From an uncultured Alphaproteobacteria bacterium (GTDB lineage Bacteria; Pseudomonadota; Alphaproteobacteria; RF32; CAG-239): a DNA stretch of 64,000 bases. The position numbers were made by a program, and so were the translations under genes. The first letter of the stretch is position 1. Every line of letters begins with the position of its first letter. Below the pieces are notes generated by a model. That model made no database searches and was not told where the DNA came from. It saw only the letters and a program-made list of their open reading frames with translations. Shown here piece after piece: positions 1-64,000 of the stretch. The stretch lies in contig CABQIK010000007.1 of assembly GCA_902464275.1 (NCBI GenBank), forward strand, positions 8,613-72,612, given 5' to 3'.

Positions 1-651
1 GCTGAAAAAATGGCGGAGCTTAAAACCACATTCGGCGTAAATGAAGGCGATGCGATTGTCTTTATGGGCGGCGGTGAAAAAGTATTAAACAAATTTGCCG
101 GCAAAGTACGTAACAAAATGGGCGAAGAATTAGGCCTGTTTGATTACAACTCATTCAAACTCTGCTGGATTGTTGATTTTCCGATGTATGAAGAAAATGA
201 CGAAACCGGCGAAATTGAATTTTCGCACAATCCGTTTTCAATGCCGCAAGGCGGTATGGACGCTTTGCAAAACAAGCACCCGCTTGAAATTTTGGCTTAT
301 CAGTATGATATGGTCTGCAACGGGGTTGAACTTGCTTCCGGCGCGGTTCGCAACCACAAGCCTGAAATTATGTACAAAGCGTTTGAAATTGCCGGTTACG
401 ACCACAGCGTGGTTGATAACAAGTTCGGCGGCATGATTAATGCCTTTAAATACGGCGCTCCTCCGCACGCCGGCGGTGCTCCCGGAATTGACCGCACGGT
501 TATGCTCTTGCTTGACGAGCCGATTATCCGCGACGTGATTATCTTTCCTCTCAACGGCAAAGCGCAAGACTTAATGATGCAGGCGCCAAACACCGTTACT
601 GAAAAACAGCTTAAAGAATTGCACATTAAGCTTGATTTAGATGAAAAATAA
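1..651 (+). CDS. aspS: aspartate--tRNA ligase, C-terminal part (5' end outside window)
   Basis: Open frame runs from position 1. Class II aaRS motif 3 ([14 protein letters not shown]) and the characteristic AspRS C-terminal region. Confidence 0.88.
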
Positions 652-672
652 CCATTATCAAAAACTTATAAA

Positions 673-699
673 ACCGCTCAGATGAGCGGTTTTATTTTG
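673..699 (+). terminator. rho-independent terminator after aspS
   Basis: Hairpin AACCGCTCA-GAT-GAGCGGTT followed by a T-run. Confidence 0.5.
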
Positions 700-738
700 C
701 CTTAACACCTGCCTCTAAGCAAATTCAGACAAATTAAA

Positions 739-768
739 AGGCTCTTGCCGTTAAGCAAGAGCCTTTTA
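739..768. terminator. bidirectional hairpin terminator downstream of pilin paralog 1
   Basis: AAGGCTCTTGC-cgttaa-GCAAGAGCCTT, flanked by A/T runs on both strands. Confidence 0.5.
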
Positions 769-796
769 ATTTGTGTATTAACACCAACCTGTAAGA

Positions 797-1474
797 TTAG
801 TAGTACTTCCATGCTACTACGTTGTTAGAACCGGTAGAGCTACAAGCGTTAACCGCATCGCTAACAGTCATCGGAGCTTTTTTGGTTGCTGAAACAGCGC
901 CCGGAGAAACGACACATGTGTCGGCCGCACACGCTAAGCCGGTATCACCGGTATCTGTTTTAATAGCCTTAGCTTTAGTTGCTGAATTGGCTACATCCTT
1001 ACCGGCAGCAATAGCAATCAAGCCTGATGCCTGACCGGAACCCCAGTCACCGGTTGCAATGGTAACGCAAGCTTCTGACGGCAAACCTTCATAAGTAATA
1101 ACGAAAGCTTCAGAACCGGAGTCACCCGCTGATCTTGCTTCGTCTGATTCAATAGTAACAGCGCCACCGAAAGCGTTTTTAATTGAATAGTTTGAAGCAT
1201 AGGTGTTGTTTGACGCAGCAGCATACATATCATTCGGTACAACGCCGAATTTAATAGCCTGACCATTGTTCAAACCGGCATAGTCACCTTGTGATGAGAA
1301 CAAGGTACGGAGGTTAGCAACGAGCATGGAAACCTGATCAGTAGTTTTGTTGATTTTATATTTGTTCATAGCTTTTGAATAACCGGCAATACCGCCAACC
1401 GACAAAACGCCGATAATCGCCAATACGCCGAGCATTTCAACCATGGAACGACCGTTTTCATTAATGTGTTTCAT
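797..1474 (-). CDS. type IV pilin-like protein, paralog 1 (prepilin-type N-terminal cleavage/methylation domain)
   Basis: N-terminus MKHINENG|RSMVEMLGVLAIIGVLSVGGIAGYSKAM has Gly(-1) and Glu(+5). It aligns with the PilE N-terminal helix. The C-terminal region has Cys pairs. RBS AGGGGA sits 7 nt upstream of the ATG at 1474, and the longer track ORF start is unlikely. Confidence 0.7.
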   Translation of the reverse strand: MKHINENGRSMVEMLGVLAIIGVLSVGGIAGYSKAMNKYKINKTTDQVSMLVANLRTLFSSQGDYAGLNNGQAIKFGVVPNDMYAAASNNTYASNYSIKNAFGGAVTIESDEARSAGDSGSEAFVITYEGLPSEACVTIATGDWGSGQASGLIAIAAGKDVANSATKAKAIKTDTGDTGLACAADTCVVSPGAVSATKKAPMTVSDAVNACSSTGSNNVVAWKYY

Positions 1475-1736
1475 AATATTTTCCCCTAAAAAATATTCTT
1501 GTTTACAAGTTAAACTATACTGCAATTCAGCCCCTCAAACAAGCCTATCTTTAGTCATACGTTAAAGATATATATCTTAATTAAAAGAAAGACCATACAG
1601 TACATTCACCGCAGAGCATAGCCGCATCTTTATTAAAAAAACTTTAATTTGTTTAATTTTTATCACATCACCCTTGACTTAAAGTTCAAAAGTTATACTA
1701 TCAGCCTAATTTTAATCAATAATTTTAAGGTATACC

Positions 1737-2534
1737 ATGACTTTTAAAGATTTAGGACTAAGCGAGCAAACCGTTCGCGCTATTGAAGAAATGGGCATAA
1801 AACGCCCGACCACCGTTCAAAATGATGTTATTCCCTCTGTTTTAGAAGGTAAAGACATTTTCACCATCGCCCCCGGGCGCTGCGGTAAAACCTGTTCGTA
1901 TGTTTTTCCGCTGATTGATATTATATCGCGCAGGCAAGGGCAAAACATTTTAATCATCACCGCTGATTCGGCGCAGGCGGTTAAAGTGTCTGACCGCTTG
2001 GCGGTGTTTAACAAATATCATGAGTTCAGCGAGCAGGCGTTATCTGAAAACTCCGATGATGTTAATTCTGAAGCCAATGTTATTATTGCCGCGCCTGATT
2101 TATTGCTTGAAATTGCTGCCGAAGATAAAATTGATCTCTCCGCGGTAAACATTTTGGTGGTTGATGACATTAACTTAATTAAAAAGAAGCACCAACTCGC
2201 CAGTCTTGAAAAAATTTTAGACCTATTGCCGGCTGATAAACAAAATATTGTGTTTACCAACCGCCGCTCTAAAGAAACGCAGGATATTTTGGATAAAATT
2301 TTGAAAACTCCGGCTGAAATTAAAGTTGACCGCACCAAAGAAGATGAGGCTTCCGCGCCTGAACCGGTGGGTGAAGTTAAAAAAACTTCCAAGTCGCTCA
2401 AAGAAAAATCAGGCTTTGCCGCTCCTAAAACCGATGAAGAGGCTGTCGCTTTAATGAACCGCTATAAAAATTTCGGCGCCAAAACGCCTGAATTTTTGCT
2501 CCTTAAAGGCGAACTTGCCGGCAACGAGGCATAA
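1737..2534 (+). CDS. DEAD-box helicase-like protein, N-terminal RecA-like domain only, degenerate motifs
   Basis: Q-motif-like PTTVQNDVIP, Walker A replaced by APGRCGKT, DEAD replaced by VVDDI. Only 265 aa, with no helicase C domain. Confidence 0.55.
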   Translation: MTFKDLGLSEQTVRAIEEMGIKRPTTVQNDVIPSVLEGKDIFTIAPGRCGKTCSYVFPLIDIISRRQGQNILIITADSAQAVKVSDRLAVFNKYHEFSEQALSENSDDVNSEANVIIAAPDLLLEIAAEDKIDLSAVNILVVDDINLIKKKHQLASLEKILDLLPADKQNIVFTNRRSKETQDILDKILKTPAEIKVDRTKEDEASAPEPVGEVKKTSKSLKEKSGFAAPKTDEEAVALMNRYKNFGAKTPEFLLLKGELAGNEA

Positions 2535-2628
2535 AAAATTTGCAAATTTTTAAAAAAAATATTGCCTGAAAACGCGGCTTGCGTTATAAGCACTTTACAA
2601 TTAGTTATGAAGATTAAAGGAGATAATA

Positions 2629-3384
2629 ATGTCCGGACATTCCCAATTTAAAAACATTATGTACCGCAAAGGCGCGCAAGATGCCAAAAAAGCCCGCGTT
2701 TTTGCCAAACTTGCTCGTGAAATTACCGTTGCCGCCAAAAGCGGCTTGCCCGAGCCTGATAAAAACCCGCGTTTAAGATTAGCCATTCAGGCTGCCCGCG
2801 CTGAAAGTATGCCTAAAGATAACATTGAACGCGCTATTGCCAAAGCTACTCAAACCGCAGGCGGCGCAGATTTTGTTACCATGCGTTATGAAGGTTTTGC
2901 CCCCAATAAAGCCGCGGTCATTGTTGAAGCTTTAACCGATAACAAAAACCGCACTGCCGGCAACGTCCGCACCATTTTCGGCAAACGCGGCGGCGCCATG
3001 GGTGAGAGCGGTTCCGTTACTTTTAACTTTGAGCGCATCGGTCATATTCAGTATCCTGCCTCAGCCGCTGAAGCCGACAAAATGTTTGAAGCCGCTCTTG
3101 AAGCCGGCGCCAACGATGTTGTTTCAGATGACGAATATCATGAAATTGAAACCTTACCTGATGATTTGGCGATTGTTACCGAAGCTCTTGAAAAACAATT
3201 CGGCACTCCGTCCGTTTCGCGTCTTGATTGGAAACCGACCGTTAAATCTGAAATTAACGATGCCGAAACCGCTCAAAAGTTTTTAGACTTTATTGACGCT
3301 TTAGAAGAAGATGACGATGTTCAACACGTTTACCACAACGCTGAAATCGCCGATTCGGTTTTGGCAGAACTTGCAAAAGAGTAA
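2629..3384 (+). CDS. yebC: YebC/PmpR family DNA-binding transcriptional regulator
   Basis: N-terminus MSGHSQFKNIMYRKGAQDAKKARVF is typical of YebC/TACO1. Conserved yebC-ruvC synteny. Confidence 0.9.
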   Translation: MSGHSQFKNIMYRKGAQDAKKARVFAKLAREITVAAKSGLPEPDKNPRLRLAIQAARAESMPKDNIERAIAKATQTAGGADFVTMRYEGFAPNKAAVIVEALTDNKNRTAGNVRTIFGKRGGAMGESGSVTFNFERIGHIQYPASAAEADKMFEAALEAGANDVVSDDEYHEIETLPDDLAIVTEALEKQFGTPSVSRLDWKPTVKSEINDAETAQKFLDFIDALEEDDDVQHVYHNAEIADSVLAELAKE

Positions 3385-3390
3385 TAAGTT

Positions 3391-3873
3391 TTGGTAAAAA
3401 TTTTAGGTCTTGACCCCAGTCTTTCTTCTACCGGTTGGGGAGTTATTGAAACGGAAAACAACCGTCTGCGTTACATCGCGGACGGTTTTATTCCGACTGA
3501 CCCCAAACTGCCGATTGAACAACGTCTTGACTGCTTGTATCGCGCTATTTGCCGGGTTATTGAAACATACAAGCCTGATGAAGCCTCCATTGAGGTTATT
3601 TTCTTAAACTCTAACCCTAACTCCACCATCAAATTAAGCATGGCGCGCGGTGTGGTGGTGCTCGCTCCCGGAACTTATAACATTCCGCTTTACGAGTATG
3701 AGCCGAACAAAGTTAAAAAAGCCACGGTCGGCGTAGGTAAAGCCGCCAAAGACCAGGTTGAAACCATGGTCAAAATTTTGCTCCCCGGTTGCAAACCCCA
3801 AAACAACGATTCGTCTGACGCTTTGGCAATTGCCATTACTCACGCGCACTTTCGCAATTCGCCCAAAATTTAA
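3391..3873 (+). CDS. ruvC: crossover junction endodeoxyribonuclease RuvC (TTG start)
   Basis: ILGLDPSLSSTGWGVIE catalytic N-terminus. 160 aa. Follows yebC. Confidence 0.9.
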   Translation: MVKILGLDPSLSSTGWGVIETENNRLRYIADGFIPTDPKLPIEQRLDCLYRAICRVIETYKPDEASIEVIFLNSNPNSTIKLSMARGVVVLAPGTYNIPLYEYEPNKVKKATVGVGKAAKDQVETMVKILLPGCKPQNNDSSDALAIAITHAHFRNSPKI

Positions 3874-4802
3874 TTTGTCGGCTTAAAATAACGCCTTTTG
3901 GCGTTTTCGCCTTGTTTTAATCGCCAATATTTTCTAAATTCGCACAAGCTGTTTTGCACATCGTGCAAACATAAATACTTGCCGCCGCAATACGATTCGC
4001 TTTGCCATCTGACCTCGTTCCAATCTTTGTCGGTCGTTTGTTTAAGCTCTGCAAACGCCTGCGGTTGCATTTGCCACAATTTGCGACATTCCGCATCTGC
4101 CTCTTTTTTATTAAGCACGCGCCCGCAAATTATGTTAAGTCCCCAATGCGCCCCCGGACCCACAATTAAAAAATCATTCGCGGTATACGGCACAATATTT
4201 TGAGCATAAGTTGCGTCAAGCAAAATCTGCCCTGCCAAAAACGGCCCCGCTGACGAAACGGCCTCAGCAATAATCTTCAGCCCCTCTTGCGGCGCCGATT
4301 CGCGCAAATTTTTGATTATATCTTCAAGCTTAAAACGCAAATCATTCAGCATCAGCAAAATCTGCACATGCTTATCTTGCGGACGATAATCAGGGTTATA
4401 CGCATGCGCCGTAATTAAATATGCGTTTGAAAAAATGTTGCCTTCTTGTTTTTTGGCGTCAAAACGCTTTTCCAAGGTTTTAAAGTCAAAATTTTGCTCT
4501 GAAAGCAGCCCTCCGAACAAATTTTCAATTGTGTCACGCCGATTAAAAAAGCGGTACGCAATAATATTAAACAACTTTTGCTCCGCCGGCAGCGGCTGCG
4601 CCAAATATTTACCGATGGCAATCGTTCCGCCGTCAAGCTCGCGATACACATTGCAAAATCTGAAATTTTGCAAAACTTCATCATCAGTCCATGGCGCCGG
4701 CAACCCTAAAGCCGTGCGCTTATGCCAAACCGCCTGCCGGTCATATACAAACTCAAAAAATGCCGCGGTCATTTTATCCATTATTCGTCCCCGCCAAGCC
4801 AA
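3870..4802 (-). CDS. conserved hypothetical protein (possible nucleotide/DNA-base modification-like family, unverified)
   Basis: 310-aa ORF with a FRFCNVYRELD motif. It lies between ruvC and recX. No confident family assignment from sequence alone. Confidence 0.55.
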   Translation of the reverse strand: MAWRGRIMDKMTAAFFEFVYDRQAVWHKRTALGLPAPWTDDEVLQNFRFCNVYRELDGGTIAIGKYLAQPLPAEQKLFNIIAYRFFNRRDTIENLFGGLLSEQNFDFKTLEKRFDAKKQEGNIFSNAYLITAHAYNPDYRPQDKHVQILLMLNDLRFKLEDIIKNLRESAPQEGLKIIAEAVSSAGPFLAGQILLDATYAQNIVPYTANDFLIVGPGAHWGLNIICGRVLNKKEADAECRKLWQMQPQAFAELKQTTDKDWNEVRWQSESYCGGKYLCLHDVQNSLCEFRKYWRLKQGENAKRRYFKPTN

Positions 4803-5338
4803 TCTTGCCCCAAAACCTCAGTAACAACTTCATAATCAAAACCGGCGCGGATTAAAGTGCCCATGTCTTTTTGCCGGTTAAGTTTGCGGCTTTCTTCATC
4901 AGGGCGGAACGGACCGATTTTTTTCTTTTTGGCCAGTTTAAGCGCCATTTCTTTAGAGTCATACTCCTGCCGACTTAAAACCTCGTCAATCGTGTTTTCA
5001 TCAACCCCTTTTTGTTTAAGCTTGTTTTTAATGTAGCGCTCCGGCTTTCCGGCATTTAAATAATCGCGCACTTTAAGCGAGGTATAACGCTCATCGTCAA
5101 TATATTTCCAACCGGTAAAATCGCTTAAAATTTCTTCTATCCAACCGTATGCCTCCGCTTTGTTAAAATCAGGGGTCTGATACGCATAATCATTCACCCG
5201 CCGCCGCAGCACCTGCCTTAAATTATCCTCTGACGACTCAAAGCGCTTTAAGTAATATAAACCTATGTTTTTAAGCCTTTGCTTGGTAATTTTGCGCAAT
5301 GCTTTCGGTTTGCGAGGCTGTTCTTCAAAATCTGACAC
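4781..5338 (-). CDS. recX: RecX-like regulatory protein
   Basis: 185 aa, basic, with repeated three-helix-like segments (LRQVLRRRVNDYAY...) typical of RecX. Confidence 0.6.
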   Translation of the reverse strand: MSDFEEQPRKPKALRKITKQRLKNIGLYYLKRFESSEDNLRQVLRRRVNDYAYQTPDFNKAEAYGWIEEILSDFTGWKYIDDERYTSLKVRDYLNAGKPERYIKNKLKQKGVDENTIDEVLSRQEYDSKEMALKLAKKKKIGPFRPDEESRKLNRQKDMGTLIRAGFDYEVVTEVLGQDWLGGDE

Positions 5339-5405
5339 TTGAAAACTCTTTCATTTTACACTAGATTACAACATAACTGAAAGTATAATACAAAGGATTA
5401 ACAAA

Positions 5406-6332
5406 TTGACCAATAAAAATTTTGACACTTGTGTATCTTTTTACACCAACAACGGCGCTTTTATGGGGCGGGTTGTTCGCTTGAACGATGTTTTGCAAAC
5501 CATTTTGGGCAAGCATAATTACCCGCAAGATGTTTCGTCCGCTTTGGCCGAAACTACCGCTTTGTCGGTTTTGCTTGCCGACGCCTTAAAATATAACGGA
5601 TTGTTTACCTTGCAAATTCAGGGCAACGGACCGGTTTCGGTTTTGGTTGCCGATGTTACCTCTGAAGGCAAAATCCGCGCTTGCGCCAAATTTGACGAGC
5701 AAAAATTGGCTGAAGCCAAAAAACTCCGCAAAACCGGCGATATAATTGAAGAGCTTCCGCACCTTGTCGGCGGCGGTTATATGGCGTTTACCATTGACCA
5801 AGGACCTGAAACCGAAACTTATCAGGGCGTGGTTGACCTGCAAGGAAAAACCTTAACCGAACTCGCTTTGCGCTATTTTAAGCAGTCAGAACAAATTGAC
5901 ACTATCTTAAAACTTTTTGTAAAACACCCTGAAGGCGAAAGTCAAAGTTGGCAAGCCGCCGGAATTTTAATGCAAAAAGTTCCGCTTAAAGGCGGCAACG
6001 AGCAAACTCTTGATGAAGAGGCCGTTAAAGAACTTTGGAATGAGGCGGAAGTTTTTGTCGGCAGCTTAACCGATGATGAGATGTTTAACGCCGATTTATC
6101 AACGCCGGAAATTTTACACCGCCTGTTCCACAGCAGCAACCTGCAAATCGGGCGTGAAAAAGCCTATTCTTTCGGGTGCCGCTGTAGCCGCGAAAAACTC
6201 TTGAGCACATTAAGCGCCTTTAAGCCGGAAGAAATTAACGCCATGGCTGAAGATGACGGCAAAATCACCGCGACCTGCAGTTTTTGCTCCGAAAAATACG
6301 TTTTTGATAAAAACGAATTGCTAAAACACTAA
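5406..6332 (+). CDS. hslO: Hsp33 redox-regulated chaperone
   Basis: C-terminal zinc centre CRCSREK...CSFCSEKY (CxC...CxxC) and Hsp33 length. Confidence 0.85.
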   Translation: MTNKNFDTCVSFYTNNGAFMGRVVRLNDVLQTILGKHNYPQDVSSALAETTALSVLLADALKYNGLFTLQIQGNGPVSVLVADVTSEGKIRACAKFDEQKLAEAKKLRKTGDIIEELPHLVGGGYMAFTIDQGPETETYQGVVDLQGKTLTELALRYFKQSEQIDTILKLFVKHPEGESQSWQAAGILMQKVPLKGGNEQTLDEEAVKELWNEAEVFVGSLTDDEMFNADLSTPEILHRLFHSSNLQIGREKAYSFGCRCSREKLLSTLSAFKPEEINAMAEDDGKITATCSFCSEKYVFDKNELLKH

Positions 6333-6424
6333 TTAAGTGCTTGCATAAGCGCAAATTTTGTATTAAATAAAGTTTATCTTAACTTAAAGACAAACTTTTT
6401 AGCTAAAAACAACGGATTAGAAAA

Positions 6425-7033
6425 ATGAACAGATTACATAAAATTTTTGCGGCAGCCGCCGTTTTATTAATCAGCGCCTGCGCCGGTCAAGCCGATGTTG
6501 CCGAACCGCGCCGCTTTACCGAGCCCCGCTTTGACAGCAAACCCAAAATTGAACTTCAGGTTGGCAAAATTGACGTTATTTCTGAATTTACCCCGTCTTT
6601 TACCCGCCCGAATGTTGAGCATCTGTTCCCGATTTCTATTGAAAAAACCGCCCGAATTTGGGCTCATGACCGCTTAGAAGCGGCCGATTTTTCATCTAAC
6701 CGTGTGGCTGAATTTATAATCAAAGACGCCAGCGTTACCGAAACTGAAGAAAAAGCCCCGCAACTGTTTTACAAAGATAACTTAAAATACCGCGCAACTT
6801 TGTCGGTAGTGTTAAAAATCAGTTCCGCCAACGGGCAATCGCAAGCGCAAACTTCTATTGAAGCATGGCGCGAGCTTACCATGCCGATTGACACTAGCAT
6901 TGAAGATAAAGAAAAATACTGGAACGAAATGGTTTATAAGCTCTTTGACGAATTTAACATGCGTATGGAACAAAACATTCACCAATACTTAAATATGTAT
7001 GTTAAAAACAACAATAACATTACCGAATACTAA
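6425..7033 (+). CDS. lipoprotein, function unknown
   Basis: Signal peptide with lipobox LLISAC. 202 aa. Confidence 0.55.
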   Translation: MNRLHKIFAAAAVLLISACAGQADVAEPRRFTEPRFDSKPKIELQVGKIDVISEFTPSFTRPNVEHLFPISIEKTARIWAHDRLEAADFSSNRVAEFIIKDASVTETEEKAPQLFYKDNLKYRATLSVVLKISSANGQSQAQTSIEAWRELTMPIDTSIEDKEKYWNEMVYKLFDEFNMRMEQNIHQYLNMYVKNNNNITEY

Positions 7034-7039
7034 AATTTA

Positions 7040-7064
7040 AGCTCCCGTTCGGGAGCTTTTTTAA
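7040..7064 (+). terminator. rho-independent terminator
   Basis: GCTCCCG-TTC-GGGAGC followed by TTTTTT. Confidence 0.6.
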
Positions 7065-7112
7065 TGCCCGCTTTAACCCTAATTTAAACGATTCGGTGTT
7101 TTAATTTGTTTT

Positions 7113-8393
7113 ATGATAAGCAAATTAAAAAACATATATAAAATTTACTTCAACCGCAAAATGGCGGCTTTAACCGCTTTGGGTTTTGCCAGCGGTTTTC
7201 CGTTTTTGTTAGTGTTCAGCACTTTAAGTTTATGGCTTAAAGAAGCCGGTTGGACTTATGCCGCTATCGGCGCTTTTTCGCTTGTAAAAATTCCGTATGC
7301 TTTTAAGTGGGTGTGGTCGCCTTTGCTTGATAATATCAAACTTCCGTTGCTTTGGCGCTTAGGGCGCCGCCGCAGTTGGGGGCTTTTAATGCAAATTTTG
7401 CTGTTTTTGGCTGTTATGGCCATGAGCGCCGTCAATCCCGAATATCAGCACCGCTTAATTTGGATTTGCGCGGCGGCGGTTTGCTTTTCATCAGCCTCGC
7501 TTGATATTATTCTTGACGCCTATCGGGTTGAAACATTTAAAGACACTCCCAACGAACAAGCATCAGGAGCGGCGGTGTTTGTTTTGGGTTATCGCATCGG
7601 CTTAATTTTTTCCGGCGCCGGCGCATTGTGGCTAGCCACCGTAATGAGTTGGAACAATGTGTATATGATTATGGCATCAGGTTCAATTATCGGCTTTATC
7701 ACCTTATTGCTGATTAAAGAACCGAACACCGGATTTAAATATGCCGCCGCTTCACACAAGCCGATTCGCACTCGCGTAACCGAATTTTTAACCCATTCGG
7801 TTAAAGCTCCGCTCCAAGATTTTACCAAACACAGCCATTGGCCGCTGATTATCTTTTTGATTTTTATTTACCGCATGAGCGACGCATATTTTGCCCCGAT
7901 GTCATTTCCGTTTTATGACGATATGGGATTCAGCAAAGCCGAAATTGCCTATGTTATCAAAATTTACGGCATGGCGGCAACCATTGCCGGCGGACTTTTC
8001 GGCGGAGTGCTGCTCAAAAAAATCGGACTGTTTAAGGGCTTATATTTGTGCGGATTTATTCAGGGCTTAACCACCCTGTTGTTCAGCTTGCAAGCTCTTG
8101 CCGGTCATAATGTGCCACTCTTGACCGTGGTCATCACGCTTGAAAACTTTTCATCGGGTATGGCAACCACCGCTTTTGTTGCCTACATCTCGTCATTATG
8201 CAACGTTCTGTACACCGCCACCCAATACGCGCTACTTTCATCGCTGATGAGTCTGGCGCGCGATGTGTTCTCAGCCACCAGCGGACTGTTGGCGCAACTG
8301 GTTTCATGGCCGATATTTTTTATAGTTGCCGCCGCATTCAGCATTCCCGGAATTATTGCGGTAAAATACCTTTCCAAACACCAAACAAGTTAA
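7113..8393 (+). CDS. ampG: AmpG family muropeptide MFS transporter
   Basis: 12-TM MFS protein. N-terminal LGFASGFPFLL...LVKIPYAFKWVWSPLLD matches the AmpG/PAT signature. Confidence 0.8.
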   Translation: MISKLKNIYKIYFNRKMAALTALGFASGFPFLLVFSTLSLWLKEAGWTYAAIGAFSLVKIPYAFKWVWSPLLDNIKLPLLWRLGRRRSWGLLMQILLFLAVMAMSAVNPEYQHRLIWICAAAVCFSSASLDIILDAYRVETFKDTPNEQASGAAVFVLGYRIGLIFSGAGALWLATVMSWNNVYMIMASGSIIGFITLLLIKEPNTGFKYAAASHKPIRTRVTEFLTHSVKAPLQDFTKHSHWPLIIFLIFIYRMSDAYFAPMSFPFYDDMGFSKAEIAYVIKIYGMAATIAGGLFGGVLLKKIGLFKGLYLCGFIQGLTTLLFSLQALAGHNVPLLTVVITLENFSSGMATTAFVAYISSLCNVLYTATQYALLSSLMSLARDVFSATSGLLAQLVSWPIFFIVAAAFSIPGIIAVKYLSKHQTS

Positions 8394-8433
8394 CCGCCAT
8401 ACTATTTCCGCCCTTCAGTCAGGGTGGTTTAAA

Positions 8434-8922
8434 TTAAGCTGTACCTGCGGACAGCGCAACCAAAATTTGCTCCAACACCTCTTGCGCCGGTTTATCAAAA
8501 TCAACGCATACGCTGTTATCATTGCGCAAACAGCAAGTCTTGTTTTTAACGTCATATAAGCAAAAAGGCGTGGTAAAATGCTCGCCGTATAAAACCGAAT
8601 CATCAATATGAAAATTTATGCCGTGCTGTTCGCAATATTCCGCTTTGGCCGCGTTCCACAACTTGTCATCAACCTTAAACGACCCATCCGGCAAATAAGT
8701 CAGTTGCTTGTTTTTATCAAAATAATCCGCGAGCGACCAAATATGTGAGTACGGAATTTGGTGTTGCCGCAAAAAATCGGTAATATCTTTTTCAAACCCG
8801 CCGCTTAAAATATAAATTTGTATTCCCCGCGCCAGTGCCAGAGTGTTAAAATCTTTAAAAAACTCCGGATTCGCAGTTATCACCCCATGATAATCAATGC
8901 CGATTTTTAAATCTGTCGCCAT
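8434..8922 (-). CDS. hypothetical protein (possible HAD-like fold)
   Basis: 162-aa ORF whose stop abuts the asmA-like start. IGIDYHGVI N-terminus. Confidence 0.4.
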   Translation of the reverse strand: MATDLKIGIDYHGVITANPEFFKDFNTLALARGIQIYILSGGFEKDITDFLRQHQIPYSHIWSLADYFDKNKQLTYLPDGSFKVDDKLWNAAKAEYCEQHGINFHIDDSVLYGEHFTTPFCLYDVKNKTCCLRNDNSVCVDFDKPAQEVLEQILVALSAGTA

Positions 8923-11900
8923 TAATTACTCTCCGCTGAAAACAAATCTTTAACCGAATTGGGACTGAACACTGAAAGCGGATTTATACTGATTTTCGGC
9001 TCATGCACACTGCCTTTAATTTTATAGCTGACCGCAAATACCGTGCCGTCTTTGCCGGCCAAAACCGACCCGACCACCGGAATTTTGCCGATTAAAGAAT
9101 TTAAACTGTATGCCGGCGAAACAATCCCTTTAATATCAAGCTCTTTGCTTGCTTTTTTGTATGAACCGCTGCCGGTAAAACCGATAACATTACCAAACAT
9201 TTTAGCGTCTTTAATATAAAGCACTTTATTTTTATATTCAAACGGCGCGTCAAAGTGTGAAAACGTTAAACCCTCGCCGCGCAGCAAATCCAAAATTCCG
9301 CTGAATGACGCCATGGTTAAAAGCTTAGCCAGCAGCGGCGTGTTATGAATACTGAAATCGCGGATTTGCGCATGCCCGATAAATTCTTTATTGCGGTTGC
9401 GTTTGGCCTCAATTTTCAAAATACCGCCGGTCATATCATCATAAAGACGCAAAACCCTTAGCGTGCTGCCGGCATTATTACTGTCAACCGAAAGCAAATA
9501 CTCACCATCAGGACGAGGAACATAATCAAGTTTAAGCTTAATTGATTTATCTGAGCCGTAGTTGCCCACCATATGCACCTCGTCAATACCTATTTTAGGC
9601 TTTAACAGCGCGCTTCCGGCAAAATTTTTAATCGGCGTATCGGGGTTGGTCCACAAACTGTTCACCGCAATAAACACTTCCGTATTCGGCACATTGGTCC
9701 AATCGTCATCATCGCTTTTGCTATTGCCTGATGCGGCTTTATTTTCCGTGGCGGCAAAAAGCTCGGTTAAGTCATAACTGTTTCCGCTGACGTTAATTTT
9801 AACTTTTTTACCCTTGTCGGCAAATTCAATTTTAGCCTTAGCCGATGTTTTAGGCCCGTGAATACGGCTAATATTAATAACTTTAAGCTCGCCCGATTTA
9901 TTAAGCGTAATATCGCCGCTTAAATCAAAATCAGATTTATGCAGACTGAACGCGCTGATTTTGCTTATTTTACTGCCGTCAAGCTCTAATTGCGCTTTAA
10001 CATTTCCGGGCACTCCGCTGGCTTTTTTAAACCCTAAAAAGCTGTAATCTATCGCCGCATTTTTCAAATCGGCATCAACCGCAAGCGTGGTTTTATTGTT
10101 GTTCAAAACCGTTAAATTTGCCGTTACATCAGCATATCCGTTAATATACGGCGCATTCAAAAGCGCGGTGTCAACCCCTAGTTTTTTCTTGGCCGCATCA
10201 TTTAGCACAAAATTAAGCGTGCCTTTATTTTTATAAGTTTTATCCTTAAAAAACTCATTAAAGGCAATTTTAAGCGGAATACCGTCAAAATCAGCGTCAC
10301 CCTTAACTTCAAAACCTTTATCGTTCACTTGCAAAAACAATTTTTCCGCCGTTAAATCTTTGCCGTCCAAAGCGTTCGGATATTTTAAATTTTGCAAATC
10401 GGCCTTAACATCAACTTTAATTTCATCAGGCGACAAATCTTGATACAATTCAAAATTAAGCCCCAAATCAATTTCAACATCACCGCTGACAGCATCCGGA
10501 TTAATGCCTATTTCTTTGGCATAGTTAAGCGGCGGATTGTCAATAAAGCGCAACGCGTCGCTCACGCTTGAATTGCCTTTAATGTTAATATCAATAAAGT
10601 TGTTATATTTATTTAAGTCATACAAACGAACATTGCCGCCGGTGATGATAACGCCGTCTGAAACACCCTTATCCACCTTAATATCAATGTCAGAGGTTGA
10701 AAATTCAGCCACCCCGTAAACATTGTTTACCACCGGCATGCCTTCAAGATATGAAATATTGCTGTCAACCACATCTGCCCTGCCTTTAAGGCTTAATAAA
10801 TCTATGCCTTTAGCCGCTTGGTCATAACCGAACGTAAACACAAATTTGCCGTTTTCGGCATATCCGCCAAACAAATTTTGCTTGCACCATTCCCAAGCCG
10901 GTTCTGCCAAATACCGCGGCCAAAACTTTGATAAATCGTCTAACTTAAACTTGGCAATATCTGCTTCAAATACAATTTTTAAATCACTCAGCGAGCGCTC
11001 AAACACATATTTTTTATAGCCTGAAATATCCAAACTGAGTTTGGTTTTTTGCCCGCCGACCGTAAAATCGGCATTTGACACCTTAACCGAGTTTAAGCCG
11101 CTGTCTATATTGCCGTTAAGCACAAAGGCATCAATGGCATAATTAAATTTGTCGTCATCGTTAAAAATAACCTCGCCGTCACTGCCTTTAATCTGAAAAC
11201 GCAAATCTTCAAGCGCGGCGTCCAAGCTGCCGATTAAATCGCGTTTACCGGCCATAATATCGTCAAAATCAATCAGCGCAAGCACATTACCGTCAACCGG
11301 AACATCAATTTTAGGCATATTTTCGCTGATATTGCTGATTAAATCTGAAAGCATTAAGTCCGCAAACGAAAAATCAAGTGCCAGATGATTATTGCTTATT
11401 TGGTATTTTCCGCCCAAATTTAAGGTCGCAAGCCGGTCTTTTAAGTCAAGCAATCCGCCGATTCCTATTTCCAAATTGTTAATATTGCGGTCAAAATCAA
11501 ACTTAACGTCTTTAAAGCTCCACTTGCGCCCTAAATCAACTTCATGAAACTCAACTTCGGCATTATTAATATTAATTTCATTAATAAAGCTTTCAGGATA
11601 AATATCATCATCAGAGTTAAACCGTTCCAAAAATCCTTCAAACCAATCAACGTAGGCCTGAACCTTCTTTTTGTTAATTTCGTTGGTTTTATCTTTTTCC
11701 ACCCCGTAAGTCATAAAAATTGCCACTTGCGGATTTTCAACCGTCACGCTGCTCGGCGCCACAATACCTTTAAGCAACGCCCGCACGCTGAACGAAAGCG
11801 AAAGTTTCGGCGCTTTAATTGAAAATTTATCATCTGCCGCGCGCAAACTGACATTATTGGCAATAATTTTTATCGGCTGAATTGAGCGCACCAACTCCAA

Positions 11901-12098
11901 ATTAACCTCGCCGATATTCATGGAATATTGCTGTTCATCAGAGTTAAGCGCTTGCATAATATATGGTTTTAAAAACGGCACCGACAGCGGCCCCTGATAC
12001 AAAATCCACAGCAGATACAAAAGCGAAAGTAACAAAGCCACGCCTAAATAATCCATGGTTTTGCGCATATAATACAATCTGCCGGAAATTTTTTTCAT
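8922..12098 (-). CDS. AsmA/TamB/YhdP-like large envelope protein
   Basis: 1058 aa. N-terminal membrane anchor, then a long beta-rich repetitive domain typical of AsmA-like lipid-transfer proteins. Confidence 0.55.
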   Translation of the reverse strand: MKKISGRLYYMRKTMDYLGVALLLSLLYLLWILYQGPLSVPFLKPYIMQALNSDEQQYSMNIGEVNLELVRSIQPIKIIANNVSLRAADDKFSIKAPKLSLSFSVRALLKGIVAPSSVTVENPQVAIFMTYGVEKDKTNEINKKKVQAYVDWFEGFLERFNSDDDIYPESFINEININNAEVEFHEVDLGRKWSFKDVKFDFDRNINNLEIGIGGLLDLKDRLATLNLGGKYQISNNHLALDFSFADLMLSDLISNISENMPKIDVPVDGNVLALIDFDDIMAGKRDLIGSLDAALEDLRFQIKGSDGEVIFNDDDKFNYAIDAFVLNGNIDSGLNSVKVSNADFTVGGQKTKLSLDISGYKKYVFERSLSDLKIVFEADIAKFKLDDLSKFWPRYLAEPAWEWCKQNLFGGYAENGKFVFTFGYDQAAKGIDLLSLKGRADVVDSNISYLEGMPVVNNVYGVAEFSTSDIDIKVDKGVSDGVIITGGNVRLYDLNKYNNFIDINIKGNSSVSDALRFIDNPPLNYAKEIGINPDAVSGDVEIDLGLNFELYQDLSPDEIKVDVKADLQNLKYPNALDGKDLTAEKLFLQVNDKGFEVKGDADFDGIPLKIAFNEFFKDKTYKNKGTLNFVLNDAAKKKLGVDTALLNAPYINGYADVTANLTVLNNNKTTLAVDADLKNAAIDYSFLGFKKASGVPGNVKAQLELDGSKISKISAFSLHKSDFDLSGDITLNKSGELKVINISRIHGPKTSAKAKIEFADKGKKVKINVSGNSYDLTELFAATENKAASGNSKSDDDDWTNVPNTEVFIAVNSLWTNPDTPIKNFAGSALLKPKIGIDEVHMVGNYGSDKSIKLKLDYVPRPDGEYLLSVDSNNAGSTLRVLRLYDDMTGGILKIEAKRNRNKEFIGHAQIRDFSIHNTPLLAKLLTMASFSGILDLLRGEGLTFSHFDAPFEYKNKVLYIKDAKMFGNVIGFTGSGSYKKASKELDIKGIVSPAYSLNSLIGKIPVVGSVLAGKDGTVFAVSYKIKGSVHEPKISINPLSVFSPNSVKDLFSAESN

Positions 12099-12101
12099 TT
12101 G

Positions 12102-12986
12102 TTAAAGCCACTCCAAAATATCGCGGTAATTGTGCAAACTGAACAAACCGTCATGAGGAGCGCCCTCATAAATTATCATTTTTTTAGGCTCGTTTGCCTG
12201 CCTGTAAAGCTTTTCAGCCAACGCGGGCGGTATAACTTTATCATCTTTTGTCGCCATAATCAAAATCCGTGTCTTGATTTTACCAATCAGTGCTAAATTA
12301 TTATATGTATCTTTCATCAACAAATCAAGCGGCACAAGCTTAATTGCGCCGAATGTAACATAACTTTCGGCGGTTTCCGACAAACTGGTAAACGGGACCT
12401 CTAAAATAACCGCGTTAAAATTGCCGTTATGTTGCTGATTTTCCGCCGCATATAACGCTGTATAACTTCCGAGTGAAATACCGTAAATTATAATTTTATC
12501 ATTGCTGAAACCAAGCTTGTTTAAATATTTAACTGCATTTACGGCGTCTTGTTCTAAATATTGTTGTTTAATTTTTTTACCCTGTCCTCCAAAACCGCGA
12601 TACTCCGGCATTAAAACCGAATATCCGGCATCGGCAAGCGGTATCATTTTATGATAATAATGCTCCAAATTGTACGAGTTGCCGTGCAAAAACACAATCG
12701 CCTTGCCGTTATTTTGTAAAGTTTTATTCAAATACAGCCACGCCGTAACTTTGCCGCCATTTTTACCGTAATCAAAATACGTAACTTCTTCAGCGTTAAA
12801 GCCGTGTTTGCGCGCCTGATTTATATCCGCCGGATAGTCATAAGCTCCGTAAAAAACATATTCCGGAACAAACACCACCGCCGCGCATAAAAGCGCATAG
12901 GCAGCCAAGCAAATAATCATAAATATTTTAAGCATTTTCAGCATCGCCGACCTTTCCCGCCAAAGCGGCTGCCAAAAACATATCAA
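12102..12986 (-). CDS. alpha/beta hydrolase
   Basis: N-terminal TM/signal. GISLGS nucleophile elbow (GxSxG). Confidence 0.7.
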   Translation of the reverse strand: MICFWQPLWRERSAMLKMLKIFMIICLAAYALLCAAVVFVPEYVFYGAYDYPADINQARKHGFNAEEVTYFDYGKNGGKVTAWLYLNKTLQNNGKAIVFLHGNSYNLEHYYHKMIPLADAGYSVLMPEYRGFGGQGKKIKQQYLEQDAVNAVKYLNKLGFSNDKIIIYGISLGSYTALYAAENQQHNGNFNAVILEVPFTSLSETAESYVTFGAIKLVPLDLLMKDTYNNLALIGKIKTRILIMATKDDKVIPPALAEKLYRQANEPKKMIIYEGAPHDGLFSLHNYRDILEWL

Positions 12987-14035
12987 TATCGCCGTCCAAA
13001 ACCGCTTTATAATCTGAGGTTTCGGCGCCGGTGCGCAAATCTTTTACCAAACGATACGGCTGCAACACATAAGAACGGATTTGATACCCCCAACCGTTTT
13101 CACCTTGCGCATCTCGCTGTTCTTCCGCCACCGCGGCACGTTTTTGCAACTCGCGCTCATACAAGCGGGCTTTAAGCATTTTCCATGCGTTATCGCGGTT
13201 CTGAAATTGCGAGCGCTGACTTTGGCTCTGCACCACAATTCCGGTCGGCAGGTGCGTAATACGCACGGCGGAATCGGTTTTGTTAATATGCTGTCCGCCC
13301 GCGCCGGAAGCGCGATAAGTATCAATCCGGCAGTCAGCCTCGTTAATATTAATTTCAATGGTATCGTCAATCACCGGATAAACTCCGACTGAAGCAAAGC
13401 TGGTATGCCTTCTGCCGGCGCTGTCAAACGGCGAAATTCTTACCAAACGATGCACGCCGCTTTCTGATTTAAGCCAACCGTAAGCATTATGACCTGAAAT
13501 TTTTACGGTGACTGACTTAATTCCGGCAACTTCACCTTCGGTTTCTTCCTGATATTCGGTTCTATAATTGTGCTGTTCCGCCCACCGCATATACATTCTG
13601 AGCAGCATTTCCGCCCAATCCTGCGCTTCCGTGCCGCCGCTTCCGGCATGAATTTCCAAATACGCGTCATTAGCGTCAACCTCTCCGGAAAGCAAAGCTT
13701 CAAGCTCGGCATGTTTGGCCTGTTTTTGCAACTTTTCCAAATCAGCGTAAATTTCCGCCTGTAAATTTTCATCATTGTCTGAAAGTTCGGCCATTTCCGC
13801 ATAATCGTTTACGCTTTTTTCCATATCGCGATAAGCCGTCAGCGAACTTTCCAAATTATTTTTTTCGCTCAAAAGCTTTTGCGCATTGGCGGCATTATTC
13901 CACAAATCGGGATTTTCGGTTAAAGAATTAAGCTCTTCCAGCCTGAGGACGGCATTATCATAATCAAAGATACCTCCTCAGCAATTCTAACGATTGCTTA
14001 ATTTCATCAATTAAATTAACAAACTCAGCCTTCAT
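12928..14035 (-). CDS. prfB: peptide chain release factor 2, with programmed +1 frameshift
   Basis: The frame-0 ORF starts ATG at 14035, reads MKAEFVNLIDEIKQSLELLRRYL and stops at UGA (13966-13964). It is preceded by the SD-like AGGAGG and the slippery CUU UGA. The +1 frame continues into the 325-aa ORF that carries the GGQ motif. Confidence 0.9.
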
Positions 14036-16456
14036 TTAATATTCTCCGCCAACTTGCAAAATTTCAGAATCCGAATCAATCACCATCGCATCATTACCGT
14101 CGCCGCCGATAATCCGTTGTTTTGTTGTATCAAAACTGTAATCCGGTTTAATCGCCTCCACAATTACGGTTGCGTCCCCCGGCTGCGAAAGCTTGCCGGT
14201 ATTCGGGTTAATCCTAACTAACTTAATTCCTTGCGGGATTCTGAAGTTGGAATCAGGCACATCTTTTAAGGCGTCTTTAATAAAATCATAAAAAATCGGC
14301 AATGCGGCAGCCGCGCCGGTTTCAAACCGCCCTAAGCTGACCGGAGAATCGTAACCCACATACACTGCCGCCACTAAATCCGGCGAAAACCCGACAAACC
14401 ACGCGTCTTTATTTTCATTGGTGGTGCCGGTTTTGCCGCCCAAGTGCCGATTTAAGCTTCTTAATCTGGCGCCGGTGCCTCTGATGGCCACACCCTCTAA
14501 AATAGAAGTCATCTGATAAGCGGTAAGCGGGTCAACAATTTGCTCGCGCGTATCCGGTTTATGCGGCGGATTTTGGTTTTCCCATTTATCGGCGTTGCAG
14601 TCATGACAATCATAAGCATCTTCTTTGTAAATGGTTTTGCCGTCTCTGTCCTGAATACGCTCAATCAAATACGGGCTGACTTTTTTACCGCCGTTGACAA
14701 TAATGGCATAAGCGCTCGCCATATCAATCACTCTGGCATCGGCCGCCCCCAAAGACGATGACAAAAACTGCGGCAGATTGTCATTAATCCCGACTCGTTT
14801 GGTCATTTCCGCCACTTTATCCATACCTATATCTTGCGCCAAACGCACCGTCATCAGGTTTTTAGACTGCTCAACCCCCTGACGCAAAGTCATTAAACCG
14901 TAAAACTTTTTAGAATAGTTGACCGGCTTCCATTTCGGCAACCCGACCCCTTGGTCAAGCACAAACGGCGCGTCTAAAATTAAATCATTCGGCGAATAGC
15001 CCATTTCAAGCGCGGTCAAATACACAAACGGCTTAAATGACGAACCGGTTTGCCGATACGCTTGGGTCGCGCGGTTAAATTGCGATTTTTTAAATGAAAA
15101 TCCGCCCACCAACGCCAACACTTTGCCGGTATGCGCGTCAATCACCGCCATGCCGCCTTCCACATCGGGAATTTGCCGCAAAGCAAAAGCGTCTTTTACT
15201 TTAGCGTCTTTAATCGGCTCAACGTAAATCACATCGCCCGCTTTCAGCACATTTGCAACCGAAACCGGCTCGGCGCCCGTAAACTTGTTTTTTAAGGCCG
15301 GTTTTGCCCATTTTATATCTTTAAGATAAATATGCCCGCTTTCTCCGTCTGCGGTTTCAATTTCCGCCTGCTGTTTTTCAGCTTTCAGCACCACCGCTTT
15401 TTGCCATGTCGGCTCCGCTCCGGCGGTAAGTTCCGTATCTTGCAGCGTCTTTTTATAATTTTCGTCAATGGCAATATTTTTTTCCGCTCCTCGCCAACCG
15501 TGCCGACGGTCATAATCAATCAACCCTTTGCGGAAAGCCGCCGTCGCCATTGACTGAATTTGCGGATTAATCGTTGTTCTCACAATCAAGCCGCCCTCAT
15601 ACAAAGCGTCATTGCCAAGATTGTGCACAATCGCGCGGCGAACTTCCTCGCTGTAATACTCAGCGTCTTTCAAAAATCCGTTCTCGCGCTTAACCACTTC
15701 AAGCGGCTTGGCTTTTGCCGCCTCGGCTTCTTCTTCGCTGACATAACCGTCTTCAACCATACGGCCGATAACCCAGTTACGGCGCGCCACCGCCGCGTCA
15801 TGCTTTTTTATCGGATGATAATTGTTCGGCCCCTTCGGCAAAGCCGCCAAATAAGCAATTTCTTCCAAGCTCAAATCATCAAGCGACTTGTCAAAATAAT
15901 TCAGCGCGGCCGCCGCCACTCCGTATGAGCGGTTGCCCAAATAAATTTCATTTAAGTACAATTCTAAAATATGGTCTTTGGTAAAGGCTTTATTCATGCG
16001 GTTAGCTAAAATCGCCTCTTTAATTTTGCGCACGTATGAAACTTCTGAGCTTAATAAAAAGTTTTTAGCCACCTGTTGCGTAATGGTTGAGGCTCCTGAC
16101 GGACGGCGCCCCGAACCCAAATTTTTAATATTGTGCAAAACGGCGCGCACAATACCGATATAATCAATTCCGCCATGTTGGTAAAAATGTTTGTCTTCCG
16201 CGGCAATAAACGCCTGTTTAACTCTATCGGGAATTTTATCAACCGGAACAAACAAACGCTTTTCGGCGGCATATTCCATCAACAGCTGCCCATCGCCGGC
16301 AAACAAACGAGTGGTAACCGCCGGTTCATATTTAGCAAGCTGATGATAATCCGGCAAATCAAAGCTCAGTTTGCCGATAAACGCCACCAAAACCAGCAGC
16401 ACTAAAATACCAAAAAACAATCCGGCGCTTATTAATGTTGAAAAAAACTTAAACAT
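14036..16456 (-). CDS. mrcA: penicillin-binding protein 1A (bifunctional transglycosylase/transpeptidase)
   Basis: 806 aa. N-terminal TM, GT51 motifs (EDKHFYQH), SxxK/SxN/KTG transpeptidase motifs. Confidence 0.9.
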   Translation of the reverse strand: MFKFFSTLISAGLFFGILVLLVLVAFIGKLSFDLPDYHQLAKYEPAVTTRLFAGDGQLLMEYAAEKRLFVPVDKIPDRVKQAFIAAEDKHFYQHGGIDYIGIVRAVLHNIKNLGSGRRPSGASTITQQVAKNFLLSSEVSYVRKIKEAILANRMNKAFTKDHILELYLNEIYLGNRSYGVAAAALNYFDKSLDDLSLEEIAYLAALPKGPNNYHPIKKHDAAVARRNWVIGRMVEDGYVSEEEAEAAKAKPLEVVKRENGFLKDAEYYSEEVRRAIVHNLGNDALYEGGLIVRTTINPQIQSMATAAFRKGLIDYDRRHGWRGAEKNIAIDENYKKTLQDTELTAGAEPTWQKAVVLKAEKQQAEIETADGESGHIYLKDIKWAKPALKNKFTGAEPVSVANVLKAGDVIYVEPIKDAKVKDAFALRQIPDVEGGMAVIDAHTGKVLALVGGFSFKKSQFNRATQAYRQTGSSFKPFVYLTALEMGYSPNDLILDAPFVLDQGVGLPKWKPVNYSKKFYGLMTLRQGVEQSKNLMTVRLAQDIGMDKVAEMTKRVGINDNLPQFLSSSLGAADARVIDMASAYAIIVNGGKKVSPYLIERIQDRDGKTIYKEDAYDCHDCNADKWENQNPPHKPDTREQIVDPLTAYQMTSILEGVAIRGTGARLRSLNRHLGGKTGTTNENKDAWFVGFSPDLVAAVYVGYDSPVSLGRFETGAAAALPIFYDFIKDALKDVPDSNFRIPQGIKLVRINPNTGKLSQPGDATVIVEAIKPDYSFDTTKQRIIGGDGNDAMVIDSDSEILQVGGEY

Positions 16457-16560
16457 ACATAAAATTCCGTTAAATAAAATCAGACATTGCCGCCACTTTA
16501 TTACATTTTAGCAAAATTGCAAAAGAAAAATGTAACCTATACCGCACAAAGCGCTATAAA

Positions 16561-17874
16561 TTAATACAACGCGGCAATTTCAGGGTCGTTAAAGTATTTG
16601 TCAATGGCAGATGACACGGATTTTGCCAATTTTTGCCGATAATTACGTTGTTTGAGCAAACTTTCTTCTTTACGGTTGGAAAGATAGCCCATTTCCAACA
16701 ATGCCGACGGAATATCCGGCGCTTTTAATACGGCAAATCCGGCAAAACGGTGTGTGTTTGAAACAATCTGCACGGTTTTTTGCATCTCGCCGACCATATA
16801 AGTGGCAAATTTTGATGATTTGTTGCGGCTGTCGGTTTGCGAGAGCGAGATTAAAATATCATTAATTTCTTTAGAGTTTTCCGAAAAGTCAACTCCGCCG
16901 ATAATATCAACTTTATTTTCGCGCTCCGCCAAAGCCGCCGCCTCTTTATCCGACGCGGTTTCCGAAAGCGTATAAACCGAAAGCCCTTTAGCATTGCGGT
17001 TAACGGCGCTGTCGGCATGAATAGACATAAACAAATCGGCCTTATAGCGCTGCGCAATTTTAACCCTCTGCCTGAGCGGAATAAAAATATCGGTGTTGCG
17101 GGTTAAATAAACTTTATAGCCGCGTTTTTCCAAAATGGCTTTAAGCTCTTTGCCCATCGCCAGAGTAATGTTCTTTTCATAAGTTTTGCCGTATGCGCCG
17201 ATTGCTCCGGGGTCTTTGCCGCCGTGTCCGGGGTCAAGCACTATGATTTTTTTACGCGGAGCGCTTTTTTTGCTGCTGTCGGGGCTAAAAAACCAACTGC
17301 TCGCTGATGCTGTTTTAGTTTCAGCCTTTTGCGAACTTCCGGCGCCTTCTGATGAAAAAGCATAACGAGTGCCTACTTTAGCATTAAAATCACGCTCTGA
17401 ACAAAGTGCCACATCAACCACAAAGCGCCATTTACCGTTGCCTTGCGGCGCCAAAACAAAAGCTTTTTTAATAAACGCCGGTTTTTGCAAATCAAAAACT
17501 ATGCGCTTGTCATTACCGCTCAGTTTGCCGATTCTGGTCTGTTTAATTAAATTATTTTTATCGCTCTGCAAGGCTTGTTTAACATTCATATCATAAATAT
17601 CAACCACCAAACGCTTAGGTTCGCTTAACAAAAAGGTCCGATATTCGGGCTTGGCATCTGCCTCAAATACTATGCGCACGCTGCCGACCTGCTGCCCGAT
17701 TCGCATATTGGTAATATTACCGGCTTTAACGCTTCCGGCAAACATTGTAACACAGCAAAACAGCCCCGCCGCAAACAGGCAGGCACGCCCAAACAACATA
17801 AATAGTCTGTTAATTATGTTTTTCATACGCTCTCCGTTACAATTTGCGCCATTGTACGCCACAGTTATTACCAA
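16561..17874 (-). CDS. amiC: N-acetylmuramoyl-L-alanine amidase (AmiC-like with AMIN domain)
   Basis: Amidase_3 motif IIVLDPGHGGKDPGAIG. N-terminal signal plus AMIN-like domain. Confidence 0.85.
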   Translation of the reverse strand: MVITVAYNGANCNGERMKNIINRLFMLFGRACLFAAGLFCCVTMFAGSVKAGNITNMRIGQQVGSVRIVFEADAKPEYRTFLLSEPKRLVVDIYDMNVKQALQSDKNNLIKQTRIGKLSGNDKRIVFDLQKPAFIKKAFVLAPQGNGKWRFVVDVALCSERDFNAKVGTRYAFSSEGAGSSQKAETKTASASSWFFSPDSSKKSAPRKKIIVLDPGHGGKDPGAIGAYGKTYEKNITLAMGKELKAILEKRGYKVYLTRNTDIFIPLRQRVKIAQRYKADLFMSIHADSAVNRNAKGLSVYTLSETASDKEAAALAERENKVDIIGGVDFSENSKEINDILISLSQTDSRNKSSKFATYMVGEMQKTVQIVSNTHRFAGFAVLKAPDIPSALLEMGYLSNRKEESLLKQRNYRQKLAKSVSSAIDKYFNDPEIAALY

Positions 17875-18305
17875 TGAGTTAAAATCCGCCCCGATAACAT
17901 AAAATTTGTCACAAGATAAAAATTTTAATTGTAATTTAAAACAAATCCTATATTGTAAACTCTGTCAGGTGATTGCGCACTGATTTAAGGGATTGGTATT
18001 AACAAATGACGGATTTTTTCTCTTAAAAAGGTGCCGCTGCTTTTAATATACTGAAAATACGGATAAAAGTGAGCAGCCTGGCATAAACGAAACGGGATAT
18101 TTTTTAGTTTTAAAGCTATAAAAAACAAGAATTAAGAAAGCTTAGCCTTAAAACTGACATGACAAAAACTGAAATGAGCGGATTTACAAATTCCGCCGCT
18201 GATTGTTTAGGGCCGCGCGCCTTTCCTTTTGATTATGCCGAAATATCCCCGCAAGCAGATGTAAACATATCGCCGCAAGCGATAACATTATGATGGGAAA
18301 ATGTT

Positions 18306-20684
18306 ATGACAAAAAGAATGTTGATTGATGACACGCAGCCTGAAGAAACCCGCGTGGTTATTATTGACGGGAACAAAGTTGAAGATGTTGAGTTTGAATC
18401 AAGCTCCCGCAAACAAATAAAAGGCAATATTTATACCGCCAAAGTTATCAGAGTTGAACCCTCGCTGCAAGCCGCCTTTGTTGATTACGGCGGCAACCGC
18501 CACGGATTTTTGGCCTTTGGCGAAATTCACCCTGATTATTACAATGCCTCACCCGAGTTGTTAGAAGCTGTTGACCGCGAGGTTGATGAAATTATTGAGC
18601 GCAAAAAACAATACATTAAAGAGCGTGAAGAACAACGCGAGCGTATCCGCGCTGAAAAACAAGCCGCTTATGAAGCTCGCAAACGTGAAGAAGAAGCCCG
18701 CTTGGCCGAAGAGGCGCGCTTGGCTGAAGAAGCCCGTTTGGCTGAAGAAGCCGCCGCGGCAGCTGCCGAACCGGAAACTTCTGCCGAACCTGTAACTGAA
18801 ACTGCCGAACCGGCTGCCGAGCCTGCGGTTAAACCCAAAAGAAAATACACCCGCCGCAAGCCGTTGAAGAAAAAGACCGAGGCCGAAACTCCGGCTGAAG
18901 AAACCGCCGAAAAAACTGAAGAACCGCAAGAAGAGCTTAAAGTTTTATCCGCCGATTCTGATAACAATGACGCGGTTATTTGCGATGACTGCTCTGACGA
19001 TGAAAACGATTCTTTCGATTCTGAATCTGAATATGATGCTGCCGACAATGACGATGATGATTCCGATGAAGATTTTGAATTGCAACGCAAACTTTTACGC
19101 GCTCGCAAACTTTATCATTACAGCACTATTCAAGACGTTATCAAAGAAGGTCAAACCCTGCTTATTCAGGTGGTAAAAGAAGAACGCGGCAATAAAGGCG
19201 CCGCCTGCACCACTTATTTATCTTTGGCCGGCAAATATTGCGTATTAATGCCCAATCGTATTAAAAGCGGCGGCGTTTCGCGCAAAATCACCAATGCGGC
19301 TGACCGCAAGCGCTTAAAAGAGATTATGAAAGAACTTCCTTTAACTGCCAACATGTCCATGATTATCCGCACCGCCGGCGAAGATAAAACCAAGGCCGAT
19401 ATTGTTCGCGATTACAATTACTTGATTCGTACATGGAATCACATTCGCTTAAACGCTCTTAAAAACAAAGTTCCGAGCCTTATTTATGAAGAAGGCGACT
19501 TAATCAAACGTGCTTTGCGCGATATGTACACCAAAGACATTGCCGAAGTTATTGTTGACGGCAACGAGGCTTATAAAGCCGCCCGCGATTTTGTTAAAAT
19601 TTTATCGCCGAGCAGTCTAAAGAAAATTAAGTGCCGCAAGCCTAACGAAATGCCTGTATTCCAACGTTTTCAAATTGAATCGCAGCTTGATAAACTTCAT
19701 AGCCCGATTGTTCAGCTTGAATCCGGCGGTTATTTAGTTATTAACCCGACCGAGGCTTTGGTATCAATAGATGTTAACTCCGGCCGCGCCACCAAAGAAA
19801 AAGACATTGAAGAAACTGCCTTAAAGACCAATTTGGAAGCTGCCGATGAAATTGCCAAACAGTTGCGCATGCGTAATCTTGCCGGTTTGGTGGTTATTGA
19901 CTTTATTGATATGGACGAACCCAAAAACAATGCCGCGGTTGAAAAACGTATGAAAGACGCGCTCAAAAACGACCGCTCGCGCATTCAGGTTGCCAAAATG
20001 AGTTGTTTCGGCCTGCTTGAGCTCTCCCGTCAACGCATGCACTCTTCATTTATTGAAAGCAACTATCAACCCTGCCCGTTCTGTCATGGCCAAGGCGTTA
20101 TCCGCACCACGGAATCCGGAGCCATGCTTATTTTGCGCGCCATTGAAGAAGAGGGTGTTAAAAACCGCTCATCACGCATTACGGTTTTTGTTCCGACTGA
20201 AACCGCTATTTATCTGCTTAACCAAAAGCGCCAAAATTTGTGCGATTTGGAAAGCCGATACAAAATGTCAGTCGTAATTTCTGCCGATAGCGAAATTAAA
20301 AATATTTCTGACTATCGCATTGAGCGCGTTCGCCAAACCAAACCGGCCGAAGAAGATGAAAACGCTCCGATGACCGCATATTCTGAAGCGGAAGAATTTT
20401 CTGAAGCCGAAGAAGATGACGCTGAAGAAGCTCCTGAAAATGATAACATGCCGGAACCTTCCGATGAAGAAAATGATGATCGCGATAACCGTTATAATCG
20501 CCGTTTTCACGGACGCCGCAATCGCTATGACCGTCGCCGCGGTAAATTCGGGCGCCGCGATTACAACAATCGCGATGACTACCGCCAACGCTACAATAAT
20601 GCCGCTGAAACTCCCGCTCCGGTCAATACCGAAGAACCTAAAAAAGAAGGCAAAGTTGCATGGTGGAGAAAATTAATCGGTTAA
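18306..20684 (+). CDS. rne: ribonuclease E
   Basis: S1 domain N-terminus (KGNIYTAKVIRVEPSLQAAFVDYG) and Rne catalytic core. Acidic/Arg-rich C-terminal scaffold. Confidence 0.9.
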   Translation: MTKRMLIDDTQPEETRVVIIDGNKVEDVEFESSSRKQIKGNIYTAKVIRVEPSLQAAFVDYGGNRHGFLAFGEIHPDYYNASPELLEAVDREVDEIIERKKQYIKEREEQRERIRAEKQAAYEARKREEEARLAEEARLAEEARLAEEAAAAAAEPETSAEPVTETAEPAAEPAVKPKRKYTRRKPLKKKTEAETPAEETAEKTEEPQEELKVLSADSDNNDAVICDDCSDDENDSFDSESEYDAADNDDDDSDEDFELQRKLLRARKLYHYSTIQDVIKEGQTLLIQVVKEERGNKGAACTTYLSLAGKYCVLMPNRIKSGGVSRKITNAADRKRLKEIMKELPLTANMSMIIRTAGEDKTKADIVRDYNYLIRTWNHIRLNALKNKVPSLIYEEGDLIKRALRDMYTKDIAEVIVDGNEAYKAARDFVKILSPSSLKKIKCRKPNEMPVFQRFQIESQLDKLHSPIVQLESGGYLVINPTEALVSIDVNSGRATKEKDIEETALKTNLEAADEIAKQLRMRNLAGLVVIDFIDMDEPKNNAAVEKRMKDALKNDRSRIQVAKMSCFGLLELSRQRMHSSFIESNYQPCPFCHGQGVIRTTESGAMLILRAIEEEGVKNRSSRITVFVPTETAIYLLNQKRQNLCDLESRYKMSVVISADSEIKNISDYRIERVRQTKPAEEDENAPMTAYSEAEEFSEAEEDDAEEAPENDNMPEPSDEENDDRDNRYNRRFHGRRNRYDRRRGKFGRRDYNNRDDYRQRYNNAAETPAPVNTEEPKKEGKVAWWRKLIG
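18697..18762 (+). repeat. tandem 18-nt coding repeats (EEARLA x3-4) inside rne
   Basis: GAAGAAGCCCGCTTGGCC-like unit repeated. Low-complexity insertion in the S1 region. Confidence 0.7.
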
Positions 20685-22036
20685 TTAATTCCGCAAAAAT
20701 CCGGCAGATTACTAAAATCTGCCGGTATTTTGCTTTGCCTGTCTTAATTTTCAGTTTATGTATTTTTTCATTTAACGCCGCCGCATTGTCATTTATTTCT
20801 GACGATGAGAGCGAATCTCTTGTTCACAATATCGTAAAACCGATATTCAGCGCCGCCGGCATTACTTTTAATCCCGATAAAATATTAATTGCCAACGATT
20901 CCACTCTTAACGCTTTTGTCAGCGACGGCAATTATTTAGTAATTCATAGCGGCACCTTAATGAACGCCGATAACGTTAATGAGCTTAACGGTATTTTAGC
21001 GCATGAAGCCGGACACATTGCCGGCGGACATATTGTGCGGCAAAAAATTCGTATCGGACAAGCGCAAATTGCCAGCGTGGCATCCTTAATTGCTGCCGGC
21101 GCCGCCGCGGCCGCTTCCGGCAATGCCGAGGCCGCTCTCGCCGTTATGTTGGGGTCGCAAAGCTCGCTCTTAAATTCTATGACAGCCTACCAAATGCAAG
21201 AAGAGCGCAGCGCCGATGAAAGCGCGGTAAAATATTTAAAACAATTAAACCAATCAGCATTCGGATTAAAAAACTTTATGCAAAAATCGGCTCGCGCCAA
21301 CCGGCTTAACGGCTATCAGGACATTCCGTATTTCCGCACCCATCCGCTGAACAGCGAGCGTATCGCTTTTTTCACGCAAGCCGCTGAAAATTCATCCGGA
21401 GCCATAACCTCGCCGTTTGATACCGAATTTAAAATGGTTAAAGCCAAATTGTCAGCATTTTTACTGCCGACCAAGCGTGGCTTTAAGCTTTACCCGCTGT
21501 CAGATAAATCGGCACCGGCGCAATACGCCCGCGCCATTTTATATTATCGGCAAAACAATTTGCCGCAGGCGTTAAAAAATATAGACTCATTAATTGCCAA
21601 ACAACCGGAGAATCCGTTTTTTTACGAACTTAAAGGACAGTTTTTATTTGAAAAAGGCAAATTGCCGGAAGCGCTCGCCGCTTATAAAAAAGCCTTGACT
21701 CTGCGCCCCGATTCGGCCGAAATAATGTTCGGTTGGGCGCAAACCGCGCTTGAAGCTCCGCACAACAAAAACGAGCTTACGCAAATTATATCCGCGCTTA
21801 ACCGCAGCATTCTGAAAAAGAACAAAGCCGATACTTGGCTTTTGCTTGCCCGCGCTTATGATGAGGCCTCTCGCAAAGCTGACGCTCTTTATGCTTCGGC
21901 TCAATTTAATTTAATGCTTGAAAATTATAATATCGCTGAAAAGCAAATCACGCAGGCTGAAAAAAACAACCCCTCGCCTGAATTAAAGCTTAAACTTAAT
22001 GATTTAAAAAACCTGCTTAACACTGTGCGGCAATAA
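20660..22036 (+). CDS. M48 family metallopeptidase with TPR domain (BepA-like)
   Basis: HEAGHIAGGH HExxH motif. N-terminal signal/TM. C-terminal TPR-like repeats. Confidence 0.75.
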   Translation: MVEKINRLINSAKIRQITKICRYFALPVLIFSLCIFSFNAAALSFISDDESESLVHNIVKPIFSAAGITFNPDKILIANDSTLNAFVSDGNYLVIHSGTLMNADNVNELNGILAHEAGHIAGGHIVRQKIRIGQAQIASVASLIAAGAAAAASGNAEAALAVMLGSQSSLLNSMTAYQMQEERSADESAVKYLKQLNQSAFGLKNFMQKSARANRLNGYQDIPYFRTHPLNSERIAFFTQAAENSSGAITSPFDTEFKMVKAKLSAFLLPTKRGFKLYPLSDKSAPAQYARAILYYRQNNLPQALKNIDSLIAKQPENPFFYELKGQFLFEKGKLPEALAAYKKALTLRPDSAEIMFGWAQTALEAPHNKNELTQIISALNRSILKKNKADTWLLLARAYDEASRKADALYASAQFNLMLENYNIAEKQITQAEKNNPSPELKLKLNDLKNLLNTVRQ

Positions 22037-22664
22037 TTTCCGCTATCGGACGATATGACTTGCGGTGCTGAGGCGTAATTCCGTGCTGTTTTAATCCTGC
22101 AATATGTGCTTTAGTGCCGTATCCGGCATTTTTTTCAAACCCATACCACGGATATTTTTGCGCCAACTCTGCCATTAAGCGGTCACGATAAACTTTAGCC
22201 ATAACCGAGGCCGCCGCAACACTGAATGATTTTGCATCGCCTTTAACAATGGTTTTGCATGGACAAACAAAGCCGACAGGCATACGGTTACCGTCAACCA
22301 GTGCCGTATTCGGCTTGCATTTCAATGCCGCCATTGCCCGCCGCATTGCCAAAAAAGTTGCCTGCAAAATATTAATCTCGTCAATTTCAGCCGCCGATGC
22401 CTCGCCGATTCCGTATGACAAATTGCCCGCGGCTTCTTCTTCTTGTATTAATTTATAAAGCTCTTCACGCTTTTTTGCGGACAACTTTTTAGAATCATCA
22501 AGCGAATTTAACAATACAGGATTAATCTTGCGATTAAAAAACACTACCGCACCGGCCACCACCGGACCGGCCCACGGACCGCGCCCCGCCTCGTCAACGC
22601 CGGCAATTAAACCCTGGCATTTATCTTCTTCTGACCAATCAGGCATAAAAGTTTCTCCTTGCAA
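22017..22664 (-). CDS. rnhB: ribonuclease HII
   Basis: GLIAGVDEAGRGPWAGPVVAGAVV active-site motif. Confidence 0.9.
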   Translation of the reverse strand: MQGETFMPDWSEEDKCQGLIAGVDEAGRGPWAGPVVAGAVVFFNRKINPVLLNSLDDSKKLSAKKREELYKLIQEEEAAGNLSYGIGEASAAEIDEINILQATFLAMRRAMAALKCKPNTALVDGNRMPVGFVCPCKTIVKGDAKSFSVAAASVMAKVYRDRLMAELAQKYPWYGFEKNAGYGTKAHIAGLKQHGITPQHRKSYRPIAEIIAAQC

Positions 22665-22713
22665 TTATCGGGATAAACTCTAACACCTTAACAAAATAAA
22701 TGCCAGCTGAATT

Positions 22714-23025
22714 TTAATTGCGCACAATCGGCAAACCTTCATAATCGGCTTCAATAATGCCACCGATAACCACCGCCACATTATCATAGCCACTCTGCTC
22801 AAACATTTGCGCCGCTTGTGACGAGCGCCCGCCCGAAGCGCAAATAATATTAATGGTTTGCGAGCCGTCAAGATGATGCGTTTTAACAAAAATTTCAGGA
22901 TGCAGGTGCTTTAACGGCTCAAAATAATGCGGATAAGCTAAGCTTTCTTTGGCATATTCGCTTTCATCCCGCACGTCTAAAATCAAAGAATTGGTGGTTA
23001 AATCTTTCGGTTTTATAAATCTCAT
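22714..23025 (-). CDS. rhodanese-like sulfurtransferase domain protein
   Basis: 103 aa with the active-site loop CASGGRS. Confidence 0.7.
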   Translation of the reverse strand: MRFIKPKDLTTNSLILDVRDESEYAKESLAYPHYFEPLKHLHPEIFVKTHHLDGSQTINIICASGGRSSQAAQMFEQSGYDNVAVVIGGIIEADYEGLPIVRN

Positions 23026-23094
23026 CTGCTCCTCCTTAAACTCAATATAAGCAAGCAGACAAGCAATTTAAATTAAACTAACGTTTACCCCGCA

Positions 23095-23676
23095 TTAGAA
23101 ATCAGCTTTTATCTTTTCAGTCAATTTATATATTCCGGCAAATTTTGAGGCATTATATTCCGGCTCGCCACTTAATGATATTTCCCATTGACGGGCTTTT
23201 TTAACAGCATGTTCATAATTCGGCATTTTGGCTAAATCAAAATAAGGGTTCCTATCATGTTTATAAAAAAGCATAATGCTTTCTAATCTTGATTGCGCTT
23301 CGCCTTGAGAATTTACATTGTCAATATCATAATGGAGCAACGGCCAAATTTCTATACATGGTTTCATATATGCCATATAAATATTCATACCGCTTTGCCT
23401 GATTATGTCAATAGCCTCTCTAACTTCAGAATCTCTTCCGTCATGGTCAAAGATAACCCATATTTCACTTTTTGGCATCTTTAAATCATTATATCTTCTT
23501 ACAGCTTCTCTTGCTAACGTAACCGGATTTTGATTTATATGAATTTTATTCAATTTTACCAACGAAGTTTTCTTTTGTTGCTGAATAAATTTTTGCAGAT
23601 AATCCAATTCGGTTTTACCCTCATAAAAAAGTTGAATTACCAGTTTAAATTCTGAACGTTTACCGAAATCACTCAT
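23095..23676 (-). CDS. RloB-like / TOPRIM-domain protein (AbiLii-like), probable nuclease partner
   Basis: TOPRIM signature: conserved Glu in FYEGKTE and DxD in VIFDHDGRD. About 193 aa. The ATG at 23676 overlaps the upstream ATPase stop by 8 nt (ATGAGTGA). AT-rich. Confidence 0.65.
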   Translation of the reverse strand: MSDFGKRSEFKLVIQLFYEGKTELDYLQKFIQQQKKTSLVKLNKIHINQNPVTLAREAVRRYNDLKMPKSEIWVIFDHDGRDSEVREAIDIIRQSGMNIYMAYMKPCIEIWPLLHYDIDNVNSQGEAQSRLESIMLFYKHDRNPYFDLAKMPNYEHAVKKARQWEISLSGEPEYNASKFAGIYKLTEKIKADF

Positions 23677-24955
23677 TATTGAAGCCCCCAATCATAGGAA
23701 TTGCTCCGTATTTACCTTGCATATAACCTTTTTGCAGATTTTTATCAAAGCGAGGAGTAAATTGATATAGTGAATACAAATCAGAGGATCCGTCTTGGCG
23801 TTTTTCTGTAAACCAAATTTCATCGGTACGCCAAATCTCATTAGTCATTAAATTTAAATCATGTAAAGTAACAATAAGCTGCCCTTTATTTTTATCATTT
23901 TCCAAATGTTCTTGAATTAAAAACTTGCTCAAAAACGGATGCAACCGACAATCAAGCTCGTCTATAATCAAACATGTATTGGAATCTCTGAGCAAATAAA
24001 ATGACAACGCCAAATCTATTAAGCGTTTTGTTCCATCAGATTCTTCTCCGATTTTAAACCTTACATCATTATGAATGGTTCTTAAAGCAAGCCCTTTTTT
24101 TCCACCAGGCGTTATACTGATTGCAACAACATCTCCTTCTGTTGACTTAGAAAACAATGTGCCGTAACCTTGTTTTTGCCCTGATGCCAGTGCCTCTTTA
24201 TAAAAATATTCCGTTTCATTATTTGAAAGTTTAATCCATTGTATATCAGAAATTCCTACATCCGCCGTTCTTAACAACCGTCTTAAAAAATCTTGAAATT
24301 CCTGTTGGTTAAAAAACATTCCGAAAATAACCGGATTTACTAAACTATTGGGCGATGTTATTACCAACATTTCAAAAAATTTTAAAACATCTGTTATATA
24401 TTTTGCTCCCGATATTTTAGCGGCATTTTCTATTATTCCGTCTTGGCGAAGTTTAAATAAAAATGTGGTTACCGATTGAAATGTGCGGTTTTTATACCAA
24501 TCTTCACTTTTACTTAACGCTCCATGCAATTCAATTTCAGACAAACGTCTGCTAAACAACGGCTTTATCTCTCCGCTTTTTTGTAATATTGATAATTGCT
24601 CAAACGGAATTTGAATTCCGTTTGTAACCAACTTATACCTATACGCCGTTCCATTAATTTGAAAATCTATTTCAAATTCAGTATTAAATATTTTTTTTGC
24701 CAATTTAAACTGATGCGACAAAACAAAAGCTGTGCTATCAGACATAACACACCAAAACAAGGCTTCTAACGCATGTACAAAATTAGATTTTCCAGACGCG
24801 TTTGCCCCATAAATAGCAGCGCCTTTTAACGCGCTGAAAGGCTTGCCGTCAAGCACATGTTTTTTATGTTGTTTTGATATTTTCCCCGGAAATAATGAAA
24901 AAGTCGCTGTTTCATTAAATGAAGCAAAATTTGATACAGAAAAATTCAAAAGCAT
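23669..24955 (-). CDS. ABC-type AAA ATPase (AAA_21/AAA_15-like; AbiLi/RloA/AriA-like)
   Basis: Walker A GANASGKSN near the N-terminus, Walker B LIIDELD, and an H-loop TLHD at the C-terminus, with a long inserted middle domain. It is co-oriented and overlaps the TOPRIM gene. Confidence 0.7.
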   Translation of the reverse strand: MLLNFSVSNFASFNETATFSLFPGKISKQHKKHVLDGKPFSALKGAAIYGANASGKSNFVHALEALFWCVMSDSTAFVLSHQFKLAKKIFNTEFEIDFQINGTAYRYKLVTNGIQIPFEQLSILQKSGEIKPLFSRRLSEIELHGALSKSEDWYKNRTFQSVTTFLFKLRQDGIIENAAKISGAKYITDVLKFFEMLVITSPNSLVNPVIFGMFFNQQEFQDFLRRLLRTADVGISDIQWIKLSNNETEYFYKEALASGQKQGYGTLFSKSTEGDVVAISITPGGKKGLALRTIHNDVRFKIGEESDGTKRLIDLALSFYLLRDSNTCLIIDELDCRLHPFLSKFLIQEHLENDKNKGQLIVTLHDLNLMTNEIWRTDEIWFTEKRQDGSSDLYSLYQFTPRFDKNLQKGYMQGKYGAIPMIGGFNNE

Positions 24956-25174
24956 AGTTTATTCTCCGTTTTTTATCATATTAAATATGCATATATGCTA
25001 TTTTGGGCAAAAAATCAACAGATTTTGTGAAAAAATCACATAATATAACTTCATACATTATAAATTATGCAAACTATCAGCTTCTAAATTAACTCTTGCA
25101 CTTTAATATTATCCTTTTATAAATAAATTTACGCTATGATTATGCAAAATGTAAAATTTAACAAAGGATAAGTT

Positions 25175-26182
25175 ATGACTAAAATCGCTGTACTTGGTGT
25201 GACCGAAAGTATCGGCCGTGAAATTTTAACTTTTTTGGAAGCCGACGGCATCAGCTCTGATGATGTAATTGCTCTTGAACCCAAAAGTCCGCTCGGCAAT
25301 TTGGTTTCATACGGTGAAGACGATGAGCTTGACGTTTACAATGCCGATGATTTTGATTTCGGCAAAGCCGACATTGCCATTTTTGCCACTACGGAAGAAA
25401 TTGCCAAACGCTATCTGCCCAAAGCTGCCGCTAAAAACATTAAAATTATTGATTGCTCCGGAGCAACTTTTGCCGATTCTGATGTTCCGATGATTATTGC
25501 CGGCCTTAACGATGAAGATGTTAAGCGCACTGCCAAAAACATTGTTTCCATTCCGTCGGCGCTCACTACGCAAATGCTCACTCCGCTTGCCAAAGTTAAT
25601 GAAAAGCTGAGCTTAAAACGCCTGATTGCTTCGGCTTATATTTCAACCTCCGTTTACGGCAAAGAAGCCATGGACGAGCTTTTTAACCAAACTCGCAAAA
25701 TTTATATGAACACCACTTTAGCCGATGATGAACAGGTATTTAAAAAACAGATTGCTTTTAACGTTTTGCCGCAGGTCGGAGAATTTATCGGTGAAGAAAC
25801 CAAATTTGAATGGGCAATTAACGCCGAAACCAAAAAGGTTTTAAACGGTAACATGAAAATTCATGCCAACTGCGCGTTTGTTCCGGCTTTTATCGGCGCC
25901 GCCATGTACGTTAACGCCGAATGTGCCAACGACACTGATGTTGATGAAGTCAGAAAACTGATGCAAAGTACCAAAGGCGTGGTTGTATTTGACAAACAAA
26001 CCGATGGCGGTTACGTCAGCTTAAATGATGTTCAGGGCGAAGACAATATTTATATCAGCCGCCTGCGCCAAGATTTATCGGCTGAAAACGGCTTTAGCTT
26101 TTGGTGCGTTGCCGACAACCTGCGCGCCGGTATGGCCAAAAACGCTTTTAATGTTATGAAACTTATGCTTAAAACCCACTGA
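25175..26182 (+). CDS. aspartate-semialdehyde dehydrogenase family protein (Usg-like), apparently catalytically inactive
   Basis: The Asd fold is recognisable, but the catalytic NCxT Cys is replaced (IPSALTTQM). The GxxGxxG NAD(P) motif is degenerate. The conserved RVPV..GH motif reads FVPAFIGAA. Confidence 0.6.
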   Translation: MTKIAVLGVTESIGREILTFLEADGISSDDVIALEPKSPLGNLVSYGEDDELDVYNADDFDFGKADIAIFATTEEIAKRYLPKAAAKNIKIIDCSGATFADSDVPMIIAGLNDEDVKRTAKNIVSIPSALTTQMLTPLAKVNEKLSLKRLIASAYISTSVYGKEAMDELFNQTRKIYMNTTLADDEQVFKKQIAFNVLPQVGEFIGEETKFEWAINAETKKVLNGNMKIHANCAFVPAFIGAAMYVNAECANDTDVDEVRKLMQSTKGVVVFDKQTDGGYVSLNDVQGEDNIYISRLRQDLSAENGFSFWCVADNLRAGMAKNAFNVMKLMLKTH

Positions 26183-26197
26183 TAAAGGATTCTCCCG

Positions 26198-28585
26198 ATG
26201 TTTCGCTTATGTAAGTTTTTTATAAGTGCTTTTATATTGCTCAACCTACTTGTTGCCCTGCCGGCCAACGCGGCTGACGAAACTTTGCAATTTGATAAAG
26301 TTTCCAAGCAATTAACAACTATTGAAAAAAAGCTTAAAAGCGGTAATTCCACAGTACAGAGCATAGATGAAGACGCTAATTATTTATATCAAACATCGGG
26401 CAGTCTCTCAGCTTTTAAGCGCGAATACGAGCGTGAAGCCGCCTATGTGCAAAAACAAATAGAAGCTTTAGGCTCTGCACCGGAAGACGGTTCTAAAGAG
26501 CTTAAAGTCATTGCCCAAAAACGTAATGAATTTAACAATACCTTAGCGGTTATCAAAAGCAAAATTGCCGAAGTGCAAATTTTGGAAGTTAAAATTGAAG
26601 AACTTAATTTATTGGTTTTAAATTCCCGTAATCAGAAAATATTAGGCAATTTGGTTACCAAACAAGACATTTTGCTCAATCCGCAAAACTTTTTTGCCGC
26701 TATTAAAGCCTTTGCCGGTTTTAGCTGGGATATTATTACATCCCCGATAAATTGGTATAAAATGCTTGATGATTCCGGTAAAAACTACATCTTAACTTAT
26801 TTTATTCCGATACTGATTATTCTTATCGGCGCTTTTGGAGTCGGGCTTATTTTGCGCCGCCTGATTATGCGTAATTGGGGCTACCGCGCTGACATTGAAA
26901 ATCCGCGTTATGGGCAAAAACTGTTTGCCGCAATGGCGGTTGCCGTTGCCTATGGCGTTATTCCGACCTTAATCATCGGCGGATTTTTAATTTGGATGAT
27001 AGGCATGCAAATTTTTACCACCGGATTTTTCGGCATAGCCATTAACAGCACGCTCTATTATCTGCTATACATTATTATGGCGCGCGCCATCGCCCGCGTA
27101 ACTTTTGCTCCCTATCATGAAAAATGGCGCCTGATTAACCTCGGCACCGAAAAAGCCATCGGCATTGTTAAAGCTTTATACCTAAGCATTTGGCTCATTG
27201 GCATTGTTTCATTGCTTGAATACATTGCCCGCACCGCCAACTATCAGGCTGAATTGATTAACTTTATTGTGGCAACCGATTGTGCCGTTAAAGCTTTTGC
27301 CATTATCTTATTGGTCAGCCGCATTTTTTATGAAGAAGAACCGGAATTATCAGCCGAAACTGATGATGATACCGATGACAGCATGAGTAATTCATTTAAA
27401 ATTATTTTCATCACCTCGTTTATCAGCATTGCCACTTTCGGCATAGCCTTGTTCGGCTACCCTGATTTGTCGGCCTTTATTTTTAATCGTTATATTTTAA
27501 GCGCTCTGCTGTTTGTGTTATTCATAATCTGTCACCGCTTATTTGCTGAAATCATCAAGCACATTTTACTGCTTGGCTTTTGGGCCAAAACCTTTAAAAT
27601 GCGCCGCAAAATTTTAACCAAAATAAACTTTGGTTTAAGCCTGATTTTAACTCCTCTGCTTGCCATGTTTTTTATTTTTGTATTTTTGAATCTGTGGGGC
27701 TTATCGGGCGATTTAATTTTGCACGTAGTTAAAAAAATTCTGTTCGGCTTCAGTATCGGCGGCGTGCGTATTTCTTTAATTGCCATAATTTTAGGCATTG
27801 TGGTATTTTTCGGCTCGCTTGCCATCATGAAAGCCTTAAAAAACAATTTAACCAACAACGTTTTTGCCAAACTTGATATTGATGACGGCATTAAGCACTC
27901 ATTATCATCCGGTGTCAGCTTTGTAGGCTTTGTAATAGCCTCGCTGTTGGCAATTATAGTCATGGGCGGCAATTTAACCAGTTTGGCCGTTATCGCCGGT
28001 GCCTTATCGGTCGGTATCGGTTTCGGATTACAAAACATTTTCAACAACTTTGTATCCGGCATTATCATTTTGTTTGAACGTCCGGTAAAAGTCGGCGACT
28101 GGGTTGTCTTTAATGGTGAAGAAGGCCAAATTAAACAAATCAACATTCGCTCCACCGAATTGGAAACCTTCAAAAAAACCAGTATCATTATTCCTAACGC
28201 CACATTAATTTCATCGGCATTAACCAACTTAACCCACGGCAACAACTGGACCAGACAAGCTGTCAGCGTCGGGGTTGCTTACGGTACCGATGTAAATAAA
28301 GTTACTGAAATTTTATTAGAATGCGCCCGTAACAATAAAAAGGTTTTAAAAACTCCCGCGCCGTATGTAATTTTCAAAGACTTCGGCTCCAGCTCGCTTG
28401 ACTTTGAATTACGTTGCTATTCTAACAACATTTGGGCAGGTTGGAACATCCCGAGCGAACTGCGTTATGAAATTAACCGCCGCTTTATGGAAGAAGGAAT
28501 TGAAATTCCGTTCCAACAGATTGTTATCCACCAAGGCGACACTTCCGTATCTTCAGAAACGCAATTCTACGGAAACAAAAAATAA
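26198..28585 (+). CDS. mechanosensitive channel, MscK/KefA-like (MscS family)
   Basis: Signal peptide, periplasmic coiled-coil domain, multiple TMs, and an MscS core (GLQNIFNNFVSGIIILFERPVKVGDWV). Confidence 0.8.
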   Translation: MFRLCKFFISAFILLNLLVALPANAADETLQFDKVSKQLTTIEKKLKSGNSTVQSIDEDANYLYQTSGSLSAFKREYEREAAYVQKQIEALGSAPEDGSKELKVIAQKRNEFNNTLAVIKSKIAEVQILEVKIEELNLLVLNSRNQKILGNLVTKQDILLNPQNFFAAIKAFAGFSWDIITSPINWYKMLDDSGKNYILTYFIPILIILIGAFGVGLILRRLIMRNWGYRADIENPRYGQKLFAAMAVAVAYGVIPTLIIGGFLIWMIGMQIFTTGFFGIAINSTLYYLLYIIMARAIARVTFAPYHEKWRLINLGTEKAIGIVKALYLSIWLIGIVSLLEYIARTANYQAELINFIVATDCAVKAFAIILLVSRIFYEEEPELSAETDDDTDDSMSNSFKIIFITSFISIATFGIALFGYPDLSAFIFNRYILSALLFVLFIICHRLFAEIIKHILLLGFWAKTFKMRRKILTKINFGLSLILTPLLAMFFIFVFLNLWGLSGDLILHVVKKILFGFSIGGVRISLIAIILGIVVFFGSLAIMKALKNNLTNNVFAKLDIDDGIKHSLSSGVSFVGFVIASLLAIIVMGGNLTSLAVIAGALSVGIGFGLQNIFNNFVSGIIILFERPVKVGDWVVFNGEEGQIKQINIRSTELETFKKTSIIIPNATLISSALTNLTHGNNWTRQAVSVGVAYGTDVNKVTEILLECARNNKKVLKTPAPYVIFKDFGSSSLDFELRCYSNNIWAGWNIPSELRYEINRRFMEEGIEIPFQQIVIHQGDTSVSSETQFYGNKK

Positions 28586-28596
28586 TTTTATAAAAA

Positions 28597-28624
28597 AGAC
28601 AGCCCCAAACGGCTGTCTTTTTTA
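28597..28624. terminator. bidirectional rho-independent terminator
   Basis: AAGACAGCC-ccaaac-GGCTGTCTT followed by TTTTTATTT. Lies between convergent genes. Confidence 0.65.
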
Positions 28625-28625
28625 T

Positions 28626-29024
28626 TTAATATAAATCGCTTAAATCCGGCTTTTTATAATTCGGGCCTTTTAAAAATTTGCCATCCGCGCGTTTTAAAGG
28701 TTTACCGTTAACCAGTTTAGACATATTGCTTTCATGCACGCGCTTAAACACTTCTTCAAACGGAATTCCGAAACAAACAGCCATGCCGCTTAACACATAC
28801 TGCAAATCCGCCAGCTCTTTATACATTTTAAGCACTGATTCTTTTTGAACTTTGCCATTTTGCTCCAACTCATTAATTAAATTATCAATCTCGGCATTAA
28901 GCTCCGCCGTTTCTTCATTAATTAACCGCTTGCGCAATGCCAGCAAATCAACTGAAAATGGCTCATTTACGGCACATTCCATAGCTTTATGGCATTCTGC
29001 CACCATTTGTTCATACTTGTTCAT
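28626..29024 (-). CDS. MazG-like nucleotide pyrophosphohydrolase family protein
   Basis: EETAEL...E...ELADL helical EExxE-type motifs. 132 aa. Confidence 0.5.
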   Translation of the reverse strand: MNKYEQMVAECHKAMECAVNEPFSVDLLALRKRLINEETAELNAEIDNLINELEQNGKVQKESVLKMYKELADLQYVLSGMAVCFGIPFEEVFKRVHESNMSKLVNGKPLKRADGKFLKGPNYKKPDLSDLY

Positions 29025-29167
29025 AACACCCTCACAAATTTACTTTTTATATGTTAAGCTTTTATCGGGTTTGTCAAGCTGTTTTTAAAGTAAATGTTAA
29101 TAGAATCCGAAAAGTGCTGAAATTTGATTTAAGCCGGTGTATATATTATAGCCAAGAAAGGAAAGTT

Positions 29168-29830
29168 ATGTCTGCGACCTTAGATAAAATCATTAATCTG
29201 TTCAAATGGCCGATAGCGGTTTACATGCTGCTGTCTTTGCCCGCGCTTTTCATGTCGGTTGATTTTTTTTCATTCGCATCATTTAAATATTTAGCCCTCA
29301 TCGCCGGATTTTTCATGTATTTTATCGCCCGCACCATGGCCGATTCGTCAGTTAAAACTTCCATGCAGATTATCGCCCATGAGCTAACTCACTCCTTTTT
29401 CGCCCTCATTACCTTTCATAAAGTTGACCATATCCGGCTTGACCCTGATAACAGCGGCGGCGAAATGGGCTTTAAAGGCGAAGGGAACTGGCTCATTATA
29501 ATTGCTCCATACTTTTTTCCGCTATTTGCGTCAATTTATATGGTTATTATGGGCTTTTTGCCTTCTAACCTGATTATGAACGGAATTTTAGGCTATTTTC
29601 TGGGCTATCATACTGATACTGTCGGCTCTCAAATTCATGACAAACAAACTGATTTGCCCAAAGTATCGTATAAATTTTGTTGGATGTTTCTCCCCTCTGC
29701 CAATTTGTGGGTTATCGGCAGTATACTTGCTTTCAACAGCCGCGGTTGGGAAGGTGTATCGTTGTATTTTGACTTAATCAACCGGCTTAATCTGCAAAAC
29801 TTAAAATATGTGCTAAACCTTGTGTTTTAA
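29168..29830 (+). CDS. membrane protein with HExxH motif (M50B-like putative metalloprotease)
   Basis: Multiple TM segments. HELTHS motif. Start chosen at the ATG with RBS AAAGGAAAG, and the longer track ORF is less likely. Confidence 0.45.
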   Translation: MSATLDKIINLFKWPIAVYMLLSLPALFMSVDFFSFASFKYLALIAGFFMYFIARTMADSSVKTSMQIIAHELTHSFFALITFHKVDHIRLDPDNSGGEMGFKGEGNWLIIIAPYFFPLFASIYMVIMGFLPSNLIMNGILGYFLGYHTDTVGSQIHDKQTDLPKVSYKFCWMFLPSANLWVIGSILAFNSRGWEGVSLYFDLINRLNLQNLKYVLNLVF

Positions 29831-30708
29831 TAAACAAGCTCCGTTTCATCGGCATTTAGGCAAACTTTTTTACCAATCGGCAGCACATAGCGGCTGGCAA
29901 TATGCCCGTACGGAAAATCTGTTATTACCGGAATATCCAACTCTTGCGCAAAATCAGCAATAATTTCCGCAACAGAGCCGTCACCCTCATCAGCTTCTGT
30001 GCAATTTAAGAACTGCCCGAATACAATACCATTTAAGCCTGCAAAATCTTTTTGCGCTTTAAGCTGATTAAGCATCAGGTCAATCCGATATGTTTTTTCG
30101 CCCACATCTTCAATCAGCAAAATTTTACCCTGCAACGACGGAAAATACGGCGTGCCGCACAAATAATTAAACACGCTCAAACATCCACCGACCATAATCC
30201 CTTGCGCCAAACCGGCGTTTAAGCATTTGCCGCCAAACACTTTTTGCTCATGACCGGCAAAAACCTCATTTAACGAGCAATTTATTTTTTCATCAAGTTC
30301 ACCGGTTTTAAAATCAAAAATCGGCAAAAATCCGGTGTATGACACATTGCCTGCTAACGTAAACAAGGCATTTTGCAAAGCGGTTGAATCGCTTAACCCG
30401 AACACCGGCTTGCGATTCTTTTTAACAGTTGCGTAATCAAGATACGGTAAAATTTTAGAGCTTCCCGCCCCGCCGCGCACACAAAACAACGCTTTAATAT
30501 CAGGGCGAGCAAATGCTTCATTAATATCATTCGCCCGCTCAAAATCCGTGCCTGCCATATAATAACGGCGCGCAAACACGTGCGGCATAAGCTCAAGCTC
30601 AAAACCTTGCGCTTCAAGCCAAGCCGCGCCGGTTTTTAATGATTCCGGCTCAATAAAGCCCGATGGCGCCACCAAGGCTATTTTATCGCCCGCGCGTAAT
30701 AACGTCAT
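29827..30708 (-). CDS. ldcA: LD-carboxypeptidase (muramoyltetrapeptide carboxypeptidase)
   Basis: S66 family N-terminus KIALVAPSGFI. Adjacent to mpl. Confidence 0.8.
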   Translation of the reverse strand: MTLLRAGDKIALVAPSGFIEPESLKTGAAWLEAQGFELELMPHVFARRYYMAGTDFERANDINEAFARPDIKALFCVRGGAGSSKILPYLDYATVKKNRKPVFGLSDSTALQNALFTLAGNVSYTGFLPIFDFKTGELDEKINCSLNEVFAGHEQKVFGGKCLNAGLAQGIMVGGCLSVFNYLCGTPYFPSLQGKILLIEDVGEKTYRIDLMLNQLKAQKDFAGLNGIVFGQFLNCTEADEGDGSVAEIIADFAQELDIPVITDFPYGHIASRYVLPIGKKVCLNADETELVY

Positions 30709-32078
30709 GCTGTTACCCCTTCTAAAATGCTATGGCAAAAATCCGGCAGTGAATTATCTCTGGCTCCCATAATTACAACCCGATCACCTGGTTTTGCCAT
30801 CGCGATTATTTGCGTTTTAATTTCATCTCTGGTCTGATAAAACTTAGCGTTAACGCCAAGCTCACAAGCATATTTAATTAAATCCGCCGATGAAATATCG
30901 CGTTTTACCGTTCCTCCGGCATAATAAATTTCCGGCATAAACAAACAATCGTCAGGCAGCATGGTTTGCGCAAAGCTTTCCATAATTTGTTTGCCCATCA
31001 TGCGCATCGGCGAAAATCCGTGCGGCTGAAACATAACCAACAGCCGGCCGCTGTAATCGCGTAATGCCCGCATTGAAGCCAAAACCTTATCGGGATTATG
31101 CGCAAAATCATCAATTACGGTAACACCGCCGCGGGTGCCGATAACATCTAAGCGCCTTTTGGTACCGGTAAAATCTTGCAAAATTTTTGCCGCTGCAAAT
31201 TTATCAACCCCCAAATATGAGCAGGCGGCAATCGCGGCCATCGCATTAGCCACGTTAAAAGCGCCGATTATCTGCAAAGTAAACGTTTTGCCACTTAAAT
31301 CATAGCTTATGCCATGCGGTAAAGGCTTAATGTCTGAAGCGTAAAAATCAGCCTGTGGATTTTTAACCGAAAAAGTTTTAATATGCGGATTGCAATCTTT
31401 CAAACATTGCGAATTAACGCAATCGGCATTAATCACCGCGCCGCCGGTTGCTTTTTGCACAAAATCGGCAAACAATTTTTTAAGTTCGCTGATTTCTTTG
31501 TGGTCTATCGTAATATTATTAACCACCGCCACATACGGCACATATTTTTCAACCGAACCATCGCTTTCATCAGCCTCCACCACGCAAATATCGCCGTTAT
31601 TTAAAATAACATTCGGAATCCCCGCCTGATTGGCGTAATTTTTGAGCAATCCTCCGTTAATAACCAACGGTTTTTTGCCTAATTTATCCAAAATAAAACC
31701 TATCATCGCGGTTAAAGTGGTTTTACCGCTGGTTCCGCCTACCGCAATTCCGTAACGTGATTGATTAAAAATTTCCGCAAGCAAATCCGAACGTTTTTTA
31801 ATAGCGATATGCTTTGTCTTTGCCACTTTAACATCCGGAATGGTATCTTCCACCGCGGTTGAAACATAAAGACAGTCTAAATCATCTGTAATCGCGGAGC
31901 CGTCCTGCGGAAAAATTTTAATTCCGACATCTTCAAGAGCCTTGCGATTCGCCTCATCTTTACCGTTATCAAAACTTCTGTCCGAACCGCGCACATTTAT
32001 TCCTCTTGCGTTCAAAACCTGCGCCAATGCGCTCATGCCGCTGCCGGATATTCCGCAAAAACTAACCTTTTTCATCAT
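30705..32078 (-). CDS. mpl: Mur ligase family, likely UDP-N-acetylmuramate:L-alanyl-gamma-D-glutamyl-meso-DAP ligase (Mpl)
   Basis: GISGSGMSALA nucleotide-binding motif. 457 aa. The context with ldcA favours Mpl over MurC. Confidence 0.7.
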   Translation of the reverse strand: MMKKVSFCGISGSGMSALAQVLNARGINVRGSDRSFDNGKDEANRKALEDVGIKIFPQDGSAITDDLDCLYVSTAVEDTIPDVKVAKTKHIAIKKRSDLLAEIFNQSRYGIAVGGTSGKTTLTAMIGFILDKLGKKPLVINGGLLKNYANQAGIPNVILNNGDICVVEADESDGSVEKYVPYVAVVNNITIDHKEISELKKLFADFVQKATGGAVINADCVNSQCLKDCNPHIKTFSVKNPQADFYASDIKPLPHGISYDLSGKTFTLQIIGAFNVANAMAAIAACSYLGVDKFAAAKILQDFTGTKRRLDVIGTRGGVTVIDDFAHNPDKVLASMRALRDYSGRLLVMFQPHGFSPMRMMGKQIMESFAQTMLPDDCLFMPEIYYAGGTVKRDISSADLIKYACELGVNAKFYQTRDEIKTQIIAMAKPGDRVVIMGARDNSLPDFCHSILEGVTA

Positions 32079-32088
32079 TTAAGTTCCT

Positions 32089-32895
32089 TTACAACGCGTC
32101 ATAAATATCTTCAAGTTTCTGTTTGCCAGCTTGCAAATCTTTATAATCAACCACAATATAAGTCTGCTCATCGCCGTCCGCATACAGCGCCAAGGTTACG
32201 CCGGTTTTGCCGTTTTCAAAAGTTGCGTACAAAGTCGCTTCGCCGCTTACCAATTTTTGCAAAAATCCTTCCGCGCCGAGCGGCATTTCAACCACGCGCG
32301 ATATAACATTGCCATCGGCATCGGCTTCATCAACATTAACCGCCGCCGGTGTATAAAACTGCTGAGCATTACCGTATTTTTTAGCCAACATCTGGTAATA
32401 TTGCTTGTAAAGCTTCAACCCCTTGCTTGCCGAAGCGTCATCTTGCTGCGGTTTGCCGTAAGCAATAATCCGCCACAACTGGTTATTATCGCCAAAACTG
32501 ATGTCAACTTCTTTAAAATCGGAAACCGGCTTAGGCAGATTAATTGCTTTATATGTTCCGGGCGTATCTTTAAGCTCAATCGGCGTTAAATAAACTTTTA
32601 AGGCTTCAATATCTTTAACCGGCGCAAGCCAACTTAACCCGAACGGCGCCGGTGCATAAATATTTTGCGGCTTAACGTCTTTAACTTTTTCAATTTTTTT
32701 ACTGACGGTTTTAATTTTAAGCGCTGCCGGACGACTGTCTAAAATTTTACCGGCTTCCGTCTGCCCCGATTCTCCGGCCGCTTCCTGCTTCATTTGACCT
32801 GAAACCACCAAATCGCCGAAAAAGCTCTCTTCCGCTTTTGCCGAATTAGTGCCAAGCAGTCCTAAAGCCGCTAAAAACCACCATATTTTTTTCAT
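32089..32895 (-). CDS. secreted hypothetical protein
   Basis: Signal peptide MKKIWWFLAALGLLGTNSAKA. Start chosen at MKK. Confidence 0.5.
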   Translation of the reverse strand: MKKIWWFLAALGLLGTNSAKAEESFFGDLVVSGQMKQEAAGESGQTEAGKILDSRPAALKIKTVSKKIEKVKDVKPQNIYAPAPFGLSWLAPVKDIEALKVYLTPIELKDTPGTYKAINLPKPVSDFKEVDISFGDNNQLWRIIAYGKPQQDDASASKGLKLYKQYYQMLAKKYGNAQQFYTPAAVNVDEADADGNVISRVVEMPLGAEGFLQKLVSGEATLYATFENGKTGVTLALYADGDEQTYIVVDYKDLQAGKQKLEDIYDAL

Positions 32896-32994
32896 AAATC
32901 TTCTCCTTTTGCATATTGAAGAAAAAAAGTTGAACACTGTTCATTTTTCTGCTATAGTAACGCAAATTTGTTAATTTAGATATAAGAATCAACC

Positions 32995-33591
32995 ATGAAT
33001 AAAGATAATATTCAAGAAATTTTAGTCAACAAAGGTCGTGAACTGATTCAAGAAAAAGGCGCCGAATTTTTAACCGCCCGCAAACTTTCCGAAGCTTCCG
33101 GTTATTCGGTCGGCACCATTTACAATCAGTTCGGCAACATGGATAACTTTATCTTAATTCAAAATTACCTGACTTTAGACAGCCTCTACATTCGTCTGGC
33201 GCGTTTACAGGCCTCCGGCACCCCGTACCAACGGCTTAACCTGTACGCGCGTGAATTTATTAATTTTGTGCTTGAAAATAAAAACCTGTGGTTTTTGGTT
33301 CACAACTTTCATCTTTTGAACAACAACCGCCACTTTTCAAAAGTTTACCTGCGCCGCGTGGTGCAAATTACCCAACTGGTTGAAAGCTCGTTTAAGGCCT
33401 TGTTTCCTGAAATTCCGTTGCCTGAACGCTTGCTTTCCATTCAAATTTTGTGGCTTTCGTTGTTTTCGTTAAGTTCTTTTTTAACCACCGACACATTAGA
33501 CAGCTTTACCAAAATTAACAAAAACACCTTGTGCGAATTGCTCTTAAATACCTATCTTGCCGGCATGAAAGTGCTTGAACAGGCTCAATAA
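32995..33591 (+). CDS. TetR/AcrR family transcriptional regulator
   Basis: N-terminal HTH (LTARKLSEASGYSVGTIYNQF). Confidence 0.7.
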   Translation: MNKDNIQEILVNKGRELIQEKGAEFLTARKLSEASGYSVGTIYNQFGNMDNFILIQNYLTLDSLYIRLARLQASGTPYQRLNLYAREFINFVLENKNLWFLVHNFHLLNNNRHFSKVYLRRVVQITQLVESSFKALFPEIPLPERLLSIQILWLSLFSLSSFLTTDTLDSFTKINKNTLCELLLNTYLAGMKVLEQAQ

Positions 33592-33754
33592 GCATTTTTG
33601 CTATAAAAAATATCATTCAATATCAATACATTAGCCCTATAATGAAAATTTCTTGTTAATAATTATTAACAGGCGTTTAAAATGATTCACAAATAAAAAA
33701 TATGGCGTTATAGTATTAACATCATTGTTAAAAAAACAACGGAAGGATAAAAAG

Positions 33755-34441
33755 ATGAGAGTGCTGTTAGTTGAAGATGATTACGCCGTTTCACAAAGCA
33801 TTGAAACCATGCTCAAAAAAGAGGGCATGATTGTTGACGCCACTGATTTAGGCGAAGACGGACTGGAAATCGGCAAACTGTATGATTATGACATCATTAT
33901 TCTTGACTTAATGTTGCCTGACATGAACGGATATGAAGTTCTTAAAAGCCTGCGCAACGCCAAAGTCAACACTCCGGTGCTGATTTTATCCGGTTTGTCT
34001 GAGCCTGATAAAAAAGTTAAAGGATTGGGATACGGTGCCGATGACTATTTAACCAAACCTTTTGATAAGGCCGAGCTTTTAGCCCGTATTCAAGCGATTG
34101 TGCGCCGTTCCAAAGGACACTCCAACTCCATTATTAAAACCGGTGAAGTTGAAGTTAACTTAGATACTCAAACCGTTACCGTCAGCGGCAAACCGCTTCA
34201 TTTAACCGGCAAAGAGTACGGCATTATGGAATTGCTTTCATTGCGCAAAGGTTCAACCCTAAACAAAGACCAGTTCTTAAACCACTTATATGGCGGGATT
34301 GATGAACCTGAGCTTAAAATTATTGACGTGTTTATTTGCAAATTGCGTAAAAAACTTGAAGACATTTCCGGCGGCAAAAATTACATTGAAACCGTTTGGG
34401 GCAGAGGCTACGTATTACGTGACCCTGATGAAAACAAATAA
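33755..34441 (+). CDS. ctrA: cell-cycle response regulator CtrA (OmpR family)
   Basis: Near-identical along its length to the Caulobacter/alphaproteobacterial CtrA pattern (MRVLLVEDD...[10 protein letters not shown]...[15 protein letters not shown]...[13 protein letters not shown]...[13 protein letters not shown]). RBS GGAAGGA. Confidence 0.9.
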
Positions 34442-34527
34442 TCGGTCAGTATAAAAATTATAAACGGCCGCAAGGTTTAAAAAAGCAAGTTAAGTATTAT
34501 ATCTCCTTGCGTTAAGGAGATTAAAAC

Positions 34528-35244
34528 ATGAGCAGAATTTACCTTGCGGCCGGATGCAATAACGGTAATATTCTTAATGATTATACCGTTTTTTTAGTGC
34601 AAAAATTAGCCGAAACCGGCGATGTTTATTATTTAAACAACGGCAAACTTGCCAAAGCGGAATTACAAAAGCTGCAAAAACACGCCTTTTTTGCCGATTC
34701 GGTATTGCACAACGGCAATGATTACGGTTCATGGCAATATTTAATTTATCACTTAGGTTGGAAAAAGCTGTCAGAGTATGATGAAGTTGCTTTTTGCAAT
34801 GAAAATACTTATGCCCCGTTAGCGCATTTGCAAAACATTTCAGCATATCTCAAATTTCAAAATTACGATTTTTGGGGCATGGCGGAAAAATATAATCACA
34901 ATCCTGAAGACAACGGGCGCTTTATCATATTTAAACACAACGTAATTCAAAGCCCCAAATTTCAAGAATTTTGGAATAATATAATTTTTCGTGACAAGCG
35001 CTACACCTACAAAACCATTTTAACCCCGTTCTTAAAAGAATTAGGTTTTAACGGCAAAACCGATTATAAAAATTACAAACAGCAGACACCGTTAAAATTA
35101 AGCGGCTCAACGATTCGTCTGGCAACTCCCATCAGTTACGGAAGCACTTTTGCCGTTAAGGACACAGGTTATCATCAAAAACCGCTTGCCGGTATAATTA
35201 AAAATTTAAAAAACGGAATCCATTTATTCCGCTCCGGTTTATAA
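34528..35244 (+). CDS. hypothetical protein
   Basis: 238-aa ORF with reasonable codon usage. No recognisable motif. Confidence 0.4.
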   Translation: MSRIYLAAGCNNGNILNDYTVFLVQKLAETGDVYYLNNGKLAKAELQKLQKHAFFADSVLHNGNDYGSWQYLIYHLGWKKLSEYDEVAFCNENTYAPLAHLQNISAYLKFQNYDFWGMAEKYNHNPEDNGRFIIFKHNVIQSPKFQEFWNNIIFRDKRYTYKTILTPFLKELGFNGKTDYKNYKQQTPLKLSGSTIRLATPISYGSTFAVKDTGYHQKPLAGIIKNLKNGIHLFRSGL

Positions 35245-35287
35245 AAAAATCTGACTTATAACATATTGCCCGAAAGATAAAAAAGCA

Positions 35288-35321
35288 ACCGGCCGATGAT
35301 GGAAAATCATCGGCCGGTTTA
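35288..35321. terminator. bidirectional terminator between convergent genes (hypothetical protein and groEL)
   Basis: AACCGGCCGATGAT-ggaaaa-TCATCGGCCGGTT, a perfect 14-bp stem. Confidence 0.7.
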
Positions 35322-35342
35322 TAAGCTTTAGCGGAAATCAGA

Positions 35343-37296
<1,954 letters not shown>

Positions 37297-37470
37297 TGTA
37301 CAATCCTCATATAAGTTTTTAACTAATGTTTAGTTAGTGTTTGCAACCGCCCTTGTCAAGAAGCAAGGCATAAAAAAATACCCGATGATATATGTTTTAT
37401 TTTACCCCTTGCAAAGTTTGTAAAATTTATTATTGTAAAAGCATAAGTTAACCTTAAAGGAATACAAATT

Positions 37471-38244
37471 ATGTACCGATTAATTATCGCCGCCTGCTTA
37501 TTTGCCTTAACCTTTCCGGCTTTTGCCGCCGAACAGACTGCTCCCTCGGCTCCTGAACCGGCAACGGCAACCGTGGTGCTTAAACCGACTGAAAGCGACA
37601 TGGAAGAGCAAATGAAAAACGCCACTGTCGCTTCATTGGAAGAATTACAAAAACAAAATTTTGACTTTAACGCTCAAGATTCCAACGGCAACACTCCCTT
37701 ATTTTATTTATTAACCCGCAACCCGAACCGCGAAGTTGCTCAAAAAGCCATTGACCTGGGCGCTGATGTAAACACTCCCAACAAAGCCGGCATTTTGCCG
37801 ATAAATATTTCCACCTCTAAAGCTAATGAACTGCAACTGCAGATTATTATGATGCAGGCCATGGGGCTTGATTTAAATGACCCTGAAGTGCAGGAAAAAG
37901 TGCAGGAAAAACTTTTTCATGAAATGGAACGCATGTTCCAAATGGCGCAAATGCTGATTGCAAACGGGGCTGATGTTAACCGGGAAGGAGCTCTCGGAAC
38001 TCCGCTTATGAACGCCGCCACCAATGCCTGGAATTATGAAATTGCCAAAATGCTGATTGAAAAAGGCGCTGATGTAAACGCTCGGGACAAAAACGGCAAA
38101 ACCGCGCTGTTTTACGCTGCCGCCGGCAACAGCGATGACATTGCCATGTTGTTGTTAAAATCAGGTGCCGATGCCGACATAAAAGATAACAACGGCAAAA
38201 CTTATCTTGAAATTGAACGCTTACACATTGAAAGCCCGTTATAA
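37471..38244 (+). CDS. secreted ankyrin-repeat protein
   Basis: Signal peptide MYRLIIAACLFALTFPAFAAEQ. At least 3-4 ANK repeats (NGNTPLFYLL..., GTPLMNAATNAWNYEIAKMLIEKGADVNARDKNGKTALFYAAAGNSDDIAMLLLKSGAD). Confidence 0.8.
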   Translation: MYRLIIAACLFALTFPAFAAEQTAPSAPEPATATVVLKPTESDMEEQMKNATVASLEELQKQNFDFNAQDSNGNTPLFYLLTRNPNREVAQKAIDLGADVNTPNKAGILPINISTSKANELQLQIIMMQAMGLDLNDPEVQEKVQEKLFHEMERMFQMAQMLIANGADVNREGALGTPLMNAATNAWNYEIAKMLIEKGADVNARDKNGKTALFYAAAGNSDDIAMLLLKSGADADIKDNNGKTYLEIERLHIESPL

Positions 38245-38383
38245 ATCAACATATTTATGCCGTTGCGGTTAATATCCGTAAAATTTAATAGATTCTTTAG
38301 AAAAGAGAGCATACAATAATGCCATAAATGCCCATACCCCGATTCTTGGTATGGGTATAATAAACTTTTATAAGGATTGTATT

Positions 38384-40819
38384 ATGCTAAAAATAAATCA
38401 GTTATTTAAAGCAGCTTCCGCCGCTTTATTTTCAATGTTCTTTATTCTTAACAATGCACACGCCTCTGAAATTGATTTACACATTCCGTCATTGAATGTT
38501 GCGTTTAACATTTTCGGAACAACCGTCACCGGCTCAAACATTTTGCTTGCCGGTATGGTCGTTTGCATTTTAGGAATGCTTTTTGGTCTGTATGAATTTA
38601 TCAGAATCAAAAATCTTCCGGCACATCAGGCTATGCTTAATGTTGCTGAAACCATTTACACCACCTGCAAAACTTATATGAAGCAGCAGGCCAAGCTTTT
38701 GTTGTTGCTTGAGTGCTTTATTGCCGTTTGCATTTTTTATTACTTCTTTTACCTTAACTCCGTTCCGTTAATGAAAGTATTAAATATTTTGTTATGGTCG
38801 GTTTTGGGTATTATGGGTTCATTCTCGGTTGCGTGGTTCGGTATGCGTATCAACACTTATGCCAACGCCCGCACCTCATTTGCCTCATTAAAGGGCAAAG
38901 CTTTTCCGGTTATGAACCTGCCGTTGCATTCCGGTATGTCAATCGGCGTTTTGCTGATTTGCGTTGAACTTATCATGATGATTTTCATTCTGTTGTTTGT
39001 TCCGCGTGATAATGCCGGCGCTTGCTTTATCGGCTTTGCCATCGGTGAATCTTTAGGCGCTTCCGCCTTGCGTATTTGCGGCGGTATTTTTACCAAAATT
39101 GCCGACATCGGCGCCGATTTAATGAAAATTATTTTCAAAATTGATGAAGACGATGCCCGCAACCCCGGCGTAATTGCAGACTGCACCGGCGACAATGCCG
39201 GCGATTCGGTCGGCCCTACCGCTGATGGTTTTGAAACTTACGGCGTTACCGGCGTGGCTTTAATCAGCTTTATCGTATTGGGCGCCGGCATGATGTATAC
39301 CGCTGACGGCTCATTAGCTCCGATGGCCAACGGTATTGACATTCAGGCGCGTTTAATTACTTGGATTTTCACCATGCGCGTATTGATGATTTTGACCTCA
39401 ATTTTATCATACTCGCTCAACAACGTGCTTTCTAAGGCTCTGTTCGGCAACAAAGACAGCTTTAACTTTGAAACCCCGCTCACCAGCCTTGTATGGCTCA
39501 CCTCCATCATTTCCATTATGGTAACTTTCGGCGTGTCTTATGTTATGATTGACAGCGCCGTATTCGGACCTGATTTGTGGTGGAAACTTTCGGTTATTAT
39601 CAGCTGCGGAACTTTAGCCGCCGCCTTAATTCCGGAATTTACCAAAATATTCACCTCGTCAAAGTCTAAACACGTTCAAGAAGTTGTAAACGCCAGCCGT
39701 GAAGCCGGCGCTTCCTTAAACATTATCTCGGGTATTGTTTCAGGCAACTTCTCAGGCTTTTGGCAAGGTATTGTAATGGTAGGCTTAATGGTAATTGCCT
39801 TTTTAACCGCCCGTACCGGACTTGACCCGTACATGGTTTACCCGACCGTATTTGCGTTTGGCTTGGTTGCTTTCGGTATGCTCGGTATGGGACCTGTTAC
39901 CATTGCCGTTGACTCTTACGGACCGGTTACCGATAACGCTCAATCCGTATTTGAACTTTCCCAAATTGAGCAGATTAAAGGCATTAAAAAAGAAATCAAA
40001 TCCGACTACGGTTTTGAACCTAACTTTGAAGTCGGCAAACACTTGTTGGAAGAAAACGATTCTGCCGGCAACACCTTTAAAGCCACTGCCAAACCGGTAT
40101 TAATCGGCACGGCTGTAATCGGCGCAACCACCATGATTTTCTCAATCATCTTGCTGTTAAACCTTTCATTAAATCTTTTAGACCCGTACGTCTTATTTGG
40201 TTTAATTTTAGGCGGCGCCGTAATTTACTGGTTCTCGGGCGCGTCTATGCAGGCGGTTTCAGCCGGCGCATATAAAGCCGTAAACTACATTAAAAAGCAC
40301 ATTCACCTTGACGGTAAAAGTGCCGCTTCTATTGAAGATTCCAAAAATGTGGTTCGCATTTGCACTATTTATGCGCAAAAAGGCATGCTTAACATCTTTA
40401 TCGTAATCTTCTCATTTACGATTGCGTTTGCCTGCTTTAACGCCAACCTGTTTGCAAGTTACTTAATTTCAATCGCCATTTTCGGATTGTTCCAAGCTTT
40501 GTATATGGCCAACGCCGGCGGCGCTTGGGATAACGCCAAAAAGGTTGTTGAGGTAGACTTGCAGGAAAAAGGCACCCCGTTGCACGATGCCGCTGTGGTT
40601 GGCGATACCGTCGGCGACCCGTACAAAGACACCTCATCGGTTGCCTTAAACCCGATTATTAAATTTACCACCTTGTTCGGATTGTTGGCGGTTGAAATGG
40701 CTGCCAAAGCTCCGGCTTGCGTATCCTTCGGGCTCGGAATTTTCTTCTTCCTGCTTGGTTTGGTATTTGTATGGCGTTCATTTTACGCTATGCGTATTGA
40801 ACCAACCGTAAAAGATTAA
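38384..40819 (+). CDS. hppA: membrane-bound proton/sodium-translocating pyrophosphatase
   Basis: GDTVGDPYKDTSSVALNP and other H+-PPase motifs. About 16 TMs. Start placed at the MLKINQ ATG with RBS AAGGA, which is 33 nt downstream of the track start. Confidence 0.88.
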   Translation: MLKINQLFKAASAALFSMFFILNNAHASEIDLHIPSLNVAFNIFGTTVTGSNILLAGMVVCILGMLFGLYEFIRIKNLPAHQAMLNVAETIYTTCKTYMKQQAKLLLLLECFIAVCIFYYFFYLNSVPLMKVLNILLWSVLGIMGSFSVAWFGMRINTYANARTSFASLKGKAFPVMNLPLHSGMSIGVLLICVELIMMIFILLFVPRDNAGACFIGFAIGESLGASALRICGGIFTKIADIGADLMKIIFKIDEDDARNPGVIADCTGDNAGDSVGPTADGFETYGVTGVALISFIVLGAGMMYTADGSLAPMANGIDIQARLITWIFTMRVLMILTSILSYSLNNVLSKALFGNKDSFNFETPLTSLVWLTSIISIMVTFGVSYVMIDSAVFGPDLWWKLSVIISCGTLAAALIPEFTKIFTSSKSKHVQEVVNASREAGASLNIISGIVSGNFSGFWQGIVMVGLMVIAFLTARTGLDPYMVYPTVFAFGLVAFGMLGMGPVTIAVDSYGPVTDNAQSVFELSQIEQIKGIKKEIKSDYGFEPNFEVGKHLLEENDSAGNTFKATAKPVLIGTAVIGATTMIFSIILLLNLSLNLLDPYVLFGLILGGAVIYWFSGASMQAVSAGAYKAVNYIKKHIHLDGKSAASIEDSKNVVRICTIYAQKGMLNIFIVIFSFTIAFACFNANLFASYLISIAIFGLFQALYMANAGGAWDNAKKVVEVDLQEKGTPLHDAAVVGDTVGDPYKDTSSVALNPIIKFTTLFGLLAVEMAAKAPACVSFGLGIFFFLLGLVFVWRSFYAMRIEPTVKD

Positions 40820-40835
40820 GATAAATTCTTAAACC

Positions 40836-40866
40836 ACCCCCGCTTTTTAATTAAAGCGGGGGTTTT
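40836..40866 (+). terminator. rho-independent terminator after hppA
   Basis: CCCCCGCTTT-ttaatt-AAAGCGGGGG followed by TTTTC. Confidence 0.7.
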
Positions 40867-40894
40867 CTTTATTTATTATAAATAAAATTCCTAA

Positions 40895-40960
40895 AGCTAT
40901 TCGGTAATTTTTCTTGCCTTTTCGGTAATTATTCGGTAATATTTAGGTAAATTTATTTAG
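40895..40960 (+). repeat. direct repeats (TTCGGTAAT x3 plus TTAGGTAAA) upstream of the fic gene
   Basis: attcggtaat...ttcggtaattattcggtaatatttaggtaaattt. The last three copies are 12-13 bp apart, immediately 5' of the Fic start. Confidence 0.6.
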
Positions 40961-40972
40961 AAAGGACAAAAT

Positions 40973-42025
40973 ATGCCTAATATGAGTGATATTATCATTA
41001 CACCTGATATACTGCGAAGCATATCTGAAATAGATACATTTAAAGGATCTTGGAACAGTGGCGGTATTAAAATTGCGCCTGAACAATTAAAAACGATGAA
41101 AAGAATTGCCACGATTGAATCCATTGGTTCCTCAAATCGTATTGAAGGCAATAAATTAAATGATATTGATGTTGAAACCATATTTAACAACATCAATAAA
41201 AAATCATTTCAAACTCGTGATGAACAAGAAGTTGCCGGTTATGCTGATTTATTAGCTACAATATTTGACAATTATCAAAACATTCCATTATCGGAAAATT
41301 ATATCAGACAGCTTCATAAAATTTTATTAAACTATTCTGATAAAGATGAACGCCACAGAGGAGAATATAAAAAAGATTCAAACAGAGTTGCCGCATTTGA
41401 TGCAAATGGTCATGAAATCGGTACTATTTTTGAAACGGCCACTCCTTTTGACACACCACGCTTGATGCAAGAATTGATTGATTGGACCAACAGAAATTTC
41501 AATGATGGATATTTTCATCCGATAATAACTATTGGCGTATTTATTGTCCGCTTCTTGGCAATACACCCGTTTACTGACGGCAACGGTCGTATGTCAAGAG
41601 CATTAACAACAATGTTATTACTGCAAAACGGCTACAATTACATGCCTTACGCTTCTATGGAATCTGTTATTGAAGCAAGCAAAGATTTATATTATAGGGC
41701 ATTAAGAGCAACCCAAAAAACTATTTGGAATGATAAAGTAAATTACGAGCCTTGGTTAACTTTCTTTGTAACATCATTGCAAAAACAAAAACGCCATTTG
41801 GAATATAAAATAAAAAAATCATCTGATACAATAAGATACAATAAAACAGAACAAAGCATAATAAATTTATTTGATATAAAATCAAATTGGTCTGTTTTGG
41901 AAATATCTGAAACATTAGGTAAAAACAACGAGACAGTTAAAAAGAATGTTCAGAATCTTGTAAAAAAAGACATTTTAGAAAAACAAGGGACAACAAAAGG
42001 AACCTATTATATTTTGAAAAAATAA
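40973..42025 (+). CDS. Fic family protein (AMPylator-like) with C-terminal wHTH-like region
   Basis: Canonical Fic motif HPFTDGNGRMSR. AT-rich codon usage relative to neighbouring core genes. Confidence 0.85.
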   Translation: MPNMSDIIITPDILRSISEIDTFKGSWNSGGIKIAPEQLKTMKRIATIESIGSSNRIEGNKLNDIDVETIFNNINKKSFQTRDEQEVAGYADLLATIFDNYQNIPLSENYIRQLHKILLNYSDKDERHRGEYKKDSNRVAAFDANGHEIGTIFETATPFDTPRLMQELIDWTNRNFNDGYFHPIITIGVFIVRFLAIHPFTDGNGRMSRALTTMLLLQNGYNYMPYASMESVIEASKDLYYRALRATQKTIWNDKVNYEPWLTFFVTSLQKQKRHLEYKIKKSSDTIRYNKTEQSIINLFDIKSNWSVLEISETLGKNNETVKKNVQNLVKKDILEKQGTTKGTYYILKK

Positions 42026-42090
42026 AAGATAATACTCCGTTTTTTAAACGGATATAGGCCTATAACCCCTAAGATACAGTTCAAAGACAG

Positions 42091-42192
42091 GGTGGTTTAT
42101 ACAACTTATGCACAGCTTTGGACTCGTAAATATTGCAAAAAAAAAACGCGAGCTAAAATCTTCTTAAATTTAACAATTTGAGGAGATTTTTA
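42091..42192 (+). promoter_or_regulatory. orphan copy of the conserved pilin-gene upstream cassette (promoter/5' leader)
   Basis: About 100 nt, near-identical to the sequence 5' of pilin paralogs 2 and 3 (...ggactcgtaaatattgcaaaaaaaaaacgcgagctaaaatcttcttaaatttaacaatttgaggagatttt). Here it is followed by an unrelated short ORF. Confidence 0.6.
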
Positions 42193-42330
42193 ATGTTTAT
42201 CCAAAATATACTAGCTAAGCTTGCGGATGGTGAGGCAGATACGACGGGATTTTGGAGCGACTTGTACACAAAAAGGTACACGAGCGAGAAAATCCCTAGC
42301 AGCTGCCCGCTAGACGCAAGCGTAAAATGA
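42193..42330 (+). other. short ORF (45 aa) or small RNA body driven by the orphan cassette, ending in the 46-nt repeat element and a terminator
   Basis: ATG is placed exactly where the pilin ATG sits in the other cassette copies. It is followed by the 46-nt element (42329..42374) and the hairpin ATACTCAATC-ataa-GATTGAGTAT (42388..42411). Confidence 0.25.
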
Positions 42331-42418
42331 GCTTACAAGCAAGACCGAACCCCGCAGGGGTGAGATTCCCCTCTCGGTTAAAAAAAATACTCAATCATAA
42401 GATTGAGTATTTTTATAA

Positions 42419-42917
42419 TTGGTGGAGCTGAGGGGGCTTGCAGAGTCACAAAAATGTCCGGTGGACATTTTTTGCCGGCAAGCATCAGCTGCTGTTAGCG
42501 AGCGATGAGCCGACAGGCGATAAGAGCGAACGTTACAGCTGCTTGACCGCAGCGCAGTTAGCGACTGCCCTTTGGGCAGAGCTTACAAGCAAGACCGAAC
42601 CCCGCAGGGGTGAGATTCCCCTCTTCTAAAGACACAAAAGCACTTAAGCAAAAGCCTAAGTGCTTAAAAATTGGTGGAGCTGAGGGGGCTTGCAGAGTCA
42701 CAAAAATGTCCGGTGGACATTTTTTGCCGGCAAGCATCAGCTGCTGTTAGCGAGCGATGAGCCGACAGGCGATAAGAGCGAACGTTACAGCTGCTTGACC
42801 GCAGCGCAGTTAGCGACTGCCCTTTGGGCAGAGCTTACAAGCAAGACCGAACCCCTAGGGTTAGATTCCCCTCTTAAAAATAAAAGCACTTAAGCAAAAG
42901 CCTAAGTGCTTAAAAAT
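42419..42917 (+). repeat. two tandem direct repeats of about 250 bp, each starting with a copy of the 3' 17 nt of tRNA-Ala
   Basis: Units 42419..42670 and 42671..42916 are over 95% identical. Each begins TTGGTGGAGCTGAGGGG, which matches the reverse complement of the tRNA-Ala 3' end at 42918. Each contains hairpins (AAAAATGTCC-ggt-GGACATTTTT and CTGCCC-ttt-GGGCAG) and the 46-nt element GAGCTTACAAGCAAGACCGAACCCC(GCAGGGGTGAG)ATTCCCCTCT. Each ends with the hairpin AAGCACTTAAG-caaaag-CCTAAGTGCTT. Confidence 0.85.
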
Positions 42918-42993
42918 TGGTGGAGCTGAGGGGAATCGAACCCCTGACCTCCTCAATGCCATTGAGGCGCTCTCCCAACTGAGCTACAACCCC
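42918..42993 (-). tRNA. tRNA-Ala (anticodon GGC)
   Basis: Minus-strand sequence GGGGTTGTAGCTCAGTTGGGAGAGCGCCTCAATGGCATTGAGGAGGTCAGGGGTTCGATTCCCCTCAGCTCCACCA. G3:U70 Ala identity pair, anticodon loop AUGGCAU, encoded CCA. A hairpin plus T-run terminator lies downstream on the minus strand. Confidence 0.9.
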
Positions 42994-43115
42994 ATCAGTG
43001 ATGGTATGCGGGCATATTACAATAAAAATTTTTAATGTCAAACACTTTTTGCTAAACTCTTAAAAATAAAAGCGCCCGCAAAATAACCGGACGCTTTAAT
43101 TTGATGGCTTTAAGC

Positions 43116-44072
43116 TTATTCTTCCGATCCGCCTTCGGCATCAGCCGATGCCATAATATCCGGCAATGTTCCGATAGCTTTTTTACGTTTCAACTTGTTT
43201 ACAAACTTAATTGAACGTTGAGCATCCCACTTCTTTTTACCTTCTTCATGCTGAAAGATTTGTTTGTAAACTTCAATCGCCTGATCAAATTCAGACAACT
43301 TGGTTAAGCATGAAGCCAAACCATCATACATTTTGTGATGATAACGACCGTTTACAAGCTGTTGAGCTTTTTTGTAACATTTAAGAGCATCTTTAAACTT
43401 AAACATTTTTTGATAAACAAAGCCGATGCTAATCCAAGCCTGAATTTCGCTGCTGTTAATGTTTAAAATTTTGGTAAAACATTTTAAGGCCGAATCATTA
43501 TCGCCCATCAGCTGATAGGTAACGCCGATACCGTTCCATGCTTTAACGTTGGTTTTATCCGATGACAACACCTTTTTGAAAAACGCGATTGAGCGGTCAT
43601 ACTGTTTAAGCTTTTGGAGTGTAACCGCAATGCTGAGCAAGGTTTGCGGGTGTTTGTTGTCAATCTTCATGGCTTGTTCCAAAACATCCAAAGCTTCTTT
43701 GAACAAAAACATGTGTTGCAAAGCAATCGCTTTACCGTTTAAGGCCTCAAGCGAAGTTTGATCAATGGCAAAAGCCTCGTCAAAGCAGGCAATCGCCTCT
43801 TTGTAAAGCCCGCGCATTGAAAGGGTAACCCCTTTATTGTTAAGCACTTCAACTGATTTCGGATTAAGCGCAAGCGCTTTATCAAAACATTCAACCGCGT
43901 CAGTATAGCGGCTCATTTTTTGAAAAGCAAAACCTTTAGAGTTCATAGCTTTCCATGAATCCGGCTGTTCGGTTAAAACTTCATCAAATTGTGCAACAGC
44001 CTCTTTATACATACCGCTGTCTAATAATTCCTGCCCTCTTTTATAGGCGTTGTTGTCGTTCATTTTTACCAT
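43116..44072 (-). CDS. tetratricopeptide repeat protein
   Basis: Multiple 34-aa TPR units (A..F..AL..P.....N.G pattern) across 318 aa. Confidence 0.7.
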   Translation of the reverse strand: MVKMNDNNAYKRGQELLDSGMYKEAVAQFDEVLTEQPDSWKAMNSKGFAFQKMSRYTDAVECFDKALALNPKSVEVLNNKGVTLSMRGLYKEAIACFDEAFAIDQTSLEALNGKAIALQHMFLFKEALDVLEQAMKIDNKHPQTLLSIAVTLQKLKQYDRSIAFFKKVLSSDKTNVKAWNGIGVTYQLMGDNDSALKCFTKILNINSSEIQAWISIGFVYQKMFKFKDALKCYKKAQQLVNGRYHHKMYDGLASCLTKLSEFDQAIEVYKQIFQHEEGKKKWDAQRSIKFVNKLKRKKAIGTLPDIMASADAEGGSEE

Positions 44073-44160
44073 TTTCTTCTCTTTTCCAAAGTTACAAAAT
44101 AATTGGTAAAAAGTACAATATCATTATAAATCTTTTATGTCAAGTTTTGAATCGCATCGC

Positions 44161-45105
44161 CTAAACGGGTTTTATTTGCTTATATATAGGCAAATCAGGC
44201 CTTACCTCGCGATAACGACAATTAATTTTTGCACAAAAATTTTTCATTTTTTGGCGTTTTTCGGCAAAATATTGACGATAATCTTCTGTAAAATCTTTAC
44301 CGGCAACCACCAAAAGCTGCTTTTGATTTTGATATTGCGCCAAATATTCGCCGACCGGCGGGGCTTTAGCCTCAAGCTCATCAAACACATTTATCAAATA
44401 AAGTTCATGATTGCGGGCAAAACCTGAAAGCACCGCCGCCGATTCTGCCTCAGTATCGGTAAACGAGCCGATAACAAACACAATCGCCCGATGTTTGGCT
44501 TTTTGCCGCAACAGTTTTAATGATTTAACCGCGCTTTCCGATTCGCTTGTCCGATACAAACTTTCAGCGGCGATTTTTTCAATCTGCTTAAAAACCGCAA
44601 ACAAATTTTCAACCGTGCGCTTAGGCTCAAAAATAAGCGTTTTACTGCCGTCAAAGACCGCCATTCCAACACGGTCTTTATTTTCAAGCGCGTACCAACC
44701 GATTAACGCCGCAACTTTGGCGGCCGTAACCGATTTAAGCTCGCGCTTGGTGCCAAAACGCATTTTAGCCGACAAATCAAGCCAAATATAAACCTCGCGG
44801 TCTTTTTCTTCATTATAAAGTTTGGTAAAAGGCTGATTTTTGCGCGCCGTAACCCGCCAATCAATATCGCGCACATCATCACCGTAGTTATAAGCGCGCA
44901 CCTCTTCAAACTCAATGCCTCTGCCCTTAAAAGCCGAACGAGAATCCCCTGCCTGCAATGAGGTTTGATTAAGCTTAAAATCGCGCAAATAAGGGACATA
45001 GCGCCGCATCAGAGCCAACTGCTTAAAATCAGCCGCCAACGCCGGATTAATTTTAGGCGTTTGTTCTGACTTCAACAATTCCGAGAGACTCTTGAATTTA
45101 AACAT
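44161..45105 (-). CDS. DUF58 domain protein (MoxR-associated, vWA-like)
   Basis: FKGRGIEFEEVRAYNYGDDVRDIDWRVTAR motif typical of DUF58. Immediately downstream of moxR. Confidence 0.8.
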   Translation of the reverse strand: MFKFKSLSELLKSEQTPKINPALAADFKQLALMRRYVPYLRDFKLNQTSLQAGDSRSAFKGRGIEFEEVRAYNYGDDVRDIDWRVTARKNQPFTKLYNEEKDREVYIWLDLSAKMRFGTKRELKSVTAAKVAALIGWYALENKDRVGMAVFDGSKTLIFEPKRTVENLFAVFKQIEKIAAESLYRTSESESAVKSLKLLRQKAKHRAIVFVIGSFTDTEAESAAVLSGFARNHELYLINVFDELEAKAPPVGEYLAQYQNQKQLLVVAGKDFTEDYRQYFAEKRQKMKNFCAKINCRYREVRPDLPIYKQIKPV

Positions 45106-45121
45106 CGGAGTTTCCTTCCGT

Positions 45122-46111
45122 TTACGGCAATGGCACCGCTTTTAGCAAAGAGCCGATAACATTATCAGCGCTGATGCCTTCCGCCTGCGTCTCAAAGCTC
45201 AAGATTACACGATGCCGCAAAACATCATAAACCACGGCGTGAATATCTTCCGGCGTAACAAAATCGCGCCCTGCGAGCCATGCGTTAATTTTAGCGCACT
45301 TATCAAGCGCAATGGTGGCGCGCGGACTTGCCCCAAACCGAACCGCGCCGGCAAGCTCGCCGTTATATTTTTCCGGCTTGCGAGTTGCCATAATCAACTG
45401 AATCAAATATTGCTCCACCGCTTCAGAAGTATGCACGTCCAAAACTTCGCGCTGAGCCGCCAAAATTTCGGCAATATCTAATTTGGCAAACGATTTTTCC
45501 GCCTCTTGGCGGCAAATTTCACCGTCTTTGCAGGCTTTGTCTTCAGCGCGCACCAATTCCAAAATTTTCTTTTCGGTTTTAGCATCGGGTTGGTCAATTT
45601 TAATATAAAGCAAAAAGCGGTCAAGCTGCGCTTCCGGCAAAGTATAAGTTCCTTCATGCTCAATCGGATTTTGGGTAGCAAGCACCATAAACAATTCAGG
45701 CAGAGCATAACGTTTGCCGCCAACGCTCACCTGCCATTCCGCCATGGCCTCCAACAGCGCCGACTGCACTTTGGCAGGCGCGCGGTTAATTTCATCGGCT
45801 AACACAAAGTTGGAAAAAATCGGTCCGCGCCTGAACTCAAAATTTCCGGCAGAGGCAACATATATATCGCTTCCGGTAATATCCGACGGCAGCAAATCAG
45901 GCGTAAACTGAATGCGGCTGAAGTCAGCGTTTACACTGTCGGCAAGCGTTTTAATCGCTTTGGTTTTGGCAAGCCCCGGAGCGCCCTCCACCAACGCATG
46001 ACCGCCGGCAAGCATTGTAATCAGCAGTTTTTTAACCAAATCTTCCTGGCCGACAATTCTCTCTTCCAAATGATTTTTTAAGTTTATGATTTTATCGCGC
46101 AATTCTGACAT
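45122..46111 (-). CDS. MoxR family AAA+ ATPase
   Basis: Walker A GAPGLAKT and the MoxR signature FSRIQFTPDLLPSDITG. Confidence 0.9.
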   Translation of the reverse strand: MSELRDKIINLKNHLEERIVGQEDLVKKLLITMLAGGHALVEGAPGLAKTKAIKTLADSVNADFSRIQFTPDLLPSDITGSDIYVASAGNFEFRRGPIFSNFVLADEINRAPAKVQSALLEAMAEWQVSVGGKRYALPELFMVLATQNPIEHEGTYTLPEAQLDRFLLYIKIDQPDAKTEKKILELVRAEDKACKDGEICRQEAEKSFAKLDIAEILAAQREVLDVHTSEAVEQYLIQLIMATRKPEKYNGELAGAVRFGASPRATIALDKCAKINAWLAGRDFVTPEDIHAVVYDVLRHRVILSFETQAEGISADNVIGSLLKAVPLP

Positions 46112-46215
46112 AATACCCTCTTAATTGTTCATAAGTGCCTATAAAATATCTTCCCTTTCGGATAATAATATTATATATATGGCTAATCGGTTAAAAAAAC
46201 AAGAAGTATTGCACC

Positions 46216-48519
46216 ATGAACAACATTTTTGATTTGGAAGATTCCGCCGCTCAAGATTATGACAACATCAGCGCCCTGCGCCCTGAATATGCGTGGCTGA
46301 ACACCTTAAATCCCGAACAGAGGCAAGCGGTTGAAACCACTGAAGGCCCGCTCTTGGTGCTGTCCGGCGCCGGAACCGGCAAAACCAAAGTTTTAACCAC
46401 CCGCTTGGCATACATTTTAGCCACCATGAAGGCGCAGCCGCGGAATTGTTTGGTGGTAACTTTTACCAACCGCGCCGCCAAAGAAATGAAAACCCGCGTG
46501 CAAGAAATGATTGGCGGAGTTGCCGATTCGGTTTGGCTCGGCACTTTTCACAGCATTTGCGTTAAAATTTTGCGTTCGCATGCCGAACTTGCCGGCTTAA
46601 AATCTAATTTTACCATTTTGGGTGAGGACGACCAACGACGGTTGATTAAGCAAATTCTTGAAGCCGAAGGCATAGATGAAAAAAAATATCCGCCGCAGGC
46701 CTTTGTTGATAAAATTCAGCGTTGGAAAGATAAAAATCTGCCGGTAGATAAAGTTGCCGCCGATAACAAAGACAACATCACGCTAATGGTTTATCAAAAA
46801 TATCAGGCGCGTATGCTTGAGCTTAACTGCGTTGATTTTGGCGACATTTTGCTTTACACCCTCAAAATTTTGCTTGAAAACCAAGAGGTTGTAAAAAAAT
46901 ATCAAAATCAGTTCAAATACATTATGGTTGATGAGTATCAAGACACCAACGTTACGCAATACATGTTTTTGCGTCTGCTTTCACAAATTCATCATAACTT
47001 ATGTTGCGTGGGCGATGATGACCAATCCATTTATTCATGGCGCGGCGCCGAAGTTGAAAATATTTTGCGCTTTGAAAAAGATTTCAGCAACGCCAAAATT
47101 ATCCGCCTTGAACGCAATTACCGTTCCACCGGCAATATTTTAAGAGCCGCCTCCAACTTAATCGGACACAACGAGGCAAGACTCGGCAAAACCCTTAAAG
47201 TGGCGGAAAACTCCCCCGCCAACCGTTGCCCGAATGAAAAAATTAAAGTTATAAGCACCTACAACGGCGAGGAAGAAGCCAAATATGTGGCTGATGAAAT
47301 TGAAAACTTAAAGCGCTCCGGCTATCTTTATTCTGATATGGCGGTTTTGGTACGCACTGCTTTTCAGACCCGTGAATTTGAAGAAAAATTTATTGCCGAA
47401 GCCATACCGTATCAGGTTATCGGCGGTCCCAAATTCTATGAGCGGCAGGAAGTGCGCGATTTGCTTGCTTATTTCAGAGTAATTTTGCAACCGGCGGACG
47501 ATTTGGCGTTTGAGCGCATTATCAACAAACCGGCGCGCGGCATCGGCGCCAAAAGCGTTGAAAAATTTCAGGATTACGCCCGCGAACATCATATTTCCAT
47601 GTTTGCCGCCGTTAATAAAATGCTCGGCAACGGTTTAATCACCGGCAAAAGCAAAACCGCCCTTACTGAATTAATGGAGCACTTCAATGAATGGCAAAAA
47701 ACGGCGCAAGCGGTCAGTCCGGACGATTTAGCCGCACAGGTTTTGGACGATTCCGGTTACTTAGACATGCTTAAAAACGACAAATCGGCTGAAGCCCCGG
47801 GACGTATTGAAAACTTAAAAGAATTGGTCGGCGTCATGGGCGATTCTGACAATTATCCCACATTAGCCGACTTTTTAGAGCACGTCAGCTTAGTTATGGA
47901 TAATGACAGCGCGGTAGATTCCAACAAAGTGCTGTTAATTACGCTGCACTCCGCCAAAGGCCTTGAATTTAAGGTAGTATTTTTACCGGGGTGGGAAGAA
48001 GGTTTGTTTCCGCATCAACGCGCGCTTGATGAAGGCGGCAAAGACGCTTTGGAAGAAGAGCGCCGTTTAGCCTATGTTGCCATTACTCGCGCCCGCGAAA
48101 AACTTTATATTTTAACCGCATTTACCCGCCGTATTTACGGACAATGGCAGAACAACACGCCGTCGCGCTTTTTTAACGAGCTTCCGTCTGATTGTTTAGC
48201 AATCAGCAACAATGCCAACCGTTATTACAGCGGAGGTTATCAAAATTTCAGCAATTATCGCCGCAAACCGAACAATGATTATAAAAAAACTAATAATTAC
48301 CGTCAAACTTCCGATTATGATGAATGCAGCGAGCACGAATACAGCTATGAACCTGCTGATGATTATGCGTCTTCTGCCAATAGCCTGAAAGGTCAGCGCG
48401 TATATCATGCCTCATTCGGATATGGCAAAATTTTAAGCGTCAGCGATGAAAAATGCGAAGTTTATTTTGATAAATACGGACGCAAAAAAATTATGGGCTC
48501 TTATCTTAAAAAAGTATAG
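46216..48519 (+). CDS. uvrD: ATP-dependent DNA helicase, UvrD/Rep/PcrA family
   Basis: Motif I GAGTGKT, motif II VDEYQDTN and other SF1 motifs. 767 aa. Confidence 0.85.
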   Translation: MNNIFDLEDSAAQDYDNISALRPEYAWLNTLNPEQRQAVETTEGPLLVLSGAGTGKTKVLTTRLAYILATMKAQPRNCLVVTFTNRAAKEMKTRVQEMIGGVADSVWLGTFHSICVKILRSHAELAGLKSNFTILGEDDQRRLIKQILEAEGIDEKKYPPQAFVDKIQRWKDKNLPVDKVAADNKDNITLMVYQKYQARMLELNCVDFGDILLYTLKILLENQEVVKKYQNQFKYIMVDEYQDTNVTQYMFLRLLSQIHHNLCCVGDDDQSIYSWRGAEVENILRFEKDFSNAKIIRLERNYRSTGNILRAASNLIGHNEARLGKTLKVAENSPANRCPNEKIKVISTYNGEEEAKYVADEIENLKRSGYLYSDMAVLVRTAFQTREFEEKFIAEAIPYQVIGGPKFYERQEVRDLLAYFRVILQPADDLAFERIINKPARGIGAKSVEKFQDYAREHHISMFAAVNKMLGNGLITGKSKTALTELMEHFNEWQKTAQAVSPDDLAAQVLDDSGYLDMLKNDKSAEAPGRIENLKELVGVMGDSDNYPTLADFLEHVSLVMDNDSAVDSNKVLLITLHSAKGLEFKVVFLPGWEEGLFPHQRALDEGGKDALEEERRLAYVAITRAREKLYILTAFTRRIYGQWQNNTPSRFFNELPSDCLAISNNANRYYSGGYQNFSNYRRKPNNDYKKTNNYRQTSDYDECSEHEYSYEPADDYASSANSLKGQRVYHASFGYGKILSVSDEKCEVYFDKYGRKKIMGSYLKKV

Positions 48520-48583
48520 CTTGTAAAACTTATAATCCTGATTACATAAACAGCATTGCGACTATGTTTCAAGGAGAAAAGCT

Positions 48584-48652
48584 ATGAAAATTTGGCATTG
48601 GATAGTTTTACTGGTGTTGGCCTTTGCGCTGATTATCACTTTTGCATATTAG
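48584..48652 (+). other. possible small hydrophobic peptide ORF (22 aa, MKIWHWIVLLVLAFALIITFAY)
   Basis: Strong RBS AAGGAGAAAAGCT before the ATG. A single TM-like peptide. Sits just upstream of pilin cassette copy B. Confidence 0.2.
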
Positions 48653-48750
48653 GCATACAACTTATACACAGCACGGACTCGTAAATATTGCAAAAAAAAA
48701 ACGCGGAGTAAAATCTTCTTAAATTTAACAATTTGAGGAGATTTTAGCTC
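48651..48750 (+). promoter_or_regulatory. conserved pilin upstream cassette, copy B
   Basis: Shares about 95% identity with 42091..42192 and 60511..60622. Contains TTGCAA...TAAAAT promoter-like hexamers and an inverted repeat GAGCTAAAATCTTC / GAGGAGATTTTAGCTC that spans the RBS. Confidence 0.6.
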
Positions 48751-49356
48751 ATGAATACACAATCAGGTCGGTCTATGGTGGAAATGCTCGGCGTTCTTGC
48801 TATTATCGGCGTGCTCAGCGTCGGGGCTATCAGCGGTTACAGCAAAGCAATGATGAAGTACCGGCTTAACAAATATTCTGAACAAATTAACACTGTTATC
48901 AATGCCGTTGCTCGTAATGCCCAGAGCTTTAACAATATGGAAAACGGAACTGACTTAACTGAAACTTTTATCAAAATGGGAGAAATCCCGACTGATATGA
49001 CAAAACCGAATAACTTCACCGGTATATATGATGTTTTTGGGCAAAAATGGCGAATTTTTATCGGTTCAACCGCCACAACAATCTTTTTATCAATGACCGG
49101 CTCATCATTAAAAACTTTATCTGCGGATAATTTAGCCATTTGCCAAACCACATTTACCGTAGCTAAAGAAAATGCCGATAGTATCAGATATATAGAAACC
49201 ATCAGCAATGCCGGAACGGAAAATAAAATTGATAAGGCTTGGTTTGGCGACGCCTATTGCCACCAATCAAATTGCCTGCGAAATTTACTATGGACGGTAT
49301 TTACAATGCCTGCACTGCTCACAAAGGCGTCAATGAACCTATATATTTTCAAATAA
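48751..49356 (+). CDS. type IV pilin-like protein, paralog 2
   Basis: MNTQSG|RSMVEMLGVLAIIGVLSVGAISGYSKAM class III signal and N-terminal helix. C-terminal disulfide loop GDAYCHQSNC. Confidence 0.72.
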   Translation: MNTQSGRSMVEMLGVLAIIGVLSVGAISGYSKAMMKYRLNKYSEQINTVINAVARNAQSFNNMENGTDLTETFIKMGEIPTDMTKPNNFTGIYDVFGQKWRIFIGSTATTIFLSMTGSSLKTLSADNLAICQTTFTVAKENADSIRYIETISNAGTENKIDKAWFGDAYCHQSNCLRNLLWTVFTMPALLTKASMNLYIFK

Positions 49357-49374
49357 CATGGGATAAATAAAACT

Positions 49375-49406
49375 TAAACCCCTGCTTCGGTTAAAAAGCA
49401 GGGGTT
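49375..49406. terminator. bidirectional terminator between pilin 2 and pnp
   Basis: AAACCCCTGCTT-cggttaaaa-AGCAGGGGTTT followed by a T-run. Confidence 0.7.
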
Positions 49407-49427
49407 TATTTTTAAGCTTAACAGCGA

Positions 49428-51545
49428 TTATTCGCGGTCTTCACCGGTTTCTTGGTTTACGCGTTTGGCTGAAAGCTTCCACTTACCGCGGTTGTCAACA
49501 CCCAAACATTTAACCCAAATGGTGTCACCTTCCTTATAGAAGTCTGAAACAGAGGCAATGCGCTCATCTTTAACTTCCGAAATATGAACCAAACCTTCGG
49601 TAGTGCCGACAAAACGAACGAATGCGCCAAAATCCATAATTTTGGTAATAACACCTTTATAGATTTTGCCTTCTTCCGGAACGGCAATAATACCGTTAAT
49701 AATATCCAAAGCAGCTTGTCCGTCTTCAGTGTTAGCAGAAGCAATTTGAACCACGCCGTCATCGGAAATATCAATTTTGGTATTGGTTTTTTCAATAATT
49801 TCACGAATAACTTTACCGCCTGAGCCGATAACTTCACGAATTTTATCAACCGGAATTTTGATTGAAATAATACGCGGAGCAAGCGGCGACACATTAGCAC
49901 GCGGCTCGGCAATCGCTTTTGCCATTTCACCCAAAATATGAATACGACCTTCATGCGCTTGCGCCAAAGCGTTTTTCATAATTTCTTTGGTGATAGATGT
50001 AATTTTAATATCCATCTGCAAAGCGGTAACGCCATCTTTGGTACCGGCAACTTTAAAGTCCATATCGCCAAGGTGGTCTTCATCACCCAAAATATCGGTC
50101 AAAATGGCAACTCTGCCGTCAGCTTCTTTAATCAAGCCCATGGCAATACCGGCAACCGGCTTTTTCATCGGCACGCCGGCCGCTTCAAGTGATAAAGTTG
50201 TGCCGCATACGGTAGCCATTGATGATGAACCGTTAGATTCCATAATATCCGAAACAACACGAATAGAATACGGGAATTTTTCTTTATCGGTCGGCAACAT
50301 CGGATGAATAGCGCGCCATGCCAATTTACCGTGACCGATTTCACGACGTCCCGGAGTACCTAAACGACCGCATTCACCAACCGAGAACGGCGGGAAGTTA
50401 TAATAAAGCATAAAGTCTTGCTTATACTCATTCATTAAGCCGTCAACAACCTGAGCATCATCTTCGGTGCCCAAAGTGGTAACAACCAAAGCCTGCGTTT
50501 CGCCGCGGGTAAACAAAGCCGAACCGTGAGTAGTCGGCAAAACATCGACTTCACAACTGATGGGGCGAACGGTTTTGGTATCGCGTCCGTCAATACGGCG
50601 GCCGGTGGTCAAAACTTTTTCGCGCATAACTTTGTGCATAATGTGCTCGATTACATCACCGATATAACGAACTTCAAGTTCGTTTTCAGGATCAATACCG
50701 GCTTTAATTTCTTCAGCCAGCTGTCCCAAAGTGGTGCTGCGAGTTTGCTTATCAACTTCATTAAAAGCTTCTTCATATTTTTTAGCATAATCTTTTTCAA
50801 TGCGGGTATACAACTCATCAAATTCTGCCGGAAACTTAGGTTCTTCCCAAGCCGGTTTGCCGGCCTGTTTAGCTAACTCGTTAATCATTTTAATAACCGG
50901 TTGGAAGCTTTCAAAACCAAACATAACCGCGCCGAGCATGGTTTCTTCCGAAAGCTCGTCAGCTTCTGATTCAACCATCAGCACGCCTTCTGACGTACCG
51001 GCAACGGCAAGTTCCAATTCTGAAGTTTTGCGTTCTTCCAAAGTCGGGTTCAAAATATATTCACCGTTTTTATAGCCGATTTTAGCAGCGCCGATAGGTC
51101 CCATAAACGGAATACCTGAAACTGCCAAAGCGGCAGAGGCTGCAATCATGGCAACAACATCAGAATCGTTTTTTTGGTCATGCGACAAAGTTGTGCAAAT
51201 AATTTGAACTTCATTTTTAAAAGCATCAGGAAACAACGGACGAATAGGACGGTCAATCAAACGTGAAATTAAAACTTCGCGTTCTGACGGTTTGCCTTCG
51301 CGTTTCATAAAGCCGCCCGGAATTTTACCGGTGGCATAATATTTTTCCTGATAGTTAACGGTTAAAGGGAAGAAATCCTGATCTGCTTTAGCTTCTTTTG
51401 CGGCAACAACCGTAGCAACAACAACAGTATCTCCATAAGAAGCCACCACTGCTCCGGTTGCCTGACGAGCTATTTTTCCGGTTTCTAAAACCAATTTACG
51501 ACCGCCCCAATCCATTTCTTGGCGGCATTCCTTAAATTCAATCAT
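49428..51545 (-). CDS. pnp: polyribonucleotide nucleotidyltransferase (PNPase)
   Basis: 705 aa. Two RNase PH domains, KH and S1 domains. Confidence 0.95.
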
Positions 51546-51559
51546 ATTTCTTTACCTTT

Positions 51560-51645
51560 CTTTTTCCTATAAACCTCACCCGAAAACATTTTCGGGATTT
51601 TATAAAACTGCGGAGCCCCATTGCCCCGCAGTTTTTTAATCTGTG
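51560..51645 (-). promoter_or_regulatory. rpsO terminator / pnp leader hairpins
   Basis: On the minus strand: AAAAAACTGCGGGGCAATGGGGCTCCGCAGTTTTAT (terminator-like) followed by the hairpin CCCGAAAA-tg-TTTTCGGG. This is the classic rpsO-pnp intergenic architecture. Confidence 0.55.
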
Positions 51646-51649
51646 ACTA

Positions 51650-51919
51650 TTACTTACGCAGATCCAATTTTTTAATCAAAGCCTGATATCTGTCTTCGCT
51701 TTTAGCTTTCAAGTGATCTAACAAGTGACGACGGCGACTAACCATTTTCATCAAACCCAAACGTGAGTGTAAATCTTTTGTATGAACATTGAAGTGTTCA
51801 ATCAAAGTATTGATGCGGTAGGTCCAAATAGCAATTTGAACTTCCGGAGAACCGGTATCACCGGGCTTTGTGCCGTATTTGGCAATAATTTCTTGTTTCT
51901 GTTCGTTTGAAATCGACAT
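51650..51919 (-). CDS. rpsO: 30S ribosomal protein S15
   Basis: 89 aa. [18 protein letters not shown]. Confidence 0.95.
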
Positions 51920-51934
51920 CTTTTTTTCCTTATG

Positions 51935-52843
51935 TTATAAATTAAAAACACGAATTGGCGAAATTTTTCGTTCGTCAACCCTAACCAGCGCTGTTAAACA
52001 ACCCAAGCACAAAGCCGCCGCGGTTTTTCCGATTAAATTTTCAATCGGATATAATTTTGGCGAAATGCCTTGTCCTTGTTTTAATTTAACGGCATCTTCT
52101 TCCGAAACGGCAATCACCGCGATGTCGCGCAGTGACGTCTCTGTCGGCAGAAGTAATTGCTGTCGCTCAATGGTATACACCATATTTTTTACATTTTCCA
52201 GTAAAATTGTGTCATCAAGCGAAAATATTCCGCATTTAGTGCGGCGCAATGCCGCCAAATGCCCGACTGTATTGAGTTTTAAGGCAATATCTTTACCCAA
52301 TGTTCGCACATAAGTTCCCTTAGAGCAAGCCACTCTGAACTTAAACAATATATCGCTAAGCTGCTCTTTTAACTCCAGTTCATAAATTTCAACCTGCCGC
52401 GGCGGTATGGCAACGTCTTTGCCCTGACGCGCCAGCTTATAAGCCCGCTCCCCGTTGATTTTTATGGCCGAATAAGCAGGCGGAACTTGTGTAATTGTCC
52501 CCGTAAATTGCGGCAAAACCGCCAAAATTTCCGCTTTGGTCGGAATTTTTGCCGATTCGCTTATAACCTCGCCCTCGCAGTCATCAGTGTTGGTGGCAGT
52601 GCCAAACTGCAAAACAAACTCATATTCTTTTTTACCGTCCATTACAAACGGAATAAGTTTGGTTGCCTCTCCGAACGCAACCGGCAAAACTCCGGTAGCA
52701 AACGGGTCAAGCGTTCCGGCATGCCCGTTTTTGTTGGCGTTAAGCAAGCGGCGGGTTAAATTAACCACATCGGTTGAACCCGTATTCTGCGGCTTGTCAA
52801 TTATCAGCCAACCGTTTACATCGTCATATTTTGTGCGTTTCAT
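51935..52843 (-). CDS. truB: tRNA pseudouridine(55) synthase
   Basis: GHAGTLDPFATGVLPVAFGEATK catalytic motif. Confidence 0.9.
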   Translation of the reverse strand: MKRTKYDDVNGWLIIDKPQNTGSTDVVNLTRRLLNANKNGHAGTLDPFATGVLPVAFGEATKLIPFVMDGKKEYEFVLQFGTATNTDDCEGEVISESAKIPTKAEILAVLPQFTGTITQVPPAYSAIKINGERAYKLARQGKDVAIPPRQVEIYELELKEQLSDILFKFRVACSKGTYVRTLGKDIALKLNTVGHLAALRRTKCGIFSLDDTILLENVKNMVYTIERQQLLLPTETSLRDIAVIAVSEEDAVKLKQGQGISPKLYPIENLIGKTAAALCLGCLTALVRVDERKISPIRVFNL

Positions 52844-53628
52844 TCAAGCACCATAAACAAATAGGTCATTACAATAAAGCCTGAAAACACCGCAAAAGCC
52901 GATTTTTCCGTTTGTTTATAACCATATGTTTCCGGCAAAATTTCATTTACCACCACAAACAGCAGCGTTCCGCCCGCCATCGCCATCGCATACGGAATAA
53001 ACGCCGTGCCGAACCCGATAAACAATAACCCGAGCAAAGCCCCAAACGGCTGAATAAGTCCTAGCAAACACGAAGTAAACGCCGCTTTTAATCTGCTTTC
53101 ACCGGCGCCGACCAACGATATTGCTATGGTCAAACCTTCCGGAATATTATGCAGGGCGATTCCTAAAACCAAGCTCAGCGGATTTATCATATTTTCAGCG
53201 CTGTAAGCAACCCCGACCGCCAATCCTTCCGGCAGTTTATGAAGCGAAATGGCAATAATAAAAAGCCATGCCTTGCGCAAACTGAAAAACGGTCCGTGAT
53301 GTCCCATATTGTTATGCTCATGCGGCAGCAAATCATTTAGGAGCCATACCAACGAAACTCCTAAAAACACCGCCGCGCAATACCAAAAGCTTGCGGTATG
53401 AATTTCGGCGCCGGAATTAACAATTTCTTGCATTGACGGCACCAACAGCGCAAAAAACGACGCCGCCAACATAACGCCGGCCGCCACGTTCAACATCGTG
53501 TTAATATCGCCTTTAGAATATTTGTTTTTCAAAAAAACGGCAAAACCGCCGATACCGGTAAAAAGTCCGGCCACCACCGCCGCCAAGAATCCGCTTATAA
53601 ACGACGGATTAGCTAACAGAGCCTCCAT
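52840..53628 (-). CDS. zupT: ZIP family metal transporter (ZupT-like)
   Basis: 8 TMs. HNIPEGLAV/HKLPEGLAVG ZIP signatures. Confidence 0.8.
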   Translation of the reverse strand: MEALLANPSFISGFLAAVVAGLFTGIGGFAVFLKNKYSKGDINTMLNVAAGVMLAASFFALLVPSMQEIVNSGAEIHTASFWYCAAVFLGVSLVWLLNDLLPHEHNNMGHHGPFFSLRKAWLFIIAISLHKLPEGLAVGVAYSAENMINPLSLVLGIALHNIPEGLTIAISLVGAGESRLKAAFTSCLLGLIQPFGALLGLLFIGFGTAFIPYAMAMAGGTLLFVVVNEILPETYGYKQTEKSAFAVFSGFIVMTYLFMVLE

Positions 53629-54598
53629 CTTCTTTATCTCCTTGCTTTTTCATTAATTGCGCCAGTGTAATTTTTTGCGGCACAAACATATCTTTATATA
53701 TAGAGCAAAACTTGTTTTTCATAGCCTCAGCATCATTAACTTCGGCAAAAAACACATTTTTATCCGCCGCGTCATGTTTAGCAAATTCGCCGCCGGCTTT
53801 TTTAAATTCCGCGTCGGCAACCGCTAAAGCCGAAAGCATATCATATTGCTGCGATACCGGCGATTCGCACTTTGCCGCGCGCAACTGCTTAACCACCAAA
53901 TTTTTGCTGTTTTCCGCCGCGTCTGAAAATTCCGTCTGCATATTTAAGCTTTTTACGCTCTCCGGCGTAACAACCACTAACCGCACATCATTATTTTGCG
54001 CGTATTCAAACAGCGTTTCCGCCGCCGGAGCACCGAACTTAAAGTTAAAGCTGCTATTATCCGGCGTATATTTTCCGCCTTCCGATTTTTGCGGCAACAC
54101 ATTGCCCATTACCACAATTTTTTTAACTTTTTTCTTCACCACATCGGCGGTCGCGCTCAAAAACTTGGCAAAATCCGGAAACGGCGCGTTAAGCAGTATC
54201 ACAATTTTTTTATCTTTAACCGACTTAAAATACTCTTGCATAAAAGTCATGCCGCTGCGCAAAATTGCCGAACCATTAACTTCAAATTCGTGCGAAAATT
54301 CATTCTCGGGATAAATATTTTCCTCTGCCTCATTTTGCAGCTCATAATCGCCCCCGGGCACCACCCGTACAAACGGCATATTAAGCAAGCTCATCACCCC
54401 TTTGGCATAAAGCGCCCGACGGCGGCGGGTTTCAAACGCGCCCAATTCGGTTATTATGCCTTTAAGCTCAATCTGTTTGGTTTTCGCCAAATAAGCCAAA
54501 ACCGGCATTGCCGCCAAATCGTCATAATAACCATTGTTAATGTCGGTAAAAACCAACACTTCAGGTATAGTGCGTTCTTTTTGCTTTTTTTGCGCCAT
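53609..54598 (-). CDS. hypothetical protein (possible nucleoside-hydrolase-like N-terminal Asp cluster)
   Basis: 329 aa. TDINNGYYDD Asp cluster near the N-terminus. No confident assignment. Confidence 0.4.
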   Translation of the reverse strand: MAQKKQKERTIPEVLVFTDINNGYYDDLAAMPVLAYLAKTKQIELKGIITELGAFETRRRRALYAKGVMSLLNMPFVRVVPGGDYELQNEAEENIYPENEFSHEFEVNGSAILRSGMTFMQEYFKSVKDKKIVILLNAPFPDFAKFLSATADVVKKKVKKIVVMGNVLPQKSEGGKYTPDNSSFNFKFGAPAAETLFEYAQNNDVRLVVVTPESVKSLNMQTEFSDAAENSKNLVVKQLRAAKCESPVSQQYDMLSALAVADAEFKKAGGEFAKHDAADKNVFFAEVNDAEAMKNKFCSIYKDMFVPQKITLAQLMKKQGDKEDGGSVS

Positions 54599-54600
54599 AA

Positions 54601-56058
54601 TTAACCCAATTTCTGCTTCAAAATTTGGTTTACCATCGCCGGATTTGCCGTGCCTTTAGACTGCTTCATAACCTGTCCGACAAACCAACCCATTAAGTTT
54701 ACTTTACCGGCTTTATATGCAGCCACATTGTCCGGATTAGCCGCCAATACGTTGTCAATCACCGCCTCAATCGCGCCGGTATCGGTAACCTGACGCCAAC
54801 CGTGCTCATCAACAATCTTTTCAGGCTCGCCGCCGGTTTCGGCCATAATGGCAAACACGTCTTTAGCGGTCTTGCCGTTAATAACGTTTTTGCTGATTAA
54901 GTCAACCAATTTGCCCAACTGCTCGGCTGAAACCGGTGATTTTTCAAGCGGCAGACGCTTAGCGTTAAGCATAGCAAAAAAATCGCCCATAATCCAGTTT
55001 GCCACCTTTTTGGCGTCATGTCCGGCAGCCGCGTTTTCAAAAAAGTCCGCTACTTCTTTATTTTCGCACAAAACCGAAGCGTCATAAGCCGTTAAACCCA
55101 ACTCTTTAATAAAGCGGGCTTTTTTAGCGTCCGGAAGCTCAACCATTTCTTTGCGAATACCATCAATAAATTCATCTGATAAATTAAGCGGCGGCAAATC
55201 AGGCTCCGGAAAATAACGATAATCATGCGCAAATTCTTTTTTGCGCATAACTTTGGTTTGTCCGGTTGACGGGTCAAACTGACGAGTTTCCTGCTCAATG
55301 ATTCCGCCGTTTTCATAAACTTCAACATGACGCTTGGCTTCATTTTCAATTGCCTGCATCACAAACTTAACACTGTTTACGTTTTTCATTTCGCAGCGGG
55401 TACGCAATTCATCAGAGCCGTACGGACGCACCGAAACATTAACATCGCAACGCATTGAGCCCTCGTCCATATTGCCGTCGCAAGTTCCCAAATAGCGTAC
55501 AATTGAGCGCAGTTTTTTCAAAAACGCTCCCGCCTCTTCCGGTGCCTTAAAATCAGGTTTGGTTACAATTTCCATTAATCCCACGCCGGCGCGGTTTAAA
55601 TCAATATAACTTTTTTTCGGGTTAATATCATGAACCGATTTGCCGGCGTCTTGCTCAATATGCATACGCTCAATGCGAATATCTTTAGCGGTGCCGTCGC
55701 TCAAATCAATCGTGATTTTACCTTCGCCGACAATCGGATACTGAAACTGCGTAATTTGGTATCCCTGCGGCAAATCGGCGTAAAAATAATTTTTGCGGGA
55801 AAATTCCGAGTGCTTATTAATAACCGCGTTCAAACCCAATCCGGTTTTAACCGCCTGACGCACGCATTCTTCATTCAGCACCGGCAGCATTCCCGGCATA
55901 CCGGCATCAATAAATGAAACGTTCTCATTGGCGTCATCGCCAAATTCGGTAGATGCGCCGCTGAACATTTTAGATTTGCTGACTATCTGACAATGTATTT
56001 CAAGCCCGCACACAATTTCCCATTTACCTTTCGGGGTTTCAATAATGTATTCTGCCAT
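54601..56058 (-). CDS. gatB: Asp-tRNA(Asn)/Glu-tRNA(Gln) amidotransferase subunit B
   Basis: [26 protein letters not shown]-terminus. 485 aa. Confidence 0.95.
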
Positions 56059-56060
56059 TT

Positions 56061-57554
56061 TTATTTCCTTTTAAATTCCGCGTCGCATTCCAAAGCGTAT
56101 CCGGTCTTAAATACGGTTTCTTCATCAAAAGCCTTACCGATAAGTTGCATACCGAGCGGCAAACCTTCGGCCGAAAGCCCGATAGGCAGGCTCATTGCCG
56201 GCAATCCTGCCAAACTTACCGAAACCGTAAACACATCATTTAAGTACATATTTATCGGATTTTCCGCCATTGACTTATCCCCGATCGGAAATGCGCCGGT
56301 CGGAGCCGTCGGCGTTAAAATAACGTCACATTTTTCAAACGCTTTAATAAAATCATTTTTAATCAAGCGGCGAACCTTTTGCGCCTTTAAGTAATAAGCA
56401 TCGTAATATCCGGCAGAAAGCACATAAGTCCCGACCATAATACGGCGCTTAACCTCACGCCCGAAACCGGCCGTGCGGGTATTGATATACAAATTGTCCA
56501 AATGCTCGCCGTCTACCCGATTGCCAAACCTGATACCGTCATATCGCGCAAGGTTAGACGAGGCTTCCGCCGGCGCAATAATATAATAAACCGGCAGCGC
56601 GTATTTGGTATGCGGCAATGAAATATTAACAATTTCCGCCCCGCGCGCTTTAAGCATTTGAGCGGCTTTGTCCCAAGCTGCGGCAATCTCACTGTTCAAA
56701 CCGTTCTGACGATATTCCGCCGGAATACCAATCTTTAAGCCTTTAATATCAGCGCTCAAAACTTTTTCAAAATCAGGTACCGGCATATTAGCTGAGGTTG
56801 AATCTTTGTTATCATAGCCGGCCATAACCTTCAACAAAATTGCGCAATCGCGAACATCTTTGGCCATTGGGCCTGCCTGATCAAGCGATGACGCAAACGC
56901 CATAATGCCATAGCGGGAGCAACGCCCGTAAGTCGGTTTAATACCGGTAATTCCGCAGAATGCCGCCGGCTGACGAATTGAACCGCCAGTATCGGTACCG
57001 GTTGCCGCCGCGCACATTTTTGCGCAAACCGCAACCGCCGAACCACCGGAAGAACCACCGGCAACCAATTTAACATCTTTGCTCCACGGATTAACCGCCG
57101 GCCCGAAACAACCGGTTTCAGTGCTACCGCCCATTGCAAACTCGTCCATATTGAGCTTGCCCAAAAATCCGGCGCCCGCATTAAATAAATTAGCGGTAAC
57201 AGTAGATTCGTATTGCGGCACAAAATTATCAATAATGTGTGAGCATGCCGTGGTGCGAATACCTTTGGTGCAAAACAAATCTTTAATTCCGAGCGGAATA
57301 CCCTCAAGCGCGCGAGCCGTATCGGCGGCATAATTTTTGTCGGCAATATCCGCAGCTTTTAACGCAACTTCCGGAGTTTCCAAAACATAGGCGTTATATT
57401 TGCGCCCGTCTTCCATTTTTTTAATATAAGCTTTCGTTAATTCTTTGGCGCTTATTTTTTTACTTTTCAGTGACTGCAAAGCCTCAGAAACGGTCAAATC
57501 TGTTAATTCGGTCATCATTTTACTCCACAACTTTCGGCACGGCAAAATAACCAA
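56061..57554 (-). CDS. gatA: amidotransferase subunit A
   Basis: Amidase signature [11 protein letters not shown]. 497 aa. Confidence 0.95.
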
Positions 57555-57816
57555 ACTCGCTCATCGGCGCATTGGCAAGCACTTCAGCTTTTTTATTGCC
57601 GTCATTAACCACGTCTTCGCGGCAAACCAACTTAGTTTCATTAACTGAAACCAAAGGCTCCACCGATTCGGTATCAACCTCATTTAATTGTTCAACCCAA
57701 TCTAAAATTTTATTAAATTCGTCTTTGGTTGCCTCAATTTTATCATCATCAACTTTCAATCTTGATAAAAAGGCAATTCTTTTAACCGTTTGACTATCTA
57801 TTGCCATAATATTCAC
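57520..57816 (-). CDS. gatC: amidotransferase subunit C
   Basis: About 95 aa. [17 protein letters not shown]. First gene of the gatCAB operon. Confidence 0.85.
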
Positions 57817-57878
57817 CTTTATAAAACAAAACTGTTTGCTGTTGTAACAGCCTCGCGCTTATTTTTCAAGTTAAAAAC

Positions 57879-59699
57879 TCACATTGTCAGCTTAAACGGC
57901 GGCAAAACTGCATCATATTTAAGCCTGAACAACAAATTAACCTCTTCCGGAAGTAAGCCGCTCTTTTCCATAATCTGCATAGCCGGCAAACCGCCGCCAT
58001 TTTCTAGGTAGCGATTAAGCTTTTCCTGCAAGTTAGGGCGGCGCGGATAATACATCATGCCGAAAGTATCGCCTTGCTTAATACCGGCAAGTTCTTTAGC
58101 TTTTTGGAGCGCTTTTTCAAACCCGCCCAATTCATCAACCAAGCCGACTTTAACCGCGTCTTGCCCAAGCCAAACTCTGCCGCGGGCAAGCTTATCCATT
58201 TGTTCATCACTTAAATTACGAGCTTTGGCAACTTTACCGGTAAAATCTTTGTAAACATTATCAAGCGAACGGTTAAACACTGCTTTTTCCGAGGCATTGA
58301 ACTTGTGATTGGCACTCAAAACACCGGAGTTTTTACCATATTTTATTTCGCCCCAGTTTATATCAAGTTTTTTCCATAATTCGCTAAGCACCATTTTACC
58401 GCCCAACACGCCTACCGAGCCGGTAACAGTCGCCGGTTCCGCCACAATATAATCGCCGGCAATCGCCACAAAATATCCGCCGGAAGCCGCATAATCGCCC
58501 ATTGAAACCACAATCGGCACGCTCTTCCATTTTTTAAACCGATTTAAGGCGTACCAAATTTCTTCTGAGGCAACATAACTGCCTCCCGGACTGTTAATCC
58601 GCACAATTAAAGCCTTAATATTTTTATATTTGCTCAATTCTTTTAACTGCGCCACCACGGTTTCAGAACCAAGCATAGCCTCGCGCATCGGAGCATTGGT
58701 ACTGGTACCGCTGTCAATAGTGCCTTCCAACACCAACATAGCAACCAACGGAATATTGTCTTGTTCATAATCGTTTATGGTTGACATATAGTCTTTGATT
58801 GAAATTGATTTAGCCTGATAGCGGCGTTCCAAAAAGCTGGTCATTTCCTGCTTATAGCCGATTTTATCAATCAATCCCGTTTCCAACGCATCACCGGCGA
58901 AAATCGGGGCTTTATCAATTAAATTTTTCACCCTTTCCGTGCTCAAGTGCCTGTTTTCGGCAATACCTTCAACCAACTGATTAAACAAACTGCCTCCAAG
59001 CTTGGAAAGTTCTTCTTTATAAGCGGGGGTAAACCCTTTGCTGACAAGCGAGGCAACCGCGGTTTTATATTCATAACGAGTATAAAATTCCGGTTCAACT
59101 CCAACTTTATTCAAAATACCCTTAAAAAACGGAACTTCAATGTTCACGCCGGTCATACCGATATCACCGCCTGATTGAAGCCAAATTTCATCAAAATATG
59201 TTGCCAAATAATATTCTTTGGTTCCCTGTCCGAATGAACCCATAGTGTTTGAAAATATATGAGCCTCTTTACCTTTGCTCTTAAAATAAGATATTGCCTG
59301 CGAAACATCTTGCATTTGTGCCAACCCTAAAGGCGACATATTCACGGTTGCCGAAATGGCTTTAACCCTGTCGTCATCGGCCGCCGTATTAATCGCCCGC
59401 ACTAAGTCAAACACTGAGTACACTGATTTATCGGCAAACTCGGCAAAAAAATCATCGCTTCTGAGCTCGGCATAATTATCATCAAAATTAATTTCCAACA
59501 CCGCGGAATCCGGAATAGTAACTGTTCTTGAGCGAGGGCTGATAATGCTTAAAACCCCGAGTAAAATTAAAATAAATACCACCCCGAAAACGGCAAAGGC
59601 ATACACTATTGTTTTCAACAAAAGTCTGATGCCTATTTTTTTACGTTTATCCATATCTGCATACAATGTATTCATTCCGACCTCATTCATTGTTTTCAA
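57879..59699 (-). CDS. sppA: signal peptide peptidase SppA (protease IV), 67K type
   Basis: Two S49 domains. GDYAASGGYFVA. Confidence 0.85.
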   Translation of the reverse strand: MKTMNEVGMNTLYADMDKRKKIGIRLLLKTIVYAFAVFGVVFILILLGVLSIISPRSRTVTIPDSAVLEINFDDNYAELRSDDFFAEFADKSVYSVFDLVRAINTAADDDRVKAISATVNMSPLGLAQMQDVSQAISYFKSKGKEAHIFSNTMGSFGQGTKEYYLATYFDEIWLQSGGDIGMTGVNIEVPFFKGILNKVGVEPEFYTRYEYKTAVASLVSKGFTPAYKEELSKLGGSLFNQLVEGIAENRHLSTERVKNLIDKAPIFAGDALETGLIDKIGYKQEMTSFLERRYQAKSISIKDYMSTINDYEQDNIPLVAMLVLEGTIDSGTSTNAPMREAMLGSETVVAQLKELSKYKNIKALIVRINSPGGSYVASEEIWYALNRFKKWKSVPIVVSMGDYAASGGYFVAIAGDYIVAEPATVTGSVGVLGGKMVLSELWKKLDINWGEIKYGKNSGVLSANHKFNASEKAVFNRSLDNVYKDFTGKVAKARNLSDEQMDKLARGRVWLGQDAVKVGLVDELGGFEKALQKAKELAGIKQGDTFGMMYYPRRPNLQEKLNRYLENGGGLPAMQIMEKSGLLPEEVNLLFRLKYDAVLPPFKLTM

Positions 59700-60399
59700 G
59701 TAATTGTTTTACAAAAACCGGCAAAGTCTGCCCGCTTTTACCGTAAATATGCTCATCAAACAAATAATTATTTGATGTATTTTCTAAATTAAACTCCATA
59801 GTGTGTGCGCCATGCGCCTTAGCGACTTTGACAAATCCGGCGGCAGGATAAACCACGCCTGAAGTTCCGACAGAAATAAACAAATCACACTCATTAAGCA
59901 AGCGTTCAACTTCATTCATGCACAGCAAAGATTCGCCGAAAAACACAATATTCGGCTTCATCATACCGGCAACGCCGCAGTTAGAACACACTGTTTGCGT
60001 ATCAACATCGCCCCATGTTTCCAAAATATGCCCGCAATTTAAGCAAACCGCCTGATTAATTTGCCCATGGATATGATAAACCTTTTTGCTTCCGGCTTTT
60101 TCATGCAAAGTATCAACATTTTGGGTAACAATGCTGACATTACCGCTATATTTTTGTTCCAATTCCGCCAATGCCAAATGCGCGGCGTTCGGCTTTGCCG
60201 CCAAAAGCTCCGGCTTCATTTCATTATAAAAGTCATGCACATATTCCGGATTTTTTGCAAAGGCTTCAATCGTCGCCACATCTTCAACTTTGTGATTATT
60301 CCACAGCCCGTTGCTGCTCCTGAAAGTTGCCAACCCCGATTCTGCCGAAATTCCGGCGCCGGTCAGCACCAATATATTATGATATTGTTTATCCATCAT
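59683..60399 (-). CDS. cobB: NAD-dependent protein deacylase (sirtuin, CobB-like)
   Basis: LTGAGISAESGLATFR, Zn-ribbon CxxC...CxxC, and a catalytic His in HIHG. Confidence 0.85.
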   Translation of the reverse strand: MMDKQYHNILVLTGAGISAESGLATFRSSNGLWNNHKVEDVATIEAFAKNPEYVHDFYNEMKPELLAAKPNAAHLALAELEQKYSGNVSIVTQNVDTLHEKAGSKKVYHIHGQINQAVCLNCGHILETWGDVDTQTVCSNCGVAGMMKPNIVFFGESLLCMNEVERLLNECDLFISVGTSGVVYPAAGFVKVAKAHGAHTMEFNLENTSNNYLFDEHIYGKSGQTLPVFVKQLLENNE

Positions 60400-60510
60400 C
60401 TATCCTCTTGATATTAACATACTTATTTTTTTATCCCGAGGCAAGCAATTAATCAAATTAATAAAAAGTATTTCAAAGGTATCGCCAACTCTTCTCTATG
60501 GAAGGATGCC

Positions 60511-60622
60511 GAAGACGGGGTGGTCTTTTGCAACTTATGCACACCCCGGACTCGTAAATATTGCAAAAAAAAAACGCGAGCTAAAATCTTCTCAAAACCA
60601 ACTTTTGAGGAGATTTTAGCTC
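60511..60622 (+). promoter_or_regulatory. conserved pilin upstream cassette, copy C
   Basis: Same element as copies A and B. The inverted-repeat arms are conserved while the loop sequence differs (caaaaccaactttt versus taaatttaacaattt). Confidence 0.6.
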
Positions 60623-61237
60623 ATGAATACACAATCCGGACGTTCAATGGTTGAAATGTTAGGGGTACTCGCGATTATCGGGGTTTTGAGCGTTGGCGCT
60701 ATTTCCGGTTATAGCAAAGCTATGTTCAAGTACAAACTTAACAAACACTCTGAACAGATGAACACGGTAATTAATGCTGTTGCCCGCAACGTACATAGCT
60801 TTGATAACATCAAACAAGATGAAACTTCTTTAACTTCATATTTTATCAAAATGGGTGAAATCCCGACTGAAATGATAAAAACAAACAACAATAACTATGT
60901 ATATGATATTTTCGGACAGCAGTGGCAGATATACTATAGCGAAGGTTTAATATATTTACTCTCATATAGTGAAAACGGTTCATCATTTTTATCTTCAAAC
61001 TCTTCTGACAGTCTGGCAATTTGCCAAAACATTTTAACTACCTCTAAAGAAAATTCTGATAATATACTCGTAATTGCGGCGACTTTAGGCGAGAGCACTA
61101 ATCGCTTATATGGTGATAAATATTGTTCTAGTAATGAAAAATGCCTTAAAAACTTAGCTTTAGACGATATCTATACTTTCTGCGCTGAAAACACAAAAGG
61201 CGGCATAGCGCTATTTGCTATTACTTGGCAACGCTAG
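60623..61237 (+). CDS. type IV pilin-like protein, paralog 3
   Basis: The N-terminal 55 aa are nearly identical to paralog 2. The C-terminus diverges but retains the GDKYCSSNEKC disulfide loop. Confidence 0.72.
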   Translation: MNTQSGRSMVEMLGVLAIIGVLSVGAISGYSKAMFKYKLNKHSEQMNTVINAVARNVHSFDNIKQDETSLTSYFIKMGEIPTEMIKTNNNNYVYDIFGQQWQIYYSEGLIYLLSYSENGSSFLSSNSSDSLAICQNILTTSKENSDNILVIAATLGESTNRLYGDKYCSSNEKCLKNLALDDIYTFCAENTKGGIALFAITWQR

Positions 61238-61312
61238 CAACTGCTTTAAAAAATGAAAAAGCACACGTTTCACAACGTATGCTTTTGGGTTAAGACCTAA
61301 GACCAGGAAGGA

Positions 61313-61765
61313 TTATACTTCGTAAAAATCCTCCACCGGAATTTTCAAGACTATTTTTTTGACATGGGTTGATCCGTTCACCGCCATACCCGGCATGTGT
61401 GCGAGGTCTGGACCGATGATGCAGGCTTCGCCGGCACGAAGAAGGACAGTATCTTTGACCTCTCCGGTCATGAACATGATGTCCTTTGTCTCATCGTACT
61501 CCTGCTCTACCTGAAACTCGTCCGTGATAGGAGCGAAGTGGATGAGTTCTGTACCGGACACGATGATTTGAACGTCCACCATTTTACGATGCGCCTCAAA
61601 GCGAGAGGTGAGTTTTGTCTCATACTCTTCCGCATTTGCGAACCGTCCACCGTCAAAATCGTAACGCTTAGGGACGAAATTCTCCATGAGTCTCTCAACA
61701 AGTTGTAGCATATCTGCCGGAACTTGACCTTGCTTAGCAAGGATTTTTACATTCAAGCTATCCAT
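61313..61765 (-). CDS. YhcH/YjgK/YiaL (DUF386) family protein
   Basis: C-terminal IGPDLAHMPG.....HVKKIVLKIPV matches the YhcH pattern F.P.D.H.PG...IRKIV.K. GC content is clearly higher than surrounding DNA. Start set at MDSLNV because a promoter lies inside the longer track ORF. Confidence 0.5.
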   Translation of the reverse strand: MDSLNVKILAKQGQVPADMLQLVERLMENFVPKRYDFDGGRFANAEEYETKLTSRFEAHRKMVDVQIIVSGTELIHFAPITDEFQVEQEYDETKDIMFMTGEVKDTVLLRAGEACIIGPDLAHMPGMAVNGSTHVKKIVLKIPVEDFYEV

Positions 61766-61787
61766 AAAAATAAAATTTGCAATTATG

Positions 61788-61816
61788 CTTATACCGCGTA
61801 TGGACTTTTTTGTCAA
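61788..61816 (-). promoter_or_regulatory. sigma70-like promoter TTGACA-N17-TATAAG for the YhcH-like gene
   Basis: On the minus strand, TTGACA (61816..61811) and TATAAG (61793..61788) are separated by 17 nt, about 20 nt upstream of the chosen ATG. Confidence 0.5.
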
Positions 61817-61943
61817 TATATTTTTGCAGAAATCAGGCAATTTTATTTATATTCGTAAATTTTATGTCAAAAATTACCTGATTATTAAAAAAATACTCTT
61901 GACAAGCCGCGTTTAATGGCGTATACAACACTCACTTTTACAT

Positions 61944-62020
<77 letters not shown>

Positions 62021-62178
62021 ATAAAACTAAAATACGCCCGTTCGTAAGAATGGGTGTGTTTTTGTTTTAAATGTGTTGCAAGGAGTTGAACCAACGAAAA
62101 AAGTTGGTTCACTACAAGCGAAAGGCAGGAGCAACATTAGCCGATTAGTACAGCATAATTACATCAACCGGAGAAAAA

Positions 62179-62670
62179 ATGAATAATATAAGAAAAGCCA
62201 CAATCAATGATGCTTCAATTATTGCAGAGATAAGTATTGATAGTTGGAAAAGTGCTTATAAAGGGCTCTTGCCGCCCAAATTGTTGCTAAACAGAAAAGC
62301 CGATAAAAAAAGAATAACCGCTTGGAAAGATAATATCGCTAATAGCGATTATACCGTATTGGTTTATGAACAAAACAAAGTTTGCGGCTATTTATGGGCA
62401 GGTAAAAAAAGAGATAAAATTGATATTCCTTATGAAATATATGCCATATACGTTAGTCCGCAATACCAAAGATTAGGGATTGGACAAGCTCTAATCAATG
62501 AATATAAAAAATTAATCAACAATCAGCCGTTTTATTTATATATGTTAAAAGGGAATGTTCCCGCCTCTGCTTTTTATAAAAAGATGGGAGGAAAAGAAAA
62601 CGTATATTACAATAAAAAAATTTCTGTTAACGAATATACCATTGAAGAAGAAATTTATATTTTTGAGTAA
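62179..62670 (+). CDS. GNAT family N-acetyltransferase
   Basis: 163 aa. Acetyl-CoA binding motif QRLGIGQALI. Very AT-rich. Confidence 0.7.
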   Translation: MNNIRKATINDASIIAEISIDSWKSAYKGLLPPKLLLNRKADKKRITAWKDNIANSDYTVLVYEQNKVCGYLWAGKKRDKIDIPYEIYAIYVSPQYQRLGIGQALINEYKKLINNQPFYLYMLKGNVPASAFYKKMGGKENVYYNKKISVNEYTIEEEIYIFE

Positions 62671-62706
62671 TAAAAATTCGTTTATTGATGGCAAAAAGCG
62701 CTATAT

Positions 62707-63429
62707 CTATTTTATGGTAATGCTTGGATTATCTTCTTGGTTTGCAATTATTATTCTCCTGCCACCGGAAAAATACATAATAAACTTTTCCAAATCATAA
62801 TCATCTTCATATGAATCAACAACAAGTGATATATCTTCTAACTCTGAATCAATCATAAAATCAAAGATATGAGAAATATCGTTATATACGTTAGTATCAT
62901 TATAACCGGGTTTCCATTCCGTAATATTAACATCTTTGGTTGAAAAAAGATTTAAATAATTATGGCTGTTTAATGATACATCATATTGATATGAGCCATA
63001 AATTTTAATTTTTAAAAACTGATTATCAAAAACAAAACCGAAATCTTCAAAATAAACCTTCCGATAATTATCAAACATAACCGGACAATCGCTTGTAAAT
63101 TCAGTATGCCAAATGCTTTTATTAACAATGTATTTTAGTTTTTTCCCGACTAAAGCTTGTTTTAATTCAGGCAAAACATTTTCCAATTCTCTTGCATCAG
63201 CAGATACATCTTTTTTGAGCGGAACATCTATCTTTTTGCTGTCATCAATCTTAATTTCAACACACATATTAAATCCTTTTATGATTGTGCTAATTGTAAA
63301 ACATAAATCTCTCAAACGCAAGAAAATATCTGTAAAGTTATTACCCGACACTTTAATCTGCATGCTGAGTGTATCAGCCACTTGCACAACAAATATAAAC
63401 AGTGATTTTTGCCTTTTATATAAACCCAT
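62707..63429 (-). CDS. hypothetical protein
   Basis: AT-rich ORF between the GNAT gene and the recombinase. The start is uncertain because several in-frame Met codons are present. Confidence 0.35.
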   Translation of the reverse strand: MGLYKRQKSLFIFVVQVADTLSMQIKVSGNNFTDIFLRLRDLCFTISTIIKGFNMCVEIKIDDSKKIDVPLKKDVSADARELENVLPELKQALVGKKLKYIVNKSIWHTEFTSDCPVMFDNYRKVYFEDFGFVFDNQFLKIKIYGSYQYDVSLNSHNYLNLFSTKDVNITEWKPGYNDTNVYNDISHIFDFMIDSELEDISLVVDSYEDDYDLEKFIMYFSGGRRIIIANQEDNPSITIK

Positions 63430-63518
63430 CTATACCGATTACACCAACGACACTCCCGAAACCATCAGGCAAATTGATAGAAATAATATTGTTTATGAGG
63501 AAATGTGCGAGGAATAAA

Positions 63519-64000
63519 TTATTCAGTTAAGATTACATTATTAATAAAATTTCGCACGGTTTCTCTGTCTACGTGTAATTTTTTGGCAATAGCTGTTTTG
63601 CTTTCTCCGTTAGCTAACAACTTTTGTATAATAGATTCCTTGCCTGAAAGTTTTAAATATGAGCTTTTTGTGCCATAAGGTCTACCAAGAATTTTCCCGG
63701 AAGCACGTCTCGCGGCTAAAGCTTCTTTTGTGCGCTGACTTATTAAATTTCGCTCTAATTCAGCTGTTAGCCCAAATGCAAAAGCTAATATTTTCCCCTG
63801 AATTCCTGCATCTAAGCGATAATTGTCTTTTATGGTCCAAATGTTAGCACCGATGTTCATACAATGGTTTAATATTCCCATTATTTGTAATAAATCTCTT
63901 CCCAATCTAGACAATTCACTGGTAATAAGCATATCTCCTTTTTTAATCCTTTTTATAAGTTTGCCTAATTTCCTTTTTTGTAAATCTTGGCGAGAGCTGA
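63519..64000 (-). mobile_element. serine recombinase (resolvase/invertase family), N-terminus beyond window end
   Basis: The frame stays open upstream of the track start and reads ...KKGDMLITSELSRLGRD (resolvase catalytic-domain motif). It also has ELERNLISQRTKEALAARRASGKILGRP and a C-terminal HTH KTAIAKKLHVDRETVRNF. Confidence 0.8.

Follow-up and report, generated by a model that had tools for sequence, protein, structure and literature searches.

In uncultured gut Alphaproteobacteria, a near-identical module of about 95 nt lies ahead of pilin-like genes in dozens of copies per genome, and its 3' half forms an inverted repeat that buries the SD sequence whenever both arms are present on one RNA. 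The most fitting description is that of an SD-sequestering stem embedded in the promoter of a multicopy expression cassette. It varies known designs of translational occlusion and of phase-variable promoters; the variant itself is new, and a literature search on the protein family, the peptide motif and the cassette sequence found no report of it. With a probability of roughly 0.4, the stem is proposed to act by IS10-style fold-back inhibition of read-through transcripts, possibly combined with phase variation through an A-tract in the promoter spacer.

Three cassettes and their inverted repeats

Within the window, i.e. the whole 64,000-nt stretch of DNA analysed here, a 31-nt core (GGACTCGTAAATATTGCAAAAAAAAAACGCG) occurs in identical form at 42120, 48675 and 60548, where the chance expectation is none, and marks three cassettes on the plus strand, termed copies A, B and C. 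Alignment of the three copies sets their common start at an (A)TACAAC motif located at 42099 in A, 48655 in B and about 60529 in C, and the same 5' conservation boundary is sharp at TACAAC in 112 copies; the start at 60511 that had been given in the original prediction lies outside the conserved cassette.

Copy C (60529..60622), which reads as a promoter-leader module, extends from block 1 (TGCAACTTATGCACA) to the base preceding the ATG. It comprises a candidate -35 hexamer, TTGCAA (60561..60566), an A10 homopolymer (60565..60574) that provides most of the hexamer spacer, and a candidate -10 hexamer, TAAAAT (60582..60587), placed inside the 5' arm of the hairpin (60578..60597). This arm is followed by the loop CCAAC (60598..60602) and by the 3' arm (60603..60622), which contains the SD sequence GAGGAG (60607-60612) and whose last base adjoins the ATG of pilin-like gene C (60623..61237, 204 aa, with the leader MNTQSG ahead of RSMVEM...). 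Copy B (48655..48750) has the same layout, with TTGCAA at 48688-48693, the A10 tract at 48692-48701, TAAAAT at 48709-48714, the 5' arm at 48706..48725, the 3' arm at 48730..48750 and the SD at 48735-48740, and precedes pilin-like gene B (48751..49356, 201 aa). The outer GGAGT of its 5' arm pairs imperfectly; this arm had been given as GAGCTAAAAT and actually reads GGAGTAAAAT, with GGAGT in place of GAGCT. In copy A (42099..42192), TTGCAA is found at 42133-42138, A10 at 42137-42146, TAAAAT at 42154-42159 and the 5' arm at 42155..42170, while the 3' arm (42175..42190, SD at 42180-42185) is of a short form, ...GAGGAGATTTT-TAATG, which is the usual one ahead of genes with long leaders.

The inverted repeat is real in all three copies. 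Its arms comprise 20 nt at 95% complementarity around a loop of 5 nt in C, 17 nt at 88% complementarity around a loop of 4 nt in B (48709-48725 / 48730-48746), and 16 nt around a loop of 4 nt in A; in B the stem can be extended to 20 imperfect pairs (48706-48750), the outer four to five pairs being the imperfect ones. RNA folding yields -28.2 kcal/mol for C, -19.4 kcal/mol for B and -14.7 kcal/mol for A, with z-scores of -8.4, -5.0 and -4.0, respectively, and none of 200 shuffles folded as well. The SD lies within the 3' arm throughout, and in B and C the stem reaches the base preceding the ATG. A loop that varies between copies had been predicted as well, and its sequence indeed differs between C and A/B. 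On the other hand, the stretches compared (caaaaccaactttt versus taaatttaacaattt) are mostly inner stem, formed by CAAAA/TTTTG in C and by TAAATT/AATTTG in A and B, so that the real loop measures only 4-5 nt, and the inner-stem differences between C and A/B consist of a compensatory A-T to T-A swap and a C-G to U.G change.

Folding predicts that the SD is unpaired with a probability of only 0.0002-0.0028 at 25 to 50 C in all three copies, and that it opens to 3-29% only at 80 C. The proposed sequestration of the SD is thereby borne out for any RNA that holds both arms, and according to these models an mRNA that always carried both arms should be close to untranslatable, even though the genes behind the cassettes are for the most part intact.

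Conservation of pairing and the molecule in which it acts

Across 144 copies, which represent 123 distinct hairpin regions, pairing rather than sequence is maintained, as had been suspected from the three window copies. Standard pairs occupy 85.2% of 2434 stem cells, compared with 40-63% when the partners are slid by 1-3 columns, and the 15 core pairs are paired in about 95% of cases. Covariation amounts to 0.170 against 0.137 in shuffles, a value that none of 500 shuffles reached, though the copies compared are related through descent and gene conversion. One pair covaries fully (AU in 58, UA in 32), and several others change via G.U. The diverged copy L151 retains a stem of -27 kcal/mol through two-sided changes (AAAATTCTCTC/GAGAGAATTTT), while a hairpin is weak or missing in about 10 of the 144 copies, which carry TACAAT and TAATAT variants of the -10 box.

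The type of mismatch tolerated differs markedly between the strands. Because mismatches of the core stem are of the G.U type in 210 cases and of the A.C type in only 19, the plus strand appears to be the one that is kept foldable; the purine-rich SD constrains the 3' arm and may account for part of this asymmetry, which nevertheless amounts to 97 versus 17 when the two SD wobble columns are left out. Such a pattern argues for a hairpin of RNA, or at least of the single-stranded plus strand, and against a minus-strand terminator, a cruciform or a protein-binding palindrome.

A dispersed cassette family of pilin-like genes

The idea of a device shared by the pilin repertoire proved to hold far beyond the three copies of the window. 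When a 20-mer from the core was scanned against one genome per species, at least 96 stretches were obtained, nearly all of them from four gut MAGs, which are labelled Alphaproteobacteria or Proteobacteria and in one case Lachnospiraceae, the latter being syntenic with the window at 85-88% identity. The four MAGs hold at least 35, at least 45, at least 21 and at least 14 copies. In addition, a protein-based metagenome scan, which is independent of the cassette sequence, revealed the same cassette ahead of almost all close homologs. Nearly every copy is located upstream of an ORF with the motif G followed by RSMVEMLGVLAIIGVLSVGAI, and the downstream ORFs are mostly intact; their leaders are either short (MNTQSG, MYTQSG, MKSENG) or measure 40-70 aa. 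In a few cases the gene downstream is a different one, encoding a Cys-rich secreted protein, a GT2 glycosyltransferase or a 194-aa secreted protein.

The protein family comprises more than 7,288 matches, which are mostly unnamed and lack a precomputed Pfam domain. Its members are called pilin-like on the basis of a class III signal motif, sub-threshold profile matches and a modelled helix. In this motif, MNTQSG followed by RSMVEMLGVLAIIGVLSVGAI, the leader ends in G, a Glu occupies position +5 and a hydrophobic N-terminal helix follows, for which structure prediction gives 48 residues. The N_methyl profile scores 17 bits against a cut-off of 21.2, and NCBIfam prepilin matches stay well below their cut-offs. 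The head is modelled confidently (pLDDT 82.5) and does not resemble the globular head of known pilins: a PDB fold search with the modelled head returned no match at E < 0.1, and phmmer returned TcpA alone at E = 0.08. No prepilin peptidase or assembly machinery is found among the ten annotated genes of the window, where each pilin gene stands alone amid housekeeping genes (H+-PPase, Fic, UvrD, PNPase, SppA, Sir2). A third paralog (797-1474, minus strand) is devoid of a cassette.

The candidate promoter and the predicted start

The combination TTGCAA-N15-TAAAAT occurs in the window at the three cassettes and nowhere else. In the -10 box, the A at the second position is invariant (123/123), and the first, fifth and sixth positions are nearly so; the variants TACAAT, TAATAT and TAGAAT keep TAnnnT, with the exceptions of L151 (CAAAAT) and L069 (TAAAAA). 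Moreover, an A is present 7 nt beyond the -10 box in all -10 variants read, even where the six intervening bases differ. In copy C this A lies at 60594 on the plus strand and constitutes the predicted transcription start under a sigma-70 reading; an RNA starting there is unstructured (-2.6 kcal/mol, z-score +0.8). A diverged copy ahead of a non-pilin gene, L086, has lost GACTCGTAAATA and the A-tract and retains block 1 (AACTTATGCACA), an anti-SD/SD pairing over 7 bp and TTGCAA-N16-TAAAAT.

The hexamers of the cassette are good ones, and canonical sigma-70 promoters seem to operate in the host, judged from a consensus match (TTGACA-16-TAATAT) ahead of tRNA-Ala and from TTGTTT-17-TATAGT, recognised by eye, ahead of the cassette-less pilin. 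The 15-bp hexamer spacer found in about 80% of the copies is poor for sigma-70, and an automatic sigma-70 scan did not flag the cassette since it accepts spacers of 16-18 nt only. Despite this spacing, these patterns favour a sigma-70-like promoter, TTGCAA-(A8 CGCGAGC)-TAAAAT, with the -10 box in the 5' arm and a predicted start at about 60594, over an ECF-like one. The latter, TACAAC-N18-CGTAAA with a start at the A-tract and the stem in every mRNA, is possible and fits the sharp conservation boundary, although its spacing is long and L086 lends it no support; in the window it was found at the cassettes and at one chance match, with no further copies. A sigma-54 reading of GG...TTGCA was rejected, as its GG and GC lie 13 nt apart and a spacing of 10 is required.

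Proposed fold-back inhibition of read-through transcripts

As the candidate -10 box is situated inside the 5' arm, the cassette's own mRNA may lack this arm, and folding would be confined to read-through RNA. The proposed mechanism builds on this arrangement. The inverted repeat constitutes the 3' half of a module of about 95 nt, taken as an expression module, ahead of each pilin-like gene. At its 5' end the module has a conserved block that may be the site of a regulator, TACAACTTATRCACA-N5/6-GACTCGTAAATA, followed by the candidate sigma-70-like promoter composed of TTGCAA, a spacer of A10 plus CGCGAGC, and TAAAAT. A 6-nt discriminator, the predicted start at A (60594 in C) and a short leader with a strong SD would complete the module. 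Accordingly arranged, the 5' arm would coincide with the -10 box and the discriminator, and the 3' arm with the SD and the spacer up to the ATG. Transcripts from the module's own promoter would be without most of the 5' arm, thus have an open leader and be translated. Transcripts entering from upstream, on the other hand, would carry both arms and fold into a stem of 15-20 bp and -13 to -30 kcal/mol, with the SD hidden inside it and the AUG directly at its end, leaving the pilin untranslated. Each paralog would then be expressed by the decision of its own promoter alone, to which the A-tract in the spacer may add an ON/OFF control by slipped-strand mispairing. The analogy to fold-back inhibition of IS10/IS50 is drawn because the favoured promoter would leave own transcripts open and read-through transcripts closed.

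The genomic context makes read-through plausible for copy B as well as for about 40% of the copies overall. Copy B begins 2 nt past the stop codon of a co-oriented small ORF behind uvrD, with no terminator-like hairpin in those 2 nt, and for 37 of 92 copies the preceding 80 nt contain the end of a co-oriented ORF of 80 aa or more. Tandem pilin arrays were considered as a source of read-through and set aside, as a cassette directly behind another pilin gene was found in only 7 of 97 cases. Upstream of many cassettes lies a terminator or else a palindromic element rich in GC, which likewise counts against read-through. The string GGGAATTTTAAAGTGCGG, which recurs upstream, belongs to a palindromic intergenic element and not to a pilin 3' end.

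Confidence in fold-back inhibition is limited to the value given above because hairpin strength is independent of context, i.e. does not differ whichever way the upstream gene is oriented (p = 0.52), and because tandem pairs are rare. Further observations count against it: the 15-bp spacer is poor for sigma-70, the conserved block 5' of TTGCAA could hold another promoter, which would place the hairpin in every mRNA, L151 keeps its stem though both hexamers are degraded, and the hairpin is weak or missing in the roughly 10 copies mentioned above.

The main rival, which is rather unlikely, assumes an earlier transcription start, ahead of the 5' arm and driven for instance by TACAAC-N18-CGTAAA, so that every pilin mRNA is silent until its obligatory leader hairpin is opened by RNase III acting on the duplex of about 20 bp, by a helicase or by a 5'-arm-binding RNA or protein. 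It would explain why the whole stem, including the bases of the putative -10 box, shows G.U-tolerant, RNA-type conservation, and why the stem of L151 persists without hexamers. The outer GAGCT/AGCTC pairs kept in about 40% of the copies, the variant ahead of the Cys-rich protein, in which the pairing AGCTAAAAT/ATTTTAGCT is kept with the SD outside the stem, the sharp boundary at TACAAC together with the invariant GACTCGTAAATA block, and the strong translational repression by a comparable leader stem of IS200 (see below) point in the same direction. However, the AAC...CGT spacing of 18-19 nt exceeds the 16-17 nt usual for ECF promoters, and L086 preserves TTGCAA and TAAAAT but not CGTAAA at the right spacing. 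Besides, a block of -20 to -30 kcal/mol on presumably abundant structural proteins would require an opener that acts on all paralogs alike.

The A-tract in the candidate promoter spacer

The homopolymer between the candidate hexamers TTGCAA and TAAAAT, which were assigned by sequence only, varies in length among copies and strains around a strong mode. Among 104 tracts counted, A10 was encountered 82 times (79%), A9 15 times, A11 four times and A12 and A7 once each, the remaining A4 belonging to a chance match outside the cassettes (L006). Orthologous pairs may differ by one base, as seen for L177 (A9) and window copy C (A10) and for L032 (A9) and L094 (A10). A spacer of 16-17 bp was observed in one to three copies of three MAGs, including one copy upstream of a non-pilin gene, and in no copy of the fourth; the diverged non-pilin copies L086 and L001 have a 16-bp spacer. 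This distribution is consistent with most copies being switched off and few being switched on, by analogy to the indels in the promoter spacers of vlp, maa2 and vmm, but the narrow mode at A10 could equally reflect a functional length. Exact-protein look-ups for a strain-level comparison of the A-tract returned only contigs identical to the window.

A more far-reaching and rather doubtful reading regards the cassettes as self-insulated, switchable units for at least 35 pilin-like surface proteins and as a new system of antigenic or phase variation in commensal gut bacteria. Within it, slippage of the A-tract would set the hexamer spacing, with 15 bp off and 16-17 bp on. The hairpin would keep silent paralogs from being translated out of read-through RNA, and recombination between the identical cassettes would shuffle leaders and heads.

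Mosaic cassettes and the remnant behind copy A

Orthologs at the same genomic position differ in cassette sub-variant and leader type, and clustering by upstream or downstream sequence gives few clean orthologs and instead shows that the sub-variants are mosaic. Near-identical mature parts are joined to different leaders, and synteny with related MAGs breaks off at cassette positions. Evidently, the left half of the cassette, which is identical, and the conserved coding region for the N terminus serve as substrates for recombination.

Copy A had been regarded as an orphan driving something else. Its ORF (42193..42330) is in fact the remnant of a long-leader pilin gene, whose 45-aa leader, MFIQNILAKLADGEADTT...DASVK*, is cut just before the G and RSMVEM junction by a tandem array of 2.4 copies and 252 nt that contains 3' fragments of tRNA-Ala. 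The same leader is intact in L078, L029, L016 and P0001/L177. P0001 is the sister-strain ortholog of locus C; its mature part is 98% identical and carries the leader of the copy-A type. At this locus (L177), the flanks are the same as in window C, the A-tract is one base shorter (A9, against A10), and the switch in sequence falls at the hairpin loop.

Half cassettes were also observed (L077, L041, L068, L125), in which the A-tract abuts other GC-rich hairpins with T-runs, which are bidirectional terminators. More simply, they represent deletions that fused the A-tract to the terminator of the pilin gene itself.

Readings at the DNA level, on the opposite strand and by temperature

It is improbable that the repeat acts as double- or single-stranded DNA, be it as an operator for a dimeric repressor (-10 to +30), as a supercoil-driven cruciform hiding the -10 box or as a recombination hotspot where exchangeable promoter and leader modules join. 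The overlap with the candidate -10 box and start site, the AT-rich and near-perfect repeat with its short loop, and the exact switch at the loop between L177 and window C, along with mosaic sub-variants at orthologous positions, would suit such an element. An operator, which the original prediction had offered as the other option, is unlikely because the arm-to-arm spacing varies with loops of about 4-12 nt across copies; the fixed spacing and conserved half-sites of a site for a dimeric regulator were not found, and substitutions are either compensatory or G.U-biased on one strand. Since every G.T tolerated on the plus strand is an A.C on the other, the hairpin that a cruciform would need on the bottom strand is not maintained, and the module swaps are explained by ordinary homologous recombination between the shared regions named above.

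Less probable still is an intrinsic terminator on the minus strand, where the stem followed by GCG and T10 would stop antisense transcription out of the pilin gene. The fold of -25.2 kcal/mol (z-score -4.9) ahead of U10 and the terminators joined to the A-tract in half cassettes speak for it, but the stem is rich in A and U and separated from the U-tract by 3 nt, nearly all copies have A.C mismatches on that strand, the half cassettes are simpler as deletions, and genes B and C are already followed by bidirectional terminators (49375-49408 and 61257-61286).

Finally, the RNA thermometer that had been envisaged, or any temperature-responsive switch, is effectively refuted in silico: the SD lies in a 5' hairpin whose stem ends at the base preceding the AUG, as in ROSE and fourU thermometers, in which the SD is likewise paired, but with less than 0.3% of it unpaired from 25 to 50 C there is no gradual melting in the physiological range, and the long, nearly perfect stem is far too stable and devoid of destabilising internal mismatches. 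No match of the ROSE or FourU type emerged from Rfam, which at gathering thresholds returned nothing except two tRNAs and in a permissive scan (E up to 10) only sub-threshold, miRNA-like hairpins.

Significance and comparison with known systems

If the proposed mechanism is true, it shows how a bacterium insulates dozens of near-identical promoters from their genomic surroundings and reveals a large, unannotated repertoire of variable surface proteins, with more than 7,000 homologs, in gut Alphaproteobacteria represented by metagenomes only. In practical terms, cassettes break assemblies, as many contigs end inside them, and can mislead gene callers on start codons and leader peptides. Many of the cassette copies collected here are located at contig ends. 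With a cassette of about 95 nt, reporter constructs with altered A-tracts or arms are simple to build.

The closest parallel is provided by IS10 and IS50, whose read-through transposase transcripts are reportedly subject to fold-back inhibition. As in the cassette, the 3' arm of a repeat is said to lie over the ribosome-binding site. Native transcripts are said to lack the 5' arm and RNA from outside to fold and become untranslatable, as is proposed for the cassette. In contrast, the cassette precedes pilin-like genes instead of transposases, is present in dozens of copies per genome, has a longer stem of 15-20 bp and relies on a predicted start. It may thus work like the fold-back of IS10/IS50 and is yet no member of this group, as neither an insertion sequence nor a transposase is involved.

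Leader stems that occlude the SD in cis are exemplified by IS200, where a stable stem-loop in the tnpA 5'UTR sequesters the SD and blocks 30S binding (PMC4513863). The cassette resembles it in the occlusion itself. The stem of IS200, however, is part of the native mRNA and keeps expression very low, whereas the same arrangement in the cassette would silence structural genes unless an opener intervened.

With regard to the spacer, promoters with homopolymeric tracts are described for vlp of Mycoplasma hyorhinis, maa2 of M. arthritidis and vmm of M. mycoides, in which spacer indels switch transcription, while the T-tract of vpma serves as a counter-example without a switching role (PMC2268961). 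As far as these families are portrayed there, they share with the cassette a multigene family of surface proteins, a conserved 5' region and a homopolymer in the -35/-10 spacer, which in the cassette is a candidate one. The cassette differs in that its tract is short (A10) and strongly modal, and in its hairpin, an SD-sequestering structure not being among the features described for the mycoplasma families in the portion of that source consulted.

Rearrangement at pilin loci

Synteny between the window and related MAGs, which share 91-95% identity with it, stops near cassette C, at around 60477, as seen in comparison with the loci L008 and L069 of other MAGs. In L069, the homologs of window 2704-8429 and 61244-62129 are joined, and a cassette with a pilin pseudogene lies between them. 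Rearrangement endpoints thus coincide with pilin loci.

At copy A, the pilin gene is cut off by a tandem array (42329-42933; 2.4 copies of a 252-nt unit), which is adjoined by an intact tRNA-Ala gene on the minus strand (42918-42993). Every copy of the unit carries the tRNA-Ala 3' end (tggtggagctgagggg) together with a terminator-like hairpin. The array looks like the scars of repeated integration or excision at a tRNA attachment site.

Among the loci of other MAGs, 'half cassettes' were observed at L077 4066-4138, L041 7996-7938 (minus strand), L068 747-789 and L125/L126 about 1473-1569. Here, a bidirectional terminator, consisting of a GC-rich hairpin with a T-run behind it, directly follows the left block and the A-tract in place of the cassette hairpin and the pilin gene. 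Deletion between A-runs probably removed the pilin gene, yet the A-tract constitutes the junction in every case.

Elements surrounding the cassettes

Many cassettes are preceded by an intergenic palindrome that is rich in GC and about 45 nt long (…AATTCCCCTCTATGGAGGGGTGCCGAAGGCGGGGTGGT…), in either orientation (window 60490-60527; L009 5035; L042 896; L078 2083; L157 1215; L107 705; L026 7652). Often, a block 1 copy (TACAACTTATRCACAGC) stands on each side of it, and the combination of block 1 and this element also precedes unrelated sequence. Between uvrD and cassette B, a small hydrophobic ORF of 22 codons (MKIWHWIVLLVLAFALIITFAY; 48584-48652, plus strand) features its own SD, and the cassette starts 2 nt past its stop codon.

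A third pilin-like paralog of 225 aa (MKHINENG|RSMVEM...; 797-1474, minus strand) is devoid of a cassette. By eye, a canonical TTGTTT-17-TATAGT promoter is recognizable upstream, as is an inverted repeat (AATATTTT/AAAATATT), the SD staying in the loop.

Pilin family and taxonomic labels

For pilin C (60623-61237; homologs P0001-P0120), the globular head was modelled at high confidence, and a search of the PDB for a structural match to the pilin C head found none. The family comprises more than 7,000 members, almost all unnamed and without a Pfam domain. At least 45 cassettes reside in the MAG 'Lachnospiraceae bacterium H07603-L1_cleanbin_000017' (CAVBCV01; e.g. L035, L049). This MAG shows synteny with the window (85-88% nucleotide identity), and its label Lachnospiraceae is probably wrong.

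Inverted repeats inside long leaders

The leader remnant of MFIQNIL type behind cassette A (42193-42330) contains the inverted repeats TCCAAAAT/ATTTTGGA and GGGATTTT/AAAATCCC, as well as a CTAGC...GCTAG stem. In long-leader pilin genes outside the window (L102, L104, L111, L121, L135, L140, L158, L167 and others), the 40-70-aa 'leader peptides' are composed of in-frame N8-TCAAG-N8 modules. Examples are CCATCGGG/CCCGATGG, CACTCCGG/CCGGAGTG and TTATCGGG/CCCGATAA, which translate to DHRVKPDGD, DTPVKPECD and DYRVKPDND, respectively. In 92 of roughly 100 modules, the two 8-mers are perfect complements of each other, and at least six self-complementary variants occur. This pattern amounts to strong covariation, within a coding region, for nucleic-acid hairpins.
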